Below, in pieces: positions 1-64,000 of a stretch of 64,000 nt of DNA. Numbering within the stretch: the stretch's first letter is position 1; every line of letters begins with the position of its first letter. This DNA comes from Escherichia phage EcWhh-1. The notes below the pieces were generated by a model that saw only the letters and a list, made by a program, of their open reading frames with translations, had not been told where the DNA came from and ran no database searches. Where the stretch lies: the sequence record MH791409.1; one strand, 5' to 3'. The position numbers were made by a program, and so were the translations under genes.

Positions 1-8
1 GCCCTTAA

Positions 9-170
9 TTAGTTGCTTGAATCGACTCTATAAACTTGACCACGGGTTTGGTAAACTTCGCCGTCCCATGTTTCAACTGTGATAGTAACGTACTCGGCAA
101 AAAGAGGACGTGTATCTGTCCAGAGATAACCATATTCACCTGTGACGAGCGTAACCCAGTACTTTCTCAT
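9..170 (-). CDS. hypothetical small protein, 53 aa
   Basis: Below ORF-track cutoff. ATG at 170 with AGGAG 5 nt upstream, TAA at 9-11. MRKYWVTLVTGEYGYLWTD... First gene downstream of gene 39. Confidence 0.45.
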   Translation of the reverse strand: MRKYWVTLVTGEYGYLWTDTRPLFAEYVTITVETWDGEVYQTRGQVYRVDSSN

Positions 171-184
171 AAAGTCTCCTTTTA

Positions 185-204
185 TACGGTACTCATGTAC
201 CGTA
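185..204 (-). other. perfect 8-bp hairpin just after gene 39 stop
   Basis: tacggtac-tcat-gtaccgta. No U-run follows on the minus strand, so this is an RNA stability or processing hairpin rather than a clear terminator. Confidence 0.4.
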
Positions 205-212
205 CGTATTTA

Positions 213-2033
213 TTATGACATCCAAGCCTTACGCAGCTGTGGGTCGTTTCCAAGGAGCATTTCGAACTGGTCTTTCCAATCTTCAGGTAATTGAACTACA
301 TCGAATTTAGGGTCTTGAATCATTCGACGGTATTCAGCCTTCTCAAGAGAACCGAGTCCTTTAATATAACGAATAGAATGCTTAGGTAGAGAGTCCTTAG
401 CTTTGGTATAACTAGGTACATCATAGAACCATTCCTGTTCTTTACCAACCTGAGCAATGATTACAGGAGTCTTACAGAAACGAATTCGTCCCTGTTCAAA
501 CAATTCCGGCCACTGACTAAAGAAAGCTAATAACGAAGGATAAATCGAACCAGTACCATCCACATCGGCGTCAGTCATGATAGCGATATTACGATAGTTG
601 GTTTTATCTGCAGGTTCACCAATAACCAGTCCAGTGATTGCACAGATATCAAACAATTCTTTGTTCTTCATGATATCGGCAGCAGTCATACCCCAGGTAT
701 TCATAACCTTTCCGCGTAACGGATAACCACCTTGGAGGTCTTTATTACGAACTTCAATGAAAGGACCCATTGCAGAATCACCTTCCGTAAGGAATAAAGT
801 CGTATCAGCATCTTTGCCATACATATTGGCTTTAATATGCTTATGGACCTTGGCTTTCAAAGCTTTCTTAGCAGCTTTTGTTTCGGCAGCCTTTTCAGCA
901 GCGAGCTTACGTGCTAATGCAGCCTCAATAATAGGCATCAACACAGCTTCATTAGCTAATATGGATTTAGCTAGTTTTTTAGAATCTAACTGAATATGCG
1001 AACGAATTTCACCATACGGCGATGTTAGACGTTCTTTAGTCTGGGAATCGAATCGCATATTTTTCATGCTTCGCACAAACATCAGCATCGTTAAACATTC
1101 TTTAATACGGGCTTTGGTTACTTCAATTTTAAACTTACGCTTAATTTGTGGGATAAGCTCGTCACAAATATCATCCATAACACATTCAACGTGGTGACCA
1201 CCGTTTTTAGTATGAATATTGTTCACGTACGTTAATTGTCGGAATCCATCAGGAGAGCGTCCTATAGATATCGAACAATTGTCCTGTTCTTGGATAATGC
1301 ACTCTTCGTCGAACTGTTTGGCGTATTTTTTAAACGACCCTTGGATTTTCTTACCATTAAATTTAAATTCAATATCAGGATAAATGACTGCTAAGGTTTG
1401 AAGTCGGTCAATGGTAATATCTTGATAAATTTTTTCAAATTGGTTCATTTCAAAGTGGCTAAAATCAGGTACAAATTCTACTTTGGTTCCATTAGTTTTA
1501 GATGGCTTTGATTTCCAAGAAACGTTTTCAGCGTTATTAGAGCAGTTAACAATAAGTTCAGATTTACCATCAGAAGTTGTGCCTGTAAACATCACAGAGA
1601 ATATATTTGTTAAACTGGAACCGACACCGTTTTGACCACCGGTAACACGTTCAGAGTCATCACCAAAGTTACCGCCTGCCTTGGTTTTTGTCCAAGCCGC
1701 GACGGGTCCTGGGATTTCTTCACCTTCAGGAGTAACCACTAGAGCTTGAGGAATACCACGGCCATTATCTTCTACAGTAACCTTATTAGAACTTAAATCA
1801 ATGCTTACTGAAATTTTGTTGGCAAACTTAAAATTAGTACGAATAGCTTCATCAACTGAGTTATCGATGATTTCATCAACTAATTTAAGAACACCCGCTA
1901 CATACCGTACTTTGGTAAACTCGCCGAAAAGAAATCGTTCATGGTCTTCAAATGATACACTTCCGATGTACATTCCAGGACGCTTAAGAACGTGTTCCTT
2001 ATCTGAAAGCATTTCAATTTTATTATCAATCAT
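213..2033 (-). CDS. 39: DNA topoisomerase II large subunit, uninterrupted gp39+gp60 type
   Basis: 606 aa. GHKL ATPase blocks (IIDNSVDEA, GQNGVGSS) and Toprim blocks (LTEGDSA, MTDADVDG). The C-terminal part, which T4 encodes as separate gp60, is in frame here. T4 synteny. Confidence 0.93.
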   Translation of the reverse strand: MIDNKIEMLSDKEHVLKRPGMYIGSVSFEDHERFLFGEFTKVRYVAGVLKLVDEIIDNSVDEAIRTNFKFANKISVSIDLSSNKVTVEDNGRGIPQALVVTPEGEEIPGPVAAWTKTKAGGNFGDDSERVTGGQNGVGSSLTNIFSVMFTGTTSDGKSELIVNCSNNAENVSWKSKPSKTNGTKVEFVPDFSHFEMNQFEKIYQDITIDRLQTLAVIYPDIEFKFNGKKIQGSFKKYAKQFDEECIIQEQDNCSISIGRSPDGFRQLTYVNNIHTKNGGHHVECVMDDICDELIPQIKRKFKIEVTKARIKECLTMLMFVRSMKNMRFDSQTKERLTSPYGEIRSHIQLDSKKLAKSILANEAVLMPIIEAALARKLAAEKAAETKAAKKALKAKVHKHIKANMYGKDADTTLFLTEGDSAMGPFIEVRNKDLQGGYPLRGKVMNTWGMTAADIMKNKELFDICAITGLVIGEPADKTNYRNIAIMTDADVDGTGSIYPSLLAFFSQWPELFEQGRIRFCKTPVIIAQVGKEQEWFYDVPSYTKAKDSLPKHSIRYIKGLGSLEKAEYRRMIQDPKFDVVQLPEDWKDQFEMLLGNDPQLRKAWMS

Positions 2034-2703
2034 TATGTTTTCTCTCGAATTGTTTTAAAATATTTTTATAGGACCCTTCAGGAAATCCACGTTTAATACT
2101 TTCTTTCATGAATTTAGCCAGTTTAGGTTTATCTAATTCTAACCATAAATCTTCTAAAGCGGATTCATATTCCCAAACAGGGCTTTTACGATTTTTAAGA
2201 CCGCATTTGATTAAGGCCTCGTCTGTATGTTTCTTACCAAAGAAAGGGTTGTTTTCTTTAGCCATTGCTTTGGAATGTTCAGGGCGTTTAATCCCATACA
2301 TAGGGTTAAGTTCACCTAATTTAAGGCCTGATTGGATTTTTATAGTTTCATGAGAATGATGTTTGTTAAAGAAAGGATTGTTTTCTTTACTAACGTCGGA
2401 GCCGAAAAATCCTTTAGGTGCTGCAGTTGCTCTATTAAAAAATAAATCAGATTTAGCCGCATTATTAAGGACTTGATACTTATACTCCGCTTTAGTAGCT
2501 TCTTCTCTTGTCTCGAATTCTTCAACTATCAAACTATCGAAAAGCTCAGGATGGGCAGCCAATTCAGACTTGTAAATCTCTTGGTACTTTTTAGATTTTA
2601 CGGAGCCGTGGTATCCGTTTAAATGTTTTTCTAGGCTAGTCGAACCTATATAAAATGGAGGTAATTTGTCTCCGGAATAAATCGTCAAGTAAACTATAAA
2701 CAT
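2026..2703 (-). CDS. GIY-YIG homing endonuclease (Seg-like, free-standing)
   Basis: 225 aa. N-terminal GIY-YIG (IVYLTIY...FYIGST). Repeated NNPFF(N/G)KKH and NPMYG NUMOD3-like repeats. Stop overlaps the gene 39 start by 8 nt. Confidence 0.8.
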   Translation of the reverse strand: MFIVYLTIYSGDKLPPFYIGSTSLEKHLNGYHGSVKSKKYQEIYKSELAAHPELFDSLIVEEFETREEATKAEYKYQVLNNAAKSDLFFNRATAAPKGFFGSDVSKENNPFFNKHHSHETIKIQSGLKLGELNPMYGIKRPEHSKAMAKENNPFFGKKHTDEALIKCGLKNRKSPVWEYESALEDLWLELDKPKLAKFMKESIKRGFPEGSYKNILKQFERKHND

Positions 2704-2726
2704 ACATCCTCCTTTAATTTATGAAG

Positions 2727-2756
2727 ATTATATCATGGCTTTATTGGAGCGTAAAC
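2727..2756 (-). promoter_or_regulatory. early-type promoter for the GIY-YIG gene
   Basis: Minus strand: GTTTAC (2756-2751), 18-nt spacer, TATAAT (2732-2727) preceded by TGa. AGGAGG SD before ATG 2703. Confidence 0.6.
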
Positions 2757-2777
2757 AAAAAAAGGGCCGAAGCCCTT
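2757..2777 (-). terminator. rho-independent terminator after lipoprotein gene
   Basis: Minus-strand RNA AAGGGC-UUCG-GCCCUU followed by a U7 run. Overlaps the stop codon at 2776-2778. Confidence 0.7.
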
Positions 2778-3036
2778 ATTCGAATCGAATAGTAGAGTTT
2801 TTAAACAGTAATCCTGAGCACACGGTACCCTTAACAGTTTTACCTGTAGGACCTACAGCAATGAATCCTGTACGTTGGAAGTCATCTTCAGAACATCCAA
2901 ACAAGCTATAACCTGTGATTTGGACCTGATCGAACCCGTTTGCATTCAAAACTTTAACAGCATTATCAGCATCAGTACAACCAACCAACGAAACTGCTAG
3001 TACAAGAGCCGCAATAGAACGATTAACATATTTCAT
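2776..3036 (-). CDS. predicted lipoprotein, 86 aa
   Basis: Signal peptide plus lipobox: MKYVNRSIAALVLAVSLVG|C. Confidence 0.6.
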   Translation of the reverse strand: MKYVNRSIAALVLAVSLVGCTDADNAVKVLNANGFDQVQITGYSLFGCSEDDFQRTGFIAVGPTGKTVKGTVCSGLLFKNSTIRFE

Positions 3037-3042
3037 AATTTC

Positions 3043-3219
3043 TCACTTAGTTAGCAGGTCATAGAACCCGCCGTTAACATGTTTAGGAGCTGAAACTAGC
3101 CGAACAGCCGGCCGATGGCAATCAGGGCAAACATCATTATCTCTTTCAGAGATTTTCTTGATTTTTTCGTATTCTTTTGCACAGTCTTCGGATTGGCATT
3201 TGTAATCATAAAGTGGCAT
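3043..3219 (-). CDS. FmdB-like CxxC...CxxC zinc-ribbon protein, 58 aa
   Basis: Below track cutoff. MPLYDYKCQSEDCAKEYEK...CPDCHRPAVRL. AAGGAA SD. ATG at 3219 follows the upstream stop (3221-3223). Confidence 0.55.
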   Translation of the reverse strand: MPLYDYKCQSEDCAKEYEKIKKISERDNDVCPDCHRPAVRLVSAPKHVNGGFYDLLTK

Positions 3220-3220
3220 A

Positions 3221-3658
3221 TTATTCCTTAAAGTGCGCTTTCAGCATCTGGTAAACAGTCCAGGCTTCAGAATTATTAGAGATAGTGATTTTAGTCAAAG
3301 GGAAATCACTCGGTTCAGATGGGGCTGCATCTTCAGACTGGTCTTCGTCTTCAGAAAAACCATCTTCGGCCCATTCGTCTTCACTGTCAACTACAACCAT
3401 TTCCGTAAAGAATTTACGCTCGCTTGGATATAAAACCATATCAATGTTATCACCATAAGCCAAGTCCACGTTCATCACATAACCTGCCGCTAATCTAACA
3501 GGGCAAAACCCTTCAGCATTGACAATAATATCGGCTAAGCTAGAATTATCAGGATTCCTAATATTATGGGCATTCAGCTTACGGAATTCAGCTTCTGCAG
3601 CGTCATCTTTAAAATAGTACCATTTACCTTTTTCAAATTCGAGTTCTTGATTAAGCAT
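3221..3658 (-). CDS. hypothetical acidic protein, 145 aa
   Basis: Start moved to ATG 3658 (GGAAGGAAAC SD; ATGCTTAA overlap with the upstream stop). Acidic tract SEDEWAEDGFSEDEDQSEDAAPSE. Confidence 0.55.
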   Translation of the reverse strand: MLNQELEFEKGKWYYFKDDAAEAEFRKLNAHNIRNPDNSSLADIIVNAEGFCPVRLAAGYVMNVDLAYGDNIDMVLYPSERKFFTEMVVVDSEDEWAEDGFSEDEDQSEDAAPSEPSDFPLTKITISNNSEAWTVYQMLKAHFKE

Positions 3659-3869
3659 TGTAAGTTTCCTTCCAGAAGTCGGTGCCTTCAGCAGTGATTT
3701 CACGGAACACTGCATAGATAGGGTTTTTATCACCTTGATTTTCGTATACATAAACCGACGATAAATGAGAAAACGTATCAGAATGTTCCTTTTGAACCAC
3801 GATTAAATCAGGGTTGAACAGAACATCTTCAAATTCTTCACGAGTCGAGTTCACAGTAACTTTAGCCAT
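3651..3869 (-). CDS. hypothetical protein, 72 aa
   Basis: Coding-strand ORF with GAGAGGAAAA SD and its own promoter-like element upstream. Confidence 0.5.
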   Translation of the reverse strand: MAKVTVNSTREEFEDVLFNPDLIVVQKEHSDTFSHLSSVYVYENQGDKNPIYAVFREITAEGTDFWKETYNA

Positions 3870-3900
3870 TTTATTTTCCTCTCATTTGTTGATAGGGTAA

Positions 3901-3930
3901 ATAGTATCACTACCCTACCGTATTGTATAC
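3901..3930 (-). promoter_or_regulatory. early-type promoter (weaker match)
   Basis: GTATAC (3930-3925), 18 nt, TACTAT (3906-3901), then the conserved ...CCCTATCAAC leader. Confidence 0.4.
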
Positions 3931-3943
3931 TATTTTTTAAACT

Positions 3944-4510
3944 TTATGCACGGTGAATGTTAGCATATTCAACAATAAAGCTTTCAGGAACAACCTTAAA
4001 GGTTCCAAGGAACACGATGTTATAGAGCTTAACGCCACCTTCAACCCACTGGTCTGTGATGTAACCAGACATGCTACTGGTTTCGTAAGTACCAAAAGGT
4101 TCGTCAACATATTTGAACGGTTTAGGAGTATTAAAACACACTCCTCGACCTAATTTCCATTTGAAATCAACGCCAACATGGGACTGGTCGATAGTTTCAA
4201 CGTCTTGAGCTACTACGCCACGGATATCATTGCTTTCACATACATACCCATCATGGGATTCAACTTCTTCAACTACAGGAGCGATGTACCCGGTAAATTC
4301 AGTCGATTCCAAGAATTTAGCACGCACATAACCGAATTGAGTTTCAGTCTGGCGATTTTTAGGAATGATACGAACTTTTACTTCATAATTTTCTTCACTG
4401 ACACCTTCTTTAAGTTGGATGCTAACAACTTCAACTAAACTGCCCGCAGCTTTTGAACGAGACTTTTTGGATACACGAACGATACTGCCGATATCGGAAA
4501 TAGTAATCAT
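3944..4510 (-). CDS. hypothetical protein, 188 aa (paralogue of 4584-5132)
   Basis: C-terminal block GYITDQWVEGGVKLYNIVFLGTFKVVPESF matches GWVTDQWIEDGVELLNVVHAGDFSIVPRSA of the neighbouring gene. Confidence 0.6.
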   Translation of the reverse strand: MITISDIGSIVRVSKKSRSKAAGSLVEVVSIQLKEGVSEENYEVKVRIIPKNRQTETQFGYVRAKFLESTEFTGYIAPVVEEVESHDGYVCESNDIRGVVAQDVETIDQSHVGVDFKWKLGRGVCFNTPKPFKYVDEPFGTYETSSMSGYITDQWVEGGVKLYNIVFLGTFKVVPESFIVEYANIHRA

Positions 4511-4552
4511 AATTTTTCTCTCTTGGTTAAAGGTTTATAATCCATGAGAGCC

Positions 4553-4581
4553 ATTATAACATGGCTCTCGATAAAGTAAAC
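4553..4581 (-). promoter_or_regulatory. early-type promoter
   Basis: GTTTAC (4581-4576), 17 nt, TATAAT (4558-4553) with an upstream TGt. Confidence 0.6.
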
Positions 4582-4583
4582 TA

Positions 4584-5132
4584 TTAATTCAATACGTTAA
4601 CCACTGCACTACGAGGTACTATGCTAAAATCACCAGCATGTACAACGTTCAGGAGTTCAACACCATCTTCAATCCACTGGTCTGTTACCCAACCACAGAT
4701 AGGATTATCAAAAGGACGACGGATAGCCACAGCAGCACACAACAGGTCGGTAGGGCCTTGTTCTTCAACTTCTTGGAACAGGATGAACTCATCTTCATAA
4801 ACCAGGTTTTTCTCTATTTTGTTATTATCTAACCGGCGACCGTGGATGACGTAAGATTTGTCAAACCACTCACTTTTGGCGAATTCTTCAACAATAAATT
4901 CGCCTTCGCCAAAAACATCAGTCAGAGTTTTATAACCAGAAATCAAGGCCTTAGTTTTAATTTCAGGTTCAACCAGTTTGTAGGTTTTGCCGATTTCGAT
5001 AGTCTGAGTAGTCATAGTGGTTTCCTTAATTTCCAGTGGTTTAACAGGGCATACATAAGTGCTTAAAACATCAAAATCAATCAGTTTAGCTGCCGGATTC
5101 GGGGTGTATTTAGGGTTGTAATTAAATTTCAT
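4584..5132 (-). CDS. hypothetical protein, 182 aa (paralogue of 3944-4510)
   Basis: ATGA overlap with the upstream stop at 5129-5132. An alternative start is ATG 5015 (AAGGAAAC SD, MTTQTIEIGK), which aligns with the paralogue's N-terminus MITISDIGS. Confidence 0.55.
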   Translation of the reverse strand: MKFNYNPKYTPNPAAKLIDFDVLSTYVCPVKPLEIKETTMTTQTIEIGKTYKLVEPEIKTKALISGYKTLTDVFGEGEFIVEEFAKSEWFDKSYVIHGRRLDNNKIEKNLVYEDEFILFQEVEEQGPTDLLCAAVAIRRPFDNPICGWVTDQWIEDGVELLNVVHAGDFSIVPRSAVVNVLN

Positions 5133-5638
5133 ATTGTTCTCAATTCAATAAAATCTACGAGTTCGGCATAGGATTTGCGGAACATTACTTGGCGGCCACC
5201 AATGACAACCTCATCTTCAGGTATTTCGTAAACAGCAAGATAGAATCCTTTAGAAGATAATTCTTTACGCTCTTCACGAGTGAACCAGCGCATCATATCA
5301 TACTCACTGGCAAAAGCAAAATGGTAGAGGTTAACAAACCAGCCTGGAATATAATCGTCGCAGCCTTCATAATCAGGTCGTTTCCACTTAGTTCTAATGG
5401 TTTTATTAGAATTTTCTACCAGCAACTTATCTTGACTTGGTAGTGGGATATTTTTATTAATGCTATGATGATGTCTAAAAATAGGTCTGTCTAAACCTAC
5501 TTCTAATAACCAGCCTTCACTCCATGAGTCTGTTGTACTTCTATACGGGGTCATTTGGGTACAGAGGTCTCGTCGTATTGTGATAGCGTTTCCATCATCT
5601 AAGATACTGAACGATGACTCAACTCGATAAATTTTCAT
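5129..5638 (-). CDS. hypothetical protein, 169 aa
   Basis: GAGGAG SD and an early promoter upstream. No domain recognised. Confidence 0.55.
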   Translation of the reverse strand: MKIYRVESSFSILDDGNAITIRRDLCTQMTPYRSTTDSWSEGWLLEVGLDRPIFRHHHSINKNIPLPSQDKLLVENSNKTIRTKWKRPDYEGCDDYIPGWFVNLYHFAFASEYDMMRWFTREERKELSSKGFYLAVYEIPEDEVVIGGRQVMFRKSYAELVDFIELRTI

Positions 5639-5665
5639 TTTGTTCTCCTCATGTTGATAGGGTAG

Positions 5666-5694
5666 ATAATATCATGTCATGAGGAGAAGTAAAC
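5666..5694 (-). promoter_or_regulatory. early-type promoter
   Basis: GTTTAC (5694-5689), 17 nt, TATTAT (5671-5666), leader ...CCCTATCAAC, GAGGAG SD. Confidence 0.6.
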
Positions 5695-5698
5695 ACTT

Positions 5699-6373
5699 TT
5701 ATCGATTTTTTACACTTAATGGGTCTGGATTCTCAGGAACATCTTCCAGGTTTAAAGCATATCGTTGGGCATATTTCAGCATCAAGATATCCTTAGCACA
5801 GTCATGGATAGAGTCATGGGCTACAAAGCCATTCAATGTTCCGTTAGGCAGAGGGCACATGCTTAATCCACGCGTCAGTGAATAGGCTTCAATGGCCGTG
5901 CGGATATCACGTTGGTTCCAGAATTTAACCGGTTCCAACTTAGTGGTATCGATTTCGTTCTCAGGAACACCTTCAGAACGATAAGCATCGCGAATAAGGT
6001 CCACTAAGATTGGAAAGTCAAAGGACATTCCGCGGCACCACATCTGCGATTTCCATTGGTCCACTTCGTTTTTACGGCAGTATTCCAGGAAATTACCAAT
6101 GCCGATAGAAGTACTCACATCAATTTCGGACGGAGCCAGGTTTTTACGTGCTTCGGGTCCTTGTTCTTTCCACCACTGCAATGTGCTTTTAGAGAACAGA
6201 CGTTTATCGCGTTGAGAAGCCAAATCGAATTTAATACGAAGGCCACGTTGAGTAAGCTCTTCAAACGATTCTACTACCTCTGGATTAGGGTCATAAGCAA
6301 TTACGGCGAGGTCGATAACTGCTGCATTTTGGGTAGTGGCAAAGGTTTCGAAGTCAATAATTATATCTTTCAT
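5699..6373 (-). CDS. dexA: exonuclease A (DEDDh 3'-5' exonuclease)
   Basis: 224 aa. Exo I IIDFET, Exo III HDSIHDCAKD. Lies immediately downstream of dda as in T4. Confidence 0.8.
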   Translation of the reverse strand: MKDIIIDFETFATTQNAAVIDLAVIAYDPNPEVVESFEELTQRGLRIKFDLASQRDKRLFSKSTLQWWKEQGPEARKNLAPSEIDVSTSIGIGNFLEYCRKNEVDQWKSQMWCRGMSFDFPILVDLIRDAYRSEGVPENEIDTTKLEPVKFWNQRDIRTAIEAYSLTRGLSMCPLPNGTLNGFVAHDSIHDCAKDILMLKYAQRYALNLEDVPENPDPLSVKNR

Positions 6374-6609
6374 TTAACGTACCTCATAAGGTCTCGGATT
6401 TGGCCAACAGTATAGTCTTCAATATAAACCGAAGAGATATTGTCGTCCATCAGTTTTTGCACTGCAATAAAATCACTTTCAATCTCTTTAAGTGAATGCA
6501 AGACCTTATGAGCCTTGCCACGGATATTTGTATCGTCTGGGTTGACCTTAATAATATATTCCGTCTCGAATTTCAACTTATAAAATTGGTCTTTAGTTAC
6601 TTTAATCAT
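6370..6609 (-). CDS. hypothetical protein, 79 aa
   Basis: Start moved to ATG 6609 (TGAGGAAAAT ATG right after the dda stop). 4-nt overlap with the dexA start. Confidence 0.5.
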   Translation of the reverse strand: MIKVTKDQFYKLKFETEYIIKVNPDDTNIRGKAHKVLHSLKEIESDFIAVQKLMDDNISSVYIEDYTVGQIRDLMRYVK

Positions 6610-6616
6610 ATTTTCC

Positions 6617-7948
6617 TCAAACATAATAGGCATCAGTACGAGCACGGGTAATACTAACATAAGCCAGCTGTGAAGCTAAATTGGCATCTGCCATGTGCAT
6701 GCACGGAGTATAGATGAAACTGTTTTGGACAGTAAGACCCTGTGATTTATGAACAGTGCTCACCGGAAGAGCTCGAACCTTAGTGAACATTCGCTTAGCT
6801 TTCCAGAAATCAGCCCACTTAGGTTTCTTACCAGTTCCACGCATAGCCTTGTACTCAGTAGCCACCTTAGCCAAGAAATAATGGAACTTCTCAACTGAAG
6901 CCTCATCAATAACTTTCAAGTGTTCTACATAGTACTCGTCATCCTCATCAACAGATTCAACCTGGAGGTCCCAGTAATTAATCATCTGGCGAGTGCCTAC
7001 ATCCTTGGCAGACAAGAACAATGAGGTGTGGTTCACATCTAAAATACGAACCATCTGGCCGTTATTAAAAATGGTTTCAGAGAATTTCTTACCGTCGTAT
7101 TCAAGTTCCTTAATAAAAGGCTCTTGCATCACGAGGATTTCGCCCTTGATATAAGGCGCATCGGTTTCATAAAGCTTTTTACGAATAATACTATTCAGTT
7201 TTTCAACTGATTTATTTGTATAAGCAAACATCCTATTCTCAAACAAGGCATCGGCATCTTTTACGATGGAAAAATAATTCATCATAAAATCTTTTAAAGC
7301 CGTTTGAGATTTAAAACCATGGACACCGTGACCTTCGAATATACAATCTCGGAACCATCCACCATTACGGATTTCAGTAGCAACCTCAATGATGGGAGCA
7401 TTACTACGCATTACTTCAGTAAGGTGCAGCTGTTTAATTTTAGGATGAGTAAAGAATGGAGACAACTGAGGGCTTCCATCACTTCCTGGTTCTACAGGTT
7501 GTAACTGTGCTCGGTCGCCAATCCCTAGTACAGTGCACCATGGTGGAACCGAAGCTTCGATAATCTTAAACAGCTTGCCGTCAATCATTGAGCCTTCGTC
7601 GACCACAAGAACATTACATTTGCTCAAGTCAGGAGCTTCACGTTGTTCAAAAATATCCTGGTCTTCGTATGTAGTCGGGTTAATCTTTAAGATTCGGTGG
7701 ATTGTCGATGCTTCTTGGCCTGCGAGTTTCGACAATACCTTCTTGGCCGCGTGTGTAGGTGCGGTCAAAATAACTCCGAGTTCGCCATTCTTGACTAAGT
7801 GGTCAAGGATAAATTTAGTAAGGGTCGTTTTACCTGTACCCGCAGGACCATTCAATGTAATCCATTCGCCCTTACGTCGTTTAATAGCTTCAATGATTTC
7901 TTTAAAGGCCGTCCGTTGCCCAATATTCAAGTCTTCAAATGTAATCAT
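6617..7948 (-). CDS. dda: Dda SF1B DNA helicase
   Basis: 443 aa. Near-colinear with T4 Dda as I recall it (INGPAGTGKTT Walker A, STIHRILKINP, SNAPIIEVATEIRNG, ALPVSTVHKSQG). Confidence 0.95.
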   Translation of the reverse strand: MITFEDLNIGQRTAFKEIIEAIKRRKGEWITLNGPAGTGKTTLTKFILDHLVKNGELGVILTAPTHAAKKVLSKLAGQEASTIHRILKINPTTYEDQDIFEQREAPDLSKCNVLVVDEGSMIDGKLFKIIEASVPPWCTVLGIGDRAQLQPVEPGSDGSPQLSPFFTHPKIKQLHLTEVMRSNAPIIEVATEIRNGGWFRDCIFEGHGVHGFKSQTALKDFMMNYFSIVKDADALFENRMFAYTNKSVEKLNSIIRKKLYETDAPYIKGEILVMQEPFIKELEYDGKKFSETIFNNGQMVRILDVNHTSLFLSAKDVGTRQMINYWDLQVESVDEDDEYYVEHLKVIDEASVEKFHYFLAKVATEYKAMRGTGKKPKWADFWKAKRMFTKVRALPVSTVHKSQGLTVQNSFIYTPCMHMADANLASQLAYVSITRARTDAYYV

Positions 7949-8244
7949 GCCAATTTTACTCGCTTAACATATAAAGTATCTAAAATCAATTTTAATTCTC
8001 GGGCCCGTTCTTTGGTAGGAAAAACTGTTTTAGTTTCCCACTTATCAAACCACCACTTTCTTGGCGTGCACACTGTTTCAAGGCGTCCAAGCCGAAGATA
8101 TCTTTTTGTTGAGATTTCATAAGCCTCTAAAGCAGTGTCAGCCCCAATCTTTGTCGAATACAAAGTCACTTCACCGGCATCTTCTAACGGAATTTCATAC
8201 CCGTCTTTGTCCTTGTGAACCAATACGTATGCATAGTACATCAC
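7945..8244 (-). CDS. hypothetical protein, 99 aa
   Basis: Coding-strand ORF with a 4-nt overlap onto the dda start. Occupies the dda.1 position. Confidence 0.5.
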   Translation of the reverse strand: MMYYAYVLVHKDKDGYEIPLEDAGEVTLYSTKIGADTALEAYEISTKRYLRLGRLETVCTPRKWWFDKWETKTVFPTKERARELKLILDTLYVKRVKLA

Positions 8245-8245
8245 G

Positions 8246-8995
8246 TTAACCTCTAATCAGTGAAAAAATTGAAGCATTCAGCGGAAGACCTTTTTTCAAC
8301 TTCAATTTGTCAATAAAAGAAAGGTGTTCTAAACGCTCCAGACCTTGAATAATTTTATCATACATATCGTAACGCGTTTCTGCTTCAGACAATTTAAACT
8401 TGACACGCCAGTCAGGTCCACCAATTAAAGATTTAAGACCTTTTTCCATAGTACCGATTGAAGCATTAGAACCGTGGATACGGGCCTTAACTGCGATAAC
8501 AGAAGGAGTCTTATCAGTAGCTCCTGATTTAATAAGGTCTTTAAGACGTTTTTCACGTTTTTTAAGACCTCTTTGGGTATCTTTTATATTTTTAACGATT
8601 TTACGGATTTTATAATAATTATCAGGGGTAACTTTAAAACTATTAGGCATTTTAGAACTACCTGAAATACGAACTGCTAAACGAGTCTGAGCACGTTTCA
8701 GTTCATCAAGGGACAAATCGGCACGTAAGCTGTTATACTTAACTTTAACTGGGATTACATTACCCTCAATATAGCCGATATCGTTGTTAAAACGTTCAAA
8801 TGAAATCTTATCATTAACTGAATTTTCATCAAAGTACTCGCCTGAATAAGCGCACACTTTTTGTTCGAGAAGTCTACGAACATATTTACTAGACAGATTG
8901 AAGTCCTTACCACGTTTATAAGCAGAAGCTTTGGTGTGTTTGCGGCGGTTGTAAACCTTTAACTCAAATTCATCGTTAGTTTTAATAGTAGGCAT
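8246..8995 (-). CDS. Srd-position protein, 249 aa (possible Srd homologue)
   Basis: The size and the slot between modA and dda match T4 srd. That assignment rests on synteny and size only. Central block CAYSGEYF...SFERFNNDIGYIEGNVIPV is noted. Confidence 0.4.
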   Translation of the reverse strand: MPTIKTNDEFELKVYNRRKHTKASAYKRGKDFNLSSKYVRRLLEQKVCAYSGEYFDENSVNDKISFERFNNDIGYIEGNVIPVKVKYNSLRADLSLDELKRAQTRLAVRISGSSKMPNSFKVTPDNYYKIRKIVKNIKDTQRGLKKREKRLKDLIKSGATDKTPSVIAVKARIHGSNASIGTMEKGLKSLIGGPDWRVKFKLSEAETRYDMYDKIIQGLERLEHLSFIDKLKLKKGLPLNASIFSLIRG

Positions 8996-9035
8996 GATAT
9001 TTTTCTCATCTTACGGACGATTAGTTGATAGGTCT

Positions 9036-9064
9036 ATAGTATCATGTTGCTTGATAAAGTAAAC
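9036..9064 (-). promoter_or_regulatory. early-type promoter
   Basis: GTTTAC (9064-9059), 17 nt, TACTAT (9041-9036), leader AGACCTATCAAC. Confidence 0.6.
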
Positions 9065-9068
9065 ACTT

Positions 9069-9096
9069 TTTTGCTTTAAATTTTCAACGGTATAAT
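9069..9096 (+). promoter_or_regulatory. consensus MotA-type middle promoter on the plus strand (antisense to modA)
   Basis: Plus strand: ttTTGCTTTA (9069-9078), 12 nt, TATAAT (9091-9096). It points into the 3' end of the minus-strand ART genes. No credible plus-strand ORF follows. Confidence 0.4.
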
Positions 9097-9133
9097 GAAT
9101 CAAGGACTTTGCCTTTCAATTAAACCGGGTGGT

Positions 9134-9748
9134 TCAGTAAGAAAGAACGGAAAGATTCCAAATGGTGTAATTATTCCATTTAGGATTTCTCTCAATAGAG
9201 TCTACGCGCAGCGTAGTTCCCGCAGGGAACATCATCTCATCTTCATCATTAATTAATTGTAAGTTTGCTACACGTGTAGATTCAGGAAATGCGCCTGGGA
9301 ACTCTTCAGGGGGCGCAGCACATAACATTTTAAAGATTTCTTCCTGATAATTGTACACAAATGGCGCATCATTAATACAAAAGATATTAAATGTGCCGTA
9401 GAAGTTATAAGATGCGAAATTCCTTGCTACGTTGAAGTCTTTAGAGAAGCTCATCACACGGTCGAATTCAATTACCGCACCCACACACATTGTGGACTCT
9501 AGATACTTCAGGGTCTTTTTAGATATACCGCGATAGAGCTTATCAGGCACTACAGAAGTCAGGTTCTTACGAATAATTTTGTTCAGAGTTTCCTGGATAG
9601 AATCAGGTTTATTTTCCATACACTGCCAGAGCGTGCTCTGTTCTAAATCAGAATACACCTCATCAATTTCTATCTGAGTATTCTCACGGAAATCATCGCA
9701 TTTGGCATTGTTGATAAATTCTGCTAATTTATGGCTTGGATATAACAT
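9134..9748 (-). CDS. modA: ModA/ModB-family ADP-ribosyltransferase
   Basis: 204 aa. R-S-E triad: LYRGIS, MSFSKD, NDEDEMMFPAG. The A versus B label comes from gene order only. Confidence 0.7.
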   Translation of the reverse strand: MLYPSHKLAEFINNAKCDDFRENTQIEIDEVYSDLEQSTLWQCMENKPDSIQETLNKIIRKNLTSVVPDKLYRGISKKTLKYLESTMCVGAVIEFDRVMSFSKDFNVARNFASYNFYGTFNIFCINDAPFVYNYQEEIFKMLCAAPPEEFPGAFPESTRVANLQLINDEDEMMFPAGTTLRVDSIERNPKWNNYTIWNLSVLSY

Positions 9749-9773
9749 ATTATTCTCCTCAGTTGATAGAAAG

Positions 9774-9803
9774 ATAGTAACATAAGCATCCTTGCCTGTA
9801 AAC
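9774..9803 (-). promoter_or_regulatory. early-type promoter
   Basis: GTTTAC (9803-9798), 18 nt, TACTAT (9779-9774), GAGGAG SD. Confidence 0.55.
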
Positions 9804-10372
9804 TAAAAATCTAACATTTTTAAATGAATTGTTTTATACTCGATTTCGTATGGATCCCTTTTGACGGTTTCGATTGCAACAATCTCAAATCGCGATAGAC
9901 TAGAGACCATGAACTCACATTCAGTTTCAACCATATCATAGAGGTCGATACGAGATTCATCTATTTCAAGCTCATCCACATTCCCTGCAAGAACAAGGTC
10001 GATAGCATGATTGTAGTAGTCGAAAATGAACGGTGCATTCCTGAGACTTAAAATGGTTTTGGTTCCATACTCCCATGCCCCTGCGAACTGACGAGCCTGA
10101 GAGTATTGTGTACTAAAAGAAGTAACTCGACCAGGAGACCATTGACACCCTACTGAAAGGAGCTCTAATTGCTCAAGTTCTCTGGTGGTAATCCCACGAT
10201 ACAACTCTACTGGAACCGCTGAAGTAACATGCTTGCGAACCAGTTTGTCGAGGTCGTAATGGAAGTTAGGGTCTTTTTTGGCGTCCAGACATTTCTCTAA
10301 CAACGCTTGTTCAGATTTTGAAAATTTAGAATTGATTCGGTCTTGATAAAGACATTTTTGTTCGATGTTCAT
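9803..10372 (-). CDS. modB: ModA/ModB-family ADP-ribosyltransferase
   Basis: 189 aa. LYRGIT, TSFSTQ, ETECEFMV (R-S-E). Paralogue of the adjacent gene. The label comes from gene order only. Confidence 0.7.
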   Translation of the reverse strand: MNIEQKCLYQDRINSKFSKSEQALLEKCLDAKKDPNFHYDLDKLVRKHVTSAVPVELYRGITTRELEQLELLSVGCQWSPGRVTSFSTQYSQARQFAGAWEYGTKTILSLRNAPFIFDYYNHAIDLVLAGNVDELEIDESRIDLYDMVETECEFMVSSLSRFEIVAIETVKRDPYEIEYKTIHLKMLDF

Positions 10373-10396
10373 ATGACCTCCAGTGATTTAGAGGTC

Positions 10397-10425
10397 ATTA
10401 TAACATGAAGGGAGGGGGTGTAAAC
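10397..10425 (-). promoter_or_regulatory. early-type promoter
   Basis: GTTTAC (10425-10420), 17 nt, TATAAT (10402-10397) with TGt. Confidence 0.6.
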
Positions 10426-10658
10426 TACTTAAACACACCAAGTGGGACGCCAAACACTGCAATGTCGGCAGCCATGCCTAATGAGGATTGGGTATATGAA
10501 GTATAGGAGCTTTTTGATTCATAAGAGCTTTTTGTTTCTGGCTTCTCAGCTTCAATCTTAGGAGCTTTTGCCTGAATATTTTTTTGCTCGGTTTCCTTAC
10601 GAGCTTGTTTACGGTCGATATCCAACGCCGATGTAGGTATATTAGTTAGCCAATTCAT
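10425..10658 (-). CDS. hypothetical protein, 77 aa, Ser/Tyr-rich with hydrophobic tail
   Basis: The track start is TTG. ATG 10658 is TAATG-coupled to the upstream stop. Contains KSSYESKSSYTSYTQSS, then AADIAVFGVPLGVF. Confidence 0.5.
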   Translation of the reverse strand: MNWLTNIPTSALDIDRKQARKETEQKNIQAKAPKIEAEKPETKSSYESKSSYTSYTQSSLGMAADIAVFGVPLGVFK

Positions 10659-10846
10659 TATTTTACCCAAGGGGCCCAAGGTGGAGGGTCTTGATAGTAA
10701 GAAGCTAGGTCACTAAGGACCTCTTTAGGCAACTTAAAACCGTGCTTCTGTATAATCATATCAAGTTCGTTGACAAGGTCAACAGGCGGCTCCTGAGTTG
10801 TTTCAGGCTCAGGGTCCGGAATGACAAACATATCAAATAAGTCCAT
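10658..10846 (-). CDS. hypothetical protein, 62 aa
   Basis: TAATG coupling to the upstream gene at 10846. Acidic and Pro-rich. Confidence 0.5.
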   Translation of the reverse strand: MDLFDMFVIPDPEPETTQEPPVDLVNELDMIIQKHGFKLPKEVLSDLASYYQDPPPWAPWVK

Positions 10847-11337
10847 TAGTAACCACCGATAGGACCATAACCATACATACGAGCTCGTAACTTAGCATCA
10901 CGAATAGCTTCTTCGGTCGGGGTAAAACGCAAACCAATATCAAAGTGTTTCCAAATCTGACATTCTACCTCCGTCAGGTCTTCGACGGTAGAAATCAGAT
11001 AAGTACGACCTTTAAGACGTTCAGTAGCCATTCTATCTCTATCTTTATAGAAAATATCCATTGTTCCATCGGCATACGGGTCTGCCGGGTAACGATAGCC
11101 TTTGATATGCAAGGCTTGAGCCACACTAAAAGGGCACCCCTCAGCGACATCAACATTTTTGTTATGGTAAGCCTTCATCAGAATATTTTCTGGCAGCTTA
11201 ATATCTTTTAATCTTGTTTCTAACTGGGTTATAGAATTCATACCATTGTCGACAAAGATAAGACACGCCGTAGCATCATAAGGACGCGTTTGGCCTGATG
11301 AATCACGTACATGGAATTCGAGTTCATAGACTTTCAT
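10846..11337 (-). CDS. hypothetical protein, 163 aa (T4 mrh-like size and position)
   Basis: Coding-strand ORF. Any name would rest on synteny and size only. Confidence 0.5.
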
Positions 11338-11491
11338 TATGTTTTCCTCTTTTTAGTTTACCTACTAAAGGACCATCCGGAATTTTATTTTCCTGGATGT
11401 ATTTCTCGTTTTCTTCCATCATTTTACTACCAATTTTAAGAAGCAAATCCATTGCCTCTTTAGTACGTGCTTCAGCTTCTTCAATAGTCAT
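11324..11491 (-). CDS. hypothetical small protein, 55 aa
   Basis: Below cutoff. ATGA overlap with the upstream stop (11488-11491). The 3' end overlaps the next start. [31 protein letters not shown]... Confidence 0.45.
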
Positions 11492-11688
11492 GATTTATCC
11501 CCATAGATATCACGCATAATCCTAAGGGCCTCGCGTTCTAATTTCTTTTCGCGTTCGTCACGGATGCCTTTAAGAATCCATTCCTCTGATTCACGTTTCA
11601 TTTCTGCATTAGCTTGGTCTAACCAACCGTCATCAAGATAATCACCGGGACGGTCTAGCCAATCTTTAAGCCATGATAAAGGTTTCAT
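11488..11688 (-). CDS. hypothetical protein, 66 aa
   Basis: TAATG coupling at 11688. Charged and helical. Confidence 0.5.
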
Positions 11689-12023
11689 TAATCACACGAG
11701 CCGGACGATGAGTCACAGCTTCCTGAGTCAGAATAAGACGAATCGCCGGTCCAAGAACTAACGGCAGCCGCTACTACAATAGGAGTGGTATCAATATAAT
11801 TTTGCCTTTGCGCTCGCTCGTCTTTTAATTTTTCTAAACGGGCTTTTAATTCGTCGGCATTTAAGCTCGAAGCGTGAGACCCAACATTGCCTGCTTTTTC
11901 AGGCTGACGGATAACTTCTTCCATCATACCGTCGCCTACATAAACATATTCCTTCGGGCCTGAGATAGGAACTACACCTTCGCCAGGAGTGGTCTTGAAA
12001 AAATTCTTAAGCCACTGAATCAT
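11688..12023 (-). CDS. hypothetical protein, 111 aa, Ser/Cys-rich C-terminus
   Basis: Tail VSSWTGDSSYSDSGSCDSSSGSCD. 4-nt overlap with the upstream gene. Confidence 0.5.
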   Translation of the reverse strand: MIQWLKNFFKTTPGEGVVPISGPKEYVYVGDGMMEEVIRQPEKAGNVGSHASSLNADELKARLEKLKDERAQRQNYIDTTPIVVAAAVSSWTGDSSYSDSGSCDSSSGSCD

Positions 12024-12229
12024 AGGAAACCTCGTTTAAATTCAACTTTATCAATATCATCAGTCTCGTGACGGATTTCGGCGTTAAATTCGATAGAACC
12101 GTCTTCATGCATCATAAATGAATGGACAATAACTTCGGTATACCAAGGAGTATAGAAATACTTTTTCAATACGTGATTAGCGATAATTTCATCCAAAGTT
12201 TTATTTGGTTTAATCCAACGATTTAACAT
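12020..12229 (-). CDS. hypothetical protein, 69 aa
   Basis: Start moved to ATG 12229 (GAGGAG SD). The longer track ORF would run through its own promoter. Confidence 0.5.
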   Translation of the reverse strand: MLNRWIKPNKTLDEIIANHVLKKYFYTPWYTEVIVHSFMMHEDGSIEFNAEIRHETDDIDKVEFKRGFL

Positions 12230-12255
12230 AGTGTTCTCCTCTATAAGATACATCT

Positions 12256-12285
12256 ATCTTAACATGGCCTACTCGTAAAGTAAAC
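12256..12285 (-). promoter_or_regulatory. early-type promoter (weak -10)
   Basis: GTTTAC (12285-12280), 18 nt, TAAGAT (12261-12256). Lies directly downstream of the soc terminator. Confidence 0.4.
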
Positions 12286-12295
12286 TACTAAAACG

Positions 12296-12319
12296 AAAAA
12301 AGGAACCCGAAGGTTCCTT
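12296..12319 (-). terminator. rho-independent terminator after soc
   Basis: AAGGAACC-UUCG-GGUUCCUU followed by a U-run on the minus strand. Confidence 0.75.
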
Positions 12320-12323
12320 ATAA

Positions 12324-12557
12324 TTAAACAATATCGGTAGGCGTAAACATCGCCGCGTTCTTAGTTCGCCAATCGGCTGCATCAGTCACTACAGTAGTAT
12401 AGGCTGCAACGGCCGAAGGGAAAGTCTGATAATGAGCATTAGCAATACGATGCTCATTTGAATAGATTTCAAACGGAACTGAAACCTCAGTACCTTTAAC
12501 TTCTTTACCTTCACCAGCTGGATGCGTAAAGGTTTTGATATTAACGAAACCACCCAT
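12324..12557 (-). CDS. soc: small outer capsid protein Soc
   Basis: 77 aa. GFVNIKTF...ANAHYQTFPS... matches T4 and RB69 Soc as I recall them. An exact late promoter lies upstream. Confidence 0.9.
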   Translation of the reverse strand: MGGFVNIKTFTHPAGEGKEVKGTEVSVPFEIYSNEHRIANAHYQTFPSAVAAYTTVVTDAADWRTKNAAMFTPTDIV

Positions 12558-12588
12558 AATTAACTCCTTTGTTGTTTAATTACAGGTG

Positions 12589-12596
12589 TATTTATA
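12589..12596 (-). promoter_or_regulatory. late promoter TATAAATA for soc
   Basis: Exact TATAAATA on the minus strand, 31 nt upstream of ATG 12557 and just after the gene 56 stop. Confidence 0.7.
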
Positions 12597-12598
12597 AC

Positions 12599-13120
12599 TT
12601 AATAACCTCGGTCTTGACGAGCAAAGTTCTCGGCATTTTTCAGGTAATACAGTTTAAAGATTTCTTCAGCGGTCAGTCCAAGACCCTGGAACATATTCAG
12701 AACAAAGTGCAGAATATCAATCATTTCGAATTTAATTTCGAGCTGGTCTTCAGGAGACAAATCGTTAATCAGGGTTTCACGACGTTCAGCATGTTGAGCT
12801 TTCCAAGGCTTCCATACTGCAGATGCATCTTTTTCACCATTGCTCATACCACCAAGAGAAGTCAGAAGTTCACGGAATTCGTCATCAATATAATCTTTCT
12901 GGTTGCGAAGCCAATCGACAACTTCACCCGCAGTGGCCAAATCATCAGGATGACGATTATATTCAGGCTTATCTTTAGCTAAACGAACCTGCAAAGATTT
13001 CTGCATATCAAGCATAACCTGCAGAGGGTCTTTATCTTCGTGAATCAGAGCATTAAAATAAGCTTCTTCAGCTTTATCGGCACCGGCAATCAGTTGAGAA
13101 CATTCATTAAAATGAGCCAT
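12599..13120 (-). CDS. 56: dCTPase-dUTPase (dCTP pyrophosphatase)
   Basis: Start at ATG 13120 (MAHFNE, AAGGAAA SD). Strongly similar to T4 gp56 (PLQVMLDMQ, IDDEFRELLTSLG, EIFKLYYLKNAENFARQDRGY). Confidence 0.93.
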   Translation of the reverse strand: MAHFNECSQLIAGADKAEEAYFNALIHEDKDPLQVMLDMQKSLQVRLAKDKPEYNRHPDDLATAGEVVDWLRNQKDYIDDEFRELLTSLGGMSNGEKDASAVWKPWKAQHAERRETLINDLSPEDQLEIKFEMIDILHFVLNMFQGLGLTAEEIFKLYYLKNAENFARQDRGY

Positions 13121-13161
13121 TATATTTTTCCTTATCAATTCATTTGTTAGTAAGTTAGATA

Positions 13162-13187
13162 ATTATAAACTGCTAGATTAAAGCGAA
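13162..13187 (-). promoter_or_regulatory. MotA-type middle promoter for gene 56
   Basis: ttCGCTTTA (13187-13179), 11 nt, TATAAT (13167-13162). Confidence 0.45.
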
Positions 13188-13214
13188 TAAATATTAATTT
13201 AACAGGAGGATAAC

Positions 13215-13415
13215 ATGGGTAGTATTTTTTACCAAATCTGGAAATTGGCTGAAAAGAAAGACAAGAAAATGATGTTAGGTTTTCTTGCGCTAGACGTATT
13301 CCTTTGGAATCTTTTAGTAGTTCCTGTAGCCGCTAGCCAAGGGGTAATTTTACCAGCGGTTACAATGGAACACGTATTAAGCATAATTGGATTCTTTAGC
13401 GGAGTTCCTGTCTAA
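13215..13415 (+). CDS. hypothetical membrane protein, 66 aa (only credible plus-strand gene)
   Basis: AGGAGG SD 5 nt before ATG 13215. Sits in the 56-61 intergenic gap. Hydrophobic (LGFLALDVFLWNLLVVPVAA). AATAAATA late-like box at 13186-13193. Confidence 0.5.
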   Translation: MGSIFYQIWKLAEKKDKKMMLGFLALDVFLWNLLVVPVAASQGVILPAVTMEHVLSIIGFFSGVPV

Positions 13416-14440
13416 ATTTTAGAATATTTTGAAAGCCTCATTTTTGCCATTAACCCTTGGGCTATATTAGCTTTCATATACGCCAATATATCATTTATAT
13501 CAGCTTTATCTTTCATAACCATATCATTTATATCTTTAGAAGGCCATGGAGCCTTGTCCCAGAATAGGACCCTTTCGCCGGCATCAACTAATCGTTGCAT
13601 ACGCTTAATTGTGTCAGGATGACGGGGTTCATTGTCCATTACCCAAGCACGAGTTTCTTTACATGGAACCATAGCCAAGTCCAACGACCCACCAGTAATT
13701 GCTATTGCATTAGGTACGAATAATGAATCAATAGGACCTTCCATTACCCACACCAATTGACGTTCGTCAACTGTATCCATTCCATATATTTTTGTAGCTT
13801 GGTCATGAGCTTTTATTGTAATATATTTTTGTGGAGCATCTTTACGCAAGGCTCGGCCCTGAAAACTTTCAATTTGTTTATTCTTATTGAAAATTGGAAT
13901 AACCAAACGTGGTTCAGGCATTTCTTTGGAATAGGTCCCCGGATTAACAGAATTCACCAATGCAGGCCATTCTTTAGTAAACCATAACCGATTCCATTTA
14001 TTTTCAGGAATGCACCGCAGAGTTACATACTTAATAATAGGATGGTCCTTAGGCATTCTATCTAATCGTTCACAGAAATTAAGCTTTTCGATGACAGGCA
14101 TCTTAGCTTTAATTTTTTCAGATATCTCCACCTTAGGTGCAGCTTGTCTCCCAAACGATTGCTCTTTATGTTTCTCAAGAATATATTCGCGATATAAATC
14201 AGGCTCATATTCGTATAGGTACTTCTTAATTCCTGCCGAATAATCACAGTTAAAACAGTGTAGCATTACAGAGCCGTCATTGGCCGGATAGGCCCAGAAT
14301 CGAGCTTTGTTCTCATCCTTTTGGGAGTCGCCACATACACGACAACGACAGTTTAATTTAAAATCACTACCAGTTACTTGTCTGAATTTAGGTTGGTAAT
14401 TCAAGGCACGTACAGCAAATTCTCTATCGACATATGACAT
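13412..14440 (-). CDS. 61: DNA primase
   Basis: 342 aa. N-terminal Zn ribbon CRCRVCGDS...CFNC and a Toprim core. Same length and synteny as T4 gp61. Confidence 0.93.
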   Translation of the reverse strand: MSYVDREFAVRALNYQPKFRQVTGSDFKLNCRCRVCGDSQKDENKARFWAYPANDGSVMLHCFNCDYSAGIKKYLYEYEPDLYREYILEKHKEQSFGRQAAPKVEISEKIKAKMPVIEKLNFCERLDRMPKDHPIIKYVTLRCIPENKWNRLWFTKEWPALVNSVNPGTYSKEMPEPRLVIPIFNKNKQIESFQGRALRKDAPQKYITIKAHDQATKIYGMDTVDERQLVWVMEGPIDSLFVPNAIAITGGSLDLAMVPCKETRAWVMDNEPRHPDTIKRMQRLVDAGERVLFWDKAPWPSKDINDMVMKDKADINDILAYMKANIAQGLMAKMRLSKYSKI

Positions 14441-14478
14441 TATTTTTCCTTGGGCTCTAAATTAATAGAGCCATTATA

Positions 14479-14640
14479 TCATTCGTTTTCGGATTTTTCT
14501 TTACGCTTTTTGGATGGGATTTGTTCAGGCCCTTTGTTGACGACTGCACCTGAGGTAGTTCCGGAGGCAATATTAGATGGGTTTCCACCTGCATCGCCTG
14601 CGACCATATCTTCGTTCATAACTTCTTTAAAAGATTTCAT
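14479..14640 (-). CDS. hypothetical small protein, 53 aa, late-promoter driven
   Basis: Below cutoff. Exact TATAAATA, then AGGAG, then ATG 14640. MKSFKEVMNEDMVAGDAGGNPSNIASGTTSGAVVNKGPEQIPSKKRKEKSENE. Confidence 0.5.
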   Translation of the reverse strand: MKSFKEVMNEDMVAGDAGGNPSNIASGTTSGAVVNKGPEQIPSKKRKEKSENE

Positions 14641-14653
14641 AGGCTCCTGGCCT

Positions 14654-14661
14654 TATTTATA
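14654..14661 (-). promoter_or_regulatory. late promoter TATAAATA
   Basis: Exact minus-strand TATAAATA overlapping the stop of the upstream ORF, 13 nt before ATG 14640. Confidence 0.55.
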
Positions 14662-14848
14662 TTACGAAAATAGCTTTGTCACCGTTGGCGTCAGTGACTT
14701 CGTACGTATCTTCGTGGTAAAGTGGGATAATCCAGGTCACACCATCATCAGCAATAACATGGATAGCTTCTTGGTCTTTTGATACGATTTCATATTCTTC
14801 GAACAACTCGAATACAGAAATCTTAGAGCCCGTACACATTGCACTCAT
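14657..14848 (-). CDS. hypothetical protein, 63 aa
   Basis: AAGGGAAC SD. Acidic. Confidence 0.5.
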   Translation of the reverse strand: MSAMCTGSKISVFELFEEYEIVSKDQEAIHVIADDGVTWIIPLYHEDTYEVTDANGDKAIFVI

Positions 14849-15044
14849 ATTGTTCCCTTCTTTTAATCAGTTGACGATGGGCCTTTTTAAGTTTACGAAG
14901 CTGGCGCTTAGTTGGCCGTGCAACATAAGCTTGAGTAGTTACTCGTCCAAAAACACCATACTTAGGTGAAGGAGAATCAATAAAGACTTCCCACTGGCAG
15001 GAGTAACCATATACCGCTTTAGAGAATTGAGTTAAAACAAACAT
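14823..15044 (-). CDS. RPTKRQ-motif small basic protein, 73 aa
   Basis: ARPTKRQLRKLKKAHR motif shared with 15866-16129 and 40002-40187. Confidence 0.55.
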   Translation of the reverse strand: MFVLTQFSKAVYGYSCQWEVFIDSPSPKYGVFGRVTTQAYVARPTKRQLRKLKKAHRQLIKRREQYECNVYGL

Positions 15045-15045
15045 A

Positions 15046-15486
15046 TCAACCTCGATTCATAAAGGCATTAAAAATCTGGTCGTCAATTGAATAAACCGGA
15101 GCTTCCAGAATTTTCAACAGGCTATTTTTGATATACTTGCTAGGGATATCCATATTAACGCAGTCGTTCAATTCATTGTCCGGGAGGATATCTTTAAATT
15201 CGAATCCTTCAAATTCAACCTTGTCAGGAAAACCATCAGCGAAAAAATAAACCAATTGGTGTATTGTATTGCGCGAAAATAATTTAGACTTAACAGCAAT
15301 AAGTTCTTGCCAGTGGTTTAATTCTCTATTAAGAAGTTTATGGGCAAATACAATCCTATCATCGCTATCAACAATAAAATAACCCAGGTATTGATGGTCG
15401 TCGCTCCAATACATTCTGTATGCCTGGGCATTTGGATTTTTACAACGAAGTTTTTTGATAACCAAATTTCTGTTAATCTTATTCAC
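15046..15486 (-). CDS. hypothetical protein, 146 aa
   Basis: GTG start at 15486 with a GAGGTG SD. Overlaps the sp stop by 8 nt. Confidence 0.5.
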   Translation of the reverse strand: MNKINRNLVIKKLRCKNPNAQAYRMYWSDDHQYLGYFIVDSDDRIVFAHKLLNRELNHWQELIAVKSKLFSRNTIHQLVYFFADGFPDKVEFEGFEFKDILPDNELNDCVNMDIPSKYIKNSLLKILEAPVYSIDDQIFNAFMNRG

Positions 15487-15772
15487 CTGTCACCTCTTTA
15501 ACGATATTTTTGTTATCGAAATTAGCATCACAGTACAGAACATAGTTATACTGCATAACACCGCTAGAAGCCAATTGGTCAGATACTTCTTTAACCATAT
15601 CAGGACGGTCACGTTTAGTGATGTTCATGATATCGGCATAAATCTGATGCTCAACTGCTTCTTGATCGGCAGTCATAGACCACTCACAAAGGTCTGCGTC
15701 ATAACCGGCCGTTACCGGAGCCGTGCCACATGATGCTACTGTAAGGATTGCTGCGATTAATAACTTTTTCAT
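15479..15772 (-). CDS. sp: Spackle periplasmic protein (superinfection exclusion / lysozyme inhibitor)
   Basis: Start at ATG 15772 (MKKLLIAAILTVASC). AGYDADLCEWSMTADQ...VMQYNYVLYCDANFDNKNI closely matches T4 Sp. Confidence 0.88.
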   Translation of the reverse strand: MKKLLIAAILTVASCGTAPVTAGYDADLCEWSMTADQEAVEHQIYADIMNITKRDRPDMVKEVSDQLASSGVMQYNYVLYCDANFDNKNIVKEVTGE

Positions 15773-15800
15773 TTTTAACTCCTCGTTAGTTGATAGGTCC

Positions 15801-15830
15801 ATAGTATCATTACCATAGACCATTGTAAAC
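15801..15830 (-). promoter_or_regulatory. early-type promoter
   Basis: GTTTAC (15830-15825), 18 nt, TACTAT (15806-15801). Confidence 0.55.
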
Positions 15831-15865
15831 ACTTATTTTACTTTAGCGTAATCTAAAGTTACTAA

Positions 15866-16129
15866 CTATGATTCCATTATCAGACGACGTTGACGACGGA
15901 GAACCTCACCGCCGACATAAGCACGAAAAGCTTTTTTGCACTGACGAATCTGGCGCTTAGTAGGACGAACAGTAAATTCGTAGAACTCTACAAAATCCAT
16001 TTCACCTTTAGTTTCCTGAGAAAGGACAAGTTCCCAGCGACTGTTAATACGATCTGCATAAATCTTATGCTTACCGAAAGACCGGTCCCAAAAGCCACTT
16101 TTAACAGGCTTCATAATTTGGATATTCAT
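15866..16129 (-). CDS. RPTKRQ-motif small basic protein, 87 aa
   Basis: Start at ATG 16129 (GAGGAA SD). VRPTKRQIRQCKKAFR motif. Confidence 0.55.
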   Translation of the reverse strand: MNIQIMKPVKSGFWDRSFGKHKIYADRINSRWELVLSQETKGEMDFVEFYEFTVRPTKRQIRQCKKAFRAYVGGEVLRRQRRLIMES

Positions 16130-16130
16130 T

Positions 16131-16271
16131 TTATTCCTCGTCTTCATGTTTATGAGCAATTTCTTCGAATTCACTGTCACAGTCTAAACAGGTTGCGTTG
16201 TCCCAAGCATCAAATACCGCTTGCTCTTCACAAACTGAACAGCCGCACACTACACATTCTACTTCTTCCAT
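16131..16271 (-). CDS. Cys-rich zinc-ribbon micro-protein, 46 aa
   Basis: Below cutoff. TAA-ATG junction with the dmd stop. GAGGAA SD. MEEVECVVCGCSVCEEQ...CLDCDSEF. Confidence 0.45.
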   Translation of the reverse strand: MEEVECVVCGCSVCEEQAVFDAWDNATCLDCDSEFEEIAHKHEDEE

Positions 16272-16478
16272 TTAGATTTCCTCAATGCGGGCATCATATT
16301 CAAAAACTTTATTGTCATTAACAAAGGCTTTCACCAGCGCATTATTCACTTCTGCATACTGCACCGTAACCCATTCAATCATATTTTGGTCACTAACATC
16401 CAGCGCAGTTTCTTTGGTAAACATATTACCATTTTCAAACCAACCAATAAACACTACGATCTCTTCTAATTTACGCAT
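16272..16478 (-). CDS. dmd: Dmd antitoxin (inhibitor of RnlA/LsoA RNases)
   Basis: Start at ATG 16478. VVFIGWFENGNMFTKE...VQYAEVNNALVKAFVNDNKV matches T4 Dmd. Lies just downstream of 41 as in T4. Confidence 0.85.
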   Translation of the reverse strand: MRKLEEIVVFIGWFENGNMFTKETALDVSDQNMIEWVTVQYAEVNNALVKAFVNDNKVFEYDARIEEI

Positions 16479-16479
16479 T

Positions 16480-16797
16480 TTAGATTTCCTCACAGAAGGC
16501 CCATTCAGCATGATAAACCGTGGCGCCTTTAGTATCATTTAAACAAACCACATCTACCGGAGCAATTACACGATAAAGACGAGGTTCTCCTCCCACTGAA
16601 CGAGCAGCTCGTCCAGCATAAATCTTAGCCAAACCGATATCTTCAGTAAAGAATACACGATTCAGGTTTTTCTTACGACCAGTTTCAGACAGAACTCCTG
16701 TTTCCTCAGGAGGACAAAGCATATTACCAATATTAGCCACACTACAACTTCCGTGATAATACACTTTATATTCTGCTTTACAGTCGATGGTTTTCAT
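16480..16797 (-). CDS. Arr-like (rifampin-ADP-ribosyltransferase-fold) protein, 105 aa
   Basis: The track start is TTG. ATG 16797 has a GGAG SD. By eye, the blocks YYHGS, RVFFTEDIGLAKIYA and RLYRVIAP align to Arr FYHGT, IYFS and YIYIVEP. Needs a profile search. Confidence 0.4.
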   Translation of the reverse strand: MKTIDCKAEYKVYYHGSCSVANIGNMLCPPEETGVLSETGRKKNLNRVFFTEDIGLAKIYAGRAARSVGGEPRLYRVIAPVDVVCLNDTKGATVYHAEWAFCEEI

Positions 16798-16821
16798 TTT
16801 GTTCTCCAAGTTGATAGGTCT

Positions 16822-16850
16822 ATAGTATCATGCCTATAGGAGATGTAAAC
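16822..16850 (-). promoter_or_regulatory. early-type promoter
   Basis: GTTTAC (16850-16845), 17 nt, TACTAT (16827-16822). Lies immediately downstream of the gene 41 terminator. Confidence 0.6.
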
Positions 16851-16856
16851 CCTTAA

Positions 16857-16881
16857 AACAAAAAAGGAGCCGAAGCTCCTT
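16857..16881 (-). terminator. rho-independent terminator after gene 41
   Basis: AAGGAGC-UUCG-GCUCCUU plus a U-run. The stem includes the TAA stop. Confidence 0.7.
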
Positions 16882-18310
16882 AAAATTTGATAGATGCTGC
16901 TAAATCGTCTAAATCACTTCTATTAACACGCGACTGGCGATTGACCTCTGCTTGGCGGTTCATTTCACCTGTAGCCTCACGAACAGTGTTCACTGGACCT
17001 GGGTTAAAATCGTCTTCAACTTCATACCAACGCTGGTTTCCTTTCTTAACACCAATCTTAAATTTGTTGTAGTAGCTCTTATCACCATAACGAGATTTAA
17101 GCTGCTTAACCATCTGCATACCCATCTGAGCAAACTCTTCTGTCTCGACCACACCTAACATGAAGTCTGCAGTATGTGCAATACCAAAGGATTCAGCGAT
17201 ATCAGCCATATCGATTTCGGCGGCAACGTTCGCACCACGAGTAGTCTGGGCTGCAGTCCACAACAATAATTTCTTCTCTACTGCAAGTCCACGTAGTTCT
17301 TCGGCAACCATCTTAATCAATCCATAACTGTTTTCAGAGAAAACTTTCGTACGGGATGAAGCACAGATAGCCAAGTAGTCGACGATAACGACCTGTGGGA
17401 CAAAGTTTTGTTTGAGCTTGTATTCGTTTAATAATGCACGGAATGTATCGGCATTAGCACCACCAGTAGGGTACTGTTTAATCTTTAAACGACCTAAAGT
17501 AGCAGTTGAACGCCACTTATCCATCTTAGCTTTATATTCAGGCCATGAGACGTGACCATCATCGATATCATCCAGTGATACATCCAGAAGGTTAGCATCG
17601 ATACGCTTAGCACATACTTCCTCTGCCATCTCCATAGAGATATAAAGAACATCATAACCGGATTGAAGGTAATCAGCAGCCAATGAACACAGTCCAAGAG
17701 ACTTACCTACGTTTGTTCCTGCCAACAATACGTTTTCAGTACCAAACTCTGCTCCACCCTTAGTAATCTTGTTCAGAATATTAAGACGGAATGGAACCTT
17801 ACGTGCTTTATCGGAATAACTTTTGAATCGTTCTTCATAGTCATCCATCCAGTCATGACCTAATTCGGAATCGAAACAAATCGATAATGCATCACGCATG
17901 ATATCTGGAATAGCACCAATACCTGGAAGTTTTCTATTTTGTTGCTCAACCGGAAGGTCGGCATTAGTTTGGATTTCAATGATTTTTGAAGTTGCATTAT
18001 ACATCGCTGCTTTCTGAACGTATTTCTCCGTTTCTTTAACCAACCATTCTTGGTCTTCGGGTCCAGCATTCAGTGAGCTTAAAAGCTCTTTAGCTCCTTG
18101 ATGTTCAACTTCTGAAAGCGTACTGTTATCTAATGCAATGCTCAATGCGTTCTTAGAAGGCACTGCATTATATTCATTGACGTGTTTTTTAATTTCTTTG
18201 AAAAGGGTCTTTGCAGGACCCTGGTCAAAATATGAATCATTCATATAAGGCCAGACCTTAGTGAAATAATCACTATTGCCTAGCAGTTGAGCCAAAATAG
18301 TTTCTACCAC
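16880..18310 (-). CDS. 41: replicative DnaB-like helicase
   Basis: Colinear with T4 gp41 (GVNVGKS-type Walker A: GTNVGKSLGLCSLAADY). There is no ATG. GTG 18310 gives MVETIL, aligning with T4 MVEIIL, with a GAGGTGG SD. The track start is GTG 18319. Confidence 0.93.
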   Translation of the reverse strand: MVETILAQLLGNSDYFTKVWPYMNDSYFDQGPAKTLFKEIKKHVNEYNAVPSKNALSIALDNSTLSEVEHQGAKELLSSLNAGPEDQEWLVKETEKYVQKAAMYNATSKIIEIQTNADLPVEQQNRKLPGIGAIPDIMRDALSICFDSELGHDWMDDYEERFKSYSDKARKVPFRLNILNKITKGGAEFGTENVLLAGTNVGKSLGLCSLAADYLQSGYDVLYISMEMAEEVCAKRIDANLLDVSLDDIDDGHVSWPEYKAKMDKWRSTATLGRLKIKQYPTGGANADTFRALLNEYKLKQNFVPQVVIVDYLAICASSRTKVFSENSYGLIKMVAEELRGLAVEKKLLLWTAAQTTRGANVAAEIDMADIAESFGIAHTADFMLGVVETEEFAQMGMQMVKQLKSRYGDKSYYNKFKIGVKKGNQRWYEVEDDFNPGPVNTVREATGEMNRQAEVNRQSRVNRSDLDDLAASIKF

Positions 18311-18633
18311 TTCCACCACCTCTTAGATTTAATTTTATCCAGTTCTTCTTGTATTTGCATTGTAACACATTTTTCTACATGAAGCGCTAGCTCTTCTTTT
18401 CGGTCTTCGGAAGGTGTTCCGAAATCAACCGACACTTTTCCATCTTTCTCAATAACAATATTCATCACATAAACGATGTGAGCAGTGCCATCGGGTAAAG
18501 TAAGCATAATTTCCTGCTTAACAGAACCCATTGACTTACGGATTATATCTAATGATTTCTCATAATAACGAGGGTCACTAGGACCCTCTTCGGTATCTTT
18601 AACAAAATTATCTAAATCAGATAAATCAGTCAT
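18304..18633 (-). CDS. 40: gp40-position protein (head vertex assembly chaperone slot), 109 aa
   Basis: Lies between uvsX and 41 as in T4. Overlaps both neighbours. Confidence 0.5.
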   Translation of the reverse strand: MTDLSDLDNFVKDTEEGPSDPRYYEKSLDIIRKSMGSVKQEIMLTLPDGTAHIVYVMNIVIEKDGKVSVDFGTPSEDRKEELALHVEKCVTMQIQEELDKIKSKRWWKW

Positions 18634-19807
18634 GGTCGCTCACAAAATTCATGTTTTCTAAATCGCTTTCGATGTCAGCAGCGCTTTGGGTATTTCCACC
18701 TAATTTAACAGAAACGTTCTTAGAGACACGAGAGTTAATAAGGTCGTTCACTGCATCGTCAACTTCTTTAATAGAATTAATTGCACCGAGCTTATACTTA
18801 TTCTCGATTGCTTCACGGAACGGAGCATGTTTAAACAGTGGTCCCCAGAACTCAACACAATCGGTAGCTTTAGCACGCCATGCTTTTTCTTCTTGAACCA
18901 TTTCACCTGTGGTTTCGTCAAGGAATGCACGATTATACCACCCAGCTTTAGGTTTCACGACAAAGCCGATATCAGTAGCCATTTCAAGCAATCCACTGAA
19001 TGGGTCGATACCGCCTTCAAAGTTAACGGTGATAGGGAACGTTGACTTCTCTTTAACCGTACGAGATTTCTCAGCCTTAAGTGTGAAGTCATAACCAGTG
19101 AGCTCAGTACCATCTTTAACCTGGCGTTTAGAGATAAAGAACACGGTAGAAGCAGAGTACAGAATACCAGTACCACCACCCATAATCTCTTTAGGATACA
19201 TTCCACCAATTTCCATAGCCGTGTGGTTAATTGCTACACAAGGGATATCCTTGATGGTCAGATAAGGTGTTACGATACGGAACAGAGATTTCAGTGACTT
19301 AGCACGAGTCATATCACCTACAACTTTCTCGTTCAAAGCATCTTCGGTTTCTTTCTTAGAAGCAGTGTTACCAATGGAGTCGATAAAGATAATAACCTTT
19401 TCGCCACGAGTAATTTCTTCTAACTGGTTGGTCATATCAACTTTAAGCTGTTCGACTGACTGGATTGGTGTATGAACCACACGTTCCAAATCAACACCCA
19501 TCGAACGGAAATAAGATTCTGAAGCACCGAACTCAGAGTCATAGAACAAGCAAATTGCGTCTGGATATTTCTTCATATATGCCGCAACCATAGTTAATCC
19601 AAACAACGTTTTAAAGTGTTTAGACGGTGCAGCAAAGATTGTCAAACCTGATTGTAAGCCTGCATTCAACGCACCACCCAATGCAATATTAAGCATAGGA
19701 ATACGAGTAGGAACTTCGTCACGACCATTAAACAATTTAGATTTGGTCAGGTCGGCAGTCATTTTAGAAGTAGAAGCTTTAATCAAACGGGATTTTAAAT
19801 CAGACAT
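18626..19807 (-). CDS. uvsX: UvsX RecA-like recombinase
   Basis: 393 aa. Walker A region AAPSKHFKT. T4 UvsX-like throughout. Synteny. Confidence 0.93.
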   Translation of the reverse strand: MSDLKSRLIKASTSKMTADLTKSKLFNGRDEVPTRIPMLNIALGGALNAGLQSGLTIFAAPSKHFKTLFGLTMVAAYMKKYPDAICLFYDSEFGASESYFRSMGVDLERVVHTPIQSVEQLKVDMTNQLEEITRGEKVIIFIDSIGNTASKKETEDALNEKVVGDMTRAKSLKSLFRIVTPYLTIKDIPCVAINHTAMEIGGMYPKEIMGGGTGILYSASTVFFISKRQVKDGTELTGYDFTLKAEKSRTVKEKSTFPITVNFEGGIDPFSGLLEMATDIGFVVKPKAGWYNRAFLDETTGEMVQEEKAWRAKATDCVEFWGPLFKHAPFREAIENKYKLGAINSIKEVDDAVNDLINSRVSKNVSVKLGGNTQSAADIESDLENMNFVSDHD

Positions 19808-19859
19808 TATATTTTTCCATAGGCATCATTATATTTTTCTCACGTTTTAAGATAGGGTA

Positions 19860-19887
19860 ATTATATCACTTCACAGCTACAGCATTA
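19860..19887 (-). promoter_or_regulatory. MotA-type middle promoter for uvsX
   Basis: taATGCTGTA (19887-19878), 12 nt, TATAAT (19865-19860). Confidence 0.5.
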
Positions 19888-20016
19888 CTTAATTCCTCGG
19901 TTGATAGCCTTATCGACTATCTTCCGAACTTCTCGTTTCTCGAGCCACACTAATAATAGCAAGCCTCCGAAAGAGAATAATAACAAACCTATAAAAAGCA
20001 ATAGAGGACCTAGCAT
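19885..20016 (-). CDS. single-pass membrane micro-protein, 43 aa
   Basis: Below cutoff. GAGGA SD. ATG 20016 overlaps the upstream stop by 7 nt. MLGPLLLFIGLLLFSFGGLLLLVWLEKREV... Confidence 0.45.
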   Translation of the reverse strand: MLGPLLLFIGLLLFSFGGLLLLVWLEKREVRKIVDKAINRGIK

Positions 20017-20903
20017 ACTACGTCCTCATAACGTGGCATTTCGTATTCAGAATGAATATTGGCACCGAAATAAATGAATTCAGCCAGACCAGGATGGAAT
20101 ACTAAACCTGGGTTCTCATGATAAATGATATGTGGTCTTGATTTCAGAATTTGATAATATTCAACCTTACTCGGTTTGAATTTAATAATCTCTACATCAG
20201 GACGATAGTCTTCGCGCTTAAATGAATCATTAGGGTCGGTGATATAAAGACGAGCACCTTCAGCGGCAGCTTGGTCTACAACTCTTTCGAATTGATAACA
20301 CTTATCCGAAATACGGAATGGATGGAAAATACCATCAATTTTAATAGGCGCTAGACCTTCAGAGTAACGCTCAATTACTGCAGGATTAATTACCTTTTGG
20401 TCTACAAAAATCTTATCAGAGGATGCACCTCGTGACATCAGGACGTCTTTCTGGCATTGATTCAAGACTGTAGTATAAAGTGAACGTTCAACTGAAGCCA
20501 CATCAATATCAATGAACTCGTCGATATAATAACGAGGAACTTCAGGGTCCATTGTGATATTAAAGTTGAATTGTACAGTATGAGCACCATCATAACCGGT
20601 GATATCGGTCACCAGTCCTGAGCAATCATAGTATTCGATTAGTGAATCGACTACAAACTCATTTTCAGACCAGAAATGTTTACGGGTTTCATAAGCATTT
20701 TCTTTATACCAAAGTGGTACGAAATTCAGTTCTGGGAATAATTCAATGCATTCTTTGATATCGCTCGAATTTCTAGGATAAGCCAGATAATCACCTGGAC
20801 GAGCACGATTTAAATGGAGTTGAAAATTACCGTCCTTAAGGACGGCATATTCACCTGTTTCGTAACTACGCATACTGAAAATAGGAACGATAAACAAACT
20901 CAT
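20010..20903 (-). CDS. orphan 297-aa protein in the beta-glucosyltransferase slot; candidate hmC glycosyltransferase
   Basis: ATGA-coupled to gene 42. Not alignable by eye to T4 beta-gt, except for a loose GT-B-like block IFHPFRISDKCYQFERVV versus T4 GGSFRSGQRESKMVEF. Confidence 0.35.
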   Translation of the reverse strand: MSLFIVPIFSMRSYETGEYAVLKDGNFQLHLNRARPGDYLAYPRNSSDIKECIELFPELNFVPLWYKENAYETRKHFWSENEFVVDSLIEYYDCSGLVTDITGYDGAHTVQFNFNITMDPEVPRYYIDEFIDIDVASVERSLYTTVLNQCQKDVLMSRGASSDKIFVDQKVINPAVIERYSEGLAPIKIDGIFHPFRISDKCYQFERVVDQAAAEGARLYITDPNDSFKREDYRPDVEIIKFKPSKVEYYQILKSRPHIIYHENPGLVFHPGLAEFIYFGANIHSEYEMPRYEDVVC

Positions 20904-21598
20904 TTCAGGAAACCTCGGACGTAGTCAAAATCACGTTCAAACACGTGTGCACTTACCATGGTGTGGGAATATGTACCTAAACCGACACCACACTGTTCAG
21001 CAATAAATGCCATCAGTTTACCCTGCAGATAGAAATCCAGCTGCATAACAACGGCGCAGTTTTGTGAACGCATATGAGTGTGTGCATACAGACGTCCATC
21101 ACGAATATAATATGTTACCGAATCGGTACACGGATATTCTAGGGATTCGTCAGAATCAAGGAGGGCTTGGTCTTGTTCTTGGAGAATTTGGAACACAACT
21201 CGTCTCGAGTTAGGCTTTTCTTTAAGCTCTTTAAGTAGGGCTGGGAGTTGGGCCACAATTCGAGGGCCATAGAAAGTGTTGAAGTTTGCAGGCAATACGT
21301 CACTTTTCGGCTTATCAATGAACTTAGCAACATTAGGGTATTCCTTAAATGCTTCGGCAGCGTCAGTACCACCAGAAATCATAAATTTCCAAAAGGATTC
21401 GGCATATTCATAACTAATACGATTGATACGTGGGTCGGTGAATTTATAGGTGCTTGCATCCAGTACTTCTACCGAAGCAGAACCAATTTCATAACAACGT
21501 CCGATACGAGAATCAACTGCAAACTGTGGAGCTTCCAGGATTTCTTCGTTCATTTGTTTAAATGCATTTTCAAAACTAACAGCGGTAATGTGTTTCAT
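20900..21598 (-). CDS. 42: thymidylate-synthase-family deoxypyrimidylate hydroxymethylase (divergent gp42)
   Basis: 232 aa. Conserved blocks: KPNSRR, YPCTDSVTYYIRDGRL, HMRSQN, SAHVF. Lies at the T4 gene 42 position, but is much more diverged from T4 gp42 than its neighbours are from their T4 counterparts. Confidence 0.7.
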   Translation of the reverse strand: MKHITAVSFENAFKQMNEEILEAPQFAVDSRIGRCYEIGSASVEVLDASTYKFTDPRINRISYEYAESFWKFMISGGTDAAEAFKEYPNVAKFIDKPKSDVLPANFNTFYGPRIVAQLPALLKELKEKPNSRRVVFQILQEQDQALLDSDESLEYPCTDSVTYYIRDGRLYAHTHMRSQNCAVVMQLDFYLQGKLMAFIAEQCGVGLGTYSHTMVSAHVFERDFDYVRGFLK

Positions 21599-22131
21599 TT
21601 ATTCACCTTATTTTCAATATATTCGTTCAGACGTTTTAATTCTACCATATCAACATTAAGCAAATTATTATGGCCGTCATGATTTAAGATTTTAAACACG
21701 TTTTCAAAACATGTTTCGTATTGCCGGATAGTTAGGTTGAACTCATCTTTGGTTAATTTAATAAGGTCGTCTTCGAAGTCTTCGTCTAATGGATTGCGAG
21801 TTAAAATAACCTCGATAACGTTAAATTCGGATTTAAACCCTTTCCAATCTTCCAGTTCTACATAAGGGTCCATTTCACCACGAAGGAATCCTGAGTAAAC
21901 AATATTACTTGGATAACCACGGTCAAGGATATAAACGAAATTAGGGTCTAAAAACTTATACAGAGTTTCAACTAAAGCCTTATCGTTATCAGTTCCTAAT
22001 GAAATACACTTGCCATTAATCTTTTTAGGAAAATCAATAAGGCGGTATTTCTTATTGGATAACAGATTTTTAATTAAAGTGGACTTCCCGGAATTATCCG
22101 GGCCGTCTATAACAATGATTTTTGGATTCAT
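21595..22131 (-). CDS. P-loop (thymidylate/dNMP kinase-like) kinase
   Basis: 178 aa. Walker A VIDGPDNSGKST, DRG motif. ATGA overlaps at both ends. Confidence 0.55.
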   Translation of the reverse strand: MNPKIIVIDGPDNSGKSTLIKNLLSNKKYRLIDFPKKINGKCISLGTDNDKALVETLYKFLDPNFVYILDRGYPSNIVYSGFLRGEMDPYVELEDWKGFKSEFNVIEVILTRNPLDEDFEDDLIKLTKDEFNLTIRQYETCFENVFKILNHDGHNNLLNVDMVELKRLNEYIENKVNK

Positions 22132-22511
22132 GGATGATAGGCCTTATAACTATCAAGAGTTCCTTCACGAACCATTTCTTTAAAGTGGTCAGGACGGATT
22201 GCTCGGTCATCGATGATAAAAGTATAACTCGGCTTATGCGTAAGCAGATTATGATATTTCAATCCAATCTTTTCAAGGTTCTTAACCAATGCAGGAACTA
22301 CTTCAACCAAGATTCGACCTGGGCCACATGAAGTCATGCCACGGGCAGTGAATAATGTAATCTCGTACCCTTCATCATAAAGCTTATTAATCATGGACAC
22401 CATTTCGGTGTCCGGTTTAAAGTTCTCATAATCACGGTCATGGTTCCAAATCGTGATTGTGTTATCGATATCAAAACATAAATGTGGCTTATTTTCTACT
22501 CGATGCGACAT
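22128..22511 (-). CDS. HAD-superfamily phosphatase
   Basis: Motif I FDIDNTIT, motif II LFTAR, motif III KPSYTFIIDDR. ATG 22511 is TAATG-coupled (alternative start ATG 22526). Confidence 0.6.
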   Translation of the reverse strand: MSHRVENKPHLCFDIDNTITIWNHDRDYENFKPDTEMVSMINKLYDEGYEITLFTARGMTSCGPGRILVEVVPALVKNLEKIGLKYHNLLTHKPSYTFIIDDRAIRPDHFKEMVREGTLDSYKAYHP

Positions 22512-24184
22512 TAAATTTTCTTCCATTGTTTGTGGAGTTCAGTAGAACCTGTAGGTTTATATTTTACACCAGTTTCCTGGTCAAGCAAAACCCACTTATC
22601 AGGACAACGAGTAATAATTTGAGCCGTGATAGGGTCACGAACTTCATCGACAAATTCACCAGTAATAAGCTTACGCTTATGAGGATGCCGCTTCAGCAGC
22701 ACACTCAGTTGATACAAACCGTTATAATAAGCACCCAGAGCTTTCAGAGGGTTATTCTTAAAGTAACCTGCCAGCGCCATCCAAATAACAGCAATCCAGA
22801 GCTTGTGCTTAAATGTGCACATAGGAATATCGTCTAAAGGCATAACCTTTTCGATATCAACGAATACACGAGTTCCGTTACGAGTTAATCCACCCCATAG
22901 AGGGTCTGAGTTAAATTTGTCATAGCCATCGATAGAATAAAGCACCTTAGCTTCATCATAAATCGCAGGGCCTTTAGAACTATTACCGAAATAACCACGT
23001 GGGTCGATGATTTTAATATCACCTTCGTCCGACAGCATAATATTACTGTAGTGCGGGTCGCCATGAATAAGTTGGTACGGTTCTTTATGTTCAGACAGAA
23101 TTTCTAGTGCATGGCGGAGAAGTTTTTCGGGGTCGCCTACTTTGAAATCGTTAACATAGGTAATGCCCTGTGGAGCAAAGCCTTCAATCAATCCGGCAAT
23201 AGAAGCATTACGAATAAGGACCTTGTCCAACACTTCTTTCTTAACATCGGAATACCATTGCTCATCGGACGGGTTATCGATAGTTCCACCGAATGAACGT
23301 AATGCACTAATGACCTTATAAACCATGAGGACTTTAGTTTCTTTGGACATAAACCGGTAGGCATCTGCCATGGTACGACCAAAGATACGTTCCATTTTAA
23401 TGAATTCGCCTGGAGAAAAGTCTACAATGCTAGGAACGAATTCAGAATCAATAGAATTATACCAATTGATTTCTTTAGATTGAATTTCTTTACCTAATTC
23501 GTTAGTTGGTACTTTAATAGCCAGATTCTCGGTGAACTCTAATTTATTAAATTCACGGTTAATTTCAGAATCTTCATGGGCCTTGGCAAGTTTCAATTTG
23601 TCACCGACATCAACTACAAAATCCAGTTTACGTTCAGTCAAATAGACCATTGAATCCAGGTTATCAGCAAGGTCTTCGCCATAATTAGAACGGTCGAAAC
23701 CTGTCCAATTGGCTACCTGATACAAACCAACTACACCGCCACCGGTACCAATTTCACGTAAGTACGGTTCTTCAAATGTAAAGCGACAGTCAGTTCCATA
23801 GGTATAACAATAGTCGTTACCCCATTCAACTTTATGACCGATAGGAATGATGTCACACCAGTTAAACAGGACATTATGGCCAATGATATCTTCGGCAATG
23901 CAATCGATAGCATGAGCTGAACCATTAGCAACATCAACGTTACGAATAGTGAATTTAGGCTTATCACCAGTAATCATGTTAATGGATTTAATATAGCCTT
24001 TAACGAGGTCGTTAAATTTGCTGTGAATAACCAGAATAATTTCATCTGATTGGTTACTATACAAATCATACAAATGTTTTAATACCGTATGTTGTTTGTA
24101 GTTAACCAATACCTTTGGGATTTCGTTAGTAATTGGATACAACCGTGAGCCAAGACCTGCGCCTAAAATAACAACCTTTTTCAT
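22511..24184 (-). CDS. bifunctional sugar-1-phosphate nucleotidyltransferase / APH-choline-kinase-like kinase
   Basis: Start at ATG 24184 (GAGGAA SD). N-terminal VILGAGLGSRLYPIT...PKVLV (GxGxRL NTase). C-terminal LIHGDPHYSNIM...IIDPRG (Brenner HGDxxxxN plus Dxx). Confidence 0.65.
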   Translation of the reverse strand: MKKVVILGAGLGSRLYPITNEIPKVLVNYKQHTVLKHLYDLYSNQSDEIILVIHSKFNDLVKGYIKSINMITGDKPKFTIRNVDVANGSAHAIDCIAEDIIGHNVLFNWCDIIPIGHKVEWGNDYCYTYGTDCRFTFEEPYLREIGTGGGVVGLYQVANWTGFDRSNYGEDLADNLDSMVYLTERKLDFVVDVGDKLKLAKAHEDSEINREFNKLEFTENLAIKVPTNELGKEIQSKEINWYNSIDSEFVPSIVDFSPGEFIKMERIFGRTMADAYRFMSKETKVLMVYKVISALRSFGGTIDNPSDEQWYSDVKKEVLDKVLIRNASIAGLIEGFAPQGITYVNDFKVGDPEKLLRHALEILSEHKEPYQLIHGDPHYSNIMLSDEGDIKIIDPRGYFGNSSKGPAIYDEAKVLYSIDGYDKFNSDPLWGGLTRNGTRVFVDIEKVMPLDDIPMCTFKHKLWIAVIWMALAGYFKNNPLKALGAYYNGLYQLSVLLKRHPHKRKLITGEFVDEVRDPITAQIITRCPDKWVLLDQETGVKYKPTGSTELHKQWKKI

Positions 24185-24244
24185 TATCTGTTCCTCAAGT
24201 GAATGTAGGTACATTATACACTATTTTTAATAAATTTCTATTGC

Positions 24245-24745
24245 TTAAATCTTATCTTTACCGTATTCCATGCACTGTTCTACTGCAGCAGGCACTTTGG
24301 TCTTAAGCTTGTTGATTTGTTTCTTATAATCACGAGCCTTATCGAAGCTCTCGGTTTCGAGCATTTCGTAATAACGAGCCTCGTGGACAGAAATCTGTAG
24401 ATTGATATGGTTTACACACATGGCATACAGTTTCTGCTTTTTGTACAAATCATCTTGGCGCTTCATTTCTGCCTGGTGTTTGGCTAGTACCGCTTCACGC
24501 TTAGACTCTTGTTCACGTTGGAATTCGATTTCCCTTTGAGCATATTTTGCACAGTTATTACCACATTGATTATTAGCTCGGGTGTACACAAGTCCAGAAC
24601 CGGCACGGAATTTCATTTCGCCGTCGAATTGTTTCTGTTCAGCTGCGATACGAGCTTTACCAACTTCATCAGCAGAAACTGCATCACCGTATTGGACTGC
24701 GCAACCTGATAGGAGCATACTCATTGCGATAATTAACTTTTTCAT
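24245..24745 (-). CDS. predicted lipoprotein, 166 aa
   Basis: MKKLIIAMSMLLSG|C lipobox. Coiled-coil-like, charged mature part. Confidence 0.6.
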   Translation of the reverse strand: MKKLIIAMSMLLSGCAVQYGDAVSADEVGKARIAAEQKQFDGEMKFRAGSGLVYTRANNQCGNNCAKYAQREIEFQREQESKREAVLAKHQAEMKRQDDLYKKQKLYAMCVNHINLQISVHEARYYEMLETESFDKARDYKKQINKLKTKVPAAVEQCMEYGKDKI

Positions 24746-24752
24746 AATATCC

Positions 24753-24890
24753 TCAATTAAAACAGTTATACTTAATTTGTGCTATAAGAATAATCCATCC
24801 CATGATTAATGTTGGAATCATTGGAGGAATTGCCACTGCCCAATAAACGGTAAAGGCAGCCATTATAAGAAATAAAATAATTATCTTCAT
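24753..24890 (-). CDS. membrane micro-protein, 45 aa
   Basis: Below cutoff. ATGA overlap with the imm stop. MKIIILFLIMAAFTVYWAVAIPPMIPTLIMGWIILIAQ... Confidence 0.45.
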   Translation of the reverse strand: MKIIILFLIMAAFTVYWAVAIPPMIPTLIMGWIILIAQIKYNCFN

Positions 24891-25123
24891 TGTTTAACGA
24901 TAATGATTTGTGCGTTTGATTTATGTTCAGCGACTATAGCCCAGATTAAAGCCACTACCCAACCAATCATCGTCCACCCTAACAGGAGATTAAGGAAGAA
25001 GATTCCGACATTGCTACGAGTGCCTCGCAGAAGGGCCAGAATCCATGGTAAAAAGTAACCAATGAACATAATAACCAGAGAACCGAATCCTAAAACACCA
25101 GCACTAACGATTAAAGCTTCCAT
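24887..25123 (-). CDS. imm: superinfection immunity protein Imm-like
   Basis: Start at ATG 25123 (GAGGAAAT SD). Two TM segments. LNLLLGWTMIGWVVALIWAI matches the Imm_superinfect signature. Lies at the T4 imm position. Confidence 0.7.
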   Translation of the reverse strand: MEALIVSAGVLGFGSLVIMFIGYFLPWILALLRGTRSNVGIFFLNLLLGWTMIGWVVALIWAIVAEHKSNAQIIIVKQ

Positions 25124-25154
25124 TGTAATTTCCTCTAAGTAGTTGATAGGAAGG

Positions 25155-25184
25155 ATACTACCACGTTCCTTGTGGTATGTAAAC
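25155..25184 (-). promoter_or_regulatory. early-type promoter
   Basis: GTTTAC (25184-25179), 18 nt, TAGTAT (25160-25155). Lies right after the gene 43 stop. Confidence 0.5.
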
Positions 25185-25186
25185 AC

Positions 25187-27898
25187 TTAAAAGTCGAACA
25201 TATCAAATAATGTTGCTTTTTTCTCGTAGTCGATTTTAGCAGACTCGGTAAAACCAGTTAGAGGCTTGATAAAGGTCTTTTGGAACAGTACGTTGTAGTC
25301 CATCCAACGGAGGACTTGGTCACGAATCTGAACTGGGAGTTCAATACCTGACGGCCATGCCATACAGGCTTCACCAAACGGGTTGCCTTCTTTAAGTGGC
25401 AGTACATATACCTTTTCACCGTCAACGATACGAGGCATAGTCAAATCACCAGCAGAAGCACGCATGTAAGCTAAGCAACCTTTGATGTGGTACGGGCATT
25501 TAGAACCAGGGAATCCGCCTTCATTATATTTCTCGATGTTGTTAGCACTGGATACTGCTGCAATGCTTACATAGTCCAGTTCGTTAAATTCCTTATTAAA
25601 CTGTTTGAAATATTCTTGCAAAGACGCCTCGCCTTCTTGAAGCATACGACGGATACATTCTTTCAGAGCTTTCTGAACAGCTTTAGGTGTACTTGATTTC
25701 TGAGTTTCGAGACCCATGATTTTCAAGTGTGGTTCGGCATAACGAGTGCCTTCCATGTCCCAAACGTTCAGTGCATAACGTTTCTTGCCTGTCCAGAATC
25801 CACCAAGACCTTTAGAACCAAGTGGAGGACCTGCGATAGCTTCTCGGTCCATGAACATCAAGTGTTGTTTGTTGTTCATGTATTCGCACATCTCACGGAA
25901 GCCTGCATCAATAGTCGGTTCCATACGTTCACGTGCAAATTTATCTAAGAAGTCGACCCAGTGGTTAGTGTCACGGAATTTATCTTCGCCTACTTTATTG
26001 ATGATTGCATCTGCCTTAACATAAATGGAGTCAGTATCACCATAGAGCACGAACTTCTGGTTTTCAGTCTTACACACGCTATTCAGATATTCGTTAACCT
26101 TACGTTCAATCCATTGGAGAGCCATTTGACCAAACAGTGTGATTGCAGTTGCGTTCCTGAGGTCGTAATAACGAAACCATACGTTACCAAGTGCACCATA
26201 AAGGGAGTTGATAAGCAACTTACGGTTAATCTGAGCAGTGTTACCTGCAACTTCGGTACGTTCAGCTCTGAACAACATTTCTTTTAAAGAAGAGGCCGAC
26301 AGTTTTTTAATCTGGGCTTTTATTTCATCAGAGAAGTCGAAACGGTAATCGATATCCAGTGGACTATCAACAGACAGATTAGGATTTTCCAATGCTTCTT
26401 TAATTAACTCGCCATTACGTTGGGCTGCAAGCATATAACCTTTATGTTCTTTACGTTGTAAGAACACCTTCGTGATTTCTGTAGGAATCACACCATCACG
26501 GTCTTTATAGTACATCATGCCGTTAGGAGAGCAACTGTAGGTGTCGCTAGGACGCGGAGCAGTTCCGGCAATATATTCATGTATCGGTGCGTTGGCGAAT
26601 GTGCCTGCGATGGTCTCTGGGCTTATATTCACTTGTCGAATGATACTCGGGTACAGAGATGTAAGGTCGAAACTCATTACATATTTGTACGCGTTAGGAA
26701 TAGGTTCCTTAACGAAAGCACCTGGATAAGGTTGAACCGCATGCGATTTGGCCTGAGGAATAACTTTACCCTGTTCTTTAAGGCTATTAAAGATAATAGC
26801 GTCCCAAGTCTTAATTGGACTGAACACCGACTGAATCTGCATCTTAGCATAATAACCCATGTCCAGACTAAGAAGAATGAACTGGCGTTTCATATCAATC
26901 TGCACAACACGATATACGTCGATAATGTTATAGGAAATATATCGTTGGTGGTTCGTCTCACGTAACTTGGAGATAGGACCATCATATTTCAACTTACCTA
27001 CTTTCAATTCATATTCAGAAACATAATCCAGAGAATAAGAAGGCTGGTTAGTAAAGCTGAATTTTTTATAAAGGTCGATATAATCCAGAACAGAGATACC
27101 GAACAGTGTAATAATTTCGCGAACACCGTACATATTCTCGATAACTTTAACACGAGTCTTACGATGTGGGCTTAATCGCTTAGCAGTGTTCTCACCAAAC
27201 AGATTTTTCAGACGGTTATAAACGTATGGCACGTCAAATGATTCAACGTTCCATCCAGTCAAAATCACAGGAGTTTTCTGTTGCCAGAAATTCAGATACT
27301 CAAGCATCATTTCTTCTTCAGAATTAAACGGAAGATAAACGATTTTGTCAATGATTTCTTGTGGAACTTCGTCACCACCTTCGTCTTGGAGTTTCTCAGC
27401 GATTTTAATCGACCACTCTTCGACCGTACCATAAGGTGAAACTAAAAGGTCAAATACATAGAATTTATCATCAATCGAGTCGTAGTGAGTAATGGCATCG
27501 ATAGGATGTTTAGCCTGGGCAGGTTCAGGGAATCCATCAGGGGATGTTACCTCGATGTCGAAGTTAGCAATACGAATCTTGGAAGAATCATACTTGATTT
27601 CTTTACGATAGGTATCAGACAAATAGGCTAATTTATAGTCGTCCATACCAAGGGCTTCGAGACCCATATCGTCCATGCGCTTCATCCACTGAGAAGCATC
27701 GCGCATTGAATCGAATTCTTTCTTAACACAACCCTTACCGTAGATGTCAATATATTTTACGGCTTGCTCTGGGTTAGCGTGCATAAACATTGTAGGCTTG
27801 TAAGGAACTTCACGACTACGTTCGTTACCATTTTTATCGATGTAACGTTCGAGAATATTATCACCGATTTGTTCGACTGTCAAATAGAATTCTTGCAT
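25187..27898 (-). CDS. 43: DNA polymerase (family B)
   Basis: Start at ATG 27898 (MQEFYLTVEQIGD, AAGGAA SD). Very close to RB69/T4 gp43 as recalled (FDIEV exo I, SLYPSII, YGDTDS). Confidence 0.97.
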   Translation of the reverse strand: MQEFYLTVEQIGDNILERYIDKNGNERSREVPYKPTMFMHANPEQAVKYIDIYGKGCVKKEFDSMRDASQWMKRMDDMGLEALGMDDYKLAYLSDTYRKEIKYDSSKIRIANFDIEVTSPDGFPEPAQAKHPIDAITHYDSIDDKFYVFDLLVSPYGTVEEWSIKIAEKLQDEGGDEVPQEIIDKIVYLPFNSEEEMMLEYLNFWQQKTPVILTGWNVESFDVPYVYNRLKNLFGENTAKRLSPHRKTRVKVIENMYGVREIITLFGISVLDYIDLYKKFSFTNQPSYSLDYVSEYELKVGKLKYDGPISKLRETNHQRYISYNIIDVYRVVQIDMKRQFILLSLDMGYYAKMQIQSVFSPIKTWDAIIFNSLKEQGKVIPQAKSHAVQPYPGAFVKEPIPNAYKYVMSFDLTSLYPSIIRQVNISPETIAGTFANAPIHEYIAGTAPRPSDTYSCSPNGMMYYKDRDGVIPTEITKVFLQRKEHKGYMLAAQRNGELIKEALENPNLSVDSPLDIDYRFDFSDEIKAQIKKLSASSLKEMLFRAERTEVAGNTAQINRKLLINSLYGALGNVWFRYYDLRNATAITLFGQMALQWIERKVNEYLNSVCKTENQKFVLYGDTDSIYVKADAIINKVGEDKFRDTNHWVDFLDKFARERMEPTIDAGFREMCEYMNNKQHLMFMDREAIAGPPLGSKGLGGFWTGKKRYALNVWDMEGTRYAEPHLKIMGLETQKSSTPKAVQKALKECIRRMLQEGEASLQEYFKQFNKEFNELDYVSIAAVSSANNIEKYNEGGFPGSKCPYHIKGCLAYMRASAGDLTMPRIVDGEKVYVLPLKEGNPFGEACMAWPSGIELPVQIRDQVLRWMDYNVLFQKTFIKPLTGFTESAKIDYEKKATLFDMFDF

Positions 27899-27956
27899 TT
27901 CATTTCCTTTATAGACGAGTGATTGTCTTTTGTTTGTTGATGAATCATTATACTCC

Positions 27957-27978
27957 AAAAAGGGACTTCGGTCCCTTT
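27957..27978 (-). other. 8-bp hairpin upstream of gene 43
   Basis: AAAGGGAC-CGAA-GUCCCUUU then UUGGAG-TATAAT (27952-27947). May be a weak terminator, a leader hairpin or a promoter context. Confidence 0.4.
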
Positions 27979-27980
27979 GC

Positions 27981-28196
27981 TTAAATTTCTATTGTCAAGC
28001 GTTTAATAGTCGGATTGCCATCTTCGTCTTTAGTTTTAATCATAGCCTGGAAGACTTGCTGACCTGGATGTAGTAACTTATGGAGGTCCTTTTGAAATTC
28101 TATTTGGAGCTCTTCGGAAAGGTCAAAAACAGTTTGAGTTGGTGAAAGCCCATACACCTCTTTAAGACGTTCGCACGTTTCAATTTCAAGAATCAT
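27981..28196 (-). CDS. hypothetical protein, 71 aa
   Basis: ATG 28196 lies 1 nt after the regA TAA. The track N-terminal extension overlaps regA. Confidence 0.5.
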   Translation of the reverse strand: MILEIETCERLKEVYGLSPTQTVFDLSEELQIEFQKDLHKLLHPGQQVFQAMIKTKDEDGNPTIKRLTIEI

Positions 28197-28197
28197 A

Positions 28198-28560
28198 TTA
28201 ATTACCAATCGTATACTTAGACAATAGTTCCCAGTCATTTTTCTGTTTAAAGGAAATGACACGGAAATTATTAGTAATTTCGAACAATTCAGAATCGTCT
28301 ACTATATCAATAAGTCCCCAATCCTTAAGAAGCTGGGCGATAGAATCACGACGTTGGTAGTCTTCACCATCGATATCTACCTGGCGGCCATCCATACGCA
28401 ACATCTCTTTAAAGTGGACAATATAATACCGTCCTTGCTTTTGCAAAATGTGACAGGATTGATATAGTTTCTTTTCTTTATTATTAGCGATACCCATACG
28501 AGTCAGGGTCTCTTTCACTTTCAAAAAGTCTTCAGGTTGTTTCAGAGTAATTTCAATCAT
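28198..28560 (-). CDS. regA: RegA translational repressor
   Basis: 120 aa. MIEITLKQPEDFLKVKETLTRMGIANN...FRVISFKQK is near-identical in pattern to T4 RegA. Confidence 0.95.
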   Translation of the reverse strand: MIEITLKQPEDFLKVKETLTRMGIANNKEKKLYQSCHILQKQGRYYIVHFKEMLRMDGRQVDIDGEDYQRRDSIAQLLKDWGLIDIVDDSELFEITNNFRVISFKQKNDWELLSKYTIGN

Positions 28561-28566
28561 TTTAAT

Positions 28567-29139
28567 TTACCATTCCAATGCTTTCTTTTTCAAGTCTTTT
28601 TGTTCTTTCACATTTTTAGTTACGGATTTCAGGAACTCGTCCGTAACCAACCCTTTCATCTTCTTAAGCATTGCTGGAAGATGGCCTTTAATTTTATAAG
28701 TCTCGAGATAACGATAAGCGTCATCATTATTAATTGAATGGTATTTCATCAATAAACGAGTAATAAAAACTACACTAACTTCATCATCATGGGCCTTAGC
28801 CCATTTACCAAATCTCTTACCCTTAGGAACGGCATGTAAAAGATAATTGAAGTGACTTTGGTCGTCAAGTTTAAGACAGTTAACCATCGCGGCTTGCATA
28901 ATACAATCTACGTGTTGGCTCAAACTATTATCTAGCCAAAATTGATTATAGTTTTCTGATTGAGCCAAGTTACGTTGTTTTTTACCGTATGTGATATCGT
29001 TCATAATGGCAAACAATTCGTTTTCAGCCTTTTCTTTAAATGAATCGGCTAAGGCTTGAATAGCAGCGTCGTTACGTTGTTTCCAAGCAACTTCATGTTC
29101 ATTCAGTTCAACGTCATCATCAAAAAGACTTATAGCCAT
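28567..29139 (-). CDS. 62: clamp loader small subunit
   Basis: 190 aa. T4 gp62-like (NEHEVAW, GLVTDEFLKSVTKNVKEQK). Confidence 0.92.
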   Translation of the reverse strand: MAISLFDDDVELNEHEVAWKQRNDAAIQALADSFKEKAENELFAIMNDITYGKKQRNLAQSENYNQFWLDNSLSQHVDCIMQAAMVNCLKLDDQSHFNYLLHAVPKGKRFGKWAKAHDDEVSVVFITRLLMKYHSINNDDAYRYLETYKIKGHLPAMLKKMKGLVTDEFLKSVTKNVKEQKDLKKKALEW

Positions 29140-30089
29140 TGGAGCTCCAGAGCAAGTTGGATAAACAGATAAGTCAGGTGAATTTCTGGGTTAGCAGCAA
29201 TACCATGGTATTGGTTATTTTCACCGACGATTTCATACATTCTAACAATGCTTGGTCCAGGCAATTTACCATAGAGTTCATTAGCCAATGTCATAATAAA
29301 GTTGGCATAATCATTGACATGACGTGGAGCTAATGCACGGAGTTCTTTAAAGTTTTTATCTTTCAGTGCAGCCACTACTTCATCAATAGGCGAATTGGTA
29401 TTCATTACAATACTCAAAATGCCTGTATCGATTTTACCACTTGAGGAATAACGGTCTAGTTGGTTAACTGTTTTACGGAAGTCAGGGAAGTTTTGTTTAA
29501 CCAAAGCAGCAATAACTTTAAGGTCTTCGACTTCGATATTTTCGTTTTTACAAATTGCTACGGCACGATGAATCATTTCTTTCATCATGGCTGTTTGGTC
29601 AGCTGGAGTGGCTTCACCAAATTTAATTACACGACAACGGGATTGAAGTGGACCGATGATACCATCAATATTGTTTGCTGTAATAATTACAGAACAGTTT
29701 GAGGAATAGGCCTCTAAGAATGAACGAAGGTGGCGTTGAGCTTCAGCAACACCAGCACGGTCGAATTCGTCAATAACAATTACCTTACGTTTACCTTCGA
29801 TAGATTTAGAAGATGCAAAACGAGTAAGTTCGTTACGAACGAAATCAATACGACAGTCGGAACCGTTAACAAACAACATGTCTGAATTTGTATCAGCACA
29901 CAATGCTTTAGCCACGGTAGTTTTACCTGTGCCTGGTGAAGCAGAGACTAGGATAATGTTAGGGATTAGGCCCTTATTAACAATGGCTTGGAGGGTTTCT
30001 TTATCATGTGCAGGCAGAATACACTCAGATAAAGTACCTGGACGATATTTCTGTTCGAACATGAATTCATTATTGTTTACTGTAAGCAT
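29130..30089 (-). CDS. 44: clamp loader large subunit (AAA+)
   Basis: 319 aa. EQKYRP, SPGTGKTT, VIVIDEFD, SRC. T4 gp44-like. Confidence 0.95.
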   Translation of the reverse strand: MLTVNNNEFMFEQKYRPGTLSECILPAHDKETLQAIVNKGLIPNIILVSASPGTGKTTVAKALCADTNSDMLFVNGSDCRIDFVRNELTRFASSKSIEGKRKVIVIDEFDRAGVAEAQRHLRSFLEAYSSNCSVIITANNIDGIIGPLQSRCRVIKFGEATPADQTAMMKEMIHRAVAICKNENIEVEDLKVIAALVKQNFPDFRKTVNQLDRYSSSGKIDTGILSIVMNTNSPIDEVVAALKDKNFKELRALAPRHVNDYANFIMTLANELYGKLPGPSIVRMYEIVGENNQYHGIAANPEIHLTYLFIQLALELQWL

Positions 30090-30126
30090 ATTAATTTCCT
30101 CAGGTTTGTTTTTACATTATACTCCA

Positions 30127-30145
30127 AGGGAGGAATTTCCTCCCT
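30127..30145 (-). other. hairpin between genes 45 and 44
   Basis: GGGAGGA-(AUU)-UCCUCCC, followed by TTGGAG-TATAAT (30121-30116). Same architecture as upstream of gene 43. Confidence 0.4.
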
Positions 30146-30150
30146 ATGCT

Positions 30151-30849
30151 TTAGAACGAGTGGCTTGAGCCTGCTTCCATAGCTAATACATAAGAAGCTT
30201 GTGTACCTTCAAACTTAGCTGCAAATCGAGCATCCTGACCTTCACCGCGCGCCCATAACAACACATGATAATCAGCAGGCATCATTTTCATATTGGTTTT
30301 GTTAATGATGAACTTAAAGTCAGGACCATCATGGTCGGCCACGACCAGAGAATACAATGGGCGAGTTAATTCTTTATCGTCGACTTGTTTATAACCGTTG
30401 ATAACAATTTTACCATCGTCTACAGTGATTGCAAATGTATCAATACTCAGACCAGAGGACACACGCATCAACTGTTGATAATCTTCGGCTTTCAGGTCGA
30501 AAATAACTTCGGCCACAGGGAACGGAATAGCTTTACTTGGGAATGCGATTGTGCTTGGGTCGGCAATAGGCCACTTAATTGTTGAACGTTGGTCTTTAAT
30601 AATTAATGTTGTTTGGTCTTCACTTACCGAAACTTCAGCACTTTCCGATACCAAAGACAGAATACTTAAGAAGCCATTCAAATCATAGATTGCTGCTTCG
30701 ATATCGAAGGTATCACTTACAGTAGCTTCACCATAACTTGCACCGGTAACAGATCGGGTCAGAATGGTGTTACCTGGTTTAAGCATAATGCCTGGGTTAA
30801 TACCAGAGAAGTTTTTAAGAATGTTCAGGGTTTCTTTAGAGAATTTCAT
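30151..30849 (-). CDS. 45: sliding clamp
   Basis: 232 aa. Colinear with T4 gp45 (AIYDLNGFL, IFINKTNMKM-type block). Confidence 0.95.
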   Translation of the reverse strand: MKFSKETLNILKNFSGINPGIMLKPGNTILTRSVTGASYGEATVSDTFDIEAAIYDLNGFLSILSLVSESAEVSVSEDQTTLIIKDQRSTIKWPIADPSTIAFPSKAIPFPVAEVIFDLKAEDYQQLMRVSSGLSIDTFAITVDDGKIVINGYKQVDDKELTRPLYSLVVADHDGPDFKFIINKTNMKMMPADYHVLLWARGEGQDARFAAKFEGTQASYVLAMEAGSSHSF

Positions 30850-30874
30850 AATGTTTCCTTATCAAGTCAAATTA

Positions 30875-31309
30875 TTAAGCAATTACGATCATTTGTTTAC
30901 GGATTGATTCAGGCAGAGATTCAATATACTCTGGAATCTTGGAAGCAATAATAGAACCGGCTTCAAGCAACTGCTCATCAGGGTCGACGCAATAATCATC
31001 TTCTAAACGTTCAGAACCGTCGCGGTCGATAACAAGTTTAGCACCTGCAGCCAAAGAATCTTTAAAGTGTTTACGCATGATTTCAATCCACTTATCAGAT
31101 ACATCATTATCGATGATACTGTACAGCATAAACTTGGTTTCTTGTGGAAGAGACTGCAGTCGGCGTGCAGAGTCGGTATCAATATTCAGTACCCATGATT
31201 TACGGATACGGTTCTGATTATGTGGGTTGGAATCAGTACGGATGGTTTTAACTTGGATATCTTTAACGGTAACGCCATTAGAAGTAGCAAACATAATATT
31301 TTCTCTCAT
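30875..31309 (-). CDS. rpbA: RpbA-position protein (RNA polymerase-binding protein slot)
   Basis: Lies between 45.2 and 45 as in T4. Alternative start ATG 31294. A consensus middle promoter lies upstream. Confidence 0.5.
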   Translation of the reverse strand: MRENIMFATSNGVTVKDIQVKTIRTDSNPHNQNRIRKSWVLNIDTDSARRLQSLPQETKFMLYSIIDNDVSDKWIEIMRKHFKDSLAAGAKLVIDRDGSERLEDDYCVDPDEQLLEAGSIIASKIPEYIESLPESIRKQMIVIA

Positions 31310-31324
31310 TTAGTTGGTAAATGT

Positions 31325-31350
31325 ATTATAAATCAATATTTTAAAGCAAT
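31325..31350 (-). promoter_or_regulatory. MotA-type middle promoter
   Basis: ATTGCTTTA (31350-31342), 11 nt, TATAAT (31330-31325). Confidence 0.6.
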
Positions 31351-31542
31351 TTAATCAAAGTACTCATAGACAAACCATGCTGGATTTCTATTTGACATGA
31401 TTGTAACATATTCTGACTTAAAAGCATTTTGGAGATAATCTTCAGTAACAAGATGTTCGTCTCCAGAGAAGTTGTTAACTAAAACATATCTCTTTATTTC
31501 TGGAACGGCCAACAAATGCTGGCCTGTTATAAAATCACTCAT
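31351..31542 (-). CDS. hypothetical protein, 63 aa (45.2 slot)
   Basis: 4-nt overlap with the gene 46 stop. Confidence 0.5.
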   Translation of the reverse strand: MSDFITGQHLLAVPEIKRYVLVNNFSGDEHLVTEDYLQNAFKSEYVTIMSNRNPAWFVYEYFD

Positions 31543-33221
31543 TCTAACACCGTGAATCGCCCAACTTTCTTCATTTGAAGATGTTGGCCATAAGCTTGTG
31601 GGTCATGGTCTCGGTGAGAGATAATGAACACGTTCGTATCCTCAAGGCTATTCAAGATGGTTGCAATGCTCTTAACGCCTTCAGAATCCGTGGCACTGTC
31701 AAATACCTCATCAAGAATCAGTGTGGATATATTAACACCTGATACCCTAGAAGCAATATCACGCCATGTAAAAAGTAGTGCGATATCAATACGTGCTTTC
31801 TCACCCTGTGAAAATGAAGCATAACTAAAGTCTTCACGTCCACGTGATTTAATCGTCTCATTGAATTCTTCGTCTAGGGTAAAGACGTAGTCCGCTTCCA
31901 TAATCTTCAAATAAGAATTAATCTGCTTATTAAAGATAGGAATGTATTTCTTAATAATGGAACCTTTAATACCTGTATCCTTCAACATTTCTGTCAGAAT
32001 TCCACGATGATATTTTTCCATTACCAAGGACGATTTGGTAGAGACGATTTTATCAAGCTCTGCTTGAAGCGCAGCAATCTCTTCGGCATTACTTACGAAC
32101 TCAGCTGCCGCTTGGTCAATTAATACCTTAACCTTTTTGGCTTTCTCTACAGCAGTAATGGCTTGCTGCTTATGAGTAGCTATCTGAGATTTAATAGCCA
32201 ACGCTTTATTGCGTTGTTCTGTTACTTGGTCTTTAATGAGCTTGAGCTCTTGGTATTGCTCATTAATCTTATCCAAAGATTTTTGAAGCTCAAAGTTTTT
32301 ATCCTTAATTTTAGTAAGGATATTACCATGCTCTTCTAACCCTTGCATACACGTAGGGCAGTGACCACCGGTTTCGTATAACTTAACCACCTTTGTAAAG
32401 GTTGCCATATCATTTTTGATTGCAAATCCTTTATTACTCAGGTCACTCATGGAATCGCTAGGGTCATCATCTACGATAACATTGAGTAATTCATCAGTCA
32501 GGGATTCTATGCTCGCCTTAGCAGTCCTGGCTTCTTTAACGAGCTCATCATACATTAATTGTAGACGGGCAGCGTTTTCGCCAGATAATTTACGTTGACG
32601 TTCTTCGTTGTCATTATAAATTTTAATTTGTTGGGTAATAGAATCTTGCTTAACGTCTATTACTTGGATTTGGCTATTAGTCTCACGAATCAAAGATTTG
32701 TTCAACTTATCCATATCCGCCAATACAGAAACCTCTAAGAGGTCTTCGACGAGTTTTCTTCTTGCAGGAGTGGATAGGCCCATAAAAGGGGTATATCCAG
32801 CTGTGCCGAGTACGACAATTTGTTTGAAGCTTGCATAGGACATTCCGATAAGCTGTTCAAATTCCGCTTGGAAGTCTTTACTGCTGGCAGATTCATCAAG
32901 ACGTTCACCGTCACAAGAGATTTCAAAAACGTTGGGTTTTTGCCCGCGTTTGATATAGTATTCTTTGCCATCATATTCCATCCACAGTTCGACCAAAAGG
33001 TCTTTCTTGTTACTTGAGTTAATCAACTGCCCTTTCTTAACATCACGAAAAGGCTTACCGAACAGAGCAAATGTTACAGCTTCAAGGAATGTTGATTTCC
33101 CTGCACCATTTTTACCAGTGACTAAGGTCTTTTGGACCTTATCAAGTTGGATTGTAATGGGCTGCTGCCCGACCGACATAATATTTTTATACGTTACTTT
33201 CTTTAACTTAAAAGTCTTCAT
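31539..33221 (-). CDS. 46: recombination endonuclease subunit (Rad50/SbcC-like)
   Basis: Start at ATG 33221 gives 560 aa, colinear with T4 gp46 (GKNGAGKST, FSQGEKARIDIALLF, LILDEVFD). Confidence 0.95.
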   Translation of the reverse strand: MKTFKLKKVTYKNIMSVGQQPITIQLDKVQKTLVTGKNGAGKSTFLEAVTFALFGKPFRDVKKGQLINSSNKKDLLVELWMEYDGKEYYIKRGQKPNVFEISCDGERLDESASSKDFQAEFEQLIGMSYASFKQIVVLGTAGYTPFMGLSTPARRKLVEDLLEVSVLADMDKLNKSLIRETNSQIQVIDVKQDSITQQIKIYNDNEERQRKLSGENAARLQLMYDELVKEARTAKASIESLTDELLNVIVDDDPSDSMSDLSNKGFAIKNDMATFTKVVKLYETGGHCPTCMQGLEEHGNILTKIKDKNFELQKSLDKINEQYQELKLIKDQVTEQRNKALAIKSQIATHKQQAITAVEKAKKVKVLIDQAAAEFVSNAEEIAALQAELDKIVSTKSSLVMEKYHRGILTEMLKDTGIKGSIIKKYIPIFNKQINSYLKIMEADYVFTLDEEFNETIKSRGREDFSYASFSQGEKARIDIALLFTWRDIASRVSGVNISTLILDEVFDSATDSEGVKSIATILNSLEDTNVFIISHRDHDPQAYGQHLQMKKVGRFTVLE

Positions 33222-33471
33222 CGTTATAAGCATCCTTGATGCATGATTCAGCCATATGAATTAATGTTTCTGGAGTATCATCTACCATTACATTAAAGCT
33301 AAATTCTACAGCCCAATCGGTAGCAACATAAACTTTAATAAGCTCGTTGGTATCGCGAGTGCTCACGGCTTCAAACCAGAACTTAATTGTACTAGGTTGA
33401 CCATCATCATCAATAACTATACAGTCGTGTTCCAGTTCAAGTCCCGATTTTTTGAATTCATCTAAAGTCAT
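33208..33471 (-). CDS. hypothetical protein, 87 aa (46.1 slot)
   Basis: ATGA overlap with the gene 47 stop. Confidence 0.5.
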   Translation of the reverse strand: MTLDEFKKSGLELEHDCIVIDDDGQPSTIKFWFEAVSTRDTNELIKVYVATDWAVEFSFNVMVDDTPETLIHMAESCIKDAYNDEDF

Positions 33472-34490
33472 CGTGTAACCTCATTATAAAGTTGTGCAGC
33501 CATAGTCTTAAGGGCTTTAACATCGGCTTCAGTGTGGCCATCAGGAAGGGCATCGATATAATCATACATCATATCCAAGAGGGATTTAACTTCGTCTTCC
33601 TCTTCAGAATCATCGATATCAACACTATTATCTACCTTAGACACAATACGTAAAGAGTGAACAACCTTTTCAAGCTCTGATTCGAACTTAGTAAGACCGT
33701 CATCGATTTTATCGACTATAACACGAACTGCGATATTTGTAAAATCTTTGTAATCGATAGTCTCGTTAGGATAATGAATCTTACGATGCCAACAGGTTTC
33801 ATTAATGATGAAATCCATTTTATGAGTTTCGGTATCGAAAATCCAGAAACCACGAGGGTCGTTCTCATCGCCTGCAGTAAGGGTCCATGGAGTACCAATG
33901 TACTTGACGTTTGCTGCATCAGAAATAGTGTGGAAGTGGCCTGACCAAACTTGCTTATACTTTTTAAGGAAATCAGGTTCTAAACCATGAGATTTCATTC
34001 CTTTATAGAAATAGAAACCATTTAATTCCCAATGTCCAATACAGAAATCTGCTGTGGTATTTTTGATATGGTCCATGATATCGGTCGTGTTTTCTTCACA
34101 CATCCATGGAATCAAATCAATTTCGGTGCTATCAAAGTTAACAGTAGTAGGTTTTTCAATAACCTTGATATGGTCATATTTACCCAGAACTTCAGAAGCT
34201 GCGTTCGGAGTCAATGTATTTTTGTAGTGGGCATCATGGTTCCCGACAACGGTATACATGGTGATGCCATTGGTTTTAAGCAAATCTGAAATATGCCGAG
34301 CAAATTCCATACACTTATGAGTAATTGCTTTACGAACGTCAAAGATATCACCATATTGAATCCACACGGTAATACCATTTGCTTTAGAATAATTGATAGC
34401 ATCTTTAATGCCGGACAATTGAATGTTTTGGACCCAAGGGTCGTCGTTCTTAACTCCAAGGTGCCAGTCACCTGTGTTTAATATTTTCAT
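33468..34490 (-). CDS. 47: recombination endonuclease subunit (Mre11/SbcD-like)
   Basis: Start at ATG 34490 (MKILNTGDWHLG). Phosphoesterase motifs GDIFD, GNHD, GHFH. Confidence 0.95.
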   Translation of the reverse strand: MKILNTGDWHLGVKNDDPWVQNIQLSGIKDAINYSKANGITVWIQYGDIFDVRKAITHKCMEFARHISDLLKTNGITMYTVVGNHDAHYKNTLTPNAASEVLGKYDHIKVIEKPTTVNFDSTEIDLIPWMCEENTTDIMDHIKNTTADFCIGHWELNGFYFYKGMKSHGLEPDFLKKYKQVWSGHFHTISDAANVKYIGTPWTLTAGDENDPRGFWIFDTETHKMDFIINETCWHRKIHYPNETIDYKDFTNIAVRVIVDKIDDGLTKFESELEKVVHSLRIVSKVDNSVDIDDSEEEDEVKSLLDMMYDYIDALPDGHTEADVKALKTMAAQLYNEVTR

Positions 34491-34630
34491 AAGCCGAGCA
34501 CCGTTATCGCAATGCAAAATAAAATTATTGAGATGAACCCATCAGGAGTAGAAAAGAATCCTATCCAACAGGCTCGTGTGAATGTGTAGAATGCCATGAA
34601 TAACACGACATATCCTAAAAGTAATTCCAT
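34487..34630 (-). CDS. membrane micro-protein, 47 aa
   Basis: Below cutoff. GAGGAG SD. ATGA overlap with the gene 47 start. MELLLGYVVLFMAFYTFTRACWIGFF... Confidence 0.5.
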   Translation of the reverse strand: MELLLGYVVLFMAFYTFTRACWIGFFSTPDGFISIILFCIAITVLGL

Positions 34631-34672
34631 ATGTTCTCCTCAGTTGGTTCATTTTATCATCCTAATATAAAG

Positions 34673-34696
34673 CAAAAAAGGAGCCTAAGCTCCTTT
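34673..34696 (-). terminator. rho-independent terminator
   Basis: AAGGAGC-UUAG-GCUCCUU plus a U6 run on the minus strand. Confidence 0.65.
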
Positions 34697-34858
34697 ACCA
34701 ATTAATACGCCATACAGAGGTTCATGAGAAGACCTGAACTTGATAGGCTTATAGGTAATAGTACCTTCATTTTCCGCTTTAATACGAGCAGCTTCAAATT
34801 TAAGTATCATCTCATTTTTGTCAGATTTAATCTTATCAAAATCCATCGAATTCGTCAT
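34685..34858 (-). CDS. hypothetical small protein, 57 aa
   Basis: Below cutoff. AAGAGG SD. MTNSMDFDKIKSDKNEMILKFEAARIKAENEG... The stop lies in the terminator stem. Confidence 0.4.
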   Translation of the reverse strand: MTNSMDFDKIKSDKNEMILKFEAARIKAENEGTITYKPIKFRSSHEPLYGVLIGKGA

Positions 34859-34946
34859 TCATAAAACCTCTTAAACTTTTTCGTATTCGTCATTCATAGC
34901 TTAAAAATCCGGATGTTCGTCTTTCATTAGCCACCTGTCCATGTTA

Positions 34947-35147
34947 TCATCGTTGCCACCACTTCTTAAGTTGATGTGAATCCACCCAAACCTTGGCTAC
35001 AGGCTCAATCCGAAAAATTTCATCGGAATACTGCCCAACCATTTTATATTCGGTTTCAGTCTGCTTAATACAAATATTACCGTATGAGCGAAGTCTGAAG
35101 GCGGCTCCAATAAGAAGCCTTTTAAAGGGTTTATTTACTAGCGCCAT
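34947..35147 (-). CDS. hypothetical protein, 66 aa
   Basis: Start moved to ATG 35147 (MALVNKPF), 17-nt overlap with the upstream gene. Weak SD. Confidence 0.4.
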   Translation of the reverse strand: MALVNKPFKRLLIGAAFRLRSYGNICIKQTETEYKMVGQYSDEIFRIEPVAKVWVDSHQLKKWWQR

Positions 35148-35442
35148 TGATAATTTCCCAAATCTGTTTACGCGTAGTTTCCCACATAACTCTAACGATT
35201 TCGTCAGTAGTCGGTTGACGGTAAATACCACGTAATTTAATTATAGCATATTTGTAAGCTTCGAAATTGTTTTCGAGAACAGCGCCCTGAGCATGTGTAT
35301 TAAGACGCTTAATTTCACGGGCATTCTTTTTAAGAATTTTGGCAGCTTGAGAAGCGGCTTCTTTAGCATTATTCTCTTCTAAACGCTTCTGGGCTTCTTC
35401 AATTTGCTCTTCGGTCAATTGAGAAATGTCGGTGCTTTGCAT
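35131..35442 (-). CDS. hypothetical protein, 103 aa
   Basis: Helical and charged. Tightly packed downstream of the gene 55 operon. Confidence 0.55.
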   Translation of the reverse strand: MQSTDISQLTEEQIEEAQKRLEENNAKEAASQAAKILKKNAREIKRLNTHAQGAVLENNFEAYKYAIIKLRGIYRQPTTDEIVRVMWETTRKQIWEIINGASK

Positions 35443-35443
35443 A

Positions 35444-35671
35444 TTAATCCTTGTAATTCAGTTTTATATAAAAATCTTCGTCGGTAACGTGATAGTTATA
35501 AGTTAATGTTCCTTTTTCAGCTTTAATTTCTACCGAATCAGGGTGTTTTGGGTCTATTACAATAGGAAGCTTGGCAATATCCTTAAGATACATTTTAAGA
35601 ACATAAGGAATTGCCGAATACTCTCCATCTACTTCTTCTAAAAGGCCTACCAGGTTAATCTTGAGTTCCAT
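35444..35671 (-). CDS. hypothetical protein, 75 aa
   Basis: The track start is TTG. The first ATG is 35671 ([10 protein letters not shown]), which overlaps the gene 55 end. Confidence 0.45.
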
Positions 35672-36212
35672 ATAAAAAATCCAGCTCACCAACTTTAGAT
35701 TCGGCGCTCTTATCAGACCCTGGCGCTTTAACTAAAGAGGTTTCATACTGAGTCATTTTGTCGTAAATATCCTGGATAAAAGTTTCATCTGCGATACCTA
35801 CCATGTCGTCGTCATTGGCGTCATAAACGTTATGGACGAAGTAGCTGTATTTCTTTGCCATTTCTTTACGTTCTTTCTTGATACGCTGAACAAAGGCATT
35901 AAAACAAGCCATAGTGATATATGCATGCGGGTTGTCGTATTTTGTTTCGTCGAAGTTATGAAGACCTTTAATAGAGGCTTCGATTCCATCAGCAATCATT
36001 TCTTGCTTCCAAGATTGGGTATATCCGGAGAAGTTGAAACGCTTAGAAAGGCCTTCAGCAATGAGCATAATAGCCAAGCCGATAACGTCGTTCTGACGAA
36101 CTATTTTATTAGGGTCGGTATTTTCTCGGAGTTCTGTTTTCCACTGGGTAATGGCTTTCAGAAGCTCCTTATTATTTACATAGTTATTTTTAGTCAGTTT
36201 AATTTCGGTCAT
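35655..36212 (-). CDS. 55: late sigma factor gp55
   Basis: 185 aa. NNKELL...[48 protein letters not shown] is near-identical to T4 gp55. Confidence 0.96.
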
Positions 36213-36243
36213 TGTTACCTCAGATAACTCAAATCATAGGTCT

Positions 36244-36278
36244 ATTATATCATAGTATTTGGAGACCCGTTTAAAGCA
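36244..36278 (-). promoter_or_regulatory. MotA-box promoter region upstream of gene 55
   Basis: gaTGCTTTA (36278-36272), 14 nt, TACTAT (36257-36252). An overlapping TATAAT lies at 36249-36244. Confidence 0.45.
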
Positions 36279-36542
36279 TCAACGGAGTAAGCAATAAGCC
36301 TGAAATACTGTTTCAAGGATTTGTATGAACTCGGGATAAGAAATTGTATCAGTACATCCATGTTCGGACATATATCCGCAAAATTCTTTAAAAAGTTCCG
36401 GATAATCCCGATGGTTGTATTTGGAAATATGAGACTTCCATACTAAAGAAGTCTCACCACAAACAAACTCAACATCCATACAGTTATCTATTAAGAAAAA
36501 TCCGAGACCTTCATAAGCGAGGGTGGTGGATATGGGTTTCAT
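36279..36542 (-). CDS. hypothetical protein, 87 aa
   Basis: Coding-strand ORF with a 4-nt overlap onto the upstream gene. Confidence 0.5.
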   Translation of the reverse strand: MKPISTTLAYEGLGFFLIDNCMDVEFVCGETSLVWKSHISKYNHRDYPELFKEFCGYMSEHGCTDTISYPEFIQILETVFQAYCLLR

Positions 36543-36805
36543 TGTAGGAATCGAGCTCCTTCTAATGCATCATCAAGATTATCAAACTCATCGACGTAAT
36601 CAATACCGCCAACTTCATCTTTAGCGTATAGCCAGTACCGTTTAAATTCATATTCGATAATAAAGTGGTCACCTTCAATCTGGAGAGCCCCATCACCATT
36701 AAATTGGACTGCATAACCTGTAAAGCGGACATCATTCAGGAGTTCTTCTTTCATAGCAATCATTTCCAAGTTTTTATCGTAATTAGAGAGTTTTATTTTA
36801 ATCAT
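36539..36805 (-). CDS. hypothetical protein, 88 aa
   Basis: Coding-strand ORF with overlapping neighbours. Confidence 0.5.
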   Translation of the reverse strand: MIKIKLSNYDKNLEMIAMKEELLNDVRFTGYAVQFNGDGALQIEGDHFIIEYEFKRYWLYAKDEVGGIDYVDEFDNLDDALEGARFLQ

Positions 36806-37046
36806 TTAAATAATCCTCAAATTCATTTAATGTCATGCCTTCGTCCCAAGCTATTTTAGGATCGGGCATTTTCATATAAGTGGTCTTAGAGCTTATAGGA
36901 AATATCCTGAAATCGCGATGACTTCCACTTAGCATATTAGCCGCTTTTATAATGGTTTCACTATTATTCATCATAGGGGTACGTTGGAAACCGGCTAAAG
37001 CTTTAAGGACTATTATAACCGATACATCTTCAGGCAAATTACTCAT
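36798..37046 (-). CDS. hypothetical protein, 82 aa
   Basis: Coding-strand ORF with overlapping neighbours. Confidence 0.5.
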   Translation of the reverse strand: MSNLPEDVSVIIVLKALAGFQRTPMMNNSETIIKAANMLSGSHRDFRIFPISSKTTYMKMPDPKIAWDEGMTLNEFEDYLND

Positions 37047-37372
37047 TTAGCTGCCTTAACAATTTTCAGGTCAACGAATTTTTTCTTACGTTGATTCTTC
37101 ATACGACGGATGGTTTTGTCTGTGATTTCACCTGGCTGCCAAGCTTTAGATTCGACACCAAAGGCGGCCACATCAAACTCGTCGAGAATATATTGAACCA
37201 GGATTTCACGAATACCGTTCTTACCAATTTTTTGGTCTTTAGAGTGCATGATTGGTAACAGTTCAGCAACCCATTGGTCAAGAACCTGAGGAGTTACAAA
37301 GCCAGTTTTCATCAGTTCATTAACTTTATCGAAAGCGAAAGAGTTCAGTACGTTTTTAATAGCTTGTGACAT
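37043..37372 (-). CDS. hypothetical protein, 109 aa
   Basis: GAGGAAATTATT-ATG leader and MSQAI N-terminus, both also found on gene 44090-44938. Confidence 0.55.
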   Translation of the reverse strand: MSQAIKNVLNSFAFDKVNELMKTGFVTPQVLDQWVAELLPIMHSKDQKIGKNGIREILVQYILDEFDVAAFGVESKAWQPGEITDKTIRRMKNQRKKKFVDLKIVKAAK

Positions 37373-37412
37373 AATAATTTCCTCAGTTTAAAAATTTATA
37401 ATCCGTAGGACC

Positions 37413-37442
37413 ATTATACTCTGGTCCCAAGAGTTTGTAAAC
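37413..37442 (-). promoter_or_regulatory. early-type promoter
   Basis: GTTTAC (37442-37437), 18 nt, TATAAT (37418-37413). A TATAAATT late-like box lies at 37400-37393. Confidence 0.55.
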
Positions 37443-37642
37443 TATTTTTGTGCTAATGCACCTTTCCAACCTTCATACATCATTGCGGCTGATATTAATA
37501 TTGCTCCTGCGCATTTTGAATATTTGTTATTCCAAAACCAGTTTAGAAAAACTTCGTCATCAATACCTTGAGCTATCATATTTTCAAAGAACTGACGACG
37601 GGCTTCAGCAATTCGTTGTGATAATTTAGATTCAGGATTCAT
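37442..37642 (-). CDS. hypothetical protein, 66 aa
   Basis: Coding-strand ORF with a C-terminal hydrophobic segment (CAGAILISAAMMYEGW). Confidence 0.5.
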   Translation of the reverse strand: MNPESKLSQRIAEARRQFFENMIAQGIDDEVFLNWFWNNKYSKCAGAILISAAMMYEGWKGALAQK

Positions 37643-37774
37643 TTAAATTTTCCAGTTGCCGTTTTCATCAATAAATTTAATCCAGTCATTTACTGACCAC
37701 TTAGTCGTATCGCCTTTTGGAGTAACATTTAAAGTGTATAATCCTTGTTTAAAAAGCATACGTTTGATATTCAT
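37643..37774 (-). CDS. hypothetical small protein, 43 aa
   Basis: Start moved to ATG 37774 (GAGGAAAAT SD just after the upstream TGA). MNIKRMLFKQGLYTLNV... Confidence 0.45.
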   Translation of the reverse strand: MNIKRMLFKQGLYTLNVTPKGDTTKWSVNDWIKFIDENGNWKI

Positions 37775-37781
37775 ATTTTCC

Positions 37782-38075
37782 TCAGCTGTAACGATAGCAT
37801 TCGTTTGATTTACGTTTTGCAACTCGATGAGAAGTATTGTAATCAGGTTCATCGTCGCTGTAAACATCTTTTTTCAGTTTTCTCACTTCTTTACGAAGTT
37901 GGCGGTTCATTTCATTCTTAACTTCAGAATCAACGCCGCTAAAGCGTTTCCATTTATCTGACCGGAAGATATTTTCATTCAAAGTTTCTTCCGATACGCC
38001 ATCAGGTGCTTTACGTCTAGCAATGCAATTAAAATCTCTAGATGGCAATTCTTTACGACGGATAGTTTTACCCAT
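37782..38075 (-). CDS. hypothetical basic protein, 97 aa
   Basis: Coding-strand ORF, Lys/Arg-rich. Confidence 0.5.
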   Translation of the reverse strand: MGKTIRRKELPSRDFNCIARRKAPDGVSEETLNENIFRSDKWKRFSGVDSEVKNEMNRQLRKEVRKLKKDVYSDDEPDYNTSHRVAKRKSNECYRYS

Positions 38076-38077
38076 AG

Positions 38078-38332
38078 TTACCTCAACAGTTTGTATCCAA
38101 TAAGGTTTTTAATGTACTGGATGTCTTTGATATCCAAATCCAACTTAAGGTCTTTCAGACGGTCGGCCAGGGTCAAAAAGGTTACATGCTTCCAATTCTT
38201 AACAGGACAGCAATAAGTCTTAGGACCATTTGCAATTTCAATATTCTTATCAGTGACGGTGAGAAAAATTAGGCGCTCATCATCCAGATTAAGGGTGATG
38301 ACATTTTTCATTGAATGCAATTTCAGGCTCAT
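38078..38332 (-). CDS. hypothetical protein, 84 aa
   Basis: Coding-strand ORF with an ATGA overlap onto the upstream micro-ORF. Confidence 0.5.
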   Translation of the reverse strand: MSLKLHSMKNVITLNLDDERLIFLTVTDKNIEIANGPKTYCCPVKNWKHVTFLTLADRLKDLKLDLDIKDIQYIKNLIGYKLLR

Positions 38333-38505
38333 AATTTAATTTCCTTAGCTATCGAACAAAATACACCACGGTCACAAATCATTTTAATATTAAGGTCAAT
38401 TATGGTATACCACACGTCTAGGCTAGATATTTCAGTTACTAGAACAGCTTTGCCGTTGATTGAATAATACTGGTTGACTTTAATTTCTTTATCTTGGATA
38501 GTCAT
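38329..38505 (-). CDS. hypothetical small protein, 58 aa
   Basis: Below cutoff. GAGGAG SD and an early promoter upstream. MTIQDKEIKVNQYYSINGKAVLV... Confidence 0.5.
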   Translation of the reverse strand: MTIQDKEIKVNQYYSINGKAVLVTEISSLDVWYTIIDLNIKMICDRGVFCSIAKEIKL

Positions 38506-38534
38506 AATGTTCTCCTCATGTGTTGATAGGATAG

Positions 38535-38563
38535 ACTATAACACGTGAGGAGAGGAAGTAAAC
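38535..38563 (-). promoter_or_regulatory. early-type promoter
   Basis: GTTTAC (38563-38558), 17 nt, TATAGT (38540-38535). Confidence 0.55.
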
Positions 38564-38564
38564 A

Positions 38565-38882
38565 CTAATCTTCAATTAAATCTCGGTCATAACCAAGTTC
38601 AATCAAAAGTGACTTAAAGGCAGGAATATTTTCTATTTTCTTATTATCGACAAATATGACAGGATAGCGTATCGCTAAGCTCTTGAAGCCGGCACGTTTG
38701 GCCAATGATACTATAAGAGGCTTGTCATATACCGCGCCTGACGGCGTCTGGTTAATCACAGGATAGAAAGTATGTGGGATAGAAAGGGAATTTAGGAGCG
38801 ATAGAACTGCAATGCACCCTGGACAGCGCATGACTGTCTCAGGGATACCGTAAATCTCAATTTTAGTTAACTTTTGGTCCAC
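38565..38882 (-). CDS. thioredoxin/glutaredoxin-fold protein (CPGC), NrdH-like slot
   Basis: IEIYGIPETVMRCPGC...YPVIFVDNKKI. Preferred start GTG 38882 (AAGGAG SD 9 nt upstream). Alternative start ATG 38930. Confidence 0.55.
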   Translation of the reverse strand: MDQKLTKIEIYGIPETVMRCPGCIAVLSLLNSLSIPHTFYPVINQTPSGAVYDKPLIVSLAKRAGFKSLAIRYPVIFVDNKKIENIPAFKSLLIELGYDRDLIED

Positions 38883-39159
38883 AGGAAATAACTCCTTGGT
38901 AGTCCCAAGTTTTGATAACTTCTTCGTCATTAGTGTTGTACGGAACGTAAACCTGTACAAGAAAACCTGTGTCATCGAAAGAGAAATAAACGGTTGGTTT
39001 GATTCCGTGAATCTCTGATAGAGCATAGATATCTTTAAGGTCTTCTTCCTTATCTTTAAAGAATTCGGGGTTCAGGTCACAGTCATGGAAGTACCAATCA
39101 TCACCGAACTTGTCCCATGCGGTCCAATTGGTAGCTACATATTCTTCAAAACGTTTCAT
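38863..39159 (-). CDS. hypothetical protein, 98 aa
   Basis: Coding-strand ORF with an ATGA overlap onto the upstream gene. Confidence 0.5.
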   Translation of the reverse strand: MKRFEEYVATNWTAWDKFGDDWYFHDCDLNPEFFKDKEEDLKDIYALSEIHGIKPTVYFSFDDTGFLVQVYVPYNTNDEEVIKTWDYQGVISCGPKVN

Positions 39160-39371
39160 TCTTTCACCTTCATCATTTTAGAAATAACACCATGAACAGA
39201 CTGGATTCGTTTTTCGAACTCAGACCCTTCAAGACCTTTTTCAGTACTCAGGGCACCGATAATAACAAACAGTAATCCAAACGGGATGACCAGGATTAAA
39301 AGGCACACGATAAACAAGGCAAATGTAATATTGGCCAGGATATCGGAAACAGCATTACGAAATTTGTTCAT
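39156..39371 (-). CDS. membrane protein, 71 aa
   Basis: ATG 39371 is TAATG-coupled. TM segment ITFALFIVCLLILVIPFGLLFVIIGAL. Confidence 0.5.
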   Translation of the reverse strand: MNKFRNAVSDILANITFALFIVCLLILVIPFGLLFVIIGALSTEKGLEGSEFEKRIQSVHGVISKMMKVKE

Positions 39372-39496
39372 TAAAGAACCCACATGTTAGTTACAACAAA
39401 TAACCATTGAGCAGGATACTCAACACCCATAATACGCACCGCATCGTTCAGAGATTCGGCTAAAGCATAAAATGTGTAGCCATAAAAATTAATCAT
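39371..39496 (-). CDS. hypothetical micro-protein, 41 aa
   Basis: Below cutoff. ATGA overlap with the gene 49 stop and TAATG coupling with the next start. Confidence 0.4.
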   Translation of the reverse strand: MINFYGYTFYALAESLNDAVRIMGVEYPAQWLFVVTNMWVL

Positions 39497-39966
39497 TTAA
39501 GCGATTTCCTCAGTTGTTTTTTAAACGAATCGACCATTTGTTTCTTAGTGGCAGATTCATTATAAGTCATTCCATGTGAAAGCATTTCAGCAATCATTTC
39601 TTCCTTACCCAACCTGCTGAACTCTTTGGTTTTATCAGGAACGAAATTAGGATGAATATTATTTTCAGTATAATCAGCTTTCAGATAGACCAGCAAATTC
39701 TCTAACCATTCGAGGTAGTCAACGTTTTGACCTTTAAGACCAGAACGGTTGAACTTATGCTTCATTTGTCCTTCTGCAGCATTGCACAGGTTACATAGTA
39801 AACCACGAACCTTACCGGCTTTTGGCCCGTTTAACTCGTGGTCGTGGTCAAGGTGGTTACTTTGAACATCAGGGTTTAATTCACGTTTACAAATCAAACA
39901 CTTACCACATTGTGCATCATAAAGTTTTTGTTTTTCTTCTTTGTATAATTTGCCGGTCAACAACAT
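39493..39966 (-). CDS. 49: endonuclease VII (Holliday junction resolvase)
   Basis: 157 aa. MLLTGKLYKEEKQK...HLDHDHELNGPKAGKVRGLLCNLCNAAEG is near-identical to T4 gp49. Confidence 0.96.
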   Translation of the reverse strand: MLLTGKLYKEEKQKLYDAQCGKCLICKRELNPDVQSNHLDHDHELNGPKAGKVRGLLCNLCNAAEGQMKHKFNRSGLKGQNVDYLEWLENLLVYLKADYTENNIHPNFVPDKTKEFSRLGKEEMIAEMLSHGMTYNESATKKQMVDSFKKQLRKSLK

Positions 39967-39971
39967 AATAA

Positions 39972-40003
39972 ACCCTTACCATTATTAGATAAGGGTATTT
40001 ATT
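39972..40003 (-). promoter_or_regulatory. gene 49 leader hairpin sequestering the SD, plus late-like box
   Basis: ACCCTTA (39978-39972 arm) pairs with TAAGGGT (39996-39990), which contains the SD. AATAAATA at 40003-39996 abuts the 5' arm. Confidence 0.45.
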
Positions 40004-40187
40004 ATTTTTCAAATGTACTATAGAACGAACGATGCAACCGTTTAAATTGACGAATCATCTTTTTGGTAGGGCGAGTATACAATCCTACACAGGTGGCCAT
40101 AAACTGGTCGGTAGGACTTCCTTTGATAAGAAGTTTCCAGACCTTACTGCCATCCAACTTTTCGGTATAGACTAATTTAGTTTTCAT
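40002..40187 (-). CDS. RPTKRQ-motif small basic protein, 61 aa
   Basis: TRPTKKMIRQFKRLHR motif. Third family member. Confidence 0.55.
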   Translation of the reverse strand: MKTKLVYTEKLDGSKVWKLLIKGSPTDQFMATCVGLYTRPTKKMIRQFKRLHRSFYSTFEK

Positions 40188-40360
40188 CAGAACGCCTTAT
40201 CAGCAAAGCGAAGTTGAGCTTCAAGCCAATGGATATAGTCGGCTGCAGCTTTAATCAAATCGGATTCTAGGTCAGGTAAAGAACCCGAATCCGACAACTC
40301 GTAAAGCGAATGTTCAATCAGACGGCCTTTGTGACGGCCAATTTCAATTTTGGTACTCAT
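40187..40360 (-). CDS. hypothetical small protein, 57 aa
   Basis: Below cutoff. GGAG SD. TGATG junction with the next gene. MSTKIEIGRHKGRLIEHSLYELSDSG... Confidence 0.45.
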   Translation of the reverse strand: MSTKIEIGRHKGRLIEHSLYELSDSGSLPDLESDLIKAAADYIHWLEAQLRFADKAF

Positions 40361-40523
40361 ATCCAAACTCCATATCGATTAAATCATTGTTTGAAGGTTC
40401 ATTATACTCTATTTCGGAATCGTTGTAAACCGGTTCCTCTGGCTCGGTAGTTTCCCACCGAGCGACATACCATGGCTTAACGGTCACACCACCAACTCGA
40501 TACTTCAAAATCGGGTTCACCAT
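40344..40523 (-). CDS. hypothetical acidic protein, start uncertain
   Basis: Only the C-terminal part (VKPWYVARWETTEPEEPVYNDSEIEYNEP...) is free of the overlap with 40477-40785. Candidate starts are ATG 40523 or an in-frame GTG about 11 nt before the upstream stop. Confidence 0.3.
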   Translation of the reverse strand: MVNPILKYRVGGVTVKPWYVARWETTEPEEPVYNDSEIEYNEPSNNDLIDMEFGYEYQN

Positions 40524-40785
40524 CTTCCCAGTACCAAGGGCCGACCGGGTGCCAATCGCCGTGTTCATCTTCTTCAAATTCTTCGGATTCAAGCCCAACG
40601 TATTGCCATTGGACCTCATAAGCGGTGCCACCAATTACAACAGTGTTCTCGCCATACGGGTGAGCTACAGCAAAGTCTATACCTTCTGCTTTAGCCAGCC
40701 AAACCATATATTCGTATAGTTTATATTCCAGGTCATCTTCGGTGCCATCACCTAGAAAAATGGTTTGTTCGTTTAATTCAATCAT
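40477..40785 (-). CDS. hypothetical acidic Trp-rich protein, 102 aa
   Basis: Coding-strand ORF with a 4-nt overlap onto the upstream gene. Confidence 0.55.
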   Translation of the reverse strand: MIELNEQTIFLGDGTEDDLEYKLYEYMVWLAKAEGIDFAVAHPYGENTVVIGGTAYEVQWQYVGLESEEFEEDEHGDWHPVGPWYWEDGEPDFEVSSWWCDR

Positions 40786-40970
40786 AATTCCACCATAAAT
40801 TCAAATAGCTGGTCACGTACACAAGTATCAGTCCAACCCCATTTGGTGGCTTCTTCTTTTAACCAATCCGGGAGATTTGCCAATACGGTTTCTTTACTAG
40901 GCGCAGGAGTATCAAACTCACTTGCAAACTCTCTTGCGCAGGTTCCATAAGCTATATCAAATTCGGTCAT
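40782..40970 (-). CDS. hypothetical protein, 62 aa
   Basis: Start moved to ATG 40970 (MTEFDIAYG), ATGA-coupled to the upstream micro-ORF. Confidence 0.5.
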   Translation of the reverse strand: MTEFDIAYGTCAREFASEFDTPAPSKETVLANLPDWLKEEATKWGWTDTCVRDQLFEFMVEL

Positions 40971-41134
40971 TTGAAGTTCCAGAATGAAGCACCAACCAGA
41001 AATAAAGGCCAACAAATCATAGACGTCAGCCACCAACAAAAGTCACCTGCACCGAAATCATCTAATTTAGCTAGGGTCTTAGCATAACCAATACCGATGA
41101 TAAGATACAAAATACCCAACAATAATTCAATCAT
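40967..41134 (-). CDS. membrane micro-protein, 55 aa
   Basis: Below cutoff. ATGA coupling at both ends (nrdC stop and next start). MIELLLGILYLIIGIGYAKT...WPLFLVGASFW. Confidence 0.5.
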   Translation of the reverse strand: MIELLLGILYLIIGIGYAKTLAKLDDFGAGDFCWWLTSMICWPLFLVGASFWNFK

Positions 41135-41394
41135 TTGAAATACGCTCGCAGTTGGTCAAAGCCACCAATAGAAGTTCCATCGGGAGCAAATACCTGTGGC
41201 ATAGTCAAACCTACCTGAGATTCACGTCCAAGAGCAGCCAGGAGTTCGGCAATCTTCTCATCATCAAATACACCTTTTTCCGGCATCACGTTAATGAATT
41301 CGTAAGGTTGTTTCTTAACATCAAGCAGACGTTTGGCATTATCACAGAAAACACAACGGTGAATATTTGAATCGTAACCATAAACTTTAAACAT
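41131..41394 (-). CDS. nrdC: T4-type thioredoxin/glutaredoxin
   Basis: 87 aa. MFKVYGYDSNIHRCVFCDNAKRLL...MPQVFAPDG..IGGFDQLR is near-identical to T4 NrdC. Confidence 0.95.
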   Translation of the reverse strand: MFKVYGYDSNIHRCVFCDNAKRLLDVKKQPYEFINVMPEKGVFDDEKIAELLAALGRESQVGLTMPQVFAPDGTSIGGFDQLRAYFK

Positions 41395-41395
41395 T

Positions 41396-41632
41396 TTAAA
41401 TTCCTAATATTTGTTTGAATGCTTCAGAACGGTCGAGTTCTGTTCCATATTTTTCCGTGTGCTCATTTTTTAAATCATACACATCAGATAGTATATTATT
41501 ATACGAACGAGTTAAAGCAGATTTTAAAACTGAATAACTGTCCGGAAATTTACCGTGCTCTTTATAATAAGCTAGAGTAAGTTCGCGGACTGCCTTATCG
41601 GCAGCCTCTACATATTCTTTACGCTTTGCCAT
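41396..41632 (-). CDS. hypothetical protein, 78 aa
   Basis: Start moved to ATG 41632 ([15 protein letters not shown]). Overlaps the upstream stop by 14 nt. Confidence 0.45.
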
Positions 41633-41930
41633 TTTCGTCTCGCTCAAATCGGTGTTTGCAATGGCGGCATTTATATCGAAGATTACTGGTTTGCCAATGG
41701 ACCAATTGAACCTGTTCTGTGCCACACTTAGGACAGTTAGGAACATTCTTAGAAGCTTGTTCTCGTCGTGCGACCATAGCCATTACAGCATCCCAATTAA
41801 CGGCATCACCATAATCATCACAACCATGAATTTTACCGACCAATTCAACTTCAACATCCTCGGCTTTAATAAATTTCAATAAACCGGTATTAGATGCTGA
41901 AGCAATATCTTCAGCTAAACGTTGTTTCAT
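41619..41930 (-). CDS. zinc-ribbon protein, 103 aa
   Basis: CPKCGTEQ...CRHCKHRF. 4-nt overlap with the upstream gene. Confidence 0.55.
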
Positions 41931-42937
41931 TTCAGCAGCTCCAGAGCCTGTTCAAGACGGTCTAAACGATTGGTAGACTCTTCCCAAAGTTTCTTGGCAG
42001 CGGTATATTGCCCGGTCAGTTTTTTGTTAATAGCCAAGGCATCTTTATACGCTTTTTCTAAGGCAACGATTTCCGGTAACTTGGATTTAGTAATTGGTGT
42101 ATGGGCCATGATAGGGCTGTTCAAGTCGTTAATCAAGTCTTCTAATGTAGCAGGCTCTTTATCAGTATTCACAATTTCCTCACATTTTTCTTGGTAAATT
42201 TCAGCGTCAGTTTTTGGAACGGTACATTTGATTTCGCGAACTGTTACTAAGACCTCATATCCTTTCCAGCCTAAGCGGTGTTTAACTTCTTGGGTCTCAT
42301 ATTTCTCTACTGTATCCATCAAAGCTAGGGCTTGTTCGATAGTATTCAAGGTATCGTAAGCAATATCTTGATACTTTACAACTTCCGCATCATCTTTAGG
42401 TTTCCTATTAGGTGACCAAATAACAGAAATAATAGCTTTTCCTTTATAACTATTTGTTTTAATCATGCAATTAGCCATCGGGTGAATAGTACGACAATCA
42501 CCGGAAACTATAGTTTTAGAGGCCGCTTTGAGAATTAATGCAGAGTTAGCCTTGAATTCGCTAACCCAACGTTGCGGAAATAAACTACTAGGGTCCATAC
42601 CTTTAATTTTGATATAACCTTTTATGGTATCACCAAACCATTTGTAGCTAACAACGTGGCTAGAACCCGGATATTTCTCTTTACCGAACTCAGAAAGGAT
42701 GTCCTTATTGACCAGTCGAGAAAGCAGTCGAGAACCTTTAAATGTATCTACGATATCAGGAATAAACAAACGACCCGCTATCTTTTCGATTTCAGCTTTG
42801 AAACAGCGCGATAATGCATCATCAATTTGGTCGACCCATTTATTGATATTAGAAACTATTACCACATATGGGGTTAATGGAGGGGTGTTGGCAGTGATAT
42901 ACGTAGTAAAGGCATTGATGTATTCAGTACGAGTCAT
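41927..42937 (-). CDS. hypothetical protein, 336 aa, C-terminal coiled coil
   Basis: Own early promoter. Tail ...[22 protein letters not shown]. Confidence 0.6.
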   Translation of the reverse strand: MTRTEYINAFTTYITANTPPLTPYVVIVSNINKWVDQIDDALSRCFKAEIEKIAGRLFIPDIVDTFKGSRLLSRLVNKDILSEFGKEKYPGSSHVVSYKWFGDTIKGYIKIKGMDPSSLFPQRWVSEFKANSALILKAASKTIVSGDCRTIHPMANCMIKTNSYKGKAIISVIWSPNRKPKDDAEVVKYQDIAYDTLNTIEQALALMDTVEKYETQEVKHRLGWKGYEVLVTVREIKCTVPKTDAEIYQEKCEEIVNTDKEPATLEDLINDLNSPIMAHTPITKSKLPEIVALEKAYKDALAINKKLTGQYTAAKKLWEESTNRLDRLEQALELLK

Positions 42938-42963
42938 GATATTCTCCTCAAGTTGATAGAAAG

Positions 42964-42993
42964 ATTATACTCCATCCATCCTTGGATGTAAAC
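42964..42993 (-). promoter_or_regulatory. early-type promoter
   Basis: GTTTAC (42993-42988), 18 nt, TATAAT (42969-42964). Confidence 0.55.
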
Positions 42994-42994
42994 A

Positions 42995-43870
42995 TTATTT
43001 TAGAGCTAATACTGCAGCGCGGAGCTTGTCACGCTGGAGTTCCATGTTCTTGATGCGAATCAATACGTCTTGGATACTCTTTTTCTCATCTTCGATCTGG
43101 CCGTTTAAACGGTGGATTGATTCCTGGAGATGGTCCTCATGATACTTCTCGATAGGTTTCATCGTAGGGTTAGTAACCACCATAGAATTATCAGGTGTAA
43201 TTTTCCAATGATACGGTTTGGAATTGAATGGACTCGGTACAGCCGTGGTTTTGAATTTGTCATAGGCTGCATACTGGCCTACACTGTCACATGATACTGC
43301 AGAGGTAGAGATACGTCGTTCCATTTGTGGGTCCTTTTGTTGGGATTGGTAAGGGGCATAAGACAAAAGATATTCGCGAGTTAGTTTAATTCTGATGTAT
43401 ACTGCATCAGCCAGCCCGGAACATTCTGCGTACTCGTCAGTAGTAACCTTATATGATTCTACAGCCTTAATACGAGCCATTGCTTCTCTGAATAAGGTTT
43501 CAAATGCTTCACGAAGGGCCTTATTACCTTTTGAGGTAGGACGGAAACGAACTTGAACACCATCATCCAAAATATTAATGACCAGGTTACGAGCTGTAAA
43601 ATTAATATTTTTGATATTGACAGGAACCGTAGAAATACGCCCTGCAGTAGCCAATAGGTCTTTGATATTAGCTCGTAATGTTGCACCAAACAGATGGGCC
43701 GGGCTACGGCAATAATCATTCAAAGAGCTGATGTAAGTTCCTTTACGGCCTACACCATAAGTATAATTACCATTACAAATATGACCAAAGTCAGCTAGGC
43801 GGTCAATAGCGATACGACGAGTCGTGTCATGGTCATAGATGGAATATTCTTTACGTGTTTTAATGTTCAT
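42995..43870 (-). CDS. hypothetical protein, 291 aa, C-terminal coiled coil
   Basis: ATG 43870 lies 1 nt after the upstream TAA (the track start lies further upstream, inside the neighbouring gene). Tail ...IKNMELQRDKLRAAVLALK. Confidence 0.55.
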   Translation of the reverse strand: MNIKTRKEYSIYDHDTTRRIAIDRLADFGHICNGNYTYGVGRKGTYISSLNDYCRSPAHLFGATLRANIKDLLATAGRISTVPVNIKNINFTARNLVINILDDGVQVRFRPTSKGNKALREAFETLFREAMARIKAVESYKVTTDEYAECSGLADAVYIRIKLTREYLLSYAPYQSQQKDPQMERRISTSAVSCDSVGQYAAYDKFKTTAVPSPFNSKPYHWKITPDNSMVVTNPTMKPIEKYHEDHLQESIHRLNGQIEDEKKSIQDVLIRIKNMELQRDKLRAAVLALK

Positions 43871-43871
43871 A

Positions 43872-44087
43872 TTAAAGTCCAAATAATTTTTCATAGAGTT
43901 TAGCAATAGGCCATAGAACTAGCATACATAGCCAGGCAAAGCAAAATACCGGCCATACGAATGTAATGAATACTGCATCATAGCTTGATTCAATTTCAAC
44001 CGGGTTCCATGCACCGGACTTATGAACAAATAATGCAGTAATAAATCCTATCACAAGATATCCAATAATAAAACTGATAATTTCCAT
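43872..44087 (-). CDS. membrane protein, 71 aa
   Basis: Two predicted TM segments (IISFIIGYLVIGFITALFV; FVWPVFCFAWLCMLVLWPI). Confidence 0.55.
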   Translation of the reverse strand: MEIISFIIGYLVIGFITALFVHKSGAWNPVEIESSYDAVFITFVWPVFCFAWLCMLVLWPIAKLYEKLFGL

Positions 44088-44089
44088 AA

Positions 44090-44938
44090 TTAATCCTTAA
44101 GAAGATTTAGGATATCGATATATTTTTGACGTTCAGCCTTAGCTTTAGCATTCAGACCAGAGAGTCGGAAAATCTCATCATCTTGTTGTTGGATTGTAAC
44201 ATTCAAGCAAGTAAGCAAATTGCTAAAATACTCAATCTGGGCTTGATGCTTCTCATTGCTGCGCACTGGCACAGGTTCCGGTTTAGGAGCTTGTTCTGAA
44301 GGCTCTTCAGTCAGGTCTTTAATTTGGTACAGTTTAATACGCTGACCCGCTCCAGTTTCGGCATCACCAAAACTAAGAACACCATGCCGTTCTAATTCAG
44401 ACAGGGCTAAGCGCAGGTGGAACTTCCAGTTGTCATATTGACAACCACTATAAGTGGAAACAATATACCCACCATGTTCAGGTATTTGACTTTTAATAAT
44501 ATTAAAGACAATCCAATCGCCTGAACCATTGGTCTTAAAGGTCATTTGTTTATCAAGACCTTTTGCAAGGCGAGCGCCAAGAGCCAGTAGACGCCGTTGG
44601 TTGGCATGAAGGTCTTGAACAACTTCGTCAAATGACATCGCCGGGATTAAACGACCATAAAGGTCGTAGCCTTTGTTATAATTTTTAAGAATAATTTTGG
44701 CATTAGCACGAGACAACATACCTGTTTTACGAAGAGTTTTCATGACTCGGTCTTCTAACGTAAACGAACCTTTAGTCTTGTCAAAGATTTTAGTGAAGTC
44801 ATCTTTAACAGTACAAACATTGAACTTGTCCCACATCATATATAGAACCCTTTCAACCACTTCATTAGAACTCGGAATAAAACCAAAATTAATAACTTTT
44901 TTAACTTCAGAACGAATTTGATTAATTGCCTGTGACAT
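44090..44938 (-). CDS. hypothetical protein, 282 aa, C-terminal coiled coil
   Basis: Shares its leader and MSQAI start with 37043-37372. Tail ...AKAERQKYIDILNLLKD. Confidence 0.6.
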   Translation of the reverse strand: MSQAINQIRSEVKKVINFGFIPSSNEVVERVLYMMWDKFNVCTVKDDFTKIFDKTKGSFTLEDRVMKTLRKTGMLSRANAKIILKNYNKGYDLYGRLIPAMSFDEVVQDLHANQRRLLALGARLAKGLDKQMTFKTNGSGDWIVFNIIKSQIPEHGGYIVSTYSGCQYDNWKFHLRLALSELERHGVLSFGDAETGAGQRIKLYQIKDLTEEPSEQAPKPEPVPVRSNEKHQAQIEYFSNLLTCLNVTIQQQDDEIFRLSGLNAKAKAERQKYIDILNLLKD

Positions 44939-44975
44939 AATAATTTCCTCAGTAAGTAATTAAGAACCTAGAACC

Positions 44976-45002
44976 ATTATACCATCCTTGGTATAAAGCG
45001 TT
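44976..45002 (-). promoter_or_regulatory. MotA-type middle promoter (variant box)
   Basis: aaCGCTTTA (45002-44994), 12 nt, TATAAT (44981-44976). Confidence 0.45.
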
Positions 45003-45526
45003 TATGCGAGAACCGTCTTTAAACGCTCTTCAAATTTCTGAAGCAGAGCTTGGCGTTCAGCTCGTTGTGATTTGTACTGCTCGATACGACCTGAAGTGAG
45101 GGCGTACTGTTCGTTTACTGATTCCCGCATGAATTCAGGAATCTCTTTACACGCTTTGATTTCGTCAAACTTATCAATAACCGCTTGTTCCTCGGCAATC
45201 AGATTATCGAAATAAGCGATATCAGATTTAACATTTGCCAGGTCGGATTCAGTAGGCATTAAACGTTTGTTACGTTCAGCTTGATAAGCTTGATTGTTTT
45301 CACGGCTCCAGTAAAGAATACGTTTTTTGTTAGTGTTTTTATAGAGCTCTACAATACCAACTGAATCGATGATAGCAATCCAGTTCCAACGGCTTTTGTA
45401 AATCTCTCCTCCAGATACGGTAATCTCATTACCACAAGCAACGTCGTTAAAGAACTTGCTTTGTTTTTCAGATTTGAAATTACCATTATTAAAATTAATC
45501 AGTGAAAAAATATCTTTAGCGTTCAT
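45002..45526 (-). CDS. hypothetical protein, 174 aa, C-terminal coiled coil
   Basis: Own early promoter. Tail ...RAERQALLQKFEERLKTVLA. Confidence 0.6.
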   Translation of the reverse strand: MNAKDIFSLINFNNGNFKSEKQSKFFNDVACGNEITVSGGEIYKSRWNWIAIIDSVGIVELYKNTNKKRILYWSRENNQAYQAERNKRLMPTESDLANVKSDIAYFDNLIAEEQAVIDKFDEIKACKEIPEFMRESVNEQYALTSGRIEQYKSQRAERQALLQKFEERLKTVLA

Positions 45527-45552
45527 GATAACCTCCAGTAGTTGATAGGTCT

Positions 45553-45581
45553 ATAGTATCATTTCTACTGGAGATGTAAAC
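45553..45581 (-). promoter_or_regulatory. early-type promoter
   Basis: GTTTAC (45581-45576), 17 nt, TACTAT (45558-45553), leader AGACCTATCAAC. Confidence 0.6.
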
Positions 45582-45583
45582 AA

Positions 45584-45925
45584 CTAATAGAAACTTTTTT
45601 CACCGGATTGACCACTAAACCAAGCGGATTGGGTGTTCTCTTTCCGTTGGTGTTTAATACGAATAAGGTATTCATTCCTGATGGCGCAGAGTTCACCTCG
45701 GAAGTCGCCTGCCAACTTTACCTGCTTACGGTCTAGATTTATTAAGGCCTGAGTCTTAGCGGCCAAGGCCAGTCTCTTGTAGTCTCCTTCTTCACAATCG
45801 GTTTTATAAACCTTTTCGGCGAATTTGTATTTAAATTCATTATCATAGTCCTCGACGGACTGTTTCATGGCATTAGAGTACTTCAACTCTGCTTTTATAA
45901 GGTCGTAACTAAATTGTTCGAACAT
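45584..45925 (-). CDS. hypothetical protein, 113 aa
   Basis: Coding-strand ORF. No domain recognised. Confidence 0.5.
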   Translation of the reverse strand: MFEQFSYDLIKAELKYSNAMKQSVEDYDNEFKYKFAEKVYKTDCEEGDYKRLALAAKTQALINLDRKQVKLAGDFRGELCAIRNEYLIRIKHQRKENTQSAWFSGQSGEKSFY

Positions 45926-45935
45926 AATTTCACCT

Positions 45936-46916
45936 TTATTTCAGAAGTGTAACTTCAGCGATTTCGTTCCAGTCATTTTTATCAGTGGCAATGAAGTCCG
46001 CCAGATAAAGAGCTGTACGTAATGATACGTTACGAAGACGAGATACATTAGCCTTCATCCATGCTAAAGCTTGATAAGTCTCAGCATCAGTCAGACCTCG
46101 ATTTTGCATCATATCAGTGGACAGGATAACGTCTTCAACACGAACCATAATCTCTTCGTTCGAGTGAACTCCGAGGTCTAAGTAAACTGAACGAGATACT
46201 AAAGCCTGGAGGTGTGGAGCAAGTTTAGTTCCACGCTCTAATTCACGGTCAATATCAACGTTGGTGATGAACACGATGGTGCCTTCGTATTCGAATTCTT
46301 TATCGATATTTTTATCATCGAGGTAAGAACTTGAAGTGCTCCAGCACACTTTACGTTTTTCACCAGTATCCAATGCTGCTTTTAACAGGTTCAGGATATC
46401 CATATCAGAGAATACATCAACATCATCGATAAGAAGAACACTATTAGGGCCGCGGTTATTCCAAAGCTGCTCGTAAAGACCGATTCCACTAATCTTTCCG
46501 TTGATTGATTTATATTCGATAGTTTCATTTTCGTGGGCATTTTGTAATGCTTTATCCAAAGAATACGTTTTACCAATACCTGCGGCACCAGAGATGATAA
46601 GGGAACGAATTTTACCATCGATGATTCCGTTGGTCATCATGTTCATTACTTTAAAACGTTTGTTGATGCGATGTTTCATTTCTTCAGCGGATTCAGTAAT
46701 CACTACAGGAGCTTCAGTACCTTCCATTTCAACGTCACATTTGAACACCCATACACCACGTTCAACACCATCAATCTGTACGAATACCTTGCCATCACCG
46801 AGGTGAGCTTCGGATTCATGAATTTTATTTGGGAACCAGGTTTTACCTGAACTCATGAACGTACCAGAGATTTCATTACCGCGATAGATACCTTTGTTGA
46901 TTTTGATAGTTAACAT
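45936..46916 (-). CDS. AAA+ ATPase
   Basis: Start at ATG 46916 (AAGGAG SD). Walker A IISGAAGIGKTYS, Walker B VLLIDDVD. Confidence 0.7.
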   Translation of the reverse strand: MLTIKINKGIYRGNEISGTFMSSGKTWFPNKIHESEAHLGDGKVFVQIDGVERGVWVFKCDVEMEGTEAPVVITESAEEMKHRINKRFKVMNMMTNGIIDGKIRSLIISGAAGIGKTYSLDKALQNAHENETIEYKSINGKISGIGLYEQLWNNRGPNSVLLIDDVDVFSDMDILNLLKAALDTGEKRKVCWSTSSSYLDDKNIDKEFEYEGTIVFITNVDIDRELERGTKLAPHLQALVSRSVYLDLGVHSNEEIMVRVEDVILSTDMMQNRGLTDAETYQALAWMKANVSRLRNVSLRTALYLADFIATDKNDWNEIAEVTLLK

Positions 46917-46951
46917 TTTATTCTCCTTCACTCAGTAGATTTGATAGGTCT

Positions 46952-46980
46952 ATAATAACATGTTTGAAATGGATGTACAC
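46952..46980 (-). promoter_or_regulatory. early-type promoter (GTGTAC variant)
   Basis: GTGTAC (46980-46975), 17 nt, TATTAT (46957-46952). About 40 nt are near-identical to the copy at 47264-47292. Confidence 0.5.
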
Positions 46981-46982
46981 AC

Positions 46983-47213
46983 TTATTTTGCAATAATTTC
47001 ACAGAAGCCATCTTTATAGCGGGCCCATGTTTCACCATTTACTGTATAAAGAGCAGCTTTACGACCATTAGGCATAACAACTTGTTTACCTTTGTTTTTA
47101 GTTACAGCTTCAATAATTTCGTATTCTTCGGCACGATCAGCTTTAAATGTATCTTCCAGAGCGATCAAGTTAGTAGTGTAAGAACCGTATTTGTAATTTT
47201 TGATAGCGTACAT
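46983..47213 (-). CDS. hypothetical protein, 76 aa
   Basis: Flanked by the two near-identical promoter copies. Confidence 0.55.
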   Translation of the reverse strand: MYAIKNYKYGSYTTNLIALEDTFKADRAEEYEIIEAVTKNKGKQVVMPNGRKAALYTVNGETWARYKDGFCEIIAK

Positions 47214-47263
47214 TTTTATATCTCCGTTTGGTTTAAGTTTTCAGCTCTTTAGCTGATAGGTCT

Positions 47264-47292
47264 ATAATAACATGTTTAAAGCAGATGTACAC
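47264..47292 (-). promoter_or_regulatory. early-type promoter (GTGTAC variant)
   Basis: GTGTAC (47292-47287), 17 nt, TATTAT (47269-47264). Confidence 0.5.
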
Positions 47293-47312
47293 TACTTTTT
47301 TGCACTAAACCC

Positions 47313-47334
47313 AAAAAAGGCCCGAAGGCCTTTT
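47313..47334 (-). terminator. rho-independent terminator
   Basis: AAAAGGCC-UUCG-GGCCUUUU plus a U-run. Abuts the TGA at 47336-47338. Confidence 0.7.
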
Positions 47335-47335
47335 A

Positions 47336-48346
47336 TCATTTATAATACGAGTTATGGTTTTCTAGGTAAACCTGCTCAACGAACTTGTCCCAGAACTTCA
47401 TATCTACCTTATCAGGCATACCGTTCTTAGCTGCCCAGATGGCATTGGTTTCGACTTCATCAACTATAGCTTCGAGCTCAGCCTGTACATCTTTAAAAGC
47501 ATGTAGCCCCTGTTTGATTTCAAGGATAAATGGTGCTGTTCGTAAAGGATATTGAAGGTCACCGGTCATATAGATTTCCTTCAACTGATATCCAGCACGA
47601 TAAGCATGGCTCAGAGCTTTCCAGTCAATACCTTCATTAGCTTCAGCCTTACGAGCACGTTCGCCATATTCTGCATCAAGTTTATTCAGAGATTGCTTAA
47701 GCTCGACCAATGACAGAGTAGTTTGGTACTTACGTCCGAGGACAGTATAGAACGTTTGAGGACCTGTTTTCTCGTGGTTATGAAATACCCATTCACAGAA
47801 CTCGTTTTCAGGGAGCCGGTGCTTAATATCTTCTACCTTAGTACGTCGTTGCTTAGTAGAACCATCTTCTTGATAATCAACCCACTGTTCAGGAATCTGG
47901 TTAACGATAGCCAGTACACCACGCAGAGCAGCCAGACGAGAACCCTTAACACCATATTTAGAAGCTTGCTTACGAACGTACCCTAAATAGGCTTTCATGT
48001 TGGTTGTATAGAACCGAGAACGATTGTCTTGGATAAATTTCCATACATCAGGTAAATCAGATTTAACCACCAGTTCAGGTGGAGTATGAATCATGTCCAG
48101 AGCAACTGTTTCGCCATCAGCCGCTAGTTTAAAGAAATATTTCAGGCTGTAAAGCTCGTGGTCGACATCATCTTTAGTGTTTTTGGAAGCAGTGTTATTC
48201 GTGTTCAGGTTGGTATGGTTCATAGCCGTACCTAACAGAATATCACGCGGATGCGGAACAAAGATTTCTTTAAAATCGACATCAGATTCCGGAGTACTTG
48301 TTCCATAAAGGTGGCTACCGAAGTAGCCTTTCATAACTGTTCTCAT
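47336..48346 (-). CDS. predicted nucleotidyltransferase (pol-beta superfamily, RlaP-like)
   Basis: 336 aa. GSHLYGTSTPESDVDF (G-S...D-x-D) signature. ATGA overlap with the upstream gene. Confidence 0.6.
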   Translation of the reverse strand: MRTVMKGYFGSHLYGTSTPESDVDFKEIFVPHPRDILLGTAMNHTNLNTNNTASKNTKDDVDHELYSLKYFFKLAADGETVALDMIHTPPELVVKSDLPDVWKFIQDNRSRFYTTNMKAYLGYVRKQASKYGVKGSRLAALRGVLAIVNQIPEQWVDYQEDGSTKQRRTKVEDIKHRLPENEFCEWVFHNHEKTGPQTFYTVLGRKYQTTLSLVELKQSLNKLDAEYGERARKAEANEGIDWKALSHAYRAGYQLKEIYMTGDLQYPLRTAPFILEIKQGLHAFKDVQAELEAIVDEVETNAIWAAKNGMPDKVDMKFWDKFVEQVYLENHNSYYK

Positions 48347-48795
48347 TCTTTATTCTCGAAGTGGATTACAGGGCAGACCTTAGATTTACGAGCTTTGATA
48401 TATTGGATGACAACGTTTTCTTTAGTTTCTCGGCCTTCACGCTCAGCTTGAATACGTTGCCATTCCTTTTCTTCTCTACGGGCATCATACCATGAGTGTA
48501 AATTCATCGCACCGAATGCCAAACCAATGGATAGCGCAATAATAAGAGATATTGCAACCAACCCTAAAACAAACCCGAGACTCAACAGAACAGGGGTACT
48601 TAATACAAAGAAATGCTCTAATACACCAGCACCTGCAACAGTTAATCCAAAAAGCGTACTACCTGCAACAACAGCACAAGCAAAACAAGCCCAAACCATT
48701 TTCCAGAAGTAAGCACACAAAGAGTGTGGTCGAGAATGGCGGTCATAAAAACGGTCGTGTAATTTAACGTGCCAAGAGTTTGTATTGATAATCAT
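48343..48795 (-). CDS. membrane protein, 150 aa
   Basis: Three hydrophobic segments (CAYFWKMVWACFACAVVAGSTLFGL...). Confidence 0.55.
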   Translation of the reverse strand: MIINTNSWHVKLHDRFYDRHSRPHSLCAYFWKMVWACFACAVVAGSTLFGLTVAGAGVLEHFFVLSTPVLLSLGFVLGLVAISLIIALSIGLAFGAMNLHSWYDARREEKEWQRIQAEREGRETKENVVIQYIKARKSKVCPVIHFENKE

Positions 48796-48804
48796 AATAT
48801 TTCC

Positions 48805-49365
48805 TTAAGAGTTCATAGTTGGGATAACAGAGTTCAGATAAGAGACTAAAGCTTTGAGCTCGTCCTTAGTAAATACCACTTCATTTTCACCGTCGTGTCT
48901 TTGGGTCAAGGATAGCAAATCACGACCCTGATGTTGATACACAGACAATTCGGTGTCATAATCCATTTCTTCTTCATCACCTTCAAAGGTTTCACTAGAA
49001 CGAATTACCGCATCTTGGCCAGGGACTTTCCATTCAACTTCTGGATGGCATTCTTCCTGGAACAGTTTAAAAATATATTTAAAGAAATTAGCAGAATCAC
49101 TAATGCTTAGACATTCCCCATCCGTTTCCAAATTAAACCCGTTGTCATGGTTATAAATCTGGGCCCACATATCATCGTTAATATTAAATACACCTCTAAA
49201 ACTACCATTAAGATATTGGTGTTTGTCCAAAACCTTTAAATCGTAAAGTGGTTTGATATCTTGGATAGTCAGTACGATTTTATCGTCTTCTTGTGAAAGC
49301 ACAATTGCATTATCAACTACTTCAGCGGTCAGGTCACCAAACAACCCAGATGTTTCAATAATCAT
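48805..49365 (-). CDS. hypothetical acidic protein, 186 aa
   Basis: C-terminal block VFTKDELKALVSYLNS, shared with 49562-49759 and 50066-50302. Confidence 0.55.
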   Translation of the reverse strand: MIIETSGLFGDLTAEVVDNAIVLSQEDDKIVLTIQDIKPLYDLKVLDKHQYLNGSFRGVFNINDDMWAQIYNHDNGFNLETDGECLSISDSANFFKYIFKLFQEECHPEVEWKVPGQDAVIRSSETFEGDEEEMDYDTELSVYQHQGRDLLSLTQRHDGENEVVFTKDELKALVSYLNSVIPTMNS

Positions 49366-49375
49366 TTTCCGTTCC

Positions 49376-49558
49376 TCATTTCACATTTTGTTTAATAAAA
49401 TTTAACAACTCTTTAAGAGCTTCATCTTCTTCTTTAGAAAGCCTGCTACATTCACTAGCTGGGTAATCATTGCAAAACGCAGTTTCAAATCTGGCCACTG
49501 CTCCAGCATATGACTCGATAAGCTCTTCAAGTTTTAAATGCTTTTCTTCGGTTTTCAT
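49376..49558 (-). CDS. hypothetical helical protein, 60 aa (paralogue of 49879-50061)
   Basis: FCNDYPASECSRL...ALKELLNFIKQ versus MCEGYSYSGIERCKRD...ALVDYLEELK. Confidence 0.5.
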   Translation of the reverse strand: MKTEEKHLKLEELIESYAGAVARFETAFCNDYPASECSRLSKEEDEALKELLNFIKQNVK

Positions 49559-49561
49559 AAA

Positions 49562-49759
49562 TCACCGGTTGTGTTTTAAAATACTATAAAGCTCTTCGAC
49601 CTGGCTTGCGTTCAGACAAATCATATCATTTTCTTGTTGGAGCGTAATTCCACCTTTTTCTTCCCAATCTTTAACAAAGATGTCATCGTCAGACTCTTCA
49701 ACATCGGCCAAAAGGACGATAATACCGTCTTCAGAATTACCACTCGGATCGTATAACAT
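49562..49759 (-). CDS. hypothetical acidic protein, 65 aa
   Basis: Start moved to ATG 49759 (GAGGAAA SD, TAATG coupling). MLYDPSGNSEDGIIVLLADVEESDDD... Confidence 0.5.
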   Translation of the reverse strand: MLYDPSGNSEDGIIVLLADVEESDDDIFVKDWEEKGGITLQQENDMICLNASQVEELYSILKHNR

Positions 49760-49854
49760 TACAGTTTCCTCGCTAACCATGAAAAGAATAAACCAATTAA
49801 AACAGGCCCTACAGCCATTGTTAGCCAAGCCCAAGGTTCAAGATAGTAAATCAT
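49759..49854 (-). CDS. possible membrane peptide, 31 aa
   Basis: MIYYLEPWAWLTMAVGPVLIGLFFSWLARKL. TAATG-coupled to the next gene. Very short, so tentative. Confidence 0.3.
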   Translation of the reverse strand: MIYYLEPWAWLTMAVGPVLIGLFFSWLARKL

Positions 49855-49878
49855 CTCATGCTCCTGTGCCATCAGCCA

Positions 49879-50061
49879 TTATGCTTTCAATTCTTCTAAA
49901 TAATCAACCAAAGCCTGTTTTGATTTAGCCAAATCTCGTTTACACCGTTCTATTCCAGAATATGAATAACCTTCACACATCTCAACCGCAAGGTCGTTAG
50001 AATCTCTTTCAATTTCAATAGCCAATTTAAGAATTTTTGCACACTGTTCAGTAGTTAACAT
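49879..50061 (-). CDS. hypothetical helical protein, 60 aa
   Basis: Paralogue of 49376-49558 (C-x2-Y-x4-6-C motif). Confidence 0.5.
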   Translation of the reverse strand: MLTTEQCAKILKLAIEIERDSNDLAVEMCEGYSYSGIERCKRDLAKSKQALVDYLEELKA

Positions 50062-50065
50062 AATA

Positions 50066-50302
50066 TCACCAGTATTTGTTGATAGTAGAAATTAATTCTT
50101 GGGCTTGGGCTGTATTCAGTTTACACCCACAACCCTTTAATGTGTCTTTAAGGAGCCACGGTTCCTTGAGCTCGTCCTTTTCCAGACGAATTCTGTATCC
50201 TCGATAATCGGCAAAGATACTTCGGTCGTCGAATATCTTAATCTCAAGGATACGACCATTGATTTCATATTCTAATGAAACCGTAGTACTTGTAAGTTTC
50301 AT
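50066..50302 (-). CDS. hypothetical protein, 78 aa
   Basis: C-terminal CKLNTAQAQELISTINKYW block shared with downstream paralogues. Confidence 0.5.
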   Translation of the reverse strand: MKLTSTTVSLEYEINGRILEIKIFDDRSIFADYRGYRIRLEKDELKEPWLLKDTLKGCGCKLNTAQAQELISTINKYW

Positions 50303-50315
50303 ACTGTTTTCCTCA

Positions 50316-50546
50316 TTAAATTTTTTCGAATAATGCTAAAGCTTTTTCGATAGCTACAGATTTAGTACCAATAACCATTTTAGGCTGGTATTGGAACTTA
50401 GTAGCTTCGTAAACTTCTAAACCGGTTACTTTACCATTTTGTTCGATAATAGCAAAGGTGGCGTTTTCAAAATCTTCAGCTTTAACTTTAAGTGCTTTAG
50501 AAGCTTTAGCGATATCGATAACTTTCAGGTTGGTGATGGTTTTCAT
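50316..50546 (-). CDS. hypothetical protein, 76 aa
   Basis: GAGGAG SD. First gene after an early promoter. Confidence 0.55.
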   Translation of the reverse strand: MKTITNLKVIDIAKASKALKVKAEDFENATFAIIEQNGKVTGLEVYEATKFQYQPKMVIGTKSVAIEKALALFEKI

Positions 50547-50574
50547 TTTGTTCTCCTCATTAGTTGGTAGGTCT

Positions 50575-50603
50575 ATAGTATCATGTTCCTAGAGGATGTA
50601 AAC
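50575..50603 (-). promoter_or_regulatory. early-type promoter
   Basis: GTTTAC (50603-50598), 17 nt, TACTAT (50580-50575). Confidence 0.6.
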
Positions 50604-50612
50604 ACCTAAACG

Positions 50613-50640
50613 AAAAAAGGTCCCACCGAAGTGAGACCTT
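50613..50640 (-). terminator. rho-independent terminator
   Basis: AAGGUCUCAC-UUCG-GUGGGACCUU (one mismatch) plus a U6 run. Confidence 0.65.
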
Positions 50641-50643
50641 TGA

Positions 50644-51027
50644 TTATTCTAACGTCAGCAAATACTTAGTCTGGTAAAAGACGCCAGTGATATCGTCCAA
50701 AGTCGACTGGATGGCCTTGGGAAGGGTGTCATAGATTTTATCAGTTGCTTTAAGAAGCTCATCAAGGAAATCTACAGGGTCCTTAGGCAAGTCTGAAGCA
50801 GACGGTAATGATGCTTTATATTCTTTGCCACTGAATCCAAGATATTGCTCACTAAATTGGTCCAGAGGTCCTTGAACTTCTACATAATAGAAGTCATACG
50901 CTTTGTGTCTTGCATAGCTTTTGGTTTCTAAATGGGCTGACTTAAAATAGGCTAAAGAAACCAGTAGCCAACCAATATAAGAATCCACTTCAGACCCTCG
51001 ACCGGGTACGAAATCATTGAATTTCAT
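50644..51027 (-). CDS. hypothetical protein, 127 aa
   Basis: Coding-strand ORF. No domain recognised. Confidence 0.55.
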   Translation of the reverse strand: MKFNDFVPGRGSEVDSYIGWLLVSLAYFKSAHLETKSYARHKAYDFYYVEVQGPLDQFSEQYLGFSGKEYKASLPSASDLPKDPVDFLDELLKATDKIYDTLPKAIQSTLDDITGVFYQTKYLLTLE

Positions 51028-51307
51028 CTTCTACCTTCATTAGTTTTGCATAACGCTCTCCGATGGCACGACCTTCAATTGAGCATGCTTCTATAGTCCG
51101 ACAACTTGAATTCTTCCAGGAAGCCGTAACATAGGCCCAATAGTCTTCGGAGGCCTTTACGCTTGGTCTACTCATTTGCGCATAAACAGGCATCGCACTA
51201 CTAGCAAACGCGTCCATCAATTTATCATTGGTATCATTTGCTAGTGAAACTGAAGGGCCTAAACATCCCGCCATAAGGATACAAGCCGCTGTACGGAAAA
51301 TATCCAT
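51014..51307 (-). CDS. predicted lipoprotein, 97 aa
   Basis: MDIFRTAACILMAG|C lipobox. Confidence 0.5.
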   Translation of the reverse strand: MDIFRTAACILMAGCLGPSVSLANDTNDKLMDAFASSAMPVYAQMSRPSVKASEDYWAYVTASWKNSSCRTIEACSIEGRAIGERYAKLMKVEDEIQ

Positions 51308-51399
51308 ACAAATGTCCTTTGTTGTTTTATACTATTTGCCTTTCGGCCTTAACCGATAGCGATTACCAAAAGCTAAAGCTCTACGGTTAGTATTATTAT

Positions 51400-51678
51400 T
51401 TATAGCTTTTTAAGCTTACGACAATAAGAATAGAACACGTCGTTAAAATTATATTCAACCCAATTCCTCTGTATAGGCGAGGTAATGGAAAGCATATAAT
51501 GCGCTTTAATTAAATCCATCCCATTTTTATTAGGACACTCTTTATTATTAGCATTATACGTCGCTGCTACAACCTCTATCTCTCTTTTGTAAGCCACATC
51601 ATCCATGATAGGCGAAAGAACAATATAAGAAATAGCCACAGCGAACGCTAGAATTAAAATCTTTGAATTTAGGTCCAT
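51400..51678 (-). CDS. membrane-anchored protein, 92 aa
   Basis: N-terminal TM segment ILILAFAVAISYIVLSPI. Confidence 0.5.
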   Translation of the reverse strand: MDLNSKILILAFAVAISYIVLSPIMDDVAYKREIEVVAATYNANNKECPNKNGMDLIKAHYMLSITSPIQRNWVEYNFNDVFYSYCRKLKKL

Positions 51679-51685
51679 AGTACCC

Positions 51686-52258
51686 TCAACTCGTTATTTC
51701 TATCCAGTGCTTCCTGCACAATGACACGTAAGAATCGTTGCCACCTATAGAAACTTGGGCTCCGTCCTTAATTGCGATACCATCTTGGATACGAGCCGTC
51801 ATAGTAGCTTTACGGCCGCAATGGCACACACCTTTGTACTCAACGAGTTTATCTGCCGTAGCGAGTAATTCAGCAGAGCCAGGAAACAGTTTACCCTGAA
51901 AATCAGTTCTTAGTCCATAGCACATAACTGGAACATTATAATTGTCTACTATCTTTGCCAGTTGTTTTATCTGTACAGGTTCTAAGAATTGTGCTTCATC
52001 CACAAACACACAGTGGATATCTTTTTGAGATTCAGCCCAACGATAGAACTCGTATAGGTCCATATCCGGAGTCACTGCATTAGCCTCTTGGCTAATCCCT
52101 ATACGAGATGAAATGCTATGGCTTGATTCTCTATTGTCTATCGCAGGCTTTAAAAGGAGTACGCCCATACCACGTTCTTTGTAGTTATGAGCGGCTGTTA
52201 GCAATGAAGCGGTCTTCCCGGAATTCATTGCTGCGTAGTGAAAATAAAGTTGGGCCAT
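51686..52258 (-). CDS. tk: thymidine kinase
   Basis: 190 aa. YAAMNSGKTASLL, VFVDEAQF, CHCGRKA...SLCRKHW. T4 Tk-like. Confidence 0.95.
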   Translation of the reverse strand: MAQLYFHYAAMNSGKTASLLTAAHNYKERGMGVLLLKPAIDNRESSHSISSRIGISQEANAVTPDMDLYEFYRWAESQKDIHCVFVDEAQFLEPVQIKQLAKIVDNYNVPVMCYGLRTDFQGKLFPGSAELLATADKLVEYKGVCHCGRKATMTARIQDGIAIKDGAQVSIGGNDSYVSLCRKHWIEITS

Positions 52259-52267
52259 ATTACCTTC

Positions 52268-52453
52268 TTAAAGACTATTTACATAAGCTATTAATTCATT
52301 TTCTTTCTCATCAAATCGATTGGCAAATTCTTCCTGGTGTTCGGCATCTATAGGGCCATATTCATCATAAAAAGAATTTGCTTCTGCATGCTCATCCAAA
52401 AGCTCATGGATAAGCTCAAATAATTTATCTTTCTGTTCTTTACTCAGACTCAT
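52268..52453 (-). CDS. hypothetical acidic protein, 61 aa
   Basis: Start moved to ATG 52453 (AAAGGTG SD, ATGA coupling). Confidence 0.5.
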   Translation of the reverse strand: MSLSKEQKDKLFELIHELLDEHAEANSFYDEYGPIDAEHQEEFANRFDEKENELIAYVNSL

Positions 52454-52662
52454 AACCATTGCACCTTTAAGCAATATTCTTCTACATGATGTTTACGTTT
52501 ATTTTTATCTATAAAAGTATATTCAACGTATTCACCGATATACCATTTATCGGTGTTGTGTTGACTTTTTATAGGGCATTTAGTTACTCGGGTTTCAGTC
52601 CAACGTCGAATAATTTCCGCTTTGTTTTTAGGGTCAAACGGATGTGGGTAATGGGCTTTCAT
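52450..52662 (-). CDS. hypothetical protein, 70 aa
   Basis: Coding-strand ORF that overlaps the macro-domain gene end. Confidence 0.5.
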   Translation of the reverse strand: MKAHYPHPFDPKNKAEIIRRWTETRVTKCPIKSQHNTDKWYIGEYVEYTFIDKNKRKHHVEEYCLKVQWL

Positions 52663-53101
52663 AATCTACCACCACTAAATTAATATCAGGAGTAAACAAA
52701 TTAATCAATTGATAAACCTTGTCCCAATCACCACCAGCAATACCACAACCGATACGAGGGATATAAATTCTTGGTTTAAACAAAAGACCCTTTGCGGTAC
52801 GGTTTAATTCTATCATACAGTTTACTAAAGCACCGTAATCAAGATTAGGACCTGGTTCGTATTGGGTGTATAAATTATAGCAAATTTGGCCCTTATTACC
52901 TGTGGCTTGAGTAAACGTGCCAAGTTTTTCCAAATGGCCTAAATAAGTGGTTTTATCGATAGCGAGAATAGGCGGATAAGCCTTAGCCAATTGTCCGGCT
53001 ACACCTGAACCCATTGTGTGGAAACAGTTGCACCCGTGCGCAACATTATTGCCTTGAAGAAACAGGGCGACGATATCGCCCTTAATATAATCAATAATCA
53101 T
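52634..53101 (-). CDS. macro-domain protein (ADP-ribose binding/hydrolase)
   Basis: 155 aa. GDIVALFLQGNNVAHGCNCFHTMGSGVAGQL and IPRIGCGIAGGDW motifs. Confidence 0.65.
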   Translation of the reverse strand: MIIDYIKGDIVALFLQGNNVAHGCNCFHTMGSGVAGQLAKAYPPILAIDKTTYLGHLEKLGTFTQATGNKGQICYNLYTQYEPGPNLDYGALVNCMIELNRTAKGLLFKPRIYIPRIGCGIAGGDWDKVYQLINLFTPDINLVVVDYESPLPTSV

Positions 53102-53454
53102 TTAGAGTTTAATCCTCGATTGTAAGAATCGACGAGTCTGTCTACCATAGACGCGCACATTTCTTTGTACTTTTTATCAGATGGAATACATTCAGTAACG
53201 TTTAGACGTTGCTCGTATCTTTTAGAAAGAGTTTTCTCTTTCATTCGGCGATGCTCTACGTCGTTCTGGCCATCTTTAAAAGCAGCTGTGATTTTTGAAC
53301 TGAATTCGATAACGCATTCAGTATTACTTGGATGACAATAATCTTTTGCTGTACGGGTAGCATACTCGACAATTGAATTATTGCTATCATCAACTTGTGA
53401 CGCTAATACTCCCGGAGCTATCAACATAAGCGCTATAGTCATCTGCTTAATCAT
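53098..53454 (-). CDS. secreted protein, 118 aa
   Basis: Signal peptide MIKQMTIALMLIAPGVLA|SQ. Confidence 0.5.
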   Translation of the reverse strand: MIKQMTIALMLIAPGVLASQVDDSNNSIVEYATRTAKDYCHPSNTECVIEFSSKITAAFKDGQNDVEHRRMKEKTLSKRYEQRLNVTECIPSDKKYKEMCASMVDRLVDSYNRGLNSK

Positions 53455-53994
53455 TTAATATACCGCCTCAAACATCTTTTTAGATTTTAGGTAATTGGCC
53501 TTTTCTAGAACTTCAGAAGCATATTTACTGCCTGCTTTGACGTTCCAGCCCGCATTATAAGAAGCAATCGCTTTTCTCAGGTCACCTTTGTGAACATCAA
53601 TCCAATAAGACAGTTCAATGTAGGCCCAAGAGGCACTGTTCTGTCGTTTTTGGACCATACGAATTATTTCTTTGTCTGACATCTTCCAACCTACCTGTTG
53701 AACACGACTTCTTAACGTAGGCAAGTAATTTTGGAACATGCCATAAGCATGGTGCTTATCTTTATTTAAACCTTGATTAATTCCGGCTGATGATTCCTGC
53801 CATAGTAATCCGGCCATGATATATCCTAATCCTTTTTGATTAGGGTTTTCTTTGAACTTTCCCGACTTTTGGTATTGTTCACCGAAAGCATACGCATAAT
53901 GTAAATTATCGAGTTGTTCATTACTGAAAGTAGGCTCTACGCTATAGGCAGACATACTAACTGTCAATAGTAAAGTGGCTAATACTTTTTTCAT
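53455..53994 (-). CDS. secreted lytic transglycosylase (SLT domain)
   Basis: Signal peptide MKKVLATLLLTVSMSAYS. SLT motifs WQESS, GMFQ, SYNAGW. Confidence 0.7.
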   Translation of the reverse strand: MKKVLATLLLTVSMSAYSVEPTFSNEQLDNLHYAYAFGEQYQKSGKFKENPNQKGLGYIMAGLLWQESSAGINQGLNKDKHHAYGMFQNYLPTLRSRVQQVGWKMSDKEIIRMVQKRQNSASWAYIELSYWIDVHKGDLRKAIASYNAGWNVKAGSKYASEVLEKANYLKSKKMFEAVY

Positions 53995-54006
53995 GAGACC
54001 TCATTA

Positions 54007-54465
54007 TTAAAGATAGATTACTTTCGTGCTGGTTTTACCTTCTAAACGTTTAGAGTTAACAAATGCCATACGACATTTTAATGAATATCCTTTATCAGGA
54101 TGTTTACGATCTACGGTCATACCCAACCATAAGGTTTTATCGGTAATCTCGAGACGCAGCGGACGATACACCTTACCTGGGACAATTTCGGATTCTACAT
54201 CAGGCAGAGGTTCCTGGATTAAGAATTCATGGATTTCTTTAACATGGTTATGGAGTTGCTTGAATAAAGCAAAAACGTATTTTTCGTCGATTTCACGTTG
54301 GATAGCACGGTCCAACAAATGATTGGAGTACTTAATAAAGAAGGCTGGGACTCCGCTCTTAATGGCGGCTTTTTTGATGGACGCATTCAGTTCACGGAAT
54401 TCGGTTTCAAACTGACGACGTAATTTGTTGCGGCGGATGAATACTTCTGAATTAATTTCTGACAT
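54007..54465 (-). CDS. regB: RegB endoribonuclease
   Basis: 152 aa. EVFIRRNKLRRQFE...HLLDRAIQREIDEKYVF matches T4 RegB. Confidence 0.93.
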   Translation of the reverse strand: MSEINSEVFIRRNKLRRQFETEFRELNASIKKAAIKSGVPAFFIKYSNHLLDRAIQREIDEKYVFALFKQLHNHVKEIHEFLIQEPLPDVESEIVPGKVYRPLRLEITDKTLWLGMTVDRKHPDKGYSLKCRMAFVNSKRLEGKTSTKVIYL

Positions 54466-54493
54466 TTTGTAATCTCCTGTAGTTGATAGGTTT

Positions 54494-54522
54494 ATAGTAT
54501 CATGTCTACAGGAGATGTAAAC
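54494..54522 (-). promoter_or_regulatory. early-type promoter
   Basis: GTTTAC (54522-54517), 17 nt, TACTAT (54499-54494). Confidence 0.6.
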
Positions 54523-54526
54523 TGCT

Positions 54527-54736
54527 TTATTCTTGGAATGGGGTAAGTTTTCCAGCAGCTGAACAAATTTCTACCAGTACAGGGTAAAACTCTTTCACTT
54601 GTTCAAGGCGTTGGGCTGCATACTGTACTTCGCCTTCTTCGAGACAAGCCATTTGGTCGTCAAGCAAGTATTTGTGGTAACCAGTACAGGCTTCACCGAT
54701 GATACGTTGGAAATCTTGCAAACTTTCAATTTTCAT
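54527..54736 (-). CDS. hypothetical protein, 69 aa
   Basis: Start moved to ATG 54736 (GAGGAAAAA SD, TGATG junction). Confidence 0.5.
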   Translation of the reverse strand: MKIESLQDFQRIIGEACTGYHKYLLDDQMACLEEGEVQYAAQRLEQVKEFYPVLVEICSAAGKLTPFQE

Positions 54737-55014
54737 CAGTATTTTTCCTCGGGTTGGAAAACGGAACGACATGCCCACATGCTTGCTTCTTTCAAGCGTT
54801 CGATTGCTGTACGAATCTGGGCTAGGCGTTCATGGGTGAGGTTGAATTCTTCATCACTCATTTTATCAACACCCGAGCATGTAAAGGCTTCAACATATTC
54901 TTCTTCCAAGGCTTTAAAGATTAACCCTAATCGAACTTCAGCATCTTTAATCGCGTTCACTTTACCGATTTTATCGTCGGTATGCGGCTTATAACCCTTA
55001 ATATCTTCAATCAT
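54736..55014 (-). CDS. hypothetical protein, 92 aa
   Basis: Coding-strand ORF with a 4-nt overlap onto the upstream gene. Confidence 0.5.
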   Translation of the reverse strand: MIEDIKGYKPHTDDKIGKVNAIKDAEVRLGLIFKALEEEYVEAFTCSGVDKMSDEEFNLTHERLAQIRTAIERLKEASMWACRSVFQPEEKY

Positions 55015-55229
55015 TTCGCTTCCTCATCAGATGCAATATCGTATTCAACTAAATGAATCCCATCATATCCACCACGAACAGAGATATATGTGCTAGGATA
55101 AACGGTTTCTTTACCGTTCCATTGTCCACCATTCCAACATTCCAAAAAGCCTTGTTCGCCCTGTTCGTGGAACCAGTCAACAAACATCTTCAGAGCTTCA
55201 TCAGAGCCTTCAATTGTCAATTTAGACAT
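55011..55229 (-). CDS. hypothetical protein, 72 aa
   Basis: Coding-strand ORF with overlapping neighbours. Confidence 0.5.
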   Translation of the reverse strand: MSKLTIEGSDEALKMFVDWFHEQGEQGFLECWNGGQWNGKETVYPSTYISVRGGYDGIHLVEYDIASDEEAK

Positions 55230-55518
55230 ATTTCTTCCAGTCAGAAATCATATAAATCTCTTGGTCATATGTCAAGAGACTACGAGTTATAATACCCTTA
55301 CAAGGCCCTGAGATGAACTCGAGGGTGAAGTAAGGAACCTGTTTCATTAATCGGATGCTCGGGGCATGACATCTAAAACGAGAGCCCTTAAAGGGCCCTG
55401 TCATGAATACATATTCTAATGGATAGAAATAAGCATACTCGAAATTTTTAGTAAGGTCCTCTCTTCGAACCTTACGTGAGAAATAACAGAACTCAAAAAG
55501 TTCTTCATCAGTCATCAT
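55222..55518 (-). CDS. hypothetical protein, 98 aa
   Basis: Start moved to ATG 55518 (ATGA overlap with the upstream stop, AGGA SD). Confidence 0.5.
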   Translation of the reverse strand: MMTDEELFEFCYFSRKVRREDLTKNFEYAYFYPLEYVFMTGPFKGSRFRCHAPSIRLMKQVPYFTLEFISGPCKGIITRSLLTYDQEIYMISDWKKYV

Positions 55519-56042
55519 TGCATTCCTATCACAAAGAACAGAGGCAAAGGCTTGTCGCCTTGACACATAAATTTATTAATCATTACCTGGTAAGCTTCAT
55601 AGAACTTATCCATCGCCGGAAGGCGCATCGGCTCTTCGATAATAATCAATAATCGAGTAACAGATAGTCCACGATACTTATGGAAATTGTCTTCATCAAG
55701 GAAACTGCGCACAGTATCATAGACAACAAAACCAGGACCTTCGACTTGGAGATGTGGTTGTGCCTTAGAAACCTGTTTTATTACATTACAAATTTCCCGC
55801 GAGCGATGCGAAGAACTTGACATAACAATCACATCATTACCTTTGGAAACCCAATCAGCTGCGAACTGAGCAAGGGCACTTGTTTTACCTGTTTGGCGTC
55901 CGCCGTCAAGTCGAAGAGTACCAAACTCTTGCATTCTTGAAGCTGGTTCATACCAGGTGTATTGGTCTGAGTCTAAACGTTCAATGGCGCGTTCAGCGAA
56001 GGCGTGCATTAAGGTTAGATAAATGGGAGTTAAAAATTTCAT
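55515..56042 (-). CDS. small P-loop NTPase, 175 aa
   Basis: Walker A GGRQTGKTSA, Walker B-like LLIIIEEP. Confidence 0.55.
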   Translation of the reverse strand: MKFLTPIYLTLMHAFAERAIERLDSDQYTWYEPASRMQEFGTLRLDGGRQTGKTSALAQFAADWVSKGNDVIVMSSSSHRSREICNVIKQVSKAQPHLQVEGPGFVVYDTVRSFLDEDNFHKYRGLSVTRLLIIIEEPMRLPAMDKFYEAYQVMINKFMCQGDKPLPLFFVIGMQ

Positions 56043-56203
56043 AGTAGTCTCTTAGCGGTGGGGCCGTTCCTTGGCACATTAAGTCGTCCATGTATCCGTA
56101 TGTAAACCCTTTACCGCACTTGGGCTCGACCTTATTACAGGTAGGGAAAGGCCCATCACTCAGAGGACGCAACGTTCATGAGGAGAGGGTCGGCTTGCCT
56201 TTA

Positions 56204-56503
56204 TTAGAAAGAACCAGAACCTTTAATTGTGTTCTGACGACCTTTATTTTCTAATTCAGAGTGGTCGATTTCATATGCTTGTGCTACGCCAAAGGCCTTT
56301 TTAACTTTAGCTAAAGAACCTTTAGATGTAACAATATTAAAAGTATTACCTTTGGTAAAATCAACCAAATCGACTTGTACACCCTGTTTACCAAGGCTTG
56401 CTACAATAGCGTCAACATATTCTTGGTCTAAAGTGCCTTGGACTCCAATTTGAAATGCTTTAGGGGCTTTGGCTTCTGTAATAAATTCTTGATAAGTTTT
56501 CAT
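56204..56503 (-). CDS. head internal protein with capsid-targeting sequence
   Basis: 99 aa. N-terminus MKTYQEFITE|A equals the T4 IP capsid-targeting and gp21-cleavage consensus. The remainder is unlike T4 IPII/IPIII. Confidence 0.7.
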   Translation of the reverse strand: MKTYQEFITEAKAPKAFQIGVQGTLDQEYVDAIVASLGKQGVQVDLVDFTKGNTFNIVTSKGSLAKVKKAFGVAQAYEIDHSELENKGRQNTIKGSGSF

Positions 56504-56527
56504 ATTATTCCTTAAGTTGATAGAAGT

Positions 56528-56557
56528 ATTCTATCACGGATTTAATTAAGCGTAAAT
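56528..56557 (-). promoter_or_regulatory. early-type promoter (inside denV 3' end)
   Basis: ATTTAC (56557-56552), 18 nt, TAGAAT (56533-56528). Confidence 0.4.
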
Positions 56558-56962
56558 AGCCTTACCATAATGTTTGTACCAGGTAGGGCGCTGTGCAATT
56601 TTTTCGTCTAAACGGGCTTGTGAAATAGCGATAGAAGCTTCGTGAGGAACATAATCACCACGGAATTCCTGAGGAATATCACTAATGTCCTGGACCGTAG
56701 TATCCTTGATATTAAAACCACGTTTTAAACATTCGGCTATAAGCTCAATTTGTCGCTTACGTAAAAATTCAAGCTTATCGTAAAAGAATGTAACATGGCC
56801 TGTGCCAAGGATAAAAGTAGGACTGATTTTAAAATCACGAACACGTTTACCGTTAGCAACATGCTTACGAACTGCACCGAAAACACGTGGTAATTCACGA
56901 TATTCAGCCATTAAGTGTTGGTCAGCCAATTCAGATACTAAGGTAAGGTTGATACGAGTCAT
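56546..56962 (-). CDS. denV: endonuclease V (pyrimidine-dimer DNA glycosylase)
   Basis: 138 aa. Essentially identical in pattern to T4 DenV ([28 protein letters not shown]...). Confidence 0.97.
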
Positions 56963-56990
56963 TTTTTAATCTCCTGTAGTTGATAGGTCT

Positions 56991-57019
56991 ATAGTATCAT
57001 GCCTACAGGAGAAGTAAAC
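56991..57019 (-). promoter_or_regulatory. early-type promoter
   Basis: GTTTAC (57019-57014), 17 nt, TACTAT (56996-56991). Confidence 0.6.
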
Positions 57020-57418
57020 TTATTTGTAAGTTTTCATCCAATTCTTAAACAAAGCTGCGACGTCTTTCTCTTTAACGTTCAATTTAACGTCCAGCATTTT
57101 GCCACCAGCGGCACGTGTCTGACGAATCTTAGCCGTACCGGTTTCGCCATTCCACTCAACATAATACTGTCCGGTGTTCATAGCGATACCATCGCCATAG
57201 TCTTCGTTCTTAGAAGTAGTGAATGCTAACTTCATGGTCTTAGAGACACGGGCCTGCATGCCTGTCTGCAGAGCGTTACGAACGCGAATAACCTGAGGAG
57301 TGGCCTGGGTAAGGTTCTCATTCAGTTCTTCAGTGAACTCTTCGGATTCAAACATCGCCAAAAGTTCTTTAGATGCAGGAATTACATTCTCTGCGATAAA
57401 TTCATTATAAGTTTTCAT
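57020..57418 (-). CDS. head internal protein with capsid-targeting sequence
   Basis: 132 aa. N-terminus [10 protein letters not shown]|N. Lies just downstream of e, as ipIII does in T4. Confidence 0.7.
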
Positions 57419-57899
57419 ATGCTTTCCAAGTACCTGTTTTAAATGTAGAAATCACGCGCTTAGCACGATTAGGAGTTTGTCTATACCAACGAGATTGAGC
57501 CAGGTTAACTGCCGCATCGTCCCAACGTTTCTGTTGGAGCATACGTAAAGAGTTAGTGAACCCTGCTACGCCTGCTTCACCCATTTGGAAGACCATGTTA
57601 ATTAAAGCACAACGACGAACTTCGTCCAGTACATCATAAACAGGTTTCAATTTAGGATTACGCAGAATAGCTCTACGAGCATTTTCAACCGATCGGTTAA
57701 AGAGTTGCTCAGCTTCAGCCATAGTAATACGACCGTTGCAAACTCGACCCATAAGCTTATCAAGTTCAGCGCGAGCAACATCTTTAGATGGGTTCTTGGT
57801 AATCAACTGGCCAATGCCAATAGTCCAATAACCTTCGGTGTCTTTATAAAGATTTAAATCAAGACCTTCGTCTTGACGTAACATATCAAAAATATCCAT
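57405..57899 (-). CDS. e: lysozyme (endolysin)
   Basis: 164 aa. [13 protein letters not shown]...[13 protein letters not shown]...matches T4 lysozyme, including catalytic E11, D20 and T26. Confidence 0.97.
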
Positions 57900-57900
57900 A

Positions 57901-57929
57901 ATACCTCCTGAGTATAGGAGGTATTTATA
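57901..57929 (-). promoter_or_regulatory. gene e late promoter plus SD-sequestering hairpin
   Basis: Exact TATAAATA (57929-57922) overlaps the 5' arm of the hairpin ATACCTCCT-ATACTC-AGGAGGTAT (57924-57901), whose 3' arm is the SD. Confidence 0.7.
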
Positions 57930-58379
57930 TCAAAAGAGCGAATCTAAAACCTTAAACATCGACGGACCCATGACATATTCCCATTGAGGACGTTTAATCA
58001 AGGCGAACGCATCGAATTCAGGAACCGTGCGACCATCAGGGAACGTATGGTAAGCGGTACATTTGCAATCCTTGAACTGCTCGTGTTCCACAGGCACAGT
58101 ATATAAGAACAGATGTAGATTCTTATTGCTTGAATATTTGAACTCACCTAGGTCTTTCAGGAACGCAGGATCGTATGCTGTGAATCCGATCTCTTCTTCG
58201 GTTTCACGCATTGCCGCTTGAATAGGCTCTTCGCCCGGTTCGACATGGCCTTTAGGAATGTCCCATTTATGACGCATGTTCTCTGGATTACGAGAGCCTG
58301 TTACACGACCCATAACTAGTTCTTTATCAACGGTCATGAATAAAATACCGGCAGATAATTCTTTCGCTTTCTTACTCAT
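57930..58379 (-). CDS. nudE: Nudix hydrolase
   Basis: Start at ATG 58379 (MSKKAKE). Nudix box GHVEPGEEPIQAAMRETEEEIG. Lies at the T4 e.1 position. Confidence 0.85.
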   Translation of the reverse strand: MSKKAKELSAGILFMTVDKELVMGRVTGSRNPENMRHKWDIPKGHVEPGEEPIQAAMRETEEEIGFTAYDPAFLKDLGEFKYSSNKNLHLFLYTVPVEHEQFKDCKCTAYHTFPDGRTVPEFDAFALIKRPQWEYVMGPSMFKVLDSLF

Positions 58380-58608
58380 CGTCTCGTTCCCATGATTGTT
58401 TAAAGATATCTCGTATAATAATTTCAACACATGTTTCTGTTGACGGACTTTCACTATCAGATATTTGGACCATATAATCAGAAATAGGTCGGAACATATC
58501 CAAGTCGCTTTCTAAATCTTCTTTGATTTTCTCTTCTGATGTTCCGGTGTCATAGGAATACAGATAAGAATCACATGACTCGGATTTAATATAAATTGCA
58601 ATACTCAT
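58372..58608 (-). CDS. hypothetical acidic protein, 78 aa
   Basis: ATGA overlap with the upstream gene. Confidence 0.5.
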   Translation of the reverse strand: MSIAIYIKSESCDSYLYSYDTGTSEEKIKEDLESDLDMFRPISDYMVQISDSESPSTETCVEIIIRDIFKQSWERDDE

Positions 58609-59192
58609 TTACGGCATTCCTCAATAAAGGAGTTCAATGTATTTTTCTTGGTGTTATCATCATATACCTTTTTAACTTTAGAAATACGAAAAGGTACTTC
58701 GATAACCGAGGTCCATAAAAATGACGCAATAAGACCTGAGATAGCCGCAGACATCGCTGAAGCAAATACACAAATAGGCAGGTCATTATCTGTTTTCAGG
58801 AAAAACCAAAGGAGTGGAAAAAATAATATTCCCATCCAAACATAGAACCTAGAACTCACTAATTTGTCATATTCGTCACTCCATGCACGAAAGCCGTATT
58901 TTTTGCTATAACAAATCAATGGGTCGGGTGTCTGTTCTTTGAGTGGTTCTGGTTGCCAACCGTTTACGATATAGCCCATTTTATATTCCTCAATTAAAAG
59001 CCGTTTCATTTCAGCAGTACAACCGGACCAATCTATCGTACTAGCTGGAATTCCTTCATCGCCATCATCAATATTTCGCCAAGACTTTTTAATAACCATA
59101 TTCTCACCACTTGGGATAATAATTCCAGCATTTTCCGACCGACGGATGAAGTTTGCATCAATACCCATACACCCAGGTTCATAAAGGGCCAT
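58605..59192 (-). CDS. membrane protein, 195 aa
   Basis: C-terminal half has 2-3 TM segments (FYVWMGILFFPLLWFFL; CVFASAMSAAISGLIASFLW). Confidence 0.55.
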   Translation of the reverse strand: MALYEPGCMGIDANFIRRSENAGIIIPSGENMVIKKSWRNIDDGDEGIPASTIDWSGCTAEMKRLLIEEYKMGYIVNGWQPEPLKEQTPDPLICYSKKYGFRAWSDEYDKLVSSRFYVWMGILFFPLLWFFLKTDNDLPICVFASAMSAAISGLIASFLWTSVIEVPFRISKVKKVYDDNTKKNTLNSFIEECRK

Positions 59193-59878
59193 TACCAGCC
59201 CTCCATAGGAAATTCCAGATAAACTTGAGCATTAACACGGATTTCATTAGTAATCTTTTTAACACGGTCGGTATTACGAGAGACACGACCAAACCAGCGC
59301 CAACCGTTACTTACTGCACGAGAACCTGTATGCCATGTCTGCCAATCAAACTGGAGTAACGTGCGGTCAGGGGCATCCCACTTGGTTAATTCATTAGACT
59401 CAATTTTTTCCAGAACTTCTTTATGCCACTGGCGATAGATAAGTTCGCCTTCAGGAATCTGGCTAAATTGTGCAGTTCCGGTTGCAAAATAAGTAGGACA
59501 CACATCAGCGTTAACAAGACCGAGAATATGTTCAGAATGGTAACGAGGATTATCATAATCAGGTTGCCCTGCGGTAATAAAGTGCTGGCCAACCGGAATA
59601 TCCGGACGCGGTACATCATCATGATGATAACCTGGGATAGCAGGGTACCAACCAGGCATCAGCATATGAACACGAGAATCAAATACAACCTGGTCGGTGT
59701 TCCAATCATCTGGTAGGTTCATGATGAAGCTGCGGGTAATAGGTCCGCCATTATCAAAAGCGAAGGCTAACGAGCTGTTGAAGAACATAGGTTCGTTTTT
59801 GATTTTATCATTAGAAATTTTACCAGCGAAACCGCCTACTGCACGAGCTTTAGAATTAAAAGTTTTTGGACCGTTCAT
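59192..59878 (-). CDS. putative Fe(II)/2-oxoglutarate dioxygenase-like protein
   Basis: 228 aa. HxD candidate YHHDD, distal H in QTWHTG, and an RVS (RxS) 15 residues later. This pattern reading needs a fold search. Confidence 0.4.
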   Translation of the reverse strand: MNGPKTFNSKARAVGGFAGKISNDKIKNEPMFFNSSLAFAFDNGGPITRSFIMNLPDDWNTDQVVFDSRVHMLMPGWYPAIPGYHHDDVPRPDIPVGQHFITAGQPDYDNPRYHSEHILGLVNADVCPTYFATGTAQFSQIPEGELIYRQWHKEVLEKIESNELTKWDAPDRTLLQFDWQTWHTGSRAVSNGWRWFGRVSRNTDRVKKITNEIRVNAQVYLEFPMEGW

Positions 59879-59892
59879 AATATTTTCCTCAC

Positions 59893-60105
59893 TTACTTTT
59901 TGTTGAAAAAGTACATTTTACCTTTAGGGGACAAGGATACACGAAGTGCATTACCAATACCAACTGAACATTTAACCAGGTCAGCAGATTTCAATTCACC
60001 AAATGCTTGACGAAGGTCTCCATCACGAGTGTTAACCATCAGGCATTTAGCACCAGCTGCACGAACTTCGTTTAACATGTTGATTGCTTGATTAGAAAGT
60101 TTCAT
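59893..60105 (-). CDS. hypothetical protein, 70 aa
   Basis: Start moved to ATG 60105 (GGAG SD). The longer track ORF runs through its own promoter. Confidence 0.5.
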   Translation of the reverse strand: MKLSNQAINMLNEVRAAGAKCLMVNTRDGDLRQAFGELKSADLVKCSVGIGNALRVSLSPKGKMYFFNKK

Positions 60106-60142
60106 TTTATTCTCCATTTCACTCTGTTGTTTTGATAGGTCT

Positions 60143-60171
60143 ATAGTATCACACCTATAGACCTTGTAAAC
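60143..60171 (-). promoter_or_regulatory. early-type promoter
   Basis: GTTTAC (60171-60166), 17 nt, TACTAT (60148-60143). Confidence 0.6.
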
Positions 60172-60183
60172 AATTTTATGCAA

Positions 60184-61143
60184 TTATTTTTCGAAAGGAC
60201 GAATTAAATGATGGTTATCTTGGAATCGTTTGATGTAGTCACTTTCACCTAAAGTCTTGTACATATTAACCACAGCTTGGTAGTTTTCCCATGCATAAGT
60301 GCGGAACCAACCTGAAGTGATTGAGGTACACACTTTCTCAAGAGCCATATAGAAACTTAATGATGGTGAAATATTGAAGTCATTAGGAACCTGTGAACGT
60401 TCTAGTGCCAGGACACAAGTTTCTTCATATACACCAGCCAGTTTAATAGCTTCAGGCAAAGCCTCGAACTTCTCACGAGAGGTCATGACTTCAGAACCTT
60501 CCTTCATATAAAAGGTATATGCAGGGCGCCCTGCCAATGCCACTGCTTCATGGATAGAGTCGTGGTCTAGCGTATAAATGGTATCGTTAAAGAACGATGA
60601 TTTGTTTACATCCAATTTAGGGTGCTTGTAGCTCAACGTTTCTTTTTGACGTTGCAGCATAATTTCCTGGAGTTCTTCGTTCAGGGTGATACCTTTATTA
60701 CGAAGGTATTTGATGTGGGACATAGTTTTCAGGAAGAAAGGATTATTCTTCAGGAAACGATGAGAGGTTTTGATAGCCAGACAGATATCAGGCGTGGCCC
60801 AATAAAAGCCTGTCATACGGTCCTTTTTAATATGATTTTCAGCATATTTTAGGAGACGATAACTTGAGGTGAAATCTTCGTCTTGAAGCTCACCGGTGAT
60901 TTCTCGTACGTTAGTCAGAGCACGAACGATATATGCTTCAAAATAGGTTTCTTTACCGTTGTACATGCATTTAAAAGCCTGGACATCAGGGTTATCCACA
61001 GGAACATGGGCGCCGAACATCCGAGCTTTAAAGTGGTTCCATGAGCCTTGGTCGGCAATGAAATCCCAATCAGAATTTTCGATATACTTACTTTCAATCA
61101 GACCAGCGTGGTGCAGTGCACGAGAACCAATAACTAACATCAT
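60184..61143 (-). CDS. hypothetical protein, 319 aa (possible pol-beta-like NTase N-terminus)
   Basis: N-terminal VIGSRAL...NSDWDFI loosely fits the G-S...D-x-D pattern. Otherwise unrecognised. Confidence 0.5.
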   Translation of the reverse strand: MMLVIGSRALHHAGLIESKYIENSDWDFIADQGSWNHFKARMFGAHVPVDNPDVQAFKCMYNGKETYFEAYIVRALTNVREITGELQDEDFTSSYRLLKYAENHIKKDRMTGFYWATPDICLAIKTSHRFLKNNPFFLKTMSHIKYLRNKGITLNEELQEIMLQRQKETLSYKHPKLDVNKSSFFNDTIYTLDHDSIHEAVALAGRPAYTFYMKEGSEVMTSREKFEALPEAIKLAGVYEETCVLALERSQVPNDFNISPSLSFYMALEKVCTSITSGWFRTYAWENYQAVVNMYKTLGESDYIKRFQDNHHLIRPFEK

Positions 61144-61156
61144 AATATTTTCCTCA

Positions 61157-61324
61157 TTAGTAGAGACGAGTTACTTCATATTTACCTAGTTCAGATTTTT
61201 TTGCTTCAACACGCGTGGCAGCGAGATTAGCGGCCTCTAGTGAAGAAAATTGAAGCACTTGTGAAGTATTCTGCCTTACGCCACCTTGTGGGTGAGTAAC
61301 AAAAACAATAAGAACATTATACAT
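61157..61324 (-). CDS. hypothetical small protein, 55 aa
   Basis: Below cutoff. GAGGAAAATATT-ATG leader identical to that of the next gene. MYNVLIVFVTHPQGGVRQNTSQ... Confidence 0.5.
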   Translation of the reverse strand: MYNVLIVFVTHPQGGVRQNTSQVLQFSSLEAANLAATRVEAKKSELGKYEVTRLY

Positions 61325-61345
61325 AATATTTTCCTCAGAGTAAAC

Positions 61346-61585
61346 TTAAATTTCGGCAACGTAAGTATTATGCAATTCCCACATATCATCGGAATTACTC
61401 TCAACGATAGGAATTATCTCATTAGAAATTTCTTCTGCATAAGGGTCATTGATACAGTGGGCATCTTCAAAACGAACACCGTAATCAGACTTCTTATAGG
61501 CAAAGCCATAAATCTTTTTAAACTTGGCACGAGTAATGCGTACCGGTTCATTAGACTTATCGGACATCGGAGCGTAATACCACAT
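61346..61585 (-). CDS. hypothetical protein, 79 aa
   Basis: GAGGAG SD. A promoter-like element lies upstream (TACTAT 61618-61613, ATGTAC 61642-61637). Confidence 0.5.
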   Translation of the reverse strand: MWYYAPMSDKSNEPVRITRAKFKKIYGFAYKKSDYGVRFEDAHCINDPYAEEISNEIIPIVESNSDDMWELHNTYVAEI

Positions 61586-61628
61586 ATGTTCTCCTCATGT
61601 TTGTGTAGGGTAATAGTAACACGTATTT

Positions 61629-61958
61629 TTAGAGTTGTACATCACTTCTGCAATATTCTAAAAATAATTTATCGTTGTCTACCGTATCCCAACGACGCCA
61701 AGATGGATTCCAGACCAGAGCGTTGTCACCACAATCATTGAGCTTAAAATGGTCGTAGTACATAGCTATACGTCTAGTTTCGTCACCAGAGAACCCCAGT
61801 ATAGGCTCACCATGGGTGTGATACATATGATGGTGCATTGAGAGGTCGCATTTGTAAAACATCTCACGTTTACCACGAACGAACAAGAAGGCTTGCCCAT
61901 TCATATAGAATTCTTTGTCTGTTTTCAAAAGATATTTGAATACCGAATCTTTATGCAT
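61629..61958 (-). CDS. hypothetical His-rich protein, 109 aa
   Basis: Start moved to ATG 61958 (AGGAGG SD). Confidence 0.5.
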   Translation of the reverse strand: MHKDSVFKYLLKTDKEFYMNGQAFLFVRGKREMFYKCDLSMHHHMYHTHGEPILGFSGDETRRIAMYYDHFKLNDCGDNALVWNPSWRRWDTVDNDKLFLEYCRSDVQL

Positions 61959-61988
61959 AAATCCTCCTACCACATCCATGTGGTTAAA

Positions 61989-62216
61989 TTATTTTCCTAA
62001 CGAAACACGAGTAGGTTTTTTACCAAAATAGTCTTCGTAAGAACCATCTAAACGACCTGCTTTAGACCGACAATACGAATCATACTTTTTGTAATAAGTC
62101 ATCTCAGTATTATAACGTGGGTGTCTATCGGCCATAATAATACTTAGTGGCCAACCTTTGGCATAATCGCGAAGACCGTTTATTTTACGAATGTATCGTT
62201 TTTTCAATTTTAGCAT
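61989..62216 (-). CDS. hypothetical basic protein, 75 aa
   Basis: Coding-strand ORF that overlaps the upstream family member by 7 nt. Confidence 0.5.
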   Translation of the reverse strand: MLKLKKRYIRKINGLRDYAKGWPLSIIMADRHPRYNTEMTYYKKYDSYCRSKAGRLDGSYEDYFGKKPTRVSLGK

Positions 62217-62434
62217 GAGCTTGGGTACCAGATTTCACCATCGGCACGAGCAACGAAGGTGCGACCAGCTTCTTCACCATAACAAGAGCTATTCAGCCAA
62301 TCTTCGAGACGAACTTCACCGTCATAATCGTCGAGCTCAACACCAAAATCCTGAGCAGAAGCCATATCTTTTACTTTCTTATACAGTGCAGCCAGTTCAA
62401 GTGCCGCTTTTTCTAATTCATTAATAGTAGTCAT
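62210..62434 (-). CDS. W-x-S-S-C C-terminal-motif family member 1 (74 aa)
   Basis: Start at ATG 62434 (TAA-GGTGATAAAA-ATG). Ends GEIWYPSSC*. Acidic. Confidence 0.6.
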   Translation of the reverse strand: MTTINELEKAALELAALYKKVKDMASAQDFGVELDDYDGEVRLEDWLNSSCYGEEAGRTFVARADGEIWYPSSC

Positions 62435-62444
62435 TTTTATCACC

Positions 62445-62654
62445 TTAGCAAGACATAGAGGAGCTAAACCAGAAACCTTCACCTTCAGGAATACCGTAAT
62501 CATCACGGACCCATTCGTAATCATCATATTCCGGACTAGAAGCTGGAATATATTCTTCGCCACCAGCGTGGAAGTGCTGACCTGTTTCGTCAGCCACGGA
62601 CTGGCCTTTACGTACTAATTCACGGATTTGTTTTTCAATTTCATCAATAGTCAT
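62445..62654 (-). CDS. W-x-S-S-S-x-x-C family member 2 (69 aa)
   Basis: Ends GFWFSSSMSC*. TAAGGAAATAAA-ATG junction. Confidence 0.6.
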   Translation of the reverse strand: MTIDEIEKQIRELVRKGQSVADETGQHFHAGGEEYIPASSPEYDDYEWVRDDYGIPEGEGFWFSSSMSC

Positions 62655-62663
62655 TTTATTTCC

Positions 62664-62861
62664 TTAGCATTCGTAAGAGGAGGACACCCAGGAGCCACCT
62701 GTAATTGTAATACAGCCATTGTAAATCGTGATATGACGGTCCAGATGGTTTTCACCATCGATATAGATATCAGCTTCTTCGCGTTCTTCTTTACAAATCT
62801 GGATAACGTTTTCAATAGCTGCGGCTGCAGTACGGATTGCACAATCTAGTTCACGAGACAT
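62664..62861 (-). CDS. W-x-S-S-S-x-x-C family member 3 (65 aa)
   Basis: Ends GSWVSSSYEC*. TAAGGAATTATT-ATG junction. Confidence 0.6.
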   Translation of the reverse strand: MSRELDCAIRTAAAAIENVIQICKEEREEADIYIDGENHLDRHITIYNGCITITGGSWVSSSYEC

Positions 62862-62870
62862 AATAATTCC

Positions 62871-63152
62871 TTAACATTCAGAAGAAGAGGACACCCAACC
62901 ACCATTTTCTAGGCTGGTAGTGTAATCATGTTGGTTTACAATAGCGTACTGAGCTTCACCGTATTCTTCCCAGTGGGCAAGGTCGGCTTTCAGGGCGCCA
63001 GGAGAATAATAGTCACCGCCCATACCGCGAGCAGGGTATATATTAAAATGAGTCTCATATTTGTTAGCAATTTCCTCAGCACGTCGAATAGCTTTATGGA
63101 TATCATTTACTGCTTTGGCCAGCTCTTTATTTTTACGGTAATCATTCATCAT
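62871..63152 (-). CDS. W-x-S-S-S-x-x-C family member 4 (93 aa)
   Basis: Ends GGWVSSSSEC*. TAAGGAAACACT-ATG junction. Confidence 0.6.
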   Translation of the reverse strand: MMNDYRKNKELAKAVNDIHKAIRRAEEIANKYETHFNIYPARGMGGDYYSPGALKADLAHWEEYGEAQYAIVNQHDYTTSLENGGWVSSSSEC

Positions 63153-63161
63153 AGTGTTTCC

Positions 63162-63452
63162 TTAGCACATTGCTGAAGAGGAGACCCAAGCACCAACTGT
63201 AACGACACCATTTTCAACTTCACCGCCGTTGTTTTCAATTTCATCTTTAAACCACTGGGAGCATTCATAACCGACAGGATAATATGTACGGCCTGAACCA
63301 TAATCACCGGTGCCGAATTGGATACCATACTTATCGGCAATAGCTTCGCATTCATGTTCGATGGCATCTACTTTATTCAGAAGAGCATAGATAGCCTTTT
63401 CTGCAGATTTCTCGTCATTGTGTTCTGGGATTTCAATTTCAATTTTATTCAT
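63162..63452 (-). CDS. W-x-S-S-S-x-x-C family member 5 (96 aa)
   Basis: Ends GAWVSSSAMC*. ATGA overlap with the upstream membrane-protein gene. Confidence 0.6.
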   Translation of the reverse strand: MNKIEIEIPEHNDEKSAEKAIYALLNKVDAIEHECEAIADKYGIQFGTGDYGSGRTYYPVGYECSQWFKDEIENNGGEVENGVVTVGAWVSSSAMC

Positions 63453-63802
63453 GATTTACATTCCTTAATAAAGGTTTCAAGGTCATTACGTTTAGTTTGT
63501 TTTACATACTCATTATAATTAGCCATCTCTAAAGCATATCTCTTACGGATGGGAGCATTCAAAGCATTTGTATGGCAAATATCATACACGAGAGGGATAA
63601 AATAGGCCACAACTGCTGGAGCGATTATCATATAGAAACCCATCTCAATAGGTGTGACTCCTTCGATTACAGCCATAACCACGGTCATTACCAGGCCAAT
63701 TAGGCCACCAAGCATGGCTGTAACAATCCCTAATAATAAATTGGCACCAATATCATATTCAGCCAATTGATAAACATGCGATGAAAGACTAGGCCGTTCC
63801 AT
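63449..63802 (-). CDS. membrane protein, 117 aa
   Basis: Start moved to ATG 63802 (AAAGAGG SD). Three TM segments. Confidence 0.5.
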   Translation of the reverse strand: MERPSLSSHVYQLAEYDIGANLLLGIVTAMLGGLIGLVMTVVMAVIEGVTPIEMGFYMIIAPAVVAYFIPLVYDICHTNALNAPIRKRYALEMANYNEYVKQTKRNDLETFIKECKS

Positions 63803-63989
63803 TTTGAACCTCTTTAGCGTATTCACGGCATTCAGCAATAAAGCGATTAAGCTTCCGTTGTTGTTTACGACTTTCTAATGTGTACTCAGCAGTTAAGATA
63901 CCAAGCTCGGCTTTATCATAATTTTTAATATCAGTGTAAGATGGTCGACGGTCGACCATTCCAAATACATCACCATTTTCTAAAGCCAC
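63789..63989 (-). CDS. hypothetical protein, possibly 5'-truncated by window edge
   Basis: The track start is GTG 63989. The frame stays open to the window end at 64000. Confidence 0.4.
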   Translation of the reverse strand: MALENGDVFGMVDRRPSYTDIKNYDKAELGILTAEYTLESRKQQRKLNRFIAECREYAKEVQNGTA

Positions 63990-64000
63990 ATAGCATACTA

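What the first reader, a model, noticed from the sequence alone, without database searches (positions are those of the whole stretch)
56043..56203. GC-rich, ORF-free 161-nt spacer with long-range complementarity: candidate structured RNA
Intergenic gaps elsewhere in the window are AT-rich promoter/terminator cassettes. This one is visibly GC-rich (cggtggggccgttccttggcac...gggaaaggccc...gaggagagggtcggcttgcc), lacks the standard promoter cassette and has no ORF with an SD.

GGGCCGTTCC (56061-56070) can pair with GGAAAGGCCC (56145-56154), 9 of 10 positions, enclosing 74 nt. GCGGT (56055-56059) can pair with ACCGC (56113-56117) in a crossing, pseudoknot-like arrangement. I could not fold it into a tRNA cloverleaf.
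Basis: seen in the sequence. Interest (0 to 1): 0.5.

Follow-up and report, generated by a model that had tools for sequence, protein, structure and literature searches.

The report
Conserved structured phage RNA, tRNA-associated
The GC-rich gap is a non-coding, folded RNA element kept in over a thousand phage genomes (T4 included); other phage families place its 45-base core beside their tRNA genes, no RNA catalogue lists it, and its function is unknown.

Summary
The spacer is real. It is 52% GC (top 0.1% of the window), has no conserved ORF, and lies on the minus strand between an internal-head-protein-like gene and vs.8 of a JS10/QL01-like T4-type phage.

The fold is no more stable than shuffles. 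The 10-bp helix pairs in 69% of cells across 34 homologues, against 65% when shuffled. The pseudoknot has no support.

The conclusion "structured RNA" is nevertheless right, for other reasons:
- The spacer matches 1021 phage records, including T4, whose RefSeq annotates it as the start of vs.8.
- A ~45-nt core recurs in Straboviridae, Vequintavirinae, Schitoviridae and several other phage groups. It has helix P1 with a one-base bulge, an invariant hairpin ACCU-GURNNA-AGGU, and an invariant strand CGAGCC…GCGGUAA.
- P1 and a 5' helix (Pa) show compensatory changes (covariation 0.45 vs 0.10, and 0.28 vs 0.11).
- G·U pairs place the RNA on the gene strand.

Outside T4-likes the core sits in or beside tRNA clusters. 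In some phages a promoter or terminator bounds it. It matches no Rfam family, tRNA or T4 rnaC/rnaD.

Best reading: an undescribed phage RNA family, probably a stable factor-binding or processing RNA. Function is untested.

The parts
56043..56203 (-). Whole intergenic element. It runs from the base after the stop codon of the 99-aa internal-head-protein-like gene to the base before the vs.8 ATG.
   Evidence: ORF map and JS10 annotation. The 161-nt query matches 1021 phage records, 341 of them over at least 80% of its length.
56198..56202 (-). Helix Pa, 5' strand (AAAGG)
   Evidence: RNAalifold pairs it with 56147-56151. Pair sets seen: AAAGG:CCUUU, GGGAA:UUCCC (T4), GGGAG:CUCCC (WG01), AAAGC:GCUU and AAAGA:UCUUU. 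The helix is 94% paired and all 5 pairs change on both sides.
56147..56151 (-). Helix Pa, 3' strand (CCUUU).
56159..56182 (-). 5' domain inside Pa: helix Pb (CUCA/UGAG) enclosing the small hairpin Pc (GAACGUUGCGUCC, 56165-56177)
   Evidence: Pb is 98% paired. In T4-type variants the equivalent hairpin covaries: CCUCAU/AUGAGG, CCUCAC/GUGAGG and CCUCA/UGAGG (sequences). Pc is read from the alignment only.
56101..56151 (-). Core motif as matched by the covariance model (P1 + P2 + junction strand, with short flanks)
   Evidence: Model R1 scores 71.7 bits, E 1.6e-21. It is the only strong hit in the 64-kb window. The pattern search finds 1 match against 0.00 expected.
56143..56145 (-). Helix P1, 5' strand (CCU)
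   Evidence: Pairs with A56110, G56108 and G56107. All three pairs are standard in 52 of 52 distinct sequences, with 5, 5 and 2 pair types. Covariation is 0.454 vs 0.103 shuffled and at most 0.108 when the partner is slid.
56107..56110 (-). Helix P1, 3' strand (A-G-G-G), with G56109 bulged
   Evidence: The bulged register pairs 52/52. The unbulged register pairs 36/52 and 38/52. The bulged base is G in 47, A in 4 and U in 1.
56129..56142 (-). Hairpin P2 (ACCU GUAAUA AGGU). The loop consensus is G-U-R-N-N-A.
   Evidence: Invariant in 44/44 sequences of the core alignment, so that alignment gives no covariation. A later hit, L043, has GCCA GUGAAA UGGU, so the loop-closing U-A becomes A-U. RNAalifold predicts P2.
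56111..56128 (-). Junction strand J (CGAGCCCAAGUGCGGUAA): near-invariant ends around 4-5 variable bases
   Evidence: Variants are listed. RNAalifold proposes a 2-bp mini-helix within it (G-C and C-G), which is invariant and therefore unproven.
56076..56106 (-). Variable linker of the T4-like version. It holds a conserved AUGGAC (56086-56091).
   Evidence: Length and sequence vary. A 33-nt insertion occurs in L015 and L024, and an extra hairpin in the Cronobacter-phage-like variant.
56063..56075 (-). 3' hairpin GCCA AGGAA CGGC (T4-like phages only)
   Evidence: 85% paired over 34 homologues. No pair changes on both sides, so it is plausible but unproven.
56040..56053 (-). Context: the vs.8 ribosome-binding region (AAGAGA) and its ATG start (56040-56042)
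   Evidence: Predicted accessibility of this region is the same with the native or a shuffled element (0.54 vs 0.56, 20 phages).
56528..56556 (-). Context: nearest promoter-like site (TTTACG-17-TAGAAT), upstream of the 99-aa gene. It would place the element inside a polycistronic transcript.
   Evidence: Consensus scan only.

Best explanation
The spacer encodes, on the minus strand, one member of an undescribed family of phage structured RNAs.

Shown:
- The sequence is non-coding.
- It is conserved in 1021 phage records.
- It folds into a 5' domain closed by helix Pa, followed by a compact core: helix P1 with a one-base bulge, stacked directly on an invariant 4-bp hairpin with a G-U-R-N-N-A loop, the two bridged by an invariant 16-18-nt strand CGAGCC…GCGGUAA.
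- The same core occurs in at least five unrelated phage groups.

Inferred:
- Here it is transcribed from the promoter-like site upstream of the 99-aa gene, as part of an mRNA that continues into vs.8.
- The invariant junction strand and loop form a recognition surface for a conserved partner, a host or phage protein or RNA.
- Like the tRNAs it accompanies in other phages, the RNA is cut out of the precursor and persists as a small stable RNA that acts in trans.

I put about 0.9 on "conserved structured RNA family" and about 0.4 on "excised, stable, factor-binding RNA". The partner and the biological effect are unknown.
For: Conservation:
- 1021 phage records match the spacer, including T4 in its denV-vs.8 region.
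- The core is also in Vequintavirus, Schitoviridae (Pylasvirus KpCHEMY26), 46-kb phages, phage Ivi and uncultured contigs.
- It is absent from the E. coli genomes searched. Across 185,579 reference bacterial genomes the pattern gave only three hits, all in MAGs of non-enteric phyla, which I did not inspect and take to be chance.

Structure:
- P1 pairs in 52/52 sequences with 5, 5 and 2 pair types.
- Core covariation is 0.454 vs 0.103 shuffled, and at most 0.108 when partners are slid.
- The whole T4-like model is 95% paired, with covariation 0.282 vs 0.109.
- L043 was found only after the model was fixed. It has compensatory changes in both P1 and P2.
- G·U pairs fix the strand.

Non-coding:
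- No frame is open in all homologues, and lengths mod 3 split 13/13/8.
- The T4 in-frame extension of vs.8 is open only in T4 itself.

Independent-RNA context:
- The core lies on the same strand within 45-820 nt of tRNA genes in 10 of 13 non-T4 lineages. In L043 and L273 it lies between two tRNAs.
- An intrinsic terminator follows it in L036 and L277.
- Two sigma70-like promoters bound the unit in Vequintavirus-like L281 and L007.
- In T4-like phages of Klebsiella it precedes a different gene.
Against: - No expression or RNA-end data were available, so stability and excision are pure inference.
- In T4-like phages, including this window, no tRNA is nearby. The element always abuts an ORF start, which also fits a cis role.
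- RNAalifold alone does not predict P1.
- P2, the junction strand and the 3' hairpin are almost invariant, so their pairing is unproven.
- No partner is identified. No protein gene is shared between lineages near the motif except terminase genes.
Confidence: 0.5

Rival explanations
1. Cis-regulatory leader of vs.8. The element switches between two folds, Pa versus the reader's long helix, which share CCUUU. It would thereby control translation or stability of the downstream vs.8 message, perhaps on binding a protein or small ligand.
For: - In nearly all T4-like phages the element ends 10-25 nt before the vs.8 start.
- The two mutually exclusive helices both keep a UUCC/GGAA core across variants.
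Against: - Predicted accessibility of the vs.8 ribosome-binding region is the same with the native element as with a shuffled one (0.54 vs 0.56 over 20 phages).
- The long helix shows no real compensation. When CCUUU changes, the 5' partner compensates and the 3' partner does not.
- In other families a promoter, terminator or tRNA follows the core, not an ORF.
- In T4-like phages of Klebsiella it precedes an internal-head-protein gene.
Confidence: 0.17
2. RNA-processing element: a new self-cleaving ribozyme, or a recognition site for a host endonuclease. It would punctuate polycistronic or tRNA precursor transcripts.
For: - It lies inside tRNA precursor regions in many phages, 45 nt after a tRNA 3' end in L277 and between two tRNAs in L043 and L273.
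- A small junction with invariant unpaired bases is typical of catalytic cores (my own knowledge).
- In 46-kb phages it is one unit in an array of structured units separated by long repeat-built hairpins.
Against: No Rfam ribozyme family matches, even at E up to 10. No cleavage site can be inferred from sequence. Nothing was tested experimentally.
Confidence: 0.15
3. Processive antitermination site (nut- or put-like). It would make RNA polymerase resistant to termination across untranslated tRNA clusters or delayed-early genes.
For: - P2 resembles a boxB-type hairpin: a short stem with a GNRA-like loop carrying extra bases (my own knowledge of lambda boxB).
- The element often lies upstream of long untranslated tRNA arrays.
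- The repeats in the 46-kb phage arrays contain UGCUCUUU, which is boxA-like (the boxA consensus is from memory).
Against: - The window and T4 versions contain no boxA-like sequence.
- In several phages the element lies downstream of the tRNAs and directly before a terminator, with nothing co-oriented to read into.
- In Vequintavirus a strong promoter follows it.
Confidence: 0.06
4. Not an RNA at all. It would be a decayed gene or the true N-terminus of Vs.8 (as annotated in T4), or a DNA-level recombination module that shuffles internal-head-protein genes.
For: - T4 RefSeq annotates vs.8 (219 aa) across the element.
- Internal-head-protein-like genes are inserted on either side of it in different T4-like phages.
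Against: - The extension frame is open only in T4. It is closed or out of frame in 7 relatives, and the distance from the motif to the ATG varies from 92 to 103 nt.
- Indels are not multiples of three.
- Compensatory changes that include G·U pairs point to RNA pairing on one strand.
- The core is shared with unrelated phage families that lack vs.8 and these head-protein genes.
Confidence: 0.03

Closest known systems
T4 species 1 and species 2 RNAs (rnaC, rnaD)
   Same: They are small stable phage RNAs of 119-139 nt, encoded with the tRNA genes and of still unknown function (annotation; PMC9697503). This is the same genomic habit as the present motif in non-T4 phages.
   Different: No homology. 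The covariance model finds nothing in the T4 rnaC/rnaD/tRNA region, and the sequences differ. In T4 and in this window the element lies about 6 kb or more from any tRNA.
GOLLD and ROOL RNAs
   Same: They are structured RNAs of unknown function encoded by phages and prophages, often near tRNA islands (bioRxiv 10.1101/2024.12.08.627333).
   Different: They are 500-800+ nt, multi-pseudoknotted and cage-forming. This core is about 45 nt and the whole element 150-170 nt. The Rfam 15 scan of the window gave no match to any family. The hosts here are enterobacterial virulent phages.
tRNA-spacer-derived small RNAs (for example 3'ETS-leuZ of E. coli)
   Same: An RNA released from a tRNA precursor by the tRNA-processing nucleases then acts in trans. 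The concept is from my own knowledge; the reference is listed in PMC10884466. It fits L277, where the order is tRNA-Ser, motif, terminator.
   Different: Those act by base pairing and are not highly structured or conserved across families. Here the conserved part is a folded core.
Lambda and P22 boxB (nut) hairpins
   Same: A short stem ending in CCU/AGG, with a GNRA-like loop carrying extra bases (my own knowledge).
   Different: No boxA and no N-like protein were identified. The core has an additional invariant 18-nt strand and a closing helix. Its genomic positions do not fit antitermination in several phages.
CsrB- or TwoAYGGAY-type RNAs that sequester CsrA
   Same: The T4-like 3' part carries AUGGAY and a GGA in a hairpin loop 19 nt apart. 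AYGGAY loop motifs are proposed Csr/Rsm binding sites (bioRxiv 10.64898/2026.09.22.753630).
   Different: There are only two sites, present only in T4-like versions and not part of the shared core. The Rfam scan gave no match to any family. Nothing was tested.

Membership tests
tRNA or tRNA-like gene | Cloverleaf detectable by ARAGORN or the Rfam tRNA model | tested here: not met
   ARAGORN finds 0 genes in the whole window. There is no tRNA-clan hit in 55950-56300 even at E up to 10, while neighbouring true tRNAs in other loci score normally.
Any Rfam 15 family (riboswitches, ribozymes, GOLLD, ROOL, phage cis-elements) | Covariance-model match at or near the gathering score | tested here: not met
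   0 matches at gathering score in the window. At E up to 10 there is only a 15-bit chance hit outside the spacer. The Vequintavirus homologue gives none at E up to 1.
T4 rnaC/rnaD stable RNAs | Sequence and structure homology to rnaC or rnaD | tested here: not met
   Model R1 has no hit in L296, the T4 region 69.5-74.5 kb that contains rnaC, rnaD and 8 tRNAs.
T4 rnaC/rnaD stable RNAs | Location within the tRNA gene cluster | tested here: not met
   Not met in this window or in T4-like loci. Met in 10 of 13 non-T4 lineages.
Protein-coding sequence (N-terminal extension of Vs.8, or a decayed gene) | A reading frame conserved among homologues, with indels in multiples of three | tested here: not met
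   The best frame is open in only 14 of 34 sequences, and lengths mod 3 split 13/13/8. The extension is open only in T4.
Intrinsic terminator or promoter cassette | GC-rich hairpin followed by a U-run, or -35/-10 hexamers | tested here: not met
   No such site lies inside 56043-56203.
Riboswitch or cis-acting translational operator | Constant position in the 5' leader of the regulated gene class | tested here: not met
   It lies upstream of vs.8 only in T4-like phages. Elsewhere a promoter, terminator or tRNA follows it. In T4-like phages of Klebsiella another gene follows.
Riboswitch or cis-acting translational operator | The structure occludes the ribosome-binding site | tested here: not met
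   Unpaired probability of the vs.8 ribosome-binding region is 0.54 with the native element and 0.56 with a shuffled one. This is a thermodynamic prediction only.
Riboswitch or cis-acting translational operator | Specific ligand or protein binding | not testable with these tools
   Requires in-line probing or binding assays.
Self-cleaving ribozyme | Site-specific self-scission | not testable with these tools
   All that can be said is that no known class matches.
nut-type antitermination site | boxA plus a boxB hairpin, with a cognate N-like protein | tested here: inconclusive
   A boxB-like hairpin is present by inspection. No boxA-like sequence occurs in the window or T4 versions. No N-like protein was searched for.
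CsrA-sequestering RNA | Multiple GGA motifs exposed in hairpin loops | tested here: inconclusive
   Two GGA sites occur in T4-like versions only, one in the loop of a hairpin that is 85% paired. They are absent from the shared core.

The most novel reading that the evidence does not exclude
A previously unrecognised RNA shared by virulent phages of several families, and present in T4 itself under a mis-annotated ORF. It would work together with the phage tRNA set, either as a decoy or inhibitor of a host factor that attacks or processes tRNAs, or as a new small catalytic or processing RNA. Its invariant 18-nt junction strand and hexaloop would be the active or recognition site.
Probability: 0.2. 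Interest if true: 0.85.

Novelty: new variant of a known kind. Interest (0 to 1): 0.68.

Why it matters
T4 is the best-studied lytic phage. A 2022 T4 transcriptome study discusses rnaC and rnaD as the phage's small RNAs, still of unknown function (PMC9697503). A 2024 review states that the roles of non-coding RNAs in lytic phages remain largely unknown (PMC10884466).

An RNA motif conserved almost base for base across T4-like, rV5-like and N4-like phages and several other groups implies a shared, strongly constrained interaction. The likely target is something common to their hosts or to tRNA metabolism. It offers a small, genetically tractable handle: T4 mutants, with compensatory P1 and Pa mutations.

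It also corrects the T4 reference annotation of vs.8. And it adds a small counterpart to the large tRNA-island RNAs GOLLD and ROOL, whose functions are equally open.

Tried and rejected
The 10-bp helix and the pseudoknot were counted on 34 homologues and not supported.
- **Single-sequence folding.** Uninformative, with z about 0.
- **Metagenome scan.** The pattern AAGGTCGAGCCN{3,7}GCGGNNAA was too loose.
- **Reference bacterial genomes.** Only three hits, in MAGs of non-enteric phyla, not inspected and taken as chance. E. coli genomes gave none.
- **Literature.** Searches by sequence string and by topic found nothing on this element. The catalogue of about 10,000 viral candidate RNAs (PMC10690425) could not be checked, because no supplement is held.
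- **UG27 reverse-transcriptase RNA arrays** (bioRxiv 10.64898/2026.09.22.753630). Different motifs and hosts; not related.
- **Vs.8 as a clue.** Only a family of unknown function (phrog_1488) and a sub-threshold P-loop NTPase hit, with no match to a solved structure.
- **Shared neighbouring proteins across lineages.** Only terminase subunits.
- **All-against-all column covariation on the T4-like alignment.** Dominated by clade structure; no further consecutive helix emerged.
- **A J-strand helix (GYGCG with YGYGC) proposed by RNAalifold.** No pair changes on both sides, and it is broken in one variant.
- **By-eye ideas dropped.**
  - Anticodon-loop mimic of tRNA-Tyr or tRNA-His: the U that would be U33 is A in L043.
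  - 11-nt GNRA receptor: its AA is not conserved.
  - Resemblance to the 16S 3' end or 5S rRNA: 10 bases or fewer, and no BLAST match to E. coli.
  - Type I-E CRISPR-repeat likeness of the Vequintavirus flanking repeat: not conserved.

Full report
**Context**

The window is a T4-type phage of the JS10/QL01 group (Dhakavirus). A 1.5-kb query around the spacer is 96% identical to QL01 over its full length. Genes here run on the minus strand.

The spacer 56043-56203 lies between a 99-aa gene (56204-56503; PHROG "internal head protein") and vs.8 (55515-56042; 175 aa, unknown function). denV lies just upstream.

The nearest promoter-like site is upstream of the 99-aa gene. Neither a promoter nor a terminator lies inside the spacer. 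The spacer should therefore be transcribed as the middle of a polycistronic RNA. This is an inference.

**Checking the observation**

- The spacer is 52.2% GC against 39.3% for the window. Only 0.11% of 161-nt windows reach that.
- The complementarity is not beyond chance. Both strands fold no better than dinucleotide shuffles, with z of +0.16 and +0.25.
- On an alignment of 34 T4-like homologues, the 10-bp helix is paired in 69% of cells against 65.5% after shuffling. Two positions are almost never paired.
- The crossing GCGGU/ACCGC helix is indistinguishable from its shuffle control.

**Conservation**

- The 161 nt match 1021 phage records, 341 of them over at least 80% of the length, mostly in unannotated DNA.
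- In T4 the match lies between denV and vs.8.
- A 40-nt piece is 92% identical in Vequintavirus, a different family.
- Pattern scans of IMG/VR and BLAST recovered the same core in many other phages:
  - 46-kb phages;
  - the N4-like Klebsiella phage KpCHEMY26 (Schitoviridae);
  - phage Ivi;
  - contigs of 38-148 kb from uncultured phages.
- It is absent from 5,426 E. coli genomes.
- Across the reference genomes of 185,579 bacterial species the pattern gave three hits, all in MAGs of non-enteric phyla. I did not inspect them and take them to be chance.
I did not check this.

**Not coding**

- Across the 34 homologues no frame on either strand is open in all. The best is open in 14.
- Element lengths fall 13/13/8 into the three residue classes mod 3.
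- T4 RefSeq annotates vs.8 as 219 aa running through the element.
- That in-frame extension is open only in T4. In seven related loci it is closed by a stop or has no start codon.
- The distance from the motif to the vs.8 ATG varies from 92 to 103 nt.

**Structure**

RNAalifold on the T4-like alignment found helix Pa:
- AAAGG, just after the upstream stop codon, pairs with CCUUU.
- Pair sets are AAAGG:CCUUU, GGGAA:UUCCC (T4), GGGAG:CUCCC (WG01), AAAGC:GCUU and AAAGA:UCUUU.

From the sequences I proposed helix P1:
- The base before ACCUG pairs with the base after GGUAA.
- The next 3' base is bulged.
- Two or three further pairs follow.

In 52 distinct cores the first three pairs are standard in 52/52, with 5, 5 and 2 pair types. 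The unbulged register gives 36/52 and 38/52.

The formal count on 44 equal-length sequences gives:
- 95.7% of cells paired, against 76.4% shuffled;
- covariation 0.454, against 0.103 shuffled;
- at most 0.108 when partners are slid by 1-3 columns.

The combined T4-like model (Pa, Pb, P1, P2 and the 3' hairpin) is 95% paired, with covariation 0.282 vs 0.109.

A covariance model built from the core finds a single strong hit in the window: 56151-56101 on the minus strand, 71.7 bits. It also recovered L043, which was not used to define the model. L043 carries compensatory changes in P1 (C-G to A-U) and in the otherwise invariant P2 (U-A to A-U). G·U pairs in P1 assign the RNA to the gene strand.

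Caveats:
- RNAalifold alone predicts P2 and a 2-bp mini-helix in the junction strand, but not P1.
- P2, the junction strand and the 3' hairpin are nearly invariant, so their pairing is unproven.
An alternative conformer cannot be excluded.

**Context in other phages**

- In 10 of 13 non-T4 lineages the core lies on the same strand as tRNA genes and 45-820 nt from them.
- L043 and L273 have it between two tRNAs.
- In L277 it lies 45 nt after tRNA-Ser and just before an intrinsic terminator. L036 also has a terminator after it.
- In Vequintavirus-like L281 and L007 the unit of about 170-250 nt lies between two sigma70-like promoters.
- In 46-kb phages it is one unit of a non-coding array upstream of the tRNAs.
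- T4-like loci, by contrast, have no tRNA within several kb.
- No protein gene is shared near the motif across lineages except terminase subunits.

**Comparison with known families**

- ARAGORN and Rfam 15 find nothing.
- The T4 rnaC/rnaD region has no hit to the model.
- A T4 transcriptome study discusses rnaC and rnaD as the phage's small RNAs (PMC9697503).
- A review notes that ncRNA roles in lytic phages are largely unknown (PMC10884466).
- The nearest "kind" is the set of function-unknown phage RNAs kept near tRNA islands: rnaC and rnaD, and GOLLD and ROOL (bioRxiv 10.1101/2024.12.08.627333). There is no homology to any of them.

**Mechanism**

Shown: a conserved, non-coding, folded RNA with an invariant junction strand and loop.

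Inferred, at about 0.4: it is released and persists like the neighbouring tRNAs, and binds a conserved partner in trans.

A cis role on vs.8 is less likely. The predicted accessibility of the vs.8 ribosome-binding region is unchanged by shuffling the element (0.54 vs 0.56), and the core is not followed by an ORF in other families.

A ribozyme or processing role, or an antitermination role, remains possible and is untested. Everything about function needs the experiments listed under next steps.

Noticed in passing
L295 1754-2413 (T4 NC_000866 64253-64912); equivalent to window 56043-56203: T4 RefSeq annotates vs.8 as 219 aa, starting at an ATG inside the conserved RNA element. The 44-codon extension is open only in T4 and is closed or out of frame in 7 related phages. 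The true start is probably the downstream ATG, as annotated in JS10 (175 aa).
   Followed up: yes
L030 4700-6100 (minus strand); also L033, L040, L046, L032, L265 and L297 2862-3864: 46-kb phages and the N4-like Klebsiella phage KpCHEMY26 carry a ~1-kb non-coding array next to their tRNA cluster. Structured units are separated by long hairpins built from repeats (…CACAACAGGUAAGAGCAYU / AGUGCUCUUUCCGUUGUG…). One unit is the motif and a neighbour holds a degenerate paralogue of its hairpin. The nature of the array is unknown.
   Followed up: partly
L041 8960-9230; L039 5091-5252: Cronobacter-phage-like T4-type contigs carry two tandem copies of the element upstream of vs.8. The second has a shorter junction strand (CAGCCCGCGGCGGUAA) and still scores 30-44 bits with the model.
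   Followed up: partly
L043 950-1030: A tRNA-like sequence that ARAGORN does not call lies between tRNA-Met and the motif. It has a 7-bp acceptor stem (GGACUGC/GCAGUCC), a T-arm-like hairpin and a 3' ACCA.
   Followed up: no
L281 50-205; L007 1420-1610: In Vequintavirus-like phages the motif unit is flanked on both sides by a repeated hairpin sequence, CCCYUAGAGGGCUUGAWAGUGC. It lies between two near-consensus sigma70-like promoters. The tiny annotated ORF isim_130 overlaps the upstream promoter-like site and may be spurious.
   Followed up: partly
window 1-64000: ARAGORN finds no tRNA gene anywhere in the 64-kb window. The e and nudE genes lie just upstream of this locus in JS10, and T4 keeps its eight tRNAs and rnaC/rnaD upstream of the e.x genes.
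   Followed up: no
L015 and L024 (alignment A1 columns 147-188): A 33-nt insertion (GGCAAGGAGCCCAAUUCGAUUCUAGGAAGGAAA) sits in the variable linker of the element in two T4-like contigs. It shows that this region tolerates large insertions.
   Followed up: no
window 21565-21598 (+): A weak second hit of the core model (16.5 bits, E 0.022, 32% GC). It is most likely chance.
   Followed up: no
plasmid record CP057073.1 100816-100858: The only 'plasmid' carrying the core is a 137.6-kb E. coli record. Its size suggests an rV5-like phage genome deposited as a plasmid; this was not checked.
   Followed up: no

Follow-up and report, generated by a model that had tools for sequence, protein, structure and literature searches.

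In the 64,000-nt stretch of Escherichia phage EcWhh-1 analysed here (sequence record MH791409.1, hereafter the window), two small minus-strand genes whose products share an N-terminal motif flank denV. The upstream gene, B (57020-57418), encodes 132 residues and directly follows gene e (57405-57899, minus strand), the T4-type lysozyme gene (Pfam Phage_lysozyme), with which it overlaps by 14 nt at the e stop. The downstream gene, A (56204-56503; start MKTYQEFITEAKAP), encodes 99 residues. Between them, denV (56546-56962, minus strand) encodes endonuclease V, the pyrimidine-dimer glycosylase, which matches Pfam Pyr_excise (PF03013, 1.3e-14) and PHROG 1183 (9e-63), and is 98% identical in amino-acid sequence to T4 DenV. 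The group is bordered by nudE (57930-58454) and a vs.8-like ORF (55515-56042), both on the minus strand as well. The first-pass annotation had placed two ORFs with the start MKTY(Q/N)EFI(T/A)E on either side of denV, and both its positions and its motif are correct. Six-frame scans of the 64-kb window with strict and relaxed forms of the leader motif return only A and B, which shows that the MKTY...E leader is not a recurrent chance motif. The spacer downstream of A (56043-56203) is somewhat GC-rich; Rfam gives no match for it, and its predicted folding is not significant (z = 0.16).

By nucleotide similarity, the window is that of a Dhakavirus of the JS98 group, i.e., a T4-type coliphage. A megablast search with positions 56000-58000 matches 562 phage records, led by Enterobacteria phage vB_EcoM_IME281 (Dhakavirus, Tevenvirinae) with 96.8% identity over the full 2 kb, and followed by QL01, MX01, JS10 and JS98 at 94-95%. 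The gene order in IME281 is identical to that in the window. In JS98 the order is e-ipIII-orf114-denV-Ip7-like, with an ipIII orthologue between e and orf114; this orthologue is missing from both the window and IME281, where it has been lost without replacement. The corresponding order is e-ipIII-ipII-denV in T4 and e-B-ipII-denV-ipIII-Ip7-like in Klebsiella phage Marfa. Genes of the B family immediately follow e in five lineages (the window, IME281, Marfa, Erwinia phage Cronus and the metagenomic contig L010). The 14-nt overlap with e recurs in IME281 and Marfa and is reduced to 4 nt in L010, while Cronus and JS98 have none.

The first ten residues of A (MKTYQEFITE; 56474-56503, minus strand) and of B (57389-57418, minus strand) constitute a capsid targeting sequence (CTS), for which cleavage by the prohead protease is predicted at ITE↓A and IAE↓N, respectively. 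Internal proteins IPII and IPIII of T4 (from NC_000866) both begin with MKTYQEFIAEA, A begins with MKTYQEFITEA, and residues 1-10 of both A and B match the T4 leaders. In T4, residues 4 and 7 of the CTS serve targeting, residues 8 and 10 serve processing, and the first ten residues of IPIII suffice to package foreign proteins (PMC9026906). Tyr4, Phe7, Ile8 and Glu10 are all present in A and B, in keeping with the T4-type pattern of two aromatic residues (positions 4 and 7), Ile or Leu at position 8, and Glu at position 10. In the A family, Met1, Thr3, Glu6, Phe7, Ile8 and Glu10 are invariant across two alignments, and Lys2 is invariant in one of them and nearly so in the other; Tyr4 is replaced by Phe in Ip7 of phage RB32. 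In the B family, Met1, Lys2, Thr3, Tyr4, Glu6, Phe7, Ile8 and Glu10 are invariant in a 12-sequence alignment that extends down to 56% identity. The Cronus homologue of B retains MKTYKEFLAE↓S, and a 194-aa metagenomic homologue has the leader MKSFDQYIME↓S followed by an extra domain. Among sixteen CTS genes, the leader codons vary synonymously, with all four Thr codons in use at position 3 and variation also at Tyr4, Ile8 and Glu10, which indicates that conservation acts on the peptide. The residue that follows the predicted cut in B is an asparagine instead of the usual alanine or serine.

As for T4 IPII and IPIII, the similarity to A and B ends shortly after the leader. The BLASTP alignments are confined to residues 1-12 to 1-19, and profile-profile comparison with hhalign aligns the leader only. 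Because the similarity ends at residues 12-19, A and B are not orthologues of IPII or IPIII; the mature parts have no detectable similarity, just as the first-pass annotation had stated. What is shared is the near-identical 10-residue CTS, the strand, the e-denV locus and a small, basic mature part. Cassettes of internal-protein (IP) genes in T4-like phages are found at e-denV or at tRNA-57B, and both A and B lie in the e-denV region, which is the site of ipIII and ipII in T4. Mature A (residues 11-99) is calculated to have a mass of 9.5 kDa and a pI of 9.0, and mature B (residues 11-132) a mass of 13.7 kDa and a pI of 8.8, as compared with pI 9.6-9.7 for T4 IPII* and IPIII*. In T4, internal proteins occur at ~360 copies in each head. 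The leader, the residues at positions 4, 7, 8 and 10, the cassette locus and the small basic mature part thus all agree with the first-pass assignment of A and B as T4-type internal proteins, a reading that is well supported at the sequence level.

By homology, A is an Ip7-family protein, a member of a named family that was already known, and its body is not new. It aligns over its full length with the PHROG 2667 profile ‘internal head protein’ (positions 1-99 of 101, 5.4e-43) and with RB32 Ip7 (49% identity, E = 3e-29), which has the same length and the same leader. With the leader removed, the body of A matches 283 phage records by tblastn, including Ip7 of RB32 and T2 at ~48% identity, and homologues in JS98, IME281 and many other phages are annotated ‘internal head protein’. 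An AlphaFold2 model of A (pLDDT 74.5) features a beta-alpha-beta-beta-alpha-beta domain with an RRM/ACT-like fold, and the only match to this model in a Foldseek search of BFVD is the ‘Ip7 protein’ of phage MX01. A is thus a full-length homologue, leader included, of the Ip7 proteins of RB32, T2, K3 and RB15, but the genomic placement differs. In RB32 and T2, Ip7 is one of the genes of the ipI locus, which separates the tRNA genes from 57B, and in RB32 its neighbours are Ip5 and Ip9; the A gene, in contrast, is located downstream of denV and has an early-type promoter of its own. Some Dhakaviruses, e.g., MX01, have both copies of Ip7.

B is a full-length member of the JS98 orf114 family. It is 98% identical to JS98 orf114 and matches PHROG 15461, labelled ‘unknown function’, over positions 1-132 of 132 (1e-91). 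The body of B is found in 49 phage records, and is called ‘hypothetical protein’ in all rows listed. Carriers are Dhakaviruses, Klebsiella phages of the Marfavirus type (~85% identity), and Serratia phage 4S and Erwinia phage Cronus (~50%). A search of 5.8 billion proteins gives 17 clusters, and among 1.84 billion representative proteins, searched in full with an HMM, there are only four true relatives; as judged from these searches, the family is very narrow. Compared with the Marfa homologue, B is 91% identical, while e and denV of the same two phages are 77% and 70% identical, respectively. A recent transfer or strong constraint therefore fits B better than rapid divergence in an arms race.

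Pfam and NCBIfam give no match for either A or B. The AlphaFold2 model of B, based on the 12-sequence alignment, is poor (pLDDT 52.8), and a BFVD search returns only its own family; for this reason, no fold can be assigned to B, and the structural and PDB comparisons yielded no reliable relative. A PDB profile match between B and approximately residues 276-348 of Salmonella flagellin (E ~0.02) did not become stronger with a broader domain profile, and is probably due to chance. The same probably applies to two weak matches of B to repeat proteins, which appear to share a beta-hairpin motif with it. The family has no assigned function and is labelled hypothetical in all rows listed; the CTS-based reading as an internal protein is added here, and the family appears never to have been labelled in this way before. 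It is new in that sense only, and it is also in that sense that the first-pass term ‘novel-bodied’ holds for B. The term does not hold for A, given the 49% identity to RB32 Ip7 and the match to PHROG 2667.

Whereas the leader motif is the only (L/I)xE motif of A, B contains a second one, LNE34↓N, in addition to IAE10↓N. The second motif closes an acidic spacer with a net charge of -6 (residues 11-34; 57317-57388, minus strand), and is followed by a conserved basic domain with pI 9.9 and a net charge of +8 (residues 35-132; 57023-57316, minus strand), which is the presumed mature cargo. Leu32, Glu34 and Asn35 are invariant in the 12-sequence alignment of B. In distant homologues, the spacer is shorter or absent, and an LxE site is still located a few residues ahead of the conserved domain; in Cronus, this is the leader's own site, and in the 194-aa homologue the site is LTE↓S. 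For T4, it has been documented that propeptides are cut more than once and that Alt has an LTE site (PMC5694885). The position and conservation of the second motif suggest that B could have a two-piece propeptide of 34 residues, composed of the CTS and the acidic spacer.

The expression signals of the region were identified as motif matches. Upstream of e, an exact match to the T4 late-promoter consensus, TATAAATA (57922-57929, minus strand), is one of four such matches in the window, and occupies the same position in T4 and JS98. This promoter overlaps a hairpin (57900-57925, minus strand; -14.1 kcal/mol, z = -3.4) in which the ribosome-binding site of e is sequestered, an arrangement that is likewise present upstream of e in T4 and JS98. 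The late promoter probably drives a joint transcript of e and B. Because the ATG of B lies within the last 14 nt of e, B would be translated from the late transcript of e, and late synthesis would suit a component of the head. Upstream of denV is a cassette of the promoter-early stem-loop (PeSL) type (56970-57018, minus strand; -18.1 kcal/mol, z = -4.3), near-identical to that of T4, with a stem that covers the denV ribosome-binding site. The cassette fits the consensus TTTACW-N17-TAYWAT (PMC4122927), but 16 nt separate the two hexamers. Upstream of A, a consensus scan finds an early-type promoter, TTTACG-17-TAGAAT with an extended TG (56528-56556, minus strand), the sequence of which is identical in JS98; a 7-bp stem-loop over its -10 region is weak (z = -1.4). 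T4 ipII and ipIII are preceded by the same kind of early-promoter stem-loop element. The elements of denV and A correspond to PeSLs, by which T4-like phages have been suggested to shuffle their cassettes, IP loci included (PMC4122927).

The leaders and the IP-gene context make it very probable that both A and B are packaged and processed. The searchable literature on JS98, Dhakavirus, Marfavirus and Ip7 holds no usable virion proteomics or N-terminal data for the two proteins or their close homologues. In CsCl-purified virions of the Klebsiella phages ValerieMcCarty03/04, a different CTS protein, listed beside the lysozyme gene, was detected with 66 spectral matches (PMC13119998). The map of ValerieMcCarty05 has a CTS protein other than B directly after e, and from this map we infer the same slot for the protein detected in ValerieMcCarty03/04. 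The ValerieMcCarty supplementary entries listed include no Ip7-like peptides. An apparent ‘ipII protein’ match in ValerieMcCarty05 is a chimera of ipII and an Ip7-like gene created by an assembly gap.

In analogy to the pathway of T4 IPII and IPIII, i.e., targeting to the core, cleavage by gp21 after Glu10 and injection, the following course of events can be proposed for A and B. During prohead assembly, the 10-residue CTS would dock each protein onto the scaffolding core, after which a T4-type prohead protease (the gp21 homologue) would cleave after Glu10 (ITE↓A in A, IAE↓N in B). B would probably be cleaved a second time after Glu34 (LNE↓N), by which the acidic 24-residue spacer is shed and the basic 98-residue domain is left. 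The mature proteins would then remain in the DNA-filled head and enter the host together with the genome, where each would most likely bind and block one specific host nuclease that attacks DNA with sugar-modified cytosine. A type IV enzyme of the GmrSD type is the leading candidate target, as for Ip1, Ip2 and Ip3 of T4. We regard the complete scenario, in which A and B are packed, trimmed and injected, and each blocks a specific host nuclease, as having an even chance of being correct.

The last step of this scenario draws on the functional model provided by T4 IPI*, the inhibitor of the type IV enzyme GmrS/GmrD, which belongs to the same class of small, CTS-delivered, injected proteins. Of the T4 proteins Ip1, Ip2 and Ip3, each blocks a GmrSD type IV enzyme of its own, without cross-protection (Silas et al. 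2025, PMC12373910), and the internal proteins of T-even phages have been described as a diverse anti-defence set with only the CTS in common (PMC3012670). It is now generally held that internal proteins are injected to counter restriction; this is the standard expectation and not a new idea. The expectation is also compatible with the modification genes of the window. A ThyA-like gene (20900-21598), a kinase-like gene (21595-22131) and a nucleotidyl-transferase/kinase fusion gene (22511-24214) belong to a modification cluster (~20.0-24.2 kb) that is RB69-like and occupies the place of gene 42 and beta-gt in T4. A 2026 study predicts arabinosylated 5-hydroxycytosine of the RB69 type for Dhakaviruses and Marfaviruses (PMC13326640), which are also the phages that have most of the B copies. 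The first-pass suggestion of a probably unusual DNA modification fits both this prediction and the ThyA-like and sugar-nucleotide genes. Based on the anti-GmrSD activity of T4 Ip1-3, the reviews of internal proteins, and the modification cluster with its predicted product, inhibition of nucleases after injection is the leading hypothesis for A and B, and an anti-restriction role is plausible by analogy. Given packaging, an anti-nuclease function may be put at close to even, if slightly short of it.

Other observations speak against this hypothesis, among them the high conservation of B between the window and Marfa. The bodies of A and B have no sequence or fold similarity to the proven GmrSD inhibitors IPI*, Ip2 and Ip3. 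In published screens, none of ip4-10, ip7 included, reproducibly inhibited the GmrSD variants tested, and an apparent effect of ip7 on CLS_011 proved not to be reproducible. T2 is restricted by GmrSD-ECOR17 and GmrSD-ECOR21 (PMC12373910) despite its Ip7. A more elaborate version of the hypothesis for B, which we put forward as a speculation unlikely to hold in all its parts, is that it is an injected inhibitor of a nuclease directed against DNA with arabinosylated 5-hydroxycytosine, and that it is delivered by a two-part propeptide in which the acidic spacer masks the basic cargo until prohead maturation. If true, both the pairing of inhibitor and nuclease and this variation on internal-protein processing would be new.

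An alternative that accepts packaging is that A and B have their main task within the head, in core or head assembly or in neutralizing the charge of the DNA, with no specific host target. Mutants of T4 IPIII assemble heads more slowly and have a burst of ~40% of normal (PMC9026906), internal proteins contact the phosphates of the DNA through lysines (PMC3012670), and mature A and B are lysine-rich and basic. The unusual conservation of B, at 91% to Marfa against 70-77% for its neighbours, could likewise reflect such a role. However, a generic counter-ion would not need a conserved folded domain, ipIII has disappeared unreplaced from the window and IME281, the internal proteins of T4 are dispensable (PMC9026906), and all three have specific anti-restriction targets (PMC12373910), for which reasons we consider a role confined to the head unlikely. 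Slightly less unlikely is that A and B are injected but act on something other than type IV restriction, such as another class of nuclease, an abortive-infection or toxin system, or a target in host takeover. The lack of reproducible GmrSD inhibition by Ip7 would be accounted for in this way, the RRM/ACT-like fold predicted for A suits many binding partners, and Alt, another CTS head protein of T4, is an ADP-ribosyltransferase and not a nuclease inhibitor (PMC5694885, PMC9026906). On the other hand, each small internal protein of T4 for which the target is known inhibits a GmrSD enzyme (PMC12373910), and the negative GmrSD tests covered a fraction of the diversity of these enzymes, and only phages with glucosyl-hmC DNA.

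The possibility that A and B are not packaged at all, and instead remain in the cytoplasm of the producing cell, would require the MKTY...E start to be a by-product of cassette recombination that runs through the conserved 5' regions shared by ip genes. It is known that recombination at conserved flanking sequences and at PeSL elements reshuffles internal-protein genes (PMC4122927), and because the start of B lies within the end of e, gene e constrains some of the nucleotides of B. But the leader is also retained where there is no overlap with e, as in Cronus and JS98, or one of only 4 nt, as in L010. Its codons moreover change synonymously while the peptide is preserved, and ten CTS residues are enough to package foreign proteins in T4 (PMC9026906), which makes this explanation very improbable. 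The reading of A and B as packaged and injected nuclease inhibitors is the one that we prefer.

For the general picture of T4-like phages, these results change little, as it was already known that diverse cargo is swapped behind one conserved leader, and two CTS proteins around denV are an expected feature of JS98-like phages. Phages of the JS98 type are used in phage-therapy work, and internal proteins are the first-strike cargo of a phage. The enzymes that attack the predicted RB69-like arabinose modification are largely unmapped, as are the phage counters to them. As probable injected cargo, the orf114-type proteins would constitute a conserved and easily testable candidate for such a counter, and their recognition as internal proteins would correct the annotation in ~50 genomes.

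The denV gene of EcWhh-1, which lies between the genes for A (the 99-aa Ip7-family protein, 56204–56503) and B (the 132-aa protein of the JS98 orf114 family, 57020–57418), encodes a protein 98% identical to T4 DenV, and in a sequence comparison the promoter and stem-loop cassette upstream of it matches T4 almost base for base. The flanking genes e (75%) and nudE (59%) are far more diverged from T4, and the denV cassette (56546–57018) therefore has the appearance of a recent exchange. The ribosome-binding sites of e (57900–57929) and denV (56970–57012) are each covered by a stable predicted hairpin that contains a promoter, an arrangement that resembles the known translational control of lysozyme in T4. 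Transcripts initiated further upstream would be translationally silent.

At the junction between e and B, 14 nucleotides (57405–57418) are common to the 3′ codons of e (AYENL*) and, in a different frame, the 5′ codons of B (MKTYN). The junction is the same in Klebsiella phage Marfa, whereas in JS98 ipIII is inserted at this point and the terminus of e differs (AAYR*). The 3′ terminus of T4 e has a similar sequence (TATAAAAATCTATAA), and in view of this similarity the 5′ end of an internal protein gene and the 3′ end of e may recombine via microhomology. On the other side of A, the vs.8-like ORF (55515–56042; PHROG 1488, with weak P-loop and terminase-N matches) shares just 42% identity with JS98 vs.8, whereas adjacent genes share 96–100%, which suggests replacement of the allele inside the genus. 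The 160-nt spacer between this ORF and A (56043–56203) has a GC content of about 0.45–0.48, compared with about 0.35 nearby; an Rfam search with the spacer gave no match, and its predicted folding is not significant (z = 0.16).

Residues 35–132 of B (57023–57316) give a marginal profile match (E about 0.02) to Salmonella flagellin in its outer-domain region (residues about 276–348), and are also marginally similar to the beta-hairpin repeats of two large repeat proteins. Neither similarity improved with a broader profile, and both are probably due to chance.

Elsewhere in the window, a gene cluster on the minus strand (20010–24214) occupies the position of T4 gene 42 and beta-gt. It encodes a ThyA-like protein (20900–21598, minus strand; Pfam Thymidylat_synt, 3.9e-14), a protein resembling P-loop kinases (21595–22131, minus strand) and a 567-aa fusion of a nucleotidyl-transferase and a kinase (22511–24214, minus strand). 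Annotations at this position in IME281, the closest relative, are phosphoheptose isomerase and thymidylate kinase. Dhakaviruses are predicted to have an arabinosyl-5-hydroxycytosine pathway of the RB69 type, with which the cluster is consistent.

In the draft genome of ValerieMcCarty05, gp125 (2363–2665 of the stretch compared), annotated as ‘ipII protein’, combines an IpII-like N-terminal half with an Ip7-like C-terminal half. A natural IpII/Ip7 fusion was rejected in favour of an assembly artefact, since the ORF crosses unresolved bases. The ipI locus of IME281 (2904–3690 of its own stretch) holds three additional ORFs with a T4-type capsid targeting sequence (CTS) between 57B and the tRNA region, among them gp131 (MKTYSEFLTEA..., 69 aa), annotated only as hypothetical. 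With these three, the number of CTS proteins predicted from sequence for the IME281 phage type is at least five.

What the first reader, a model, noticed from the sequence alone, without database searches (positions are those of the whole stretch)
62210..63452. Five tandem small acidic paralogues all ending in G-x-W-[VFY]-[SP]-S-S-x(0,2)-C-COOH
Five consecutive genes (74, 69, 65, 93 and 96 aa) end in EIWYPSSC, GFWFSSSMSC, GSWVSSSYEC, GGWVSSSSEC and GAWVSSSAMC. In each case the Cys is the last residue.

The Ser codons differ between copies (AGC, TCC, TCT, TCA), so selection is acting on the protein rather than on the RNA. Each protein also begins with a ~25-aa amphipathic helix, for example AVNDIHKAIRRAEEIANKY or AIYALLNKVDAIEHECEAIADKY. 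The genes are joined by stereotyped C-TAA-GGAA...ATG junctions.

I know of no described function for this motif. One possibility is a shared recognition or degradation tag. Another is a metal or thiol handle. A third is a substrate motif for Ser/Cys chemistry: Ser-x-x-Cys-COOH resembles the C-termini that form AviCys or lanthionine in RiPPs, although no modifying enzyme is visible here. The proteins could also be a diversified family of decoys against host defences.
Basis: seen in the sequence. Interest (0 to 1): 0.8.

Follow-up and report, generated by a model that had tools for sequence, protein, structure and literature searches.

The report
Cys-tailed phage proteins with partner nucleotidyltransferase
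The five small genes are real members of a large, phage-only family of acidic proteins that all end in Trp-x-x-Ser-Ser-x-x-Cys, and this family is almost always encoded just upstream of an uncharacterised nucleotidyltransferase-like enzyme, which points to an undescribed enzyme-plus-tagged-protein module in phages.

Summary
Five consecutive minus-strand genes (62210-63452) of a T4-like Dhakavirus end in W-x(1,2)-[SP]-S-S-x(0,2)-C-stop. They have Shine-Dalgarno sites and are under purifying selection (dN/dS 0.03-0.31).

They belong to a large uncharacterised family: 386 clusters at 50% identity. Of the top 150 representatives, 137 end in exactly W-x-[SAP]-S-S-x-x-C-COOH. All six Ser codons, both Cys codons and all three stop codons are used.

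A ~300-aa protein (window 60184-61143, Pfam DUF7277+DUF7275) lies just downstream on the same strand in 38 of 41 loci found through the small proteins. Conversely, 75 of 80 loci found through the enzyme carry tail genes upstream. No third gene is conserved.

Best reading: the tail is the docking or acceptor peptide for this enzyme. Whether the small proteins are substrates or MenA1-like inhibitors is unresolved. No literature on either family was found.

The parts
63162..63452 (-). Tail-family gene 5 (96 aa, pI 4.35), ends GAWVSSSAMC. Core family member.
   Evidence: Family HMM E 6e-21. PHROG 899 E 9e-24. AF2 pLDDT 86, helix 14-42 plus a small sheet.
62871..63152 (-). Tail-family gene 4 (93 aa), ends GGWVSSSSEC. 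Core family member with an ARGMGGDYYSP motif.
   Evidence: HMM E 6e-23. PHROG 899 E 3e-20.
62664..62861 (-). Tail-bearing gene 3 (65 aa), ends GSWVSSSYEC. Divergent body; only the tail matches the family profile.
   Evidence: PHROG 4882. hhalign against A3 aligns only the last 15 residues, E 4e-5. dN/dS 0.03.
62445..62654 (-). Tail-family gene 2 (69 aa), ends GFWFSSSMSC. Core family member.
   Evidence: HMM E 7e-17. PHROG 899 E 2e-13.
62210..62434 (-). Tail-bearing gene 1 (74 aa) with two short-spacer motifs: internal DWLNSSC (62282-62299) and terminal IWYPSSC (62213-62230).
   Evidence: PHROG 899 E 8e-10. No significant match to profile A3.
63165..63188 (-). C-terminal tag W-V-S-S-S-A-M-C of gene 5. 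The equivalent tags are at 62874-62897, 62667-62690 and 62448-62471.
   Evidence: Family logo: W(-7), S(-4), S(-3) and C(0) are invariant in 137 of 150 representatives.
60184..61143 (-). Partner gene: 319-aa nucleotidyltransferase-fold protein. DUF7277 covers residues 2-101 (60841-61140) and DUF7275 covers residues 120-305 (60229-60786). Invariant residues are G6, S7, D25, D27 and E69.

Best explanation
The five genes are an array of tagged partner proteins for the nucleotidyltransferase-fold protein encoded downstream on the same strand (60184-61143). Together they form a two-component, phage-specific module.

Each small acidic protein has an N-terminal helix and usually a small beta-sheet with an AYGMGGTYYP motif. 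This body displays a short C-terminal peptide, [GE]-G-W-x-[SAP]-S-S-x-x-C-COOH.

I propose that this peptide docks into the active-site cleft of the enzyme, where G6/S7, D25, D27 and E69 would hold NTP-Mg. The two invariant serines would then act as acceptors for a nucleotidyl group, or possibly a phosphoryl group. Trp and the terminal Cys with its carboxylate would act as anchors. The divergent bodies of the 1-5 paralogues per phage would give one enzyme several differently targeted products.

Shown here: the family, the invariance of the tag, selection at the protein level, the bidirectional gene linkage, the enzyme's fold and catalytic-residue pattern, and its restriction to phages.

Inferred: physical interaction through the tail, Ser as acceptor, and any downstream role. 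My confidence that the small proteins and the enzyme work together is about 0.8. That the tail is the contact element, about 0.55. That it is a covalently modified substrate rather than an inhibitor, about 0.35.
For: 1. The tag is the only feature shared by all five window proteins and by 239 distinct tail proteins on many divergent bodies. Of these, 160 hit the core HMM and 79 do not.
2. W(-7), S(-4), S(-3) and C(0) are invariant in 137 of the top 150 of 386 clusters at 50% identity. All Ser and Cys codons and all stops are used.
3. Linkage holds in both directions. In 38 of 41 loci found through the small protein, the enzyme lies at most ~1.6 kb downstream on the same strand; the other 3 are contigs that end before it. 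In 75 of 80 loci found through the enzyme, tail ORFs lie upstream on the same strand, and none occurs elsewhere in those 10-kb loci. A Logan contig confirms this independently.
4. No third gene is conserved.
6. The enzymes with this fold that I know of transfer NMP to hydroxyl groups. MenT-family toxins also become phosphorylated on an active-site Ser (PMC10435456; abstract of PMC11375011).
7. Multi-copy arrays (0-5 tail ORFs per locus by motif count, up to 6 in L035 by HMM) with one enzyme fit several substrates better than one regulator.
8. A distant clade of the enzyme abuts a different small-protein family, again in tandem copies.
Against: There is no direct evidence of interaction or modification, and a complex prediction could not be run. 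The enzyme is not basic (pI ~6.2-6.5), so simple charge complementarity with the acidic partners is not evident.

The spacer between S-S and C varies from 0 to 2 residues, and 8 of 150 members carry one residue after the Cys. The geometry is therefore not rigid, and the free Cys carboxylate is not absolutely required.

Ten of 103 distinct enzymes have no tail ORF within 4.5 kb.

The closest structural relative, MenT1, is inhibited rather than served by a short protein encoded upstream. Partner swapping between enzyme clades is also typical of toxin-antitoxin modules. Both points favour the inhibitor rival.
Confidence: 0.4

Rival explanations
1. Toxin-antitoxin-like regulation. The NTase is a MenT/AbiEii-like effector, for example one that extends the 3' ends of host tRNAs to shut off host translation. 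The small acidic proteins would be non-covalent inhibitors or timers that plug its active site with the tail, as the 68-aa MenA1 does for MenT1.
Against: Up to 5-6 divergent paralogues sit beside one enzyme. The tail residues are chemically invariant over very wide phage diversity, whereas pure binding interfaces usually drift. There is no sequence membership in DUF1814 or any PADLOC model. The module is in lytic phages and essentially absent from bacterial genomes. Some enzymes lack any tail gene nearby.
Confidence: 0.25
2. RiPP-like Ser/Cys chemistry. The NTase would activate a tail serine as Ser-O-NMP. Elimination would give dehydroalanine, and the terminal Cys would add to it, forming a lanthionine-type ring. 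This would be a new route to a thioether-capped protein or a released peptide.
For: S(-3)-x-x-C(0) has the i/i+3 spacing that I recall from lanthionine and AviCys rings (own knowledge). Several precursor-like genes precede one enzyme. The enzyme's C-terminal helical domain has many invariant His, Asp, Cys and Lys residues of unknown role.
Against: No dehydratase, lyase, LanC-like cyclase, HFCD decarboxylase, protease or exporter domains occur in the enzyme or in neighbours across 40 enzyme clusters. The body is predicted to be folded (pLDDT 86) rather than a disordered leader. The S-S to C spacing varies from 0 to 2. C243 and C272 of the enzyme are not universal in tail-linked enzymes. No NTase-driven dehydration is known to me.
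Confidence: 0.08
3. The small proteins are targeting or specificity subunits. Each body would bind a different host or phage molecule, and the common tail would recruit the NTase to it, so that the enzyme modifies the bound target rather than the tail.
For: Divergent bodies carry a common tail. There are arrays of 1-5 copies. A second, unrelated small-protein family forms arrays next to distant enzymes.
Against: There is no evidence for any target. The strict chemical identity of S-S and C is not needed for a simple docking peptide.
Confidence: 0.1
4. The tag works independently of the neighbouring enzyme, for example as a thiol or metal handle, a degron, an oligomerisation element or a packaging signal. 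Under this reading the gene linkage reflects only shared early expression.
For: No interaction has been shown. The window array is separated from the enzyme by four unrelated small genes. Most members have a single Cys, which could act in an intermolecular thiol or metal site.
Against: The linkage holds in both directions across phages from 60 kb to 370 kb with otherwise unrelated neighbourhoods. That is hard to explain by co-expression alone.
Confidence: 0.12

Closest known systems
MenAT1 (MenA1-MenT1) and the AbiE/MenT DUF1814 nucleotidyltransferase toxin-antitoxin systems
   Different: There is no sequence match to DUF1814, PADLOC or NCBIfam models. The enzyme has an extra ~190-residue helical DUF7275 domain. 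It occurs in lytic phages and is essentially absent from bacterial genomes. The partners are unrelated to MenA1-4, come in arrays of 1-6, and are defined by an invariant C-terminal W-x-x-S-S-x-x-C tag.
Antibiotic nucleotidyltransferases ANT(2'') and LnuA
   Different: There is no detectable sequence relationship. The phage context and protein partners differ. Nothing suggests an antibiotic substrate, although one GenBank record labels a homologue 'putative antibiotic resistance protein'.
Type VII toxin-antitoxin logic (an enzyme chemically modifies its partner, e.g. MntA AMPylating HepT, or phosphorylation of MenT3 Ser78)
   Same: The proposed mechanism is the same in outline: an NTase-fold enzyme acts covalently on a residue of the protein encoded next to it.
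   Different: The partner is not a HEPN protein. The acceptor would be a C-terminal Ser-Ser peptide rather than a Tyr or an active-site Ser. There are multiple partners, and the setting is a phage. Nothing about this has been shown experimentally.
RiPP precursor arrays with one modifying enzyme (e.g. prochlorosin ProcA/ProcM) and RiPP-derived products with a conserved C-terminal core (mycofactocin MftA, PQQ PqqA)
   Same: Several small paralogous genes precede one enzyme. A short, conserved C-terminal Ser/Cys-containing core is the most constrained part.
   Different: No known RiPP enzyme domains are present. The body is predicted to be folded and is 65-175 aa long. No protease or exporter is present. 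The comparison rests on my own knowledge of these systems.
PHROG 899 / PHROG 4882 (small proteins) and PHROG 2141, Pfam DUF7277 + DUF7275 (enzyme)
   Same: The window proteins are members of these catalogued families.
   Different: All are listed as 'unknown function'. I found neither the tag nor the gene linkage described in any paper of the searchable library.

Membership tests
W-x-x-S-S-x-x-C tail family (PHROG 899 and relatives) | C-terminal [GE]-G-W-x-[SAP]-S-S-x(0,2)-C at or within one residue of the C-terminus | tested here: met
   All five window proteins have it. 137 of 150 family representatives end in exactly W-x-[SAP]-S-S-x-x-C, and 8 more carry one extra residue.
W-x-x-S-S-x-x-C tail family (PHROG 899 and relatives) | N-terminal helix ...EAExIADExGxxF followed by [AS]YGMGG[TS]Y | tested here: inconclusive
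   This is met by the 93-, 96- and 69-aa proteins (HMM E 1e-17 to 1e-23). The 74-aa protein hits PHROG 899 only. The 65-aa protein lacks it.
W-x-x-S-S-x-x-C tail family (PHROG 899 and relatives) | Encoded upstream of, and on the same strand as, a DUF7277-DUF7275 gene | tested here: met
   The window enzyme is at 60184-61143, 1.07 kb downstream. The same holds in 38 of 41 and 75 of 80 loci.
Pol-beta-superfamily nucleotidyltransferase (enzyme 60184-61143) | hG[GS]...Dh[DE]h motif plus a third acidic residue on a later strand | tested here: met
   G6, S7, D25, D27 and E69 are invariant in 37 diverse homologues and in almost all of the 125 locus enzymes; a few have conservative D/E or G/S exchanges, or Ile at the third acidic position. 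The S7-D25 spacing is 17 residues, slightly longer than the 9-13 I recall as canonical.
Pol-beta-superfamily nucleotidyltransferase (enzyme 60184-61143) | NTase alpha/beta core fold | tested here: met
Pol-beta-superfamily nucleotidyltransferase (enzyme 60184-61143) | Nucleotidyl transfer activity | not testable with these tools
   This needs biochemistry.
AbiEii/MenT (DUF1814) toxin-antitoxin system | Sequence membership in DUF1814 / AbiEii models | tested here: not met
   No PF08843 hit at E<=1. No PADLOC or NCBIfam hit.
AbiEii/MenT (DUF1814) toxin-antitoxin system | Cognate antitoxin (MenA1-4 / AbiEi type) encoded upstream | tested here: inconclusive
   Small genes are encoded upstream, but they match no Pfam, NCBIfam, PADLOC or PDB-sequence family, so nothing relates them to MazE-like MenA1 or to wHTH-kinase antitoxins. 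They are also multi-copy.
AbiEii/MenT (DUF1814) toxin-antitoxin system | Resident in bacterial or archaeal genomes as a defence or TA locus | tested here: not met
   Only 4 hits, all MAG contigs, in 185,579 species genomes (pattern-based scan), against 733 phage records.
AbiEii/MenT (DUF1814) toxin-antitoxin system | Growth inhibition and tRNA 3'-end extension | not testable with these tools
   This needs toxicity assays and tRNA sequencing.
Lanthipeptide / AviCys-type RiPP cluster | Ser/Thr dehydratase (LanB, LanM, LanKC/L, or kinase plus HopA1 lyase) and LanC-like cyclase | tested here: not met
   No such Pfam domains occur in the enzyme, the window neighbours, or 117 neighbours from 40 enzyme clusters.
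Lanthipeptide / AviCys-type RiPP cluster | HFCD (LanD) decarboxylase for a C-terminal Cys | tested here: not met
   None was found among the neighbours.
Lanthipeptide / AviCys-type RiPP cluster | Short precursor with a leader and a Ser/Cys core, often in several copies next to the enzyme | tested here: inconclusive
   The gene arrangement and the S-x-x-C core fit. However, the body is predicted to be folded, and it is the tail that is conserved and the body that varies.
Lanthipeptide / AviCys-type RiPP cluster | Mass shift of the mature product (-18, -46 Da) | not testable with these tools
   This needs mass spectrometry.

The most novel reading that the evidence does not exclude
Phages of many lineages carry a previously unrecognised protein-tagging system. 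A dedicated MenT/ANT-fold nucleotidyltransferase would covalently nucleotidylylate the invariant Ser-Ser of a portable C-terminal W-x-x-S-S-x-x-C tag, or activate it for further Ser/Cys chemistry. The tag is carried by arrays of small acidic effector proteins. This would make a new class of virus-encoded post-translational modification with its own recognition tag.
Probability: 0.3. Interest if true: 0.9.

Novelty: new variant of a known kind. Interest (0 to 1): 0.78.

Why it matters
Both gene families are abundant in phages and have no assigned function. The small family has at least 386 clusters at 50% identity. The enzyme has at least 1,921 clusters at 90% identity and occurs in 733 of 50,697 phage genome records. 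These include T4-like, rV5-like, jumbo, Pseudomonas, Acinetobacter and Aeromonas phages used in therapy collections.

Linking the two families, and pinpointing an eight-residue tag with two invariant serines and a terminal cysteine, turns two 'hypothetical protein' families into one testable enzyme-partner hypothesis. Clear point mutants follow from it: D25A/D27A in the enzyme, and W, S-S or C to Ala in the tail.

If the tail is modified, this is a new phage post-translational chemistry and a portable tag. If the small proteins are inhibitors, it is a phage-borne MenT-like effector with an unusual multi-copy regulator set. Either way it bears on how large lytic phages take over, or protect, host translation and nucleic-acid metabolism.

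Tried and rejected
- **Family databases, small proteins:** Pfam, NCBIfam, PADLOC and PDB sequence searches gave nothing significant.
- **Profile too divergent:** The search for related loci with the broad alignment A3 failed because it had no conserved 7-mer. A narrower alignment, A4, worked.
- **Enzyme cysteines:** I tested whether C243 and C272 co-vary with the partners' terminal Cys. C243 is often Y or M in tail-linked enzymes. C272 is replaced by A or S in four tail-linked loci. The only tail-less enzymes that lack C272 belong to one distant clade. The correlation is too weak to use.
- **Third conserved gene:** All-against-all clustering and a Pfam scan of 117 flanking proteins from 40 enzyme clusters found none. 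The neighbours are generic early and DNA-metabolism genes (DnaB, NUDIX, ligase).
- **DNA or RNA-level explanation:** I considered that the terminal TGY-TAA-GGA reflects a translational-coupling constraint. I rejected this because the stop codon, the Cys and Ser codons, and the downstream bases all vary across 214 distinct gene ends.
- **Sixth motif match:** The match at 51101-51118 is an internal chance match in an unrelated protein with a signal-peptide-like N-terminus.
- **Literature:** Searches for the DUF and PHROG names, the motif strings and phage NTase terms found nothing relevant.
- **Promoters:** There is no late-promoter TATAAATA in 60000-64000. One MotA-box-like site lies at 63538, upstream of the array. 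The sigma-70 and terminator scans were not above the shuffled background.
Full report
**Setting**

The window matches T4-like phages of the JS98/IME08 group (Dhakavirus, with Gaprivervirus close by) at 87-96% identity over 61900-63900. The region lies in the variable early-gene stretch between lysozyme e/nudE and the e.4-like membrane protein and tRNA genes. All genes here are on the minus strand.

**Check of the observation**

Five consecutive minus-strand ORFs end in the motif:
- 63162-63452 (96 aa) ends in GAWVSSSAMC.
- 62871-63152 (93 aa) ends in GGWVSSSSEC.
- 62664-62861 (65 aa) ends in GSWVSSSYEC.
- 62445-62654 (69 aa) ends in GFWFSSSMSC.
- 62210-62434 (74 aa) ends in EIWYPSSC.

Each is followed by TAA. 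Of 644 six-frame ORFs of at least 40 aa in the window, only these five end in the motif. The 74-aa protein has a second, internal copy (DWLNSSC).

Each gene has TAAGG(A/T) 6-9 nt before its ATG, and the Ser codons differ between copies. Against the orthologues in Shigella phage SP18, dN/dS is 0.10, 0.31, 0.03, 0.17 and 0.20. These are therefore real, constrained protein-coding genes. All five are acidic (pI 4.2-5.5).

An AF2 model of the 96-aa protein has mean pLDDT 86. It shows a long helix (residues 14-42) packed against a small beta-sheet. The strand A-W-V-S is followed by a short terminal turn carrying S-S-A-M-C.

**The family**

Four of the five hit PHROG 899 and the 65-aa protein hits PHROG 4882; both are 'unknown function'. 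There are no Pfam, NCBIfam, PADLOC or PDB sequence matches.

A profile search of 1.84 billion cluster representatives found 386 clusters at E<=1e-3. Among the top 150:
- 137 end in exactly W-x-[SAP]-S-S-x-x-C-COOH, with W(-7), S(-4), S(-3) and C(0) invariant.
- 8 more carry one extra residue after the Cys.
- 134 have a [YWF]GxGG (AYGMGGTYYP) motif.
- The mean net charge is -7.6.
- 86 have a single Cys.

Across 214 distinct gene ends, all six Ser codons, both Cys codons and all three stops are used, and the bases after the stop are not conserved. Selection therefore acts on the peptide. The TAAGGAA junction is a local T4-like feature.

The tail sits on many divergent bodies. Of 239 distinct tail proteins, 160 hit the core HMM and 79 do not. 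In the window, the 65-aa protein shares only its last ~15 residues with the profile. Some members repeat W-x-S-S-x-C inside the acidic linker. The spacer between S-S and C ranges from 0 to 2 residues.

I fetched 39 viral loci through the small protein. They come from contigs of 60 kb up to 370-kb jumbo phages. I then clustered all flanking ORFs. One cluster besides the family itself was shared by 38 of 41 loci: a ~300-320-aa protein just downstream on the same strand. The three loci without it are contigs that end too early.

In the window this gene is 60184-61143. Four small ORFs specific to Dhakavirus and Gaprivervirus separate it from the array.

The reverse test used 80 loci fetched through this protein. 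Of these, 75 have at least one tail-ending ORF upstream on the same strand within 3.5 kb, and no such ORF lies anywhere else in those loci. An independent Logan contig shows the same pair 84 nt apart.

Per distinct enzyme there are 0 to 5 tail ORFs (counts 10, 24, 26, 14, 10 and 19 for 0-5 copies). The median gap between the last tail gene and the enzyme is 285 nt. L035 has six family members by HMM.

No third component is conserved. Flanking genes across 40 enzyme clusters are generic early and DNA-metabolism genes.

**What the partner is**

It is Pfam DUF7277 (residues 2-101) plus DUF7275 (residues 120-305) and PHROG 2141, all of unknown function. At least 1,921 clusters of homologues exist. 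Almost all are named 'hypothetical'; one source name, 'prohead assembly scaffold protein', looks like a mis-annotation.

Thirty-seven diverse homologues share invariant G6, S7, D25, D27 and E69. That is the Pol-beta nucleotidyltransferase pattern. They also share many invariant Lys, His, Asp and Arg residues in the helical domain, within IK.SHR, Y.HP, YDHDSIHE, CVLALERS and KVCTSITSGWFR.

It is thus a minimal-NTase-fold protein with an intact catalytic pattern. It is not a sequence member of DUF1814, PADLOC or NCBIfam families.

It occurs in 733 of 50,697 phage records. These include T4-like phages of enterobacteria, Aeromonas, Acinetobacter and Vibrio, as well as Phapecoctavirus, Pseudomonas and Stenotrophomonas phages, jumbo phages and actinophages. 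In contrast, a pattern-based scan found it in only 4 MAG contigs among 185,579 species genomes.

A distant clade has no Cys-tail genes. It comprises Gordonia phage Smoothie gp16, Streptomyces phage TunaTartare gp209 and Vibrio phage nt-1 ORF301. These enzymes directly abut a different small-protein family, again in one or two tandem copies.

**Mechanism**

Shown:
- a portable, chemically invariant C-terminal tag;
- a phage-specific NTase-fold partner;
- tight linkage in both directions;
- only two components.

Inferred: the tail is the element that meets the enzyme. The known enzymes with this fold transfer NMP to hydroxyl groups. MenT-type enzymes also become phosphorylated on an active-site serine.

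I therefore favour the reading that the two invariant serines are acceptors, with Trp and the terminal Cys as anchors, and that the varied bodies give one enzyme several products.

The main rival is a MenA1-like inhibitor role. MenT1, the best structural match, is blocked by a 68-aa protein encoded upstream, and partner swapping between clades is typical of toxin-antitoxin modules. Against this rival stand the multi-copy arrays and the chemical invariance of the tail.

The RiPP-like thioether idea keeps a small probability. The S-x-x-C spacing and the gene arrangement fit it. However, no known RiPP enzyme domains are present, the body is predicted to be folded, and the spacing varies.

**Novelty**

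The families are catalogued only as DUFs and PHROGs. I found no paper on the tag, the linkage or either family.

I rate this a new variant of a known kind, namely an NTase plus a small adjacent partner. I give about a 0.3 chance that it is a new protein-tagging or post-translational modification system.

Noticed in passing
window 58372-58608 (-): A 78-aa very acidic ORF (pI 4.05, ends SWERDDE) clusters with ORFs that sit immediately upstream of the Cys-tail genes in jumbo-phage loci L002, L003, L005, L010 and L015, and directly downstream of the enzyme in L026. It may be a loosely linked third component.
   Followed up: partly
L125:4390-5300, L126:4133-4811, L127:3205-3501: Distant DUF7275 enzymes in Gordonia, Streptomyces and Vibrio phages lack Cys-tail genes. 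They abut a different small-protein family (...RYFRxNGxYxSYxGxxYDGxxEEVxPxxKTITVY) in 1-2 tandem copies (alignment A6). In TunaTartare the enzyme follows an RNA ligase, and in Smoothie it lies next to a tRNA cluster.
   Followed up: partly
window 61157-62216 (-): Four small ORFs (55, 79, 116 and 75 aa; PHROGs 20278, 3723, 9796 and 7065, all of unknown function) separate the array from the enzyme. Among the loci examined they cluster only with Shigella phage SP18 (L001). In most other phages the tail genes lie 12-650 nt from the enzyme.
   Followed up: partly
window 56204-56503 and 57020-57418 (-): Two ORFs begin MKTYQEFITEA and [11 protein letters not shown]. From my own knowledge, this resembles the capsid-targeting sequence of T4 internal proteins (IPII/IPIII type). 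They flank denV and e.
   Followed up: no
window 51014-51307 (-), motif at 51101-51118: A 97-aa ORF with a signal-peptide or lipoprotein-like N-terminus (MDIFRTAACILMAGCLG) contains an internal SWKNSSC. I judge this a chance match to the tail motif.
   Followed up: yes
P0041 / RB69ORF139c (UniProt Q7Y506): A 71-aa member (P0041...GEIVSQWYEK) is a truncated version of the 101-aa P0030 type and lacks the whole tail. The 71-aa RB69ORF139c looks like the same kind of truncation. These appear to be natural tail-less alleles.
   Followed up: no
L128:1643-2071: In a Logan contig the gene right after the enzyme is a YqeY-like protein (PF09424; as I recall, a GatB/YqeY-type domain thought to be tRNA-related). 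It was seen once among 117 neighbours scanned.
   Followed up: partly
window 63449-63838 (-): The 129-aa ORF just upstream of the array, overlapping its first gene by 4 nt, looks like a multi-pass membrane protein from its sequence (PHROG 2330, unknown function). It clusters only with ORFs in L001 and L008.
   Followed up: no
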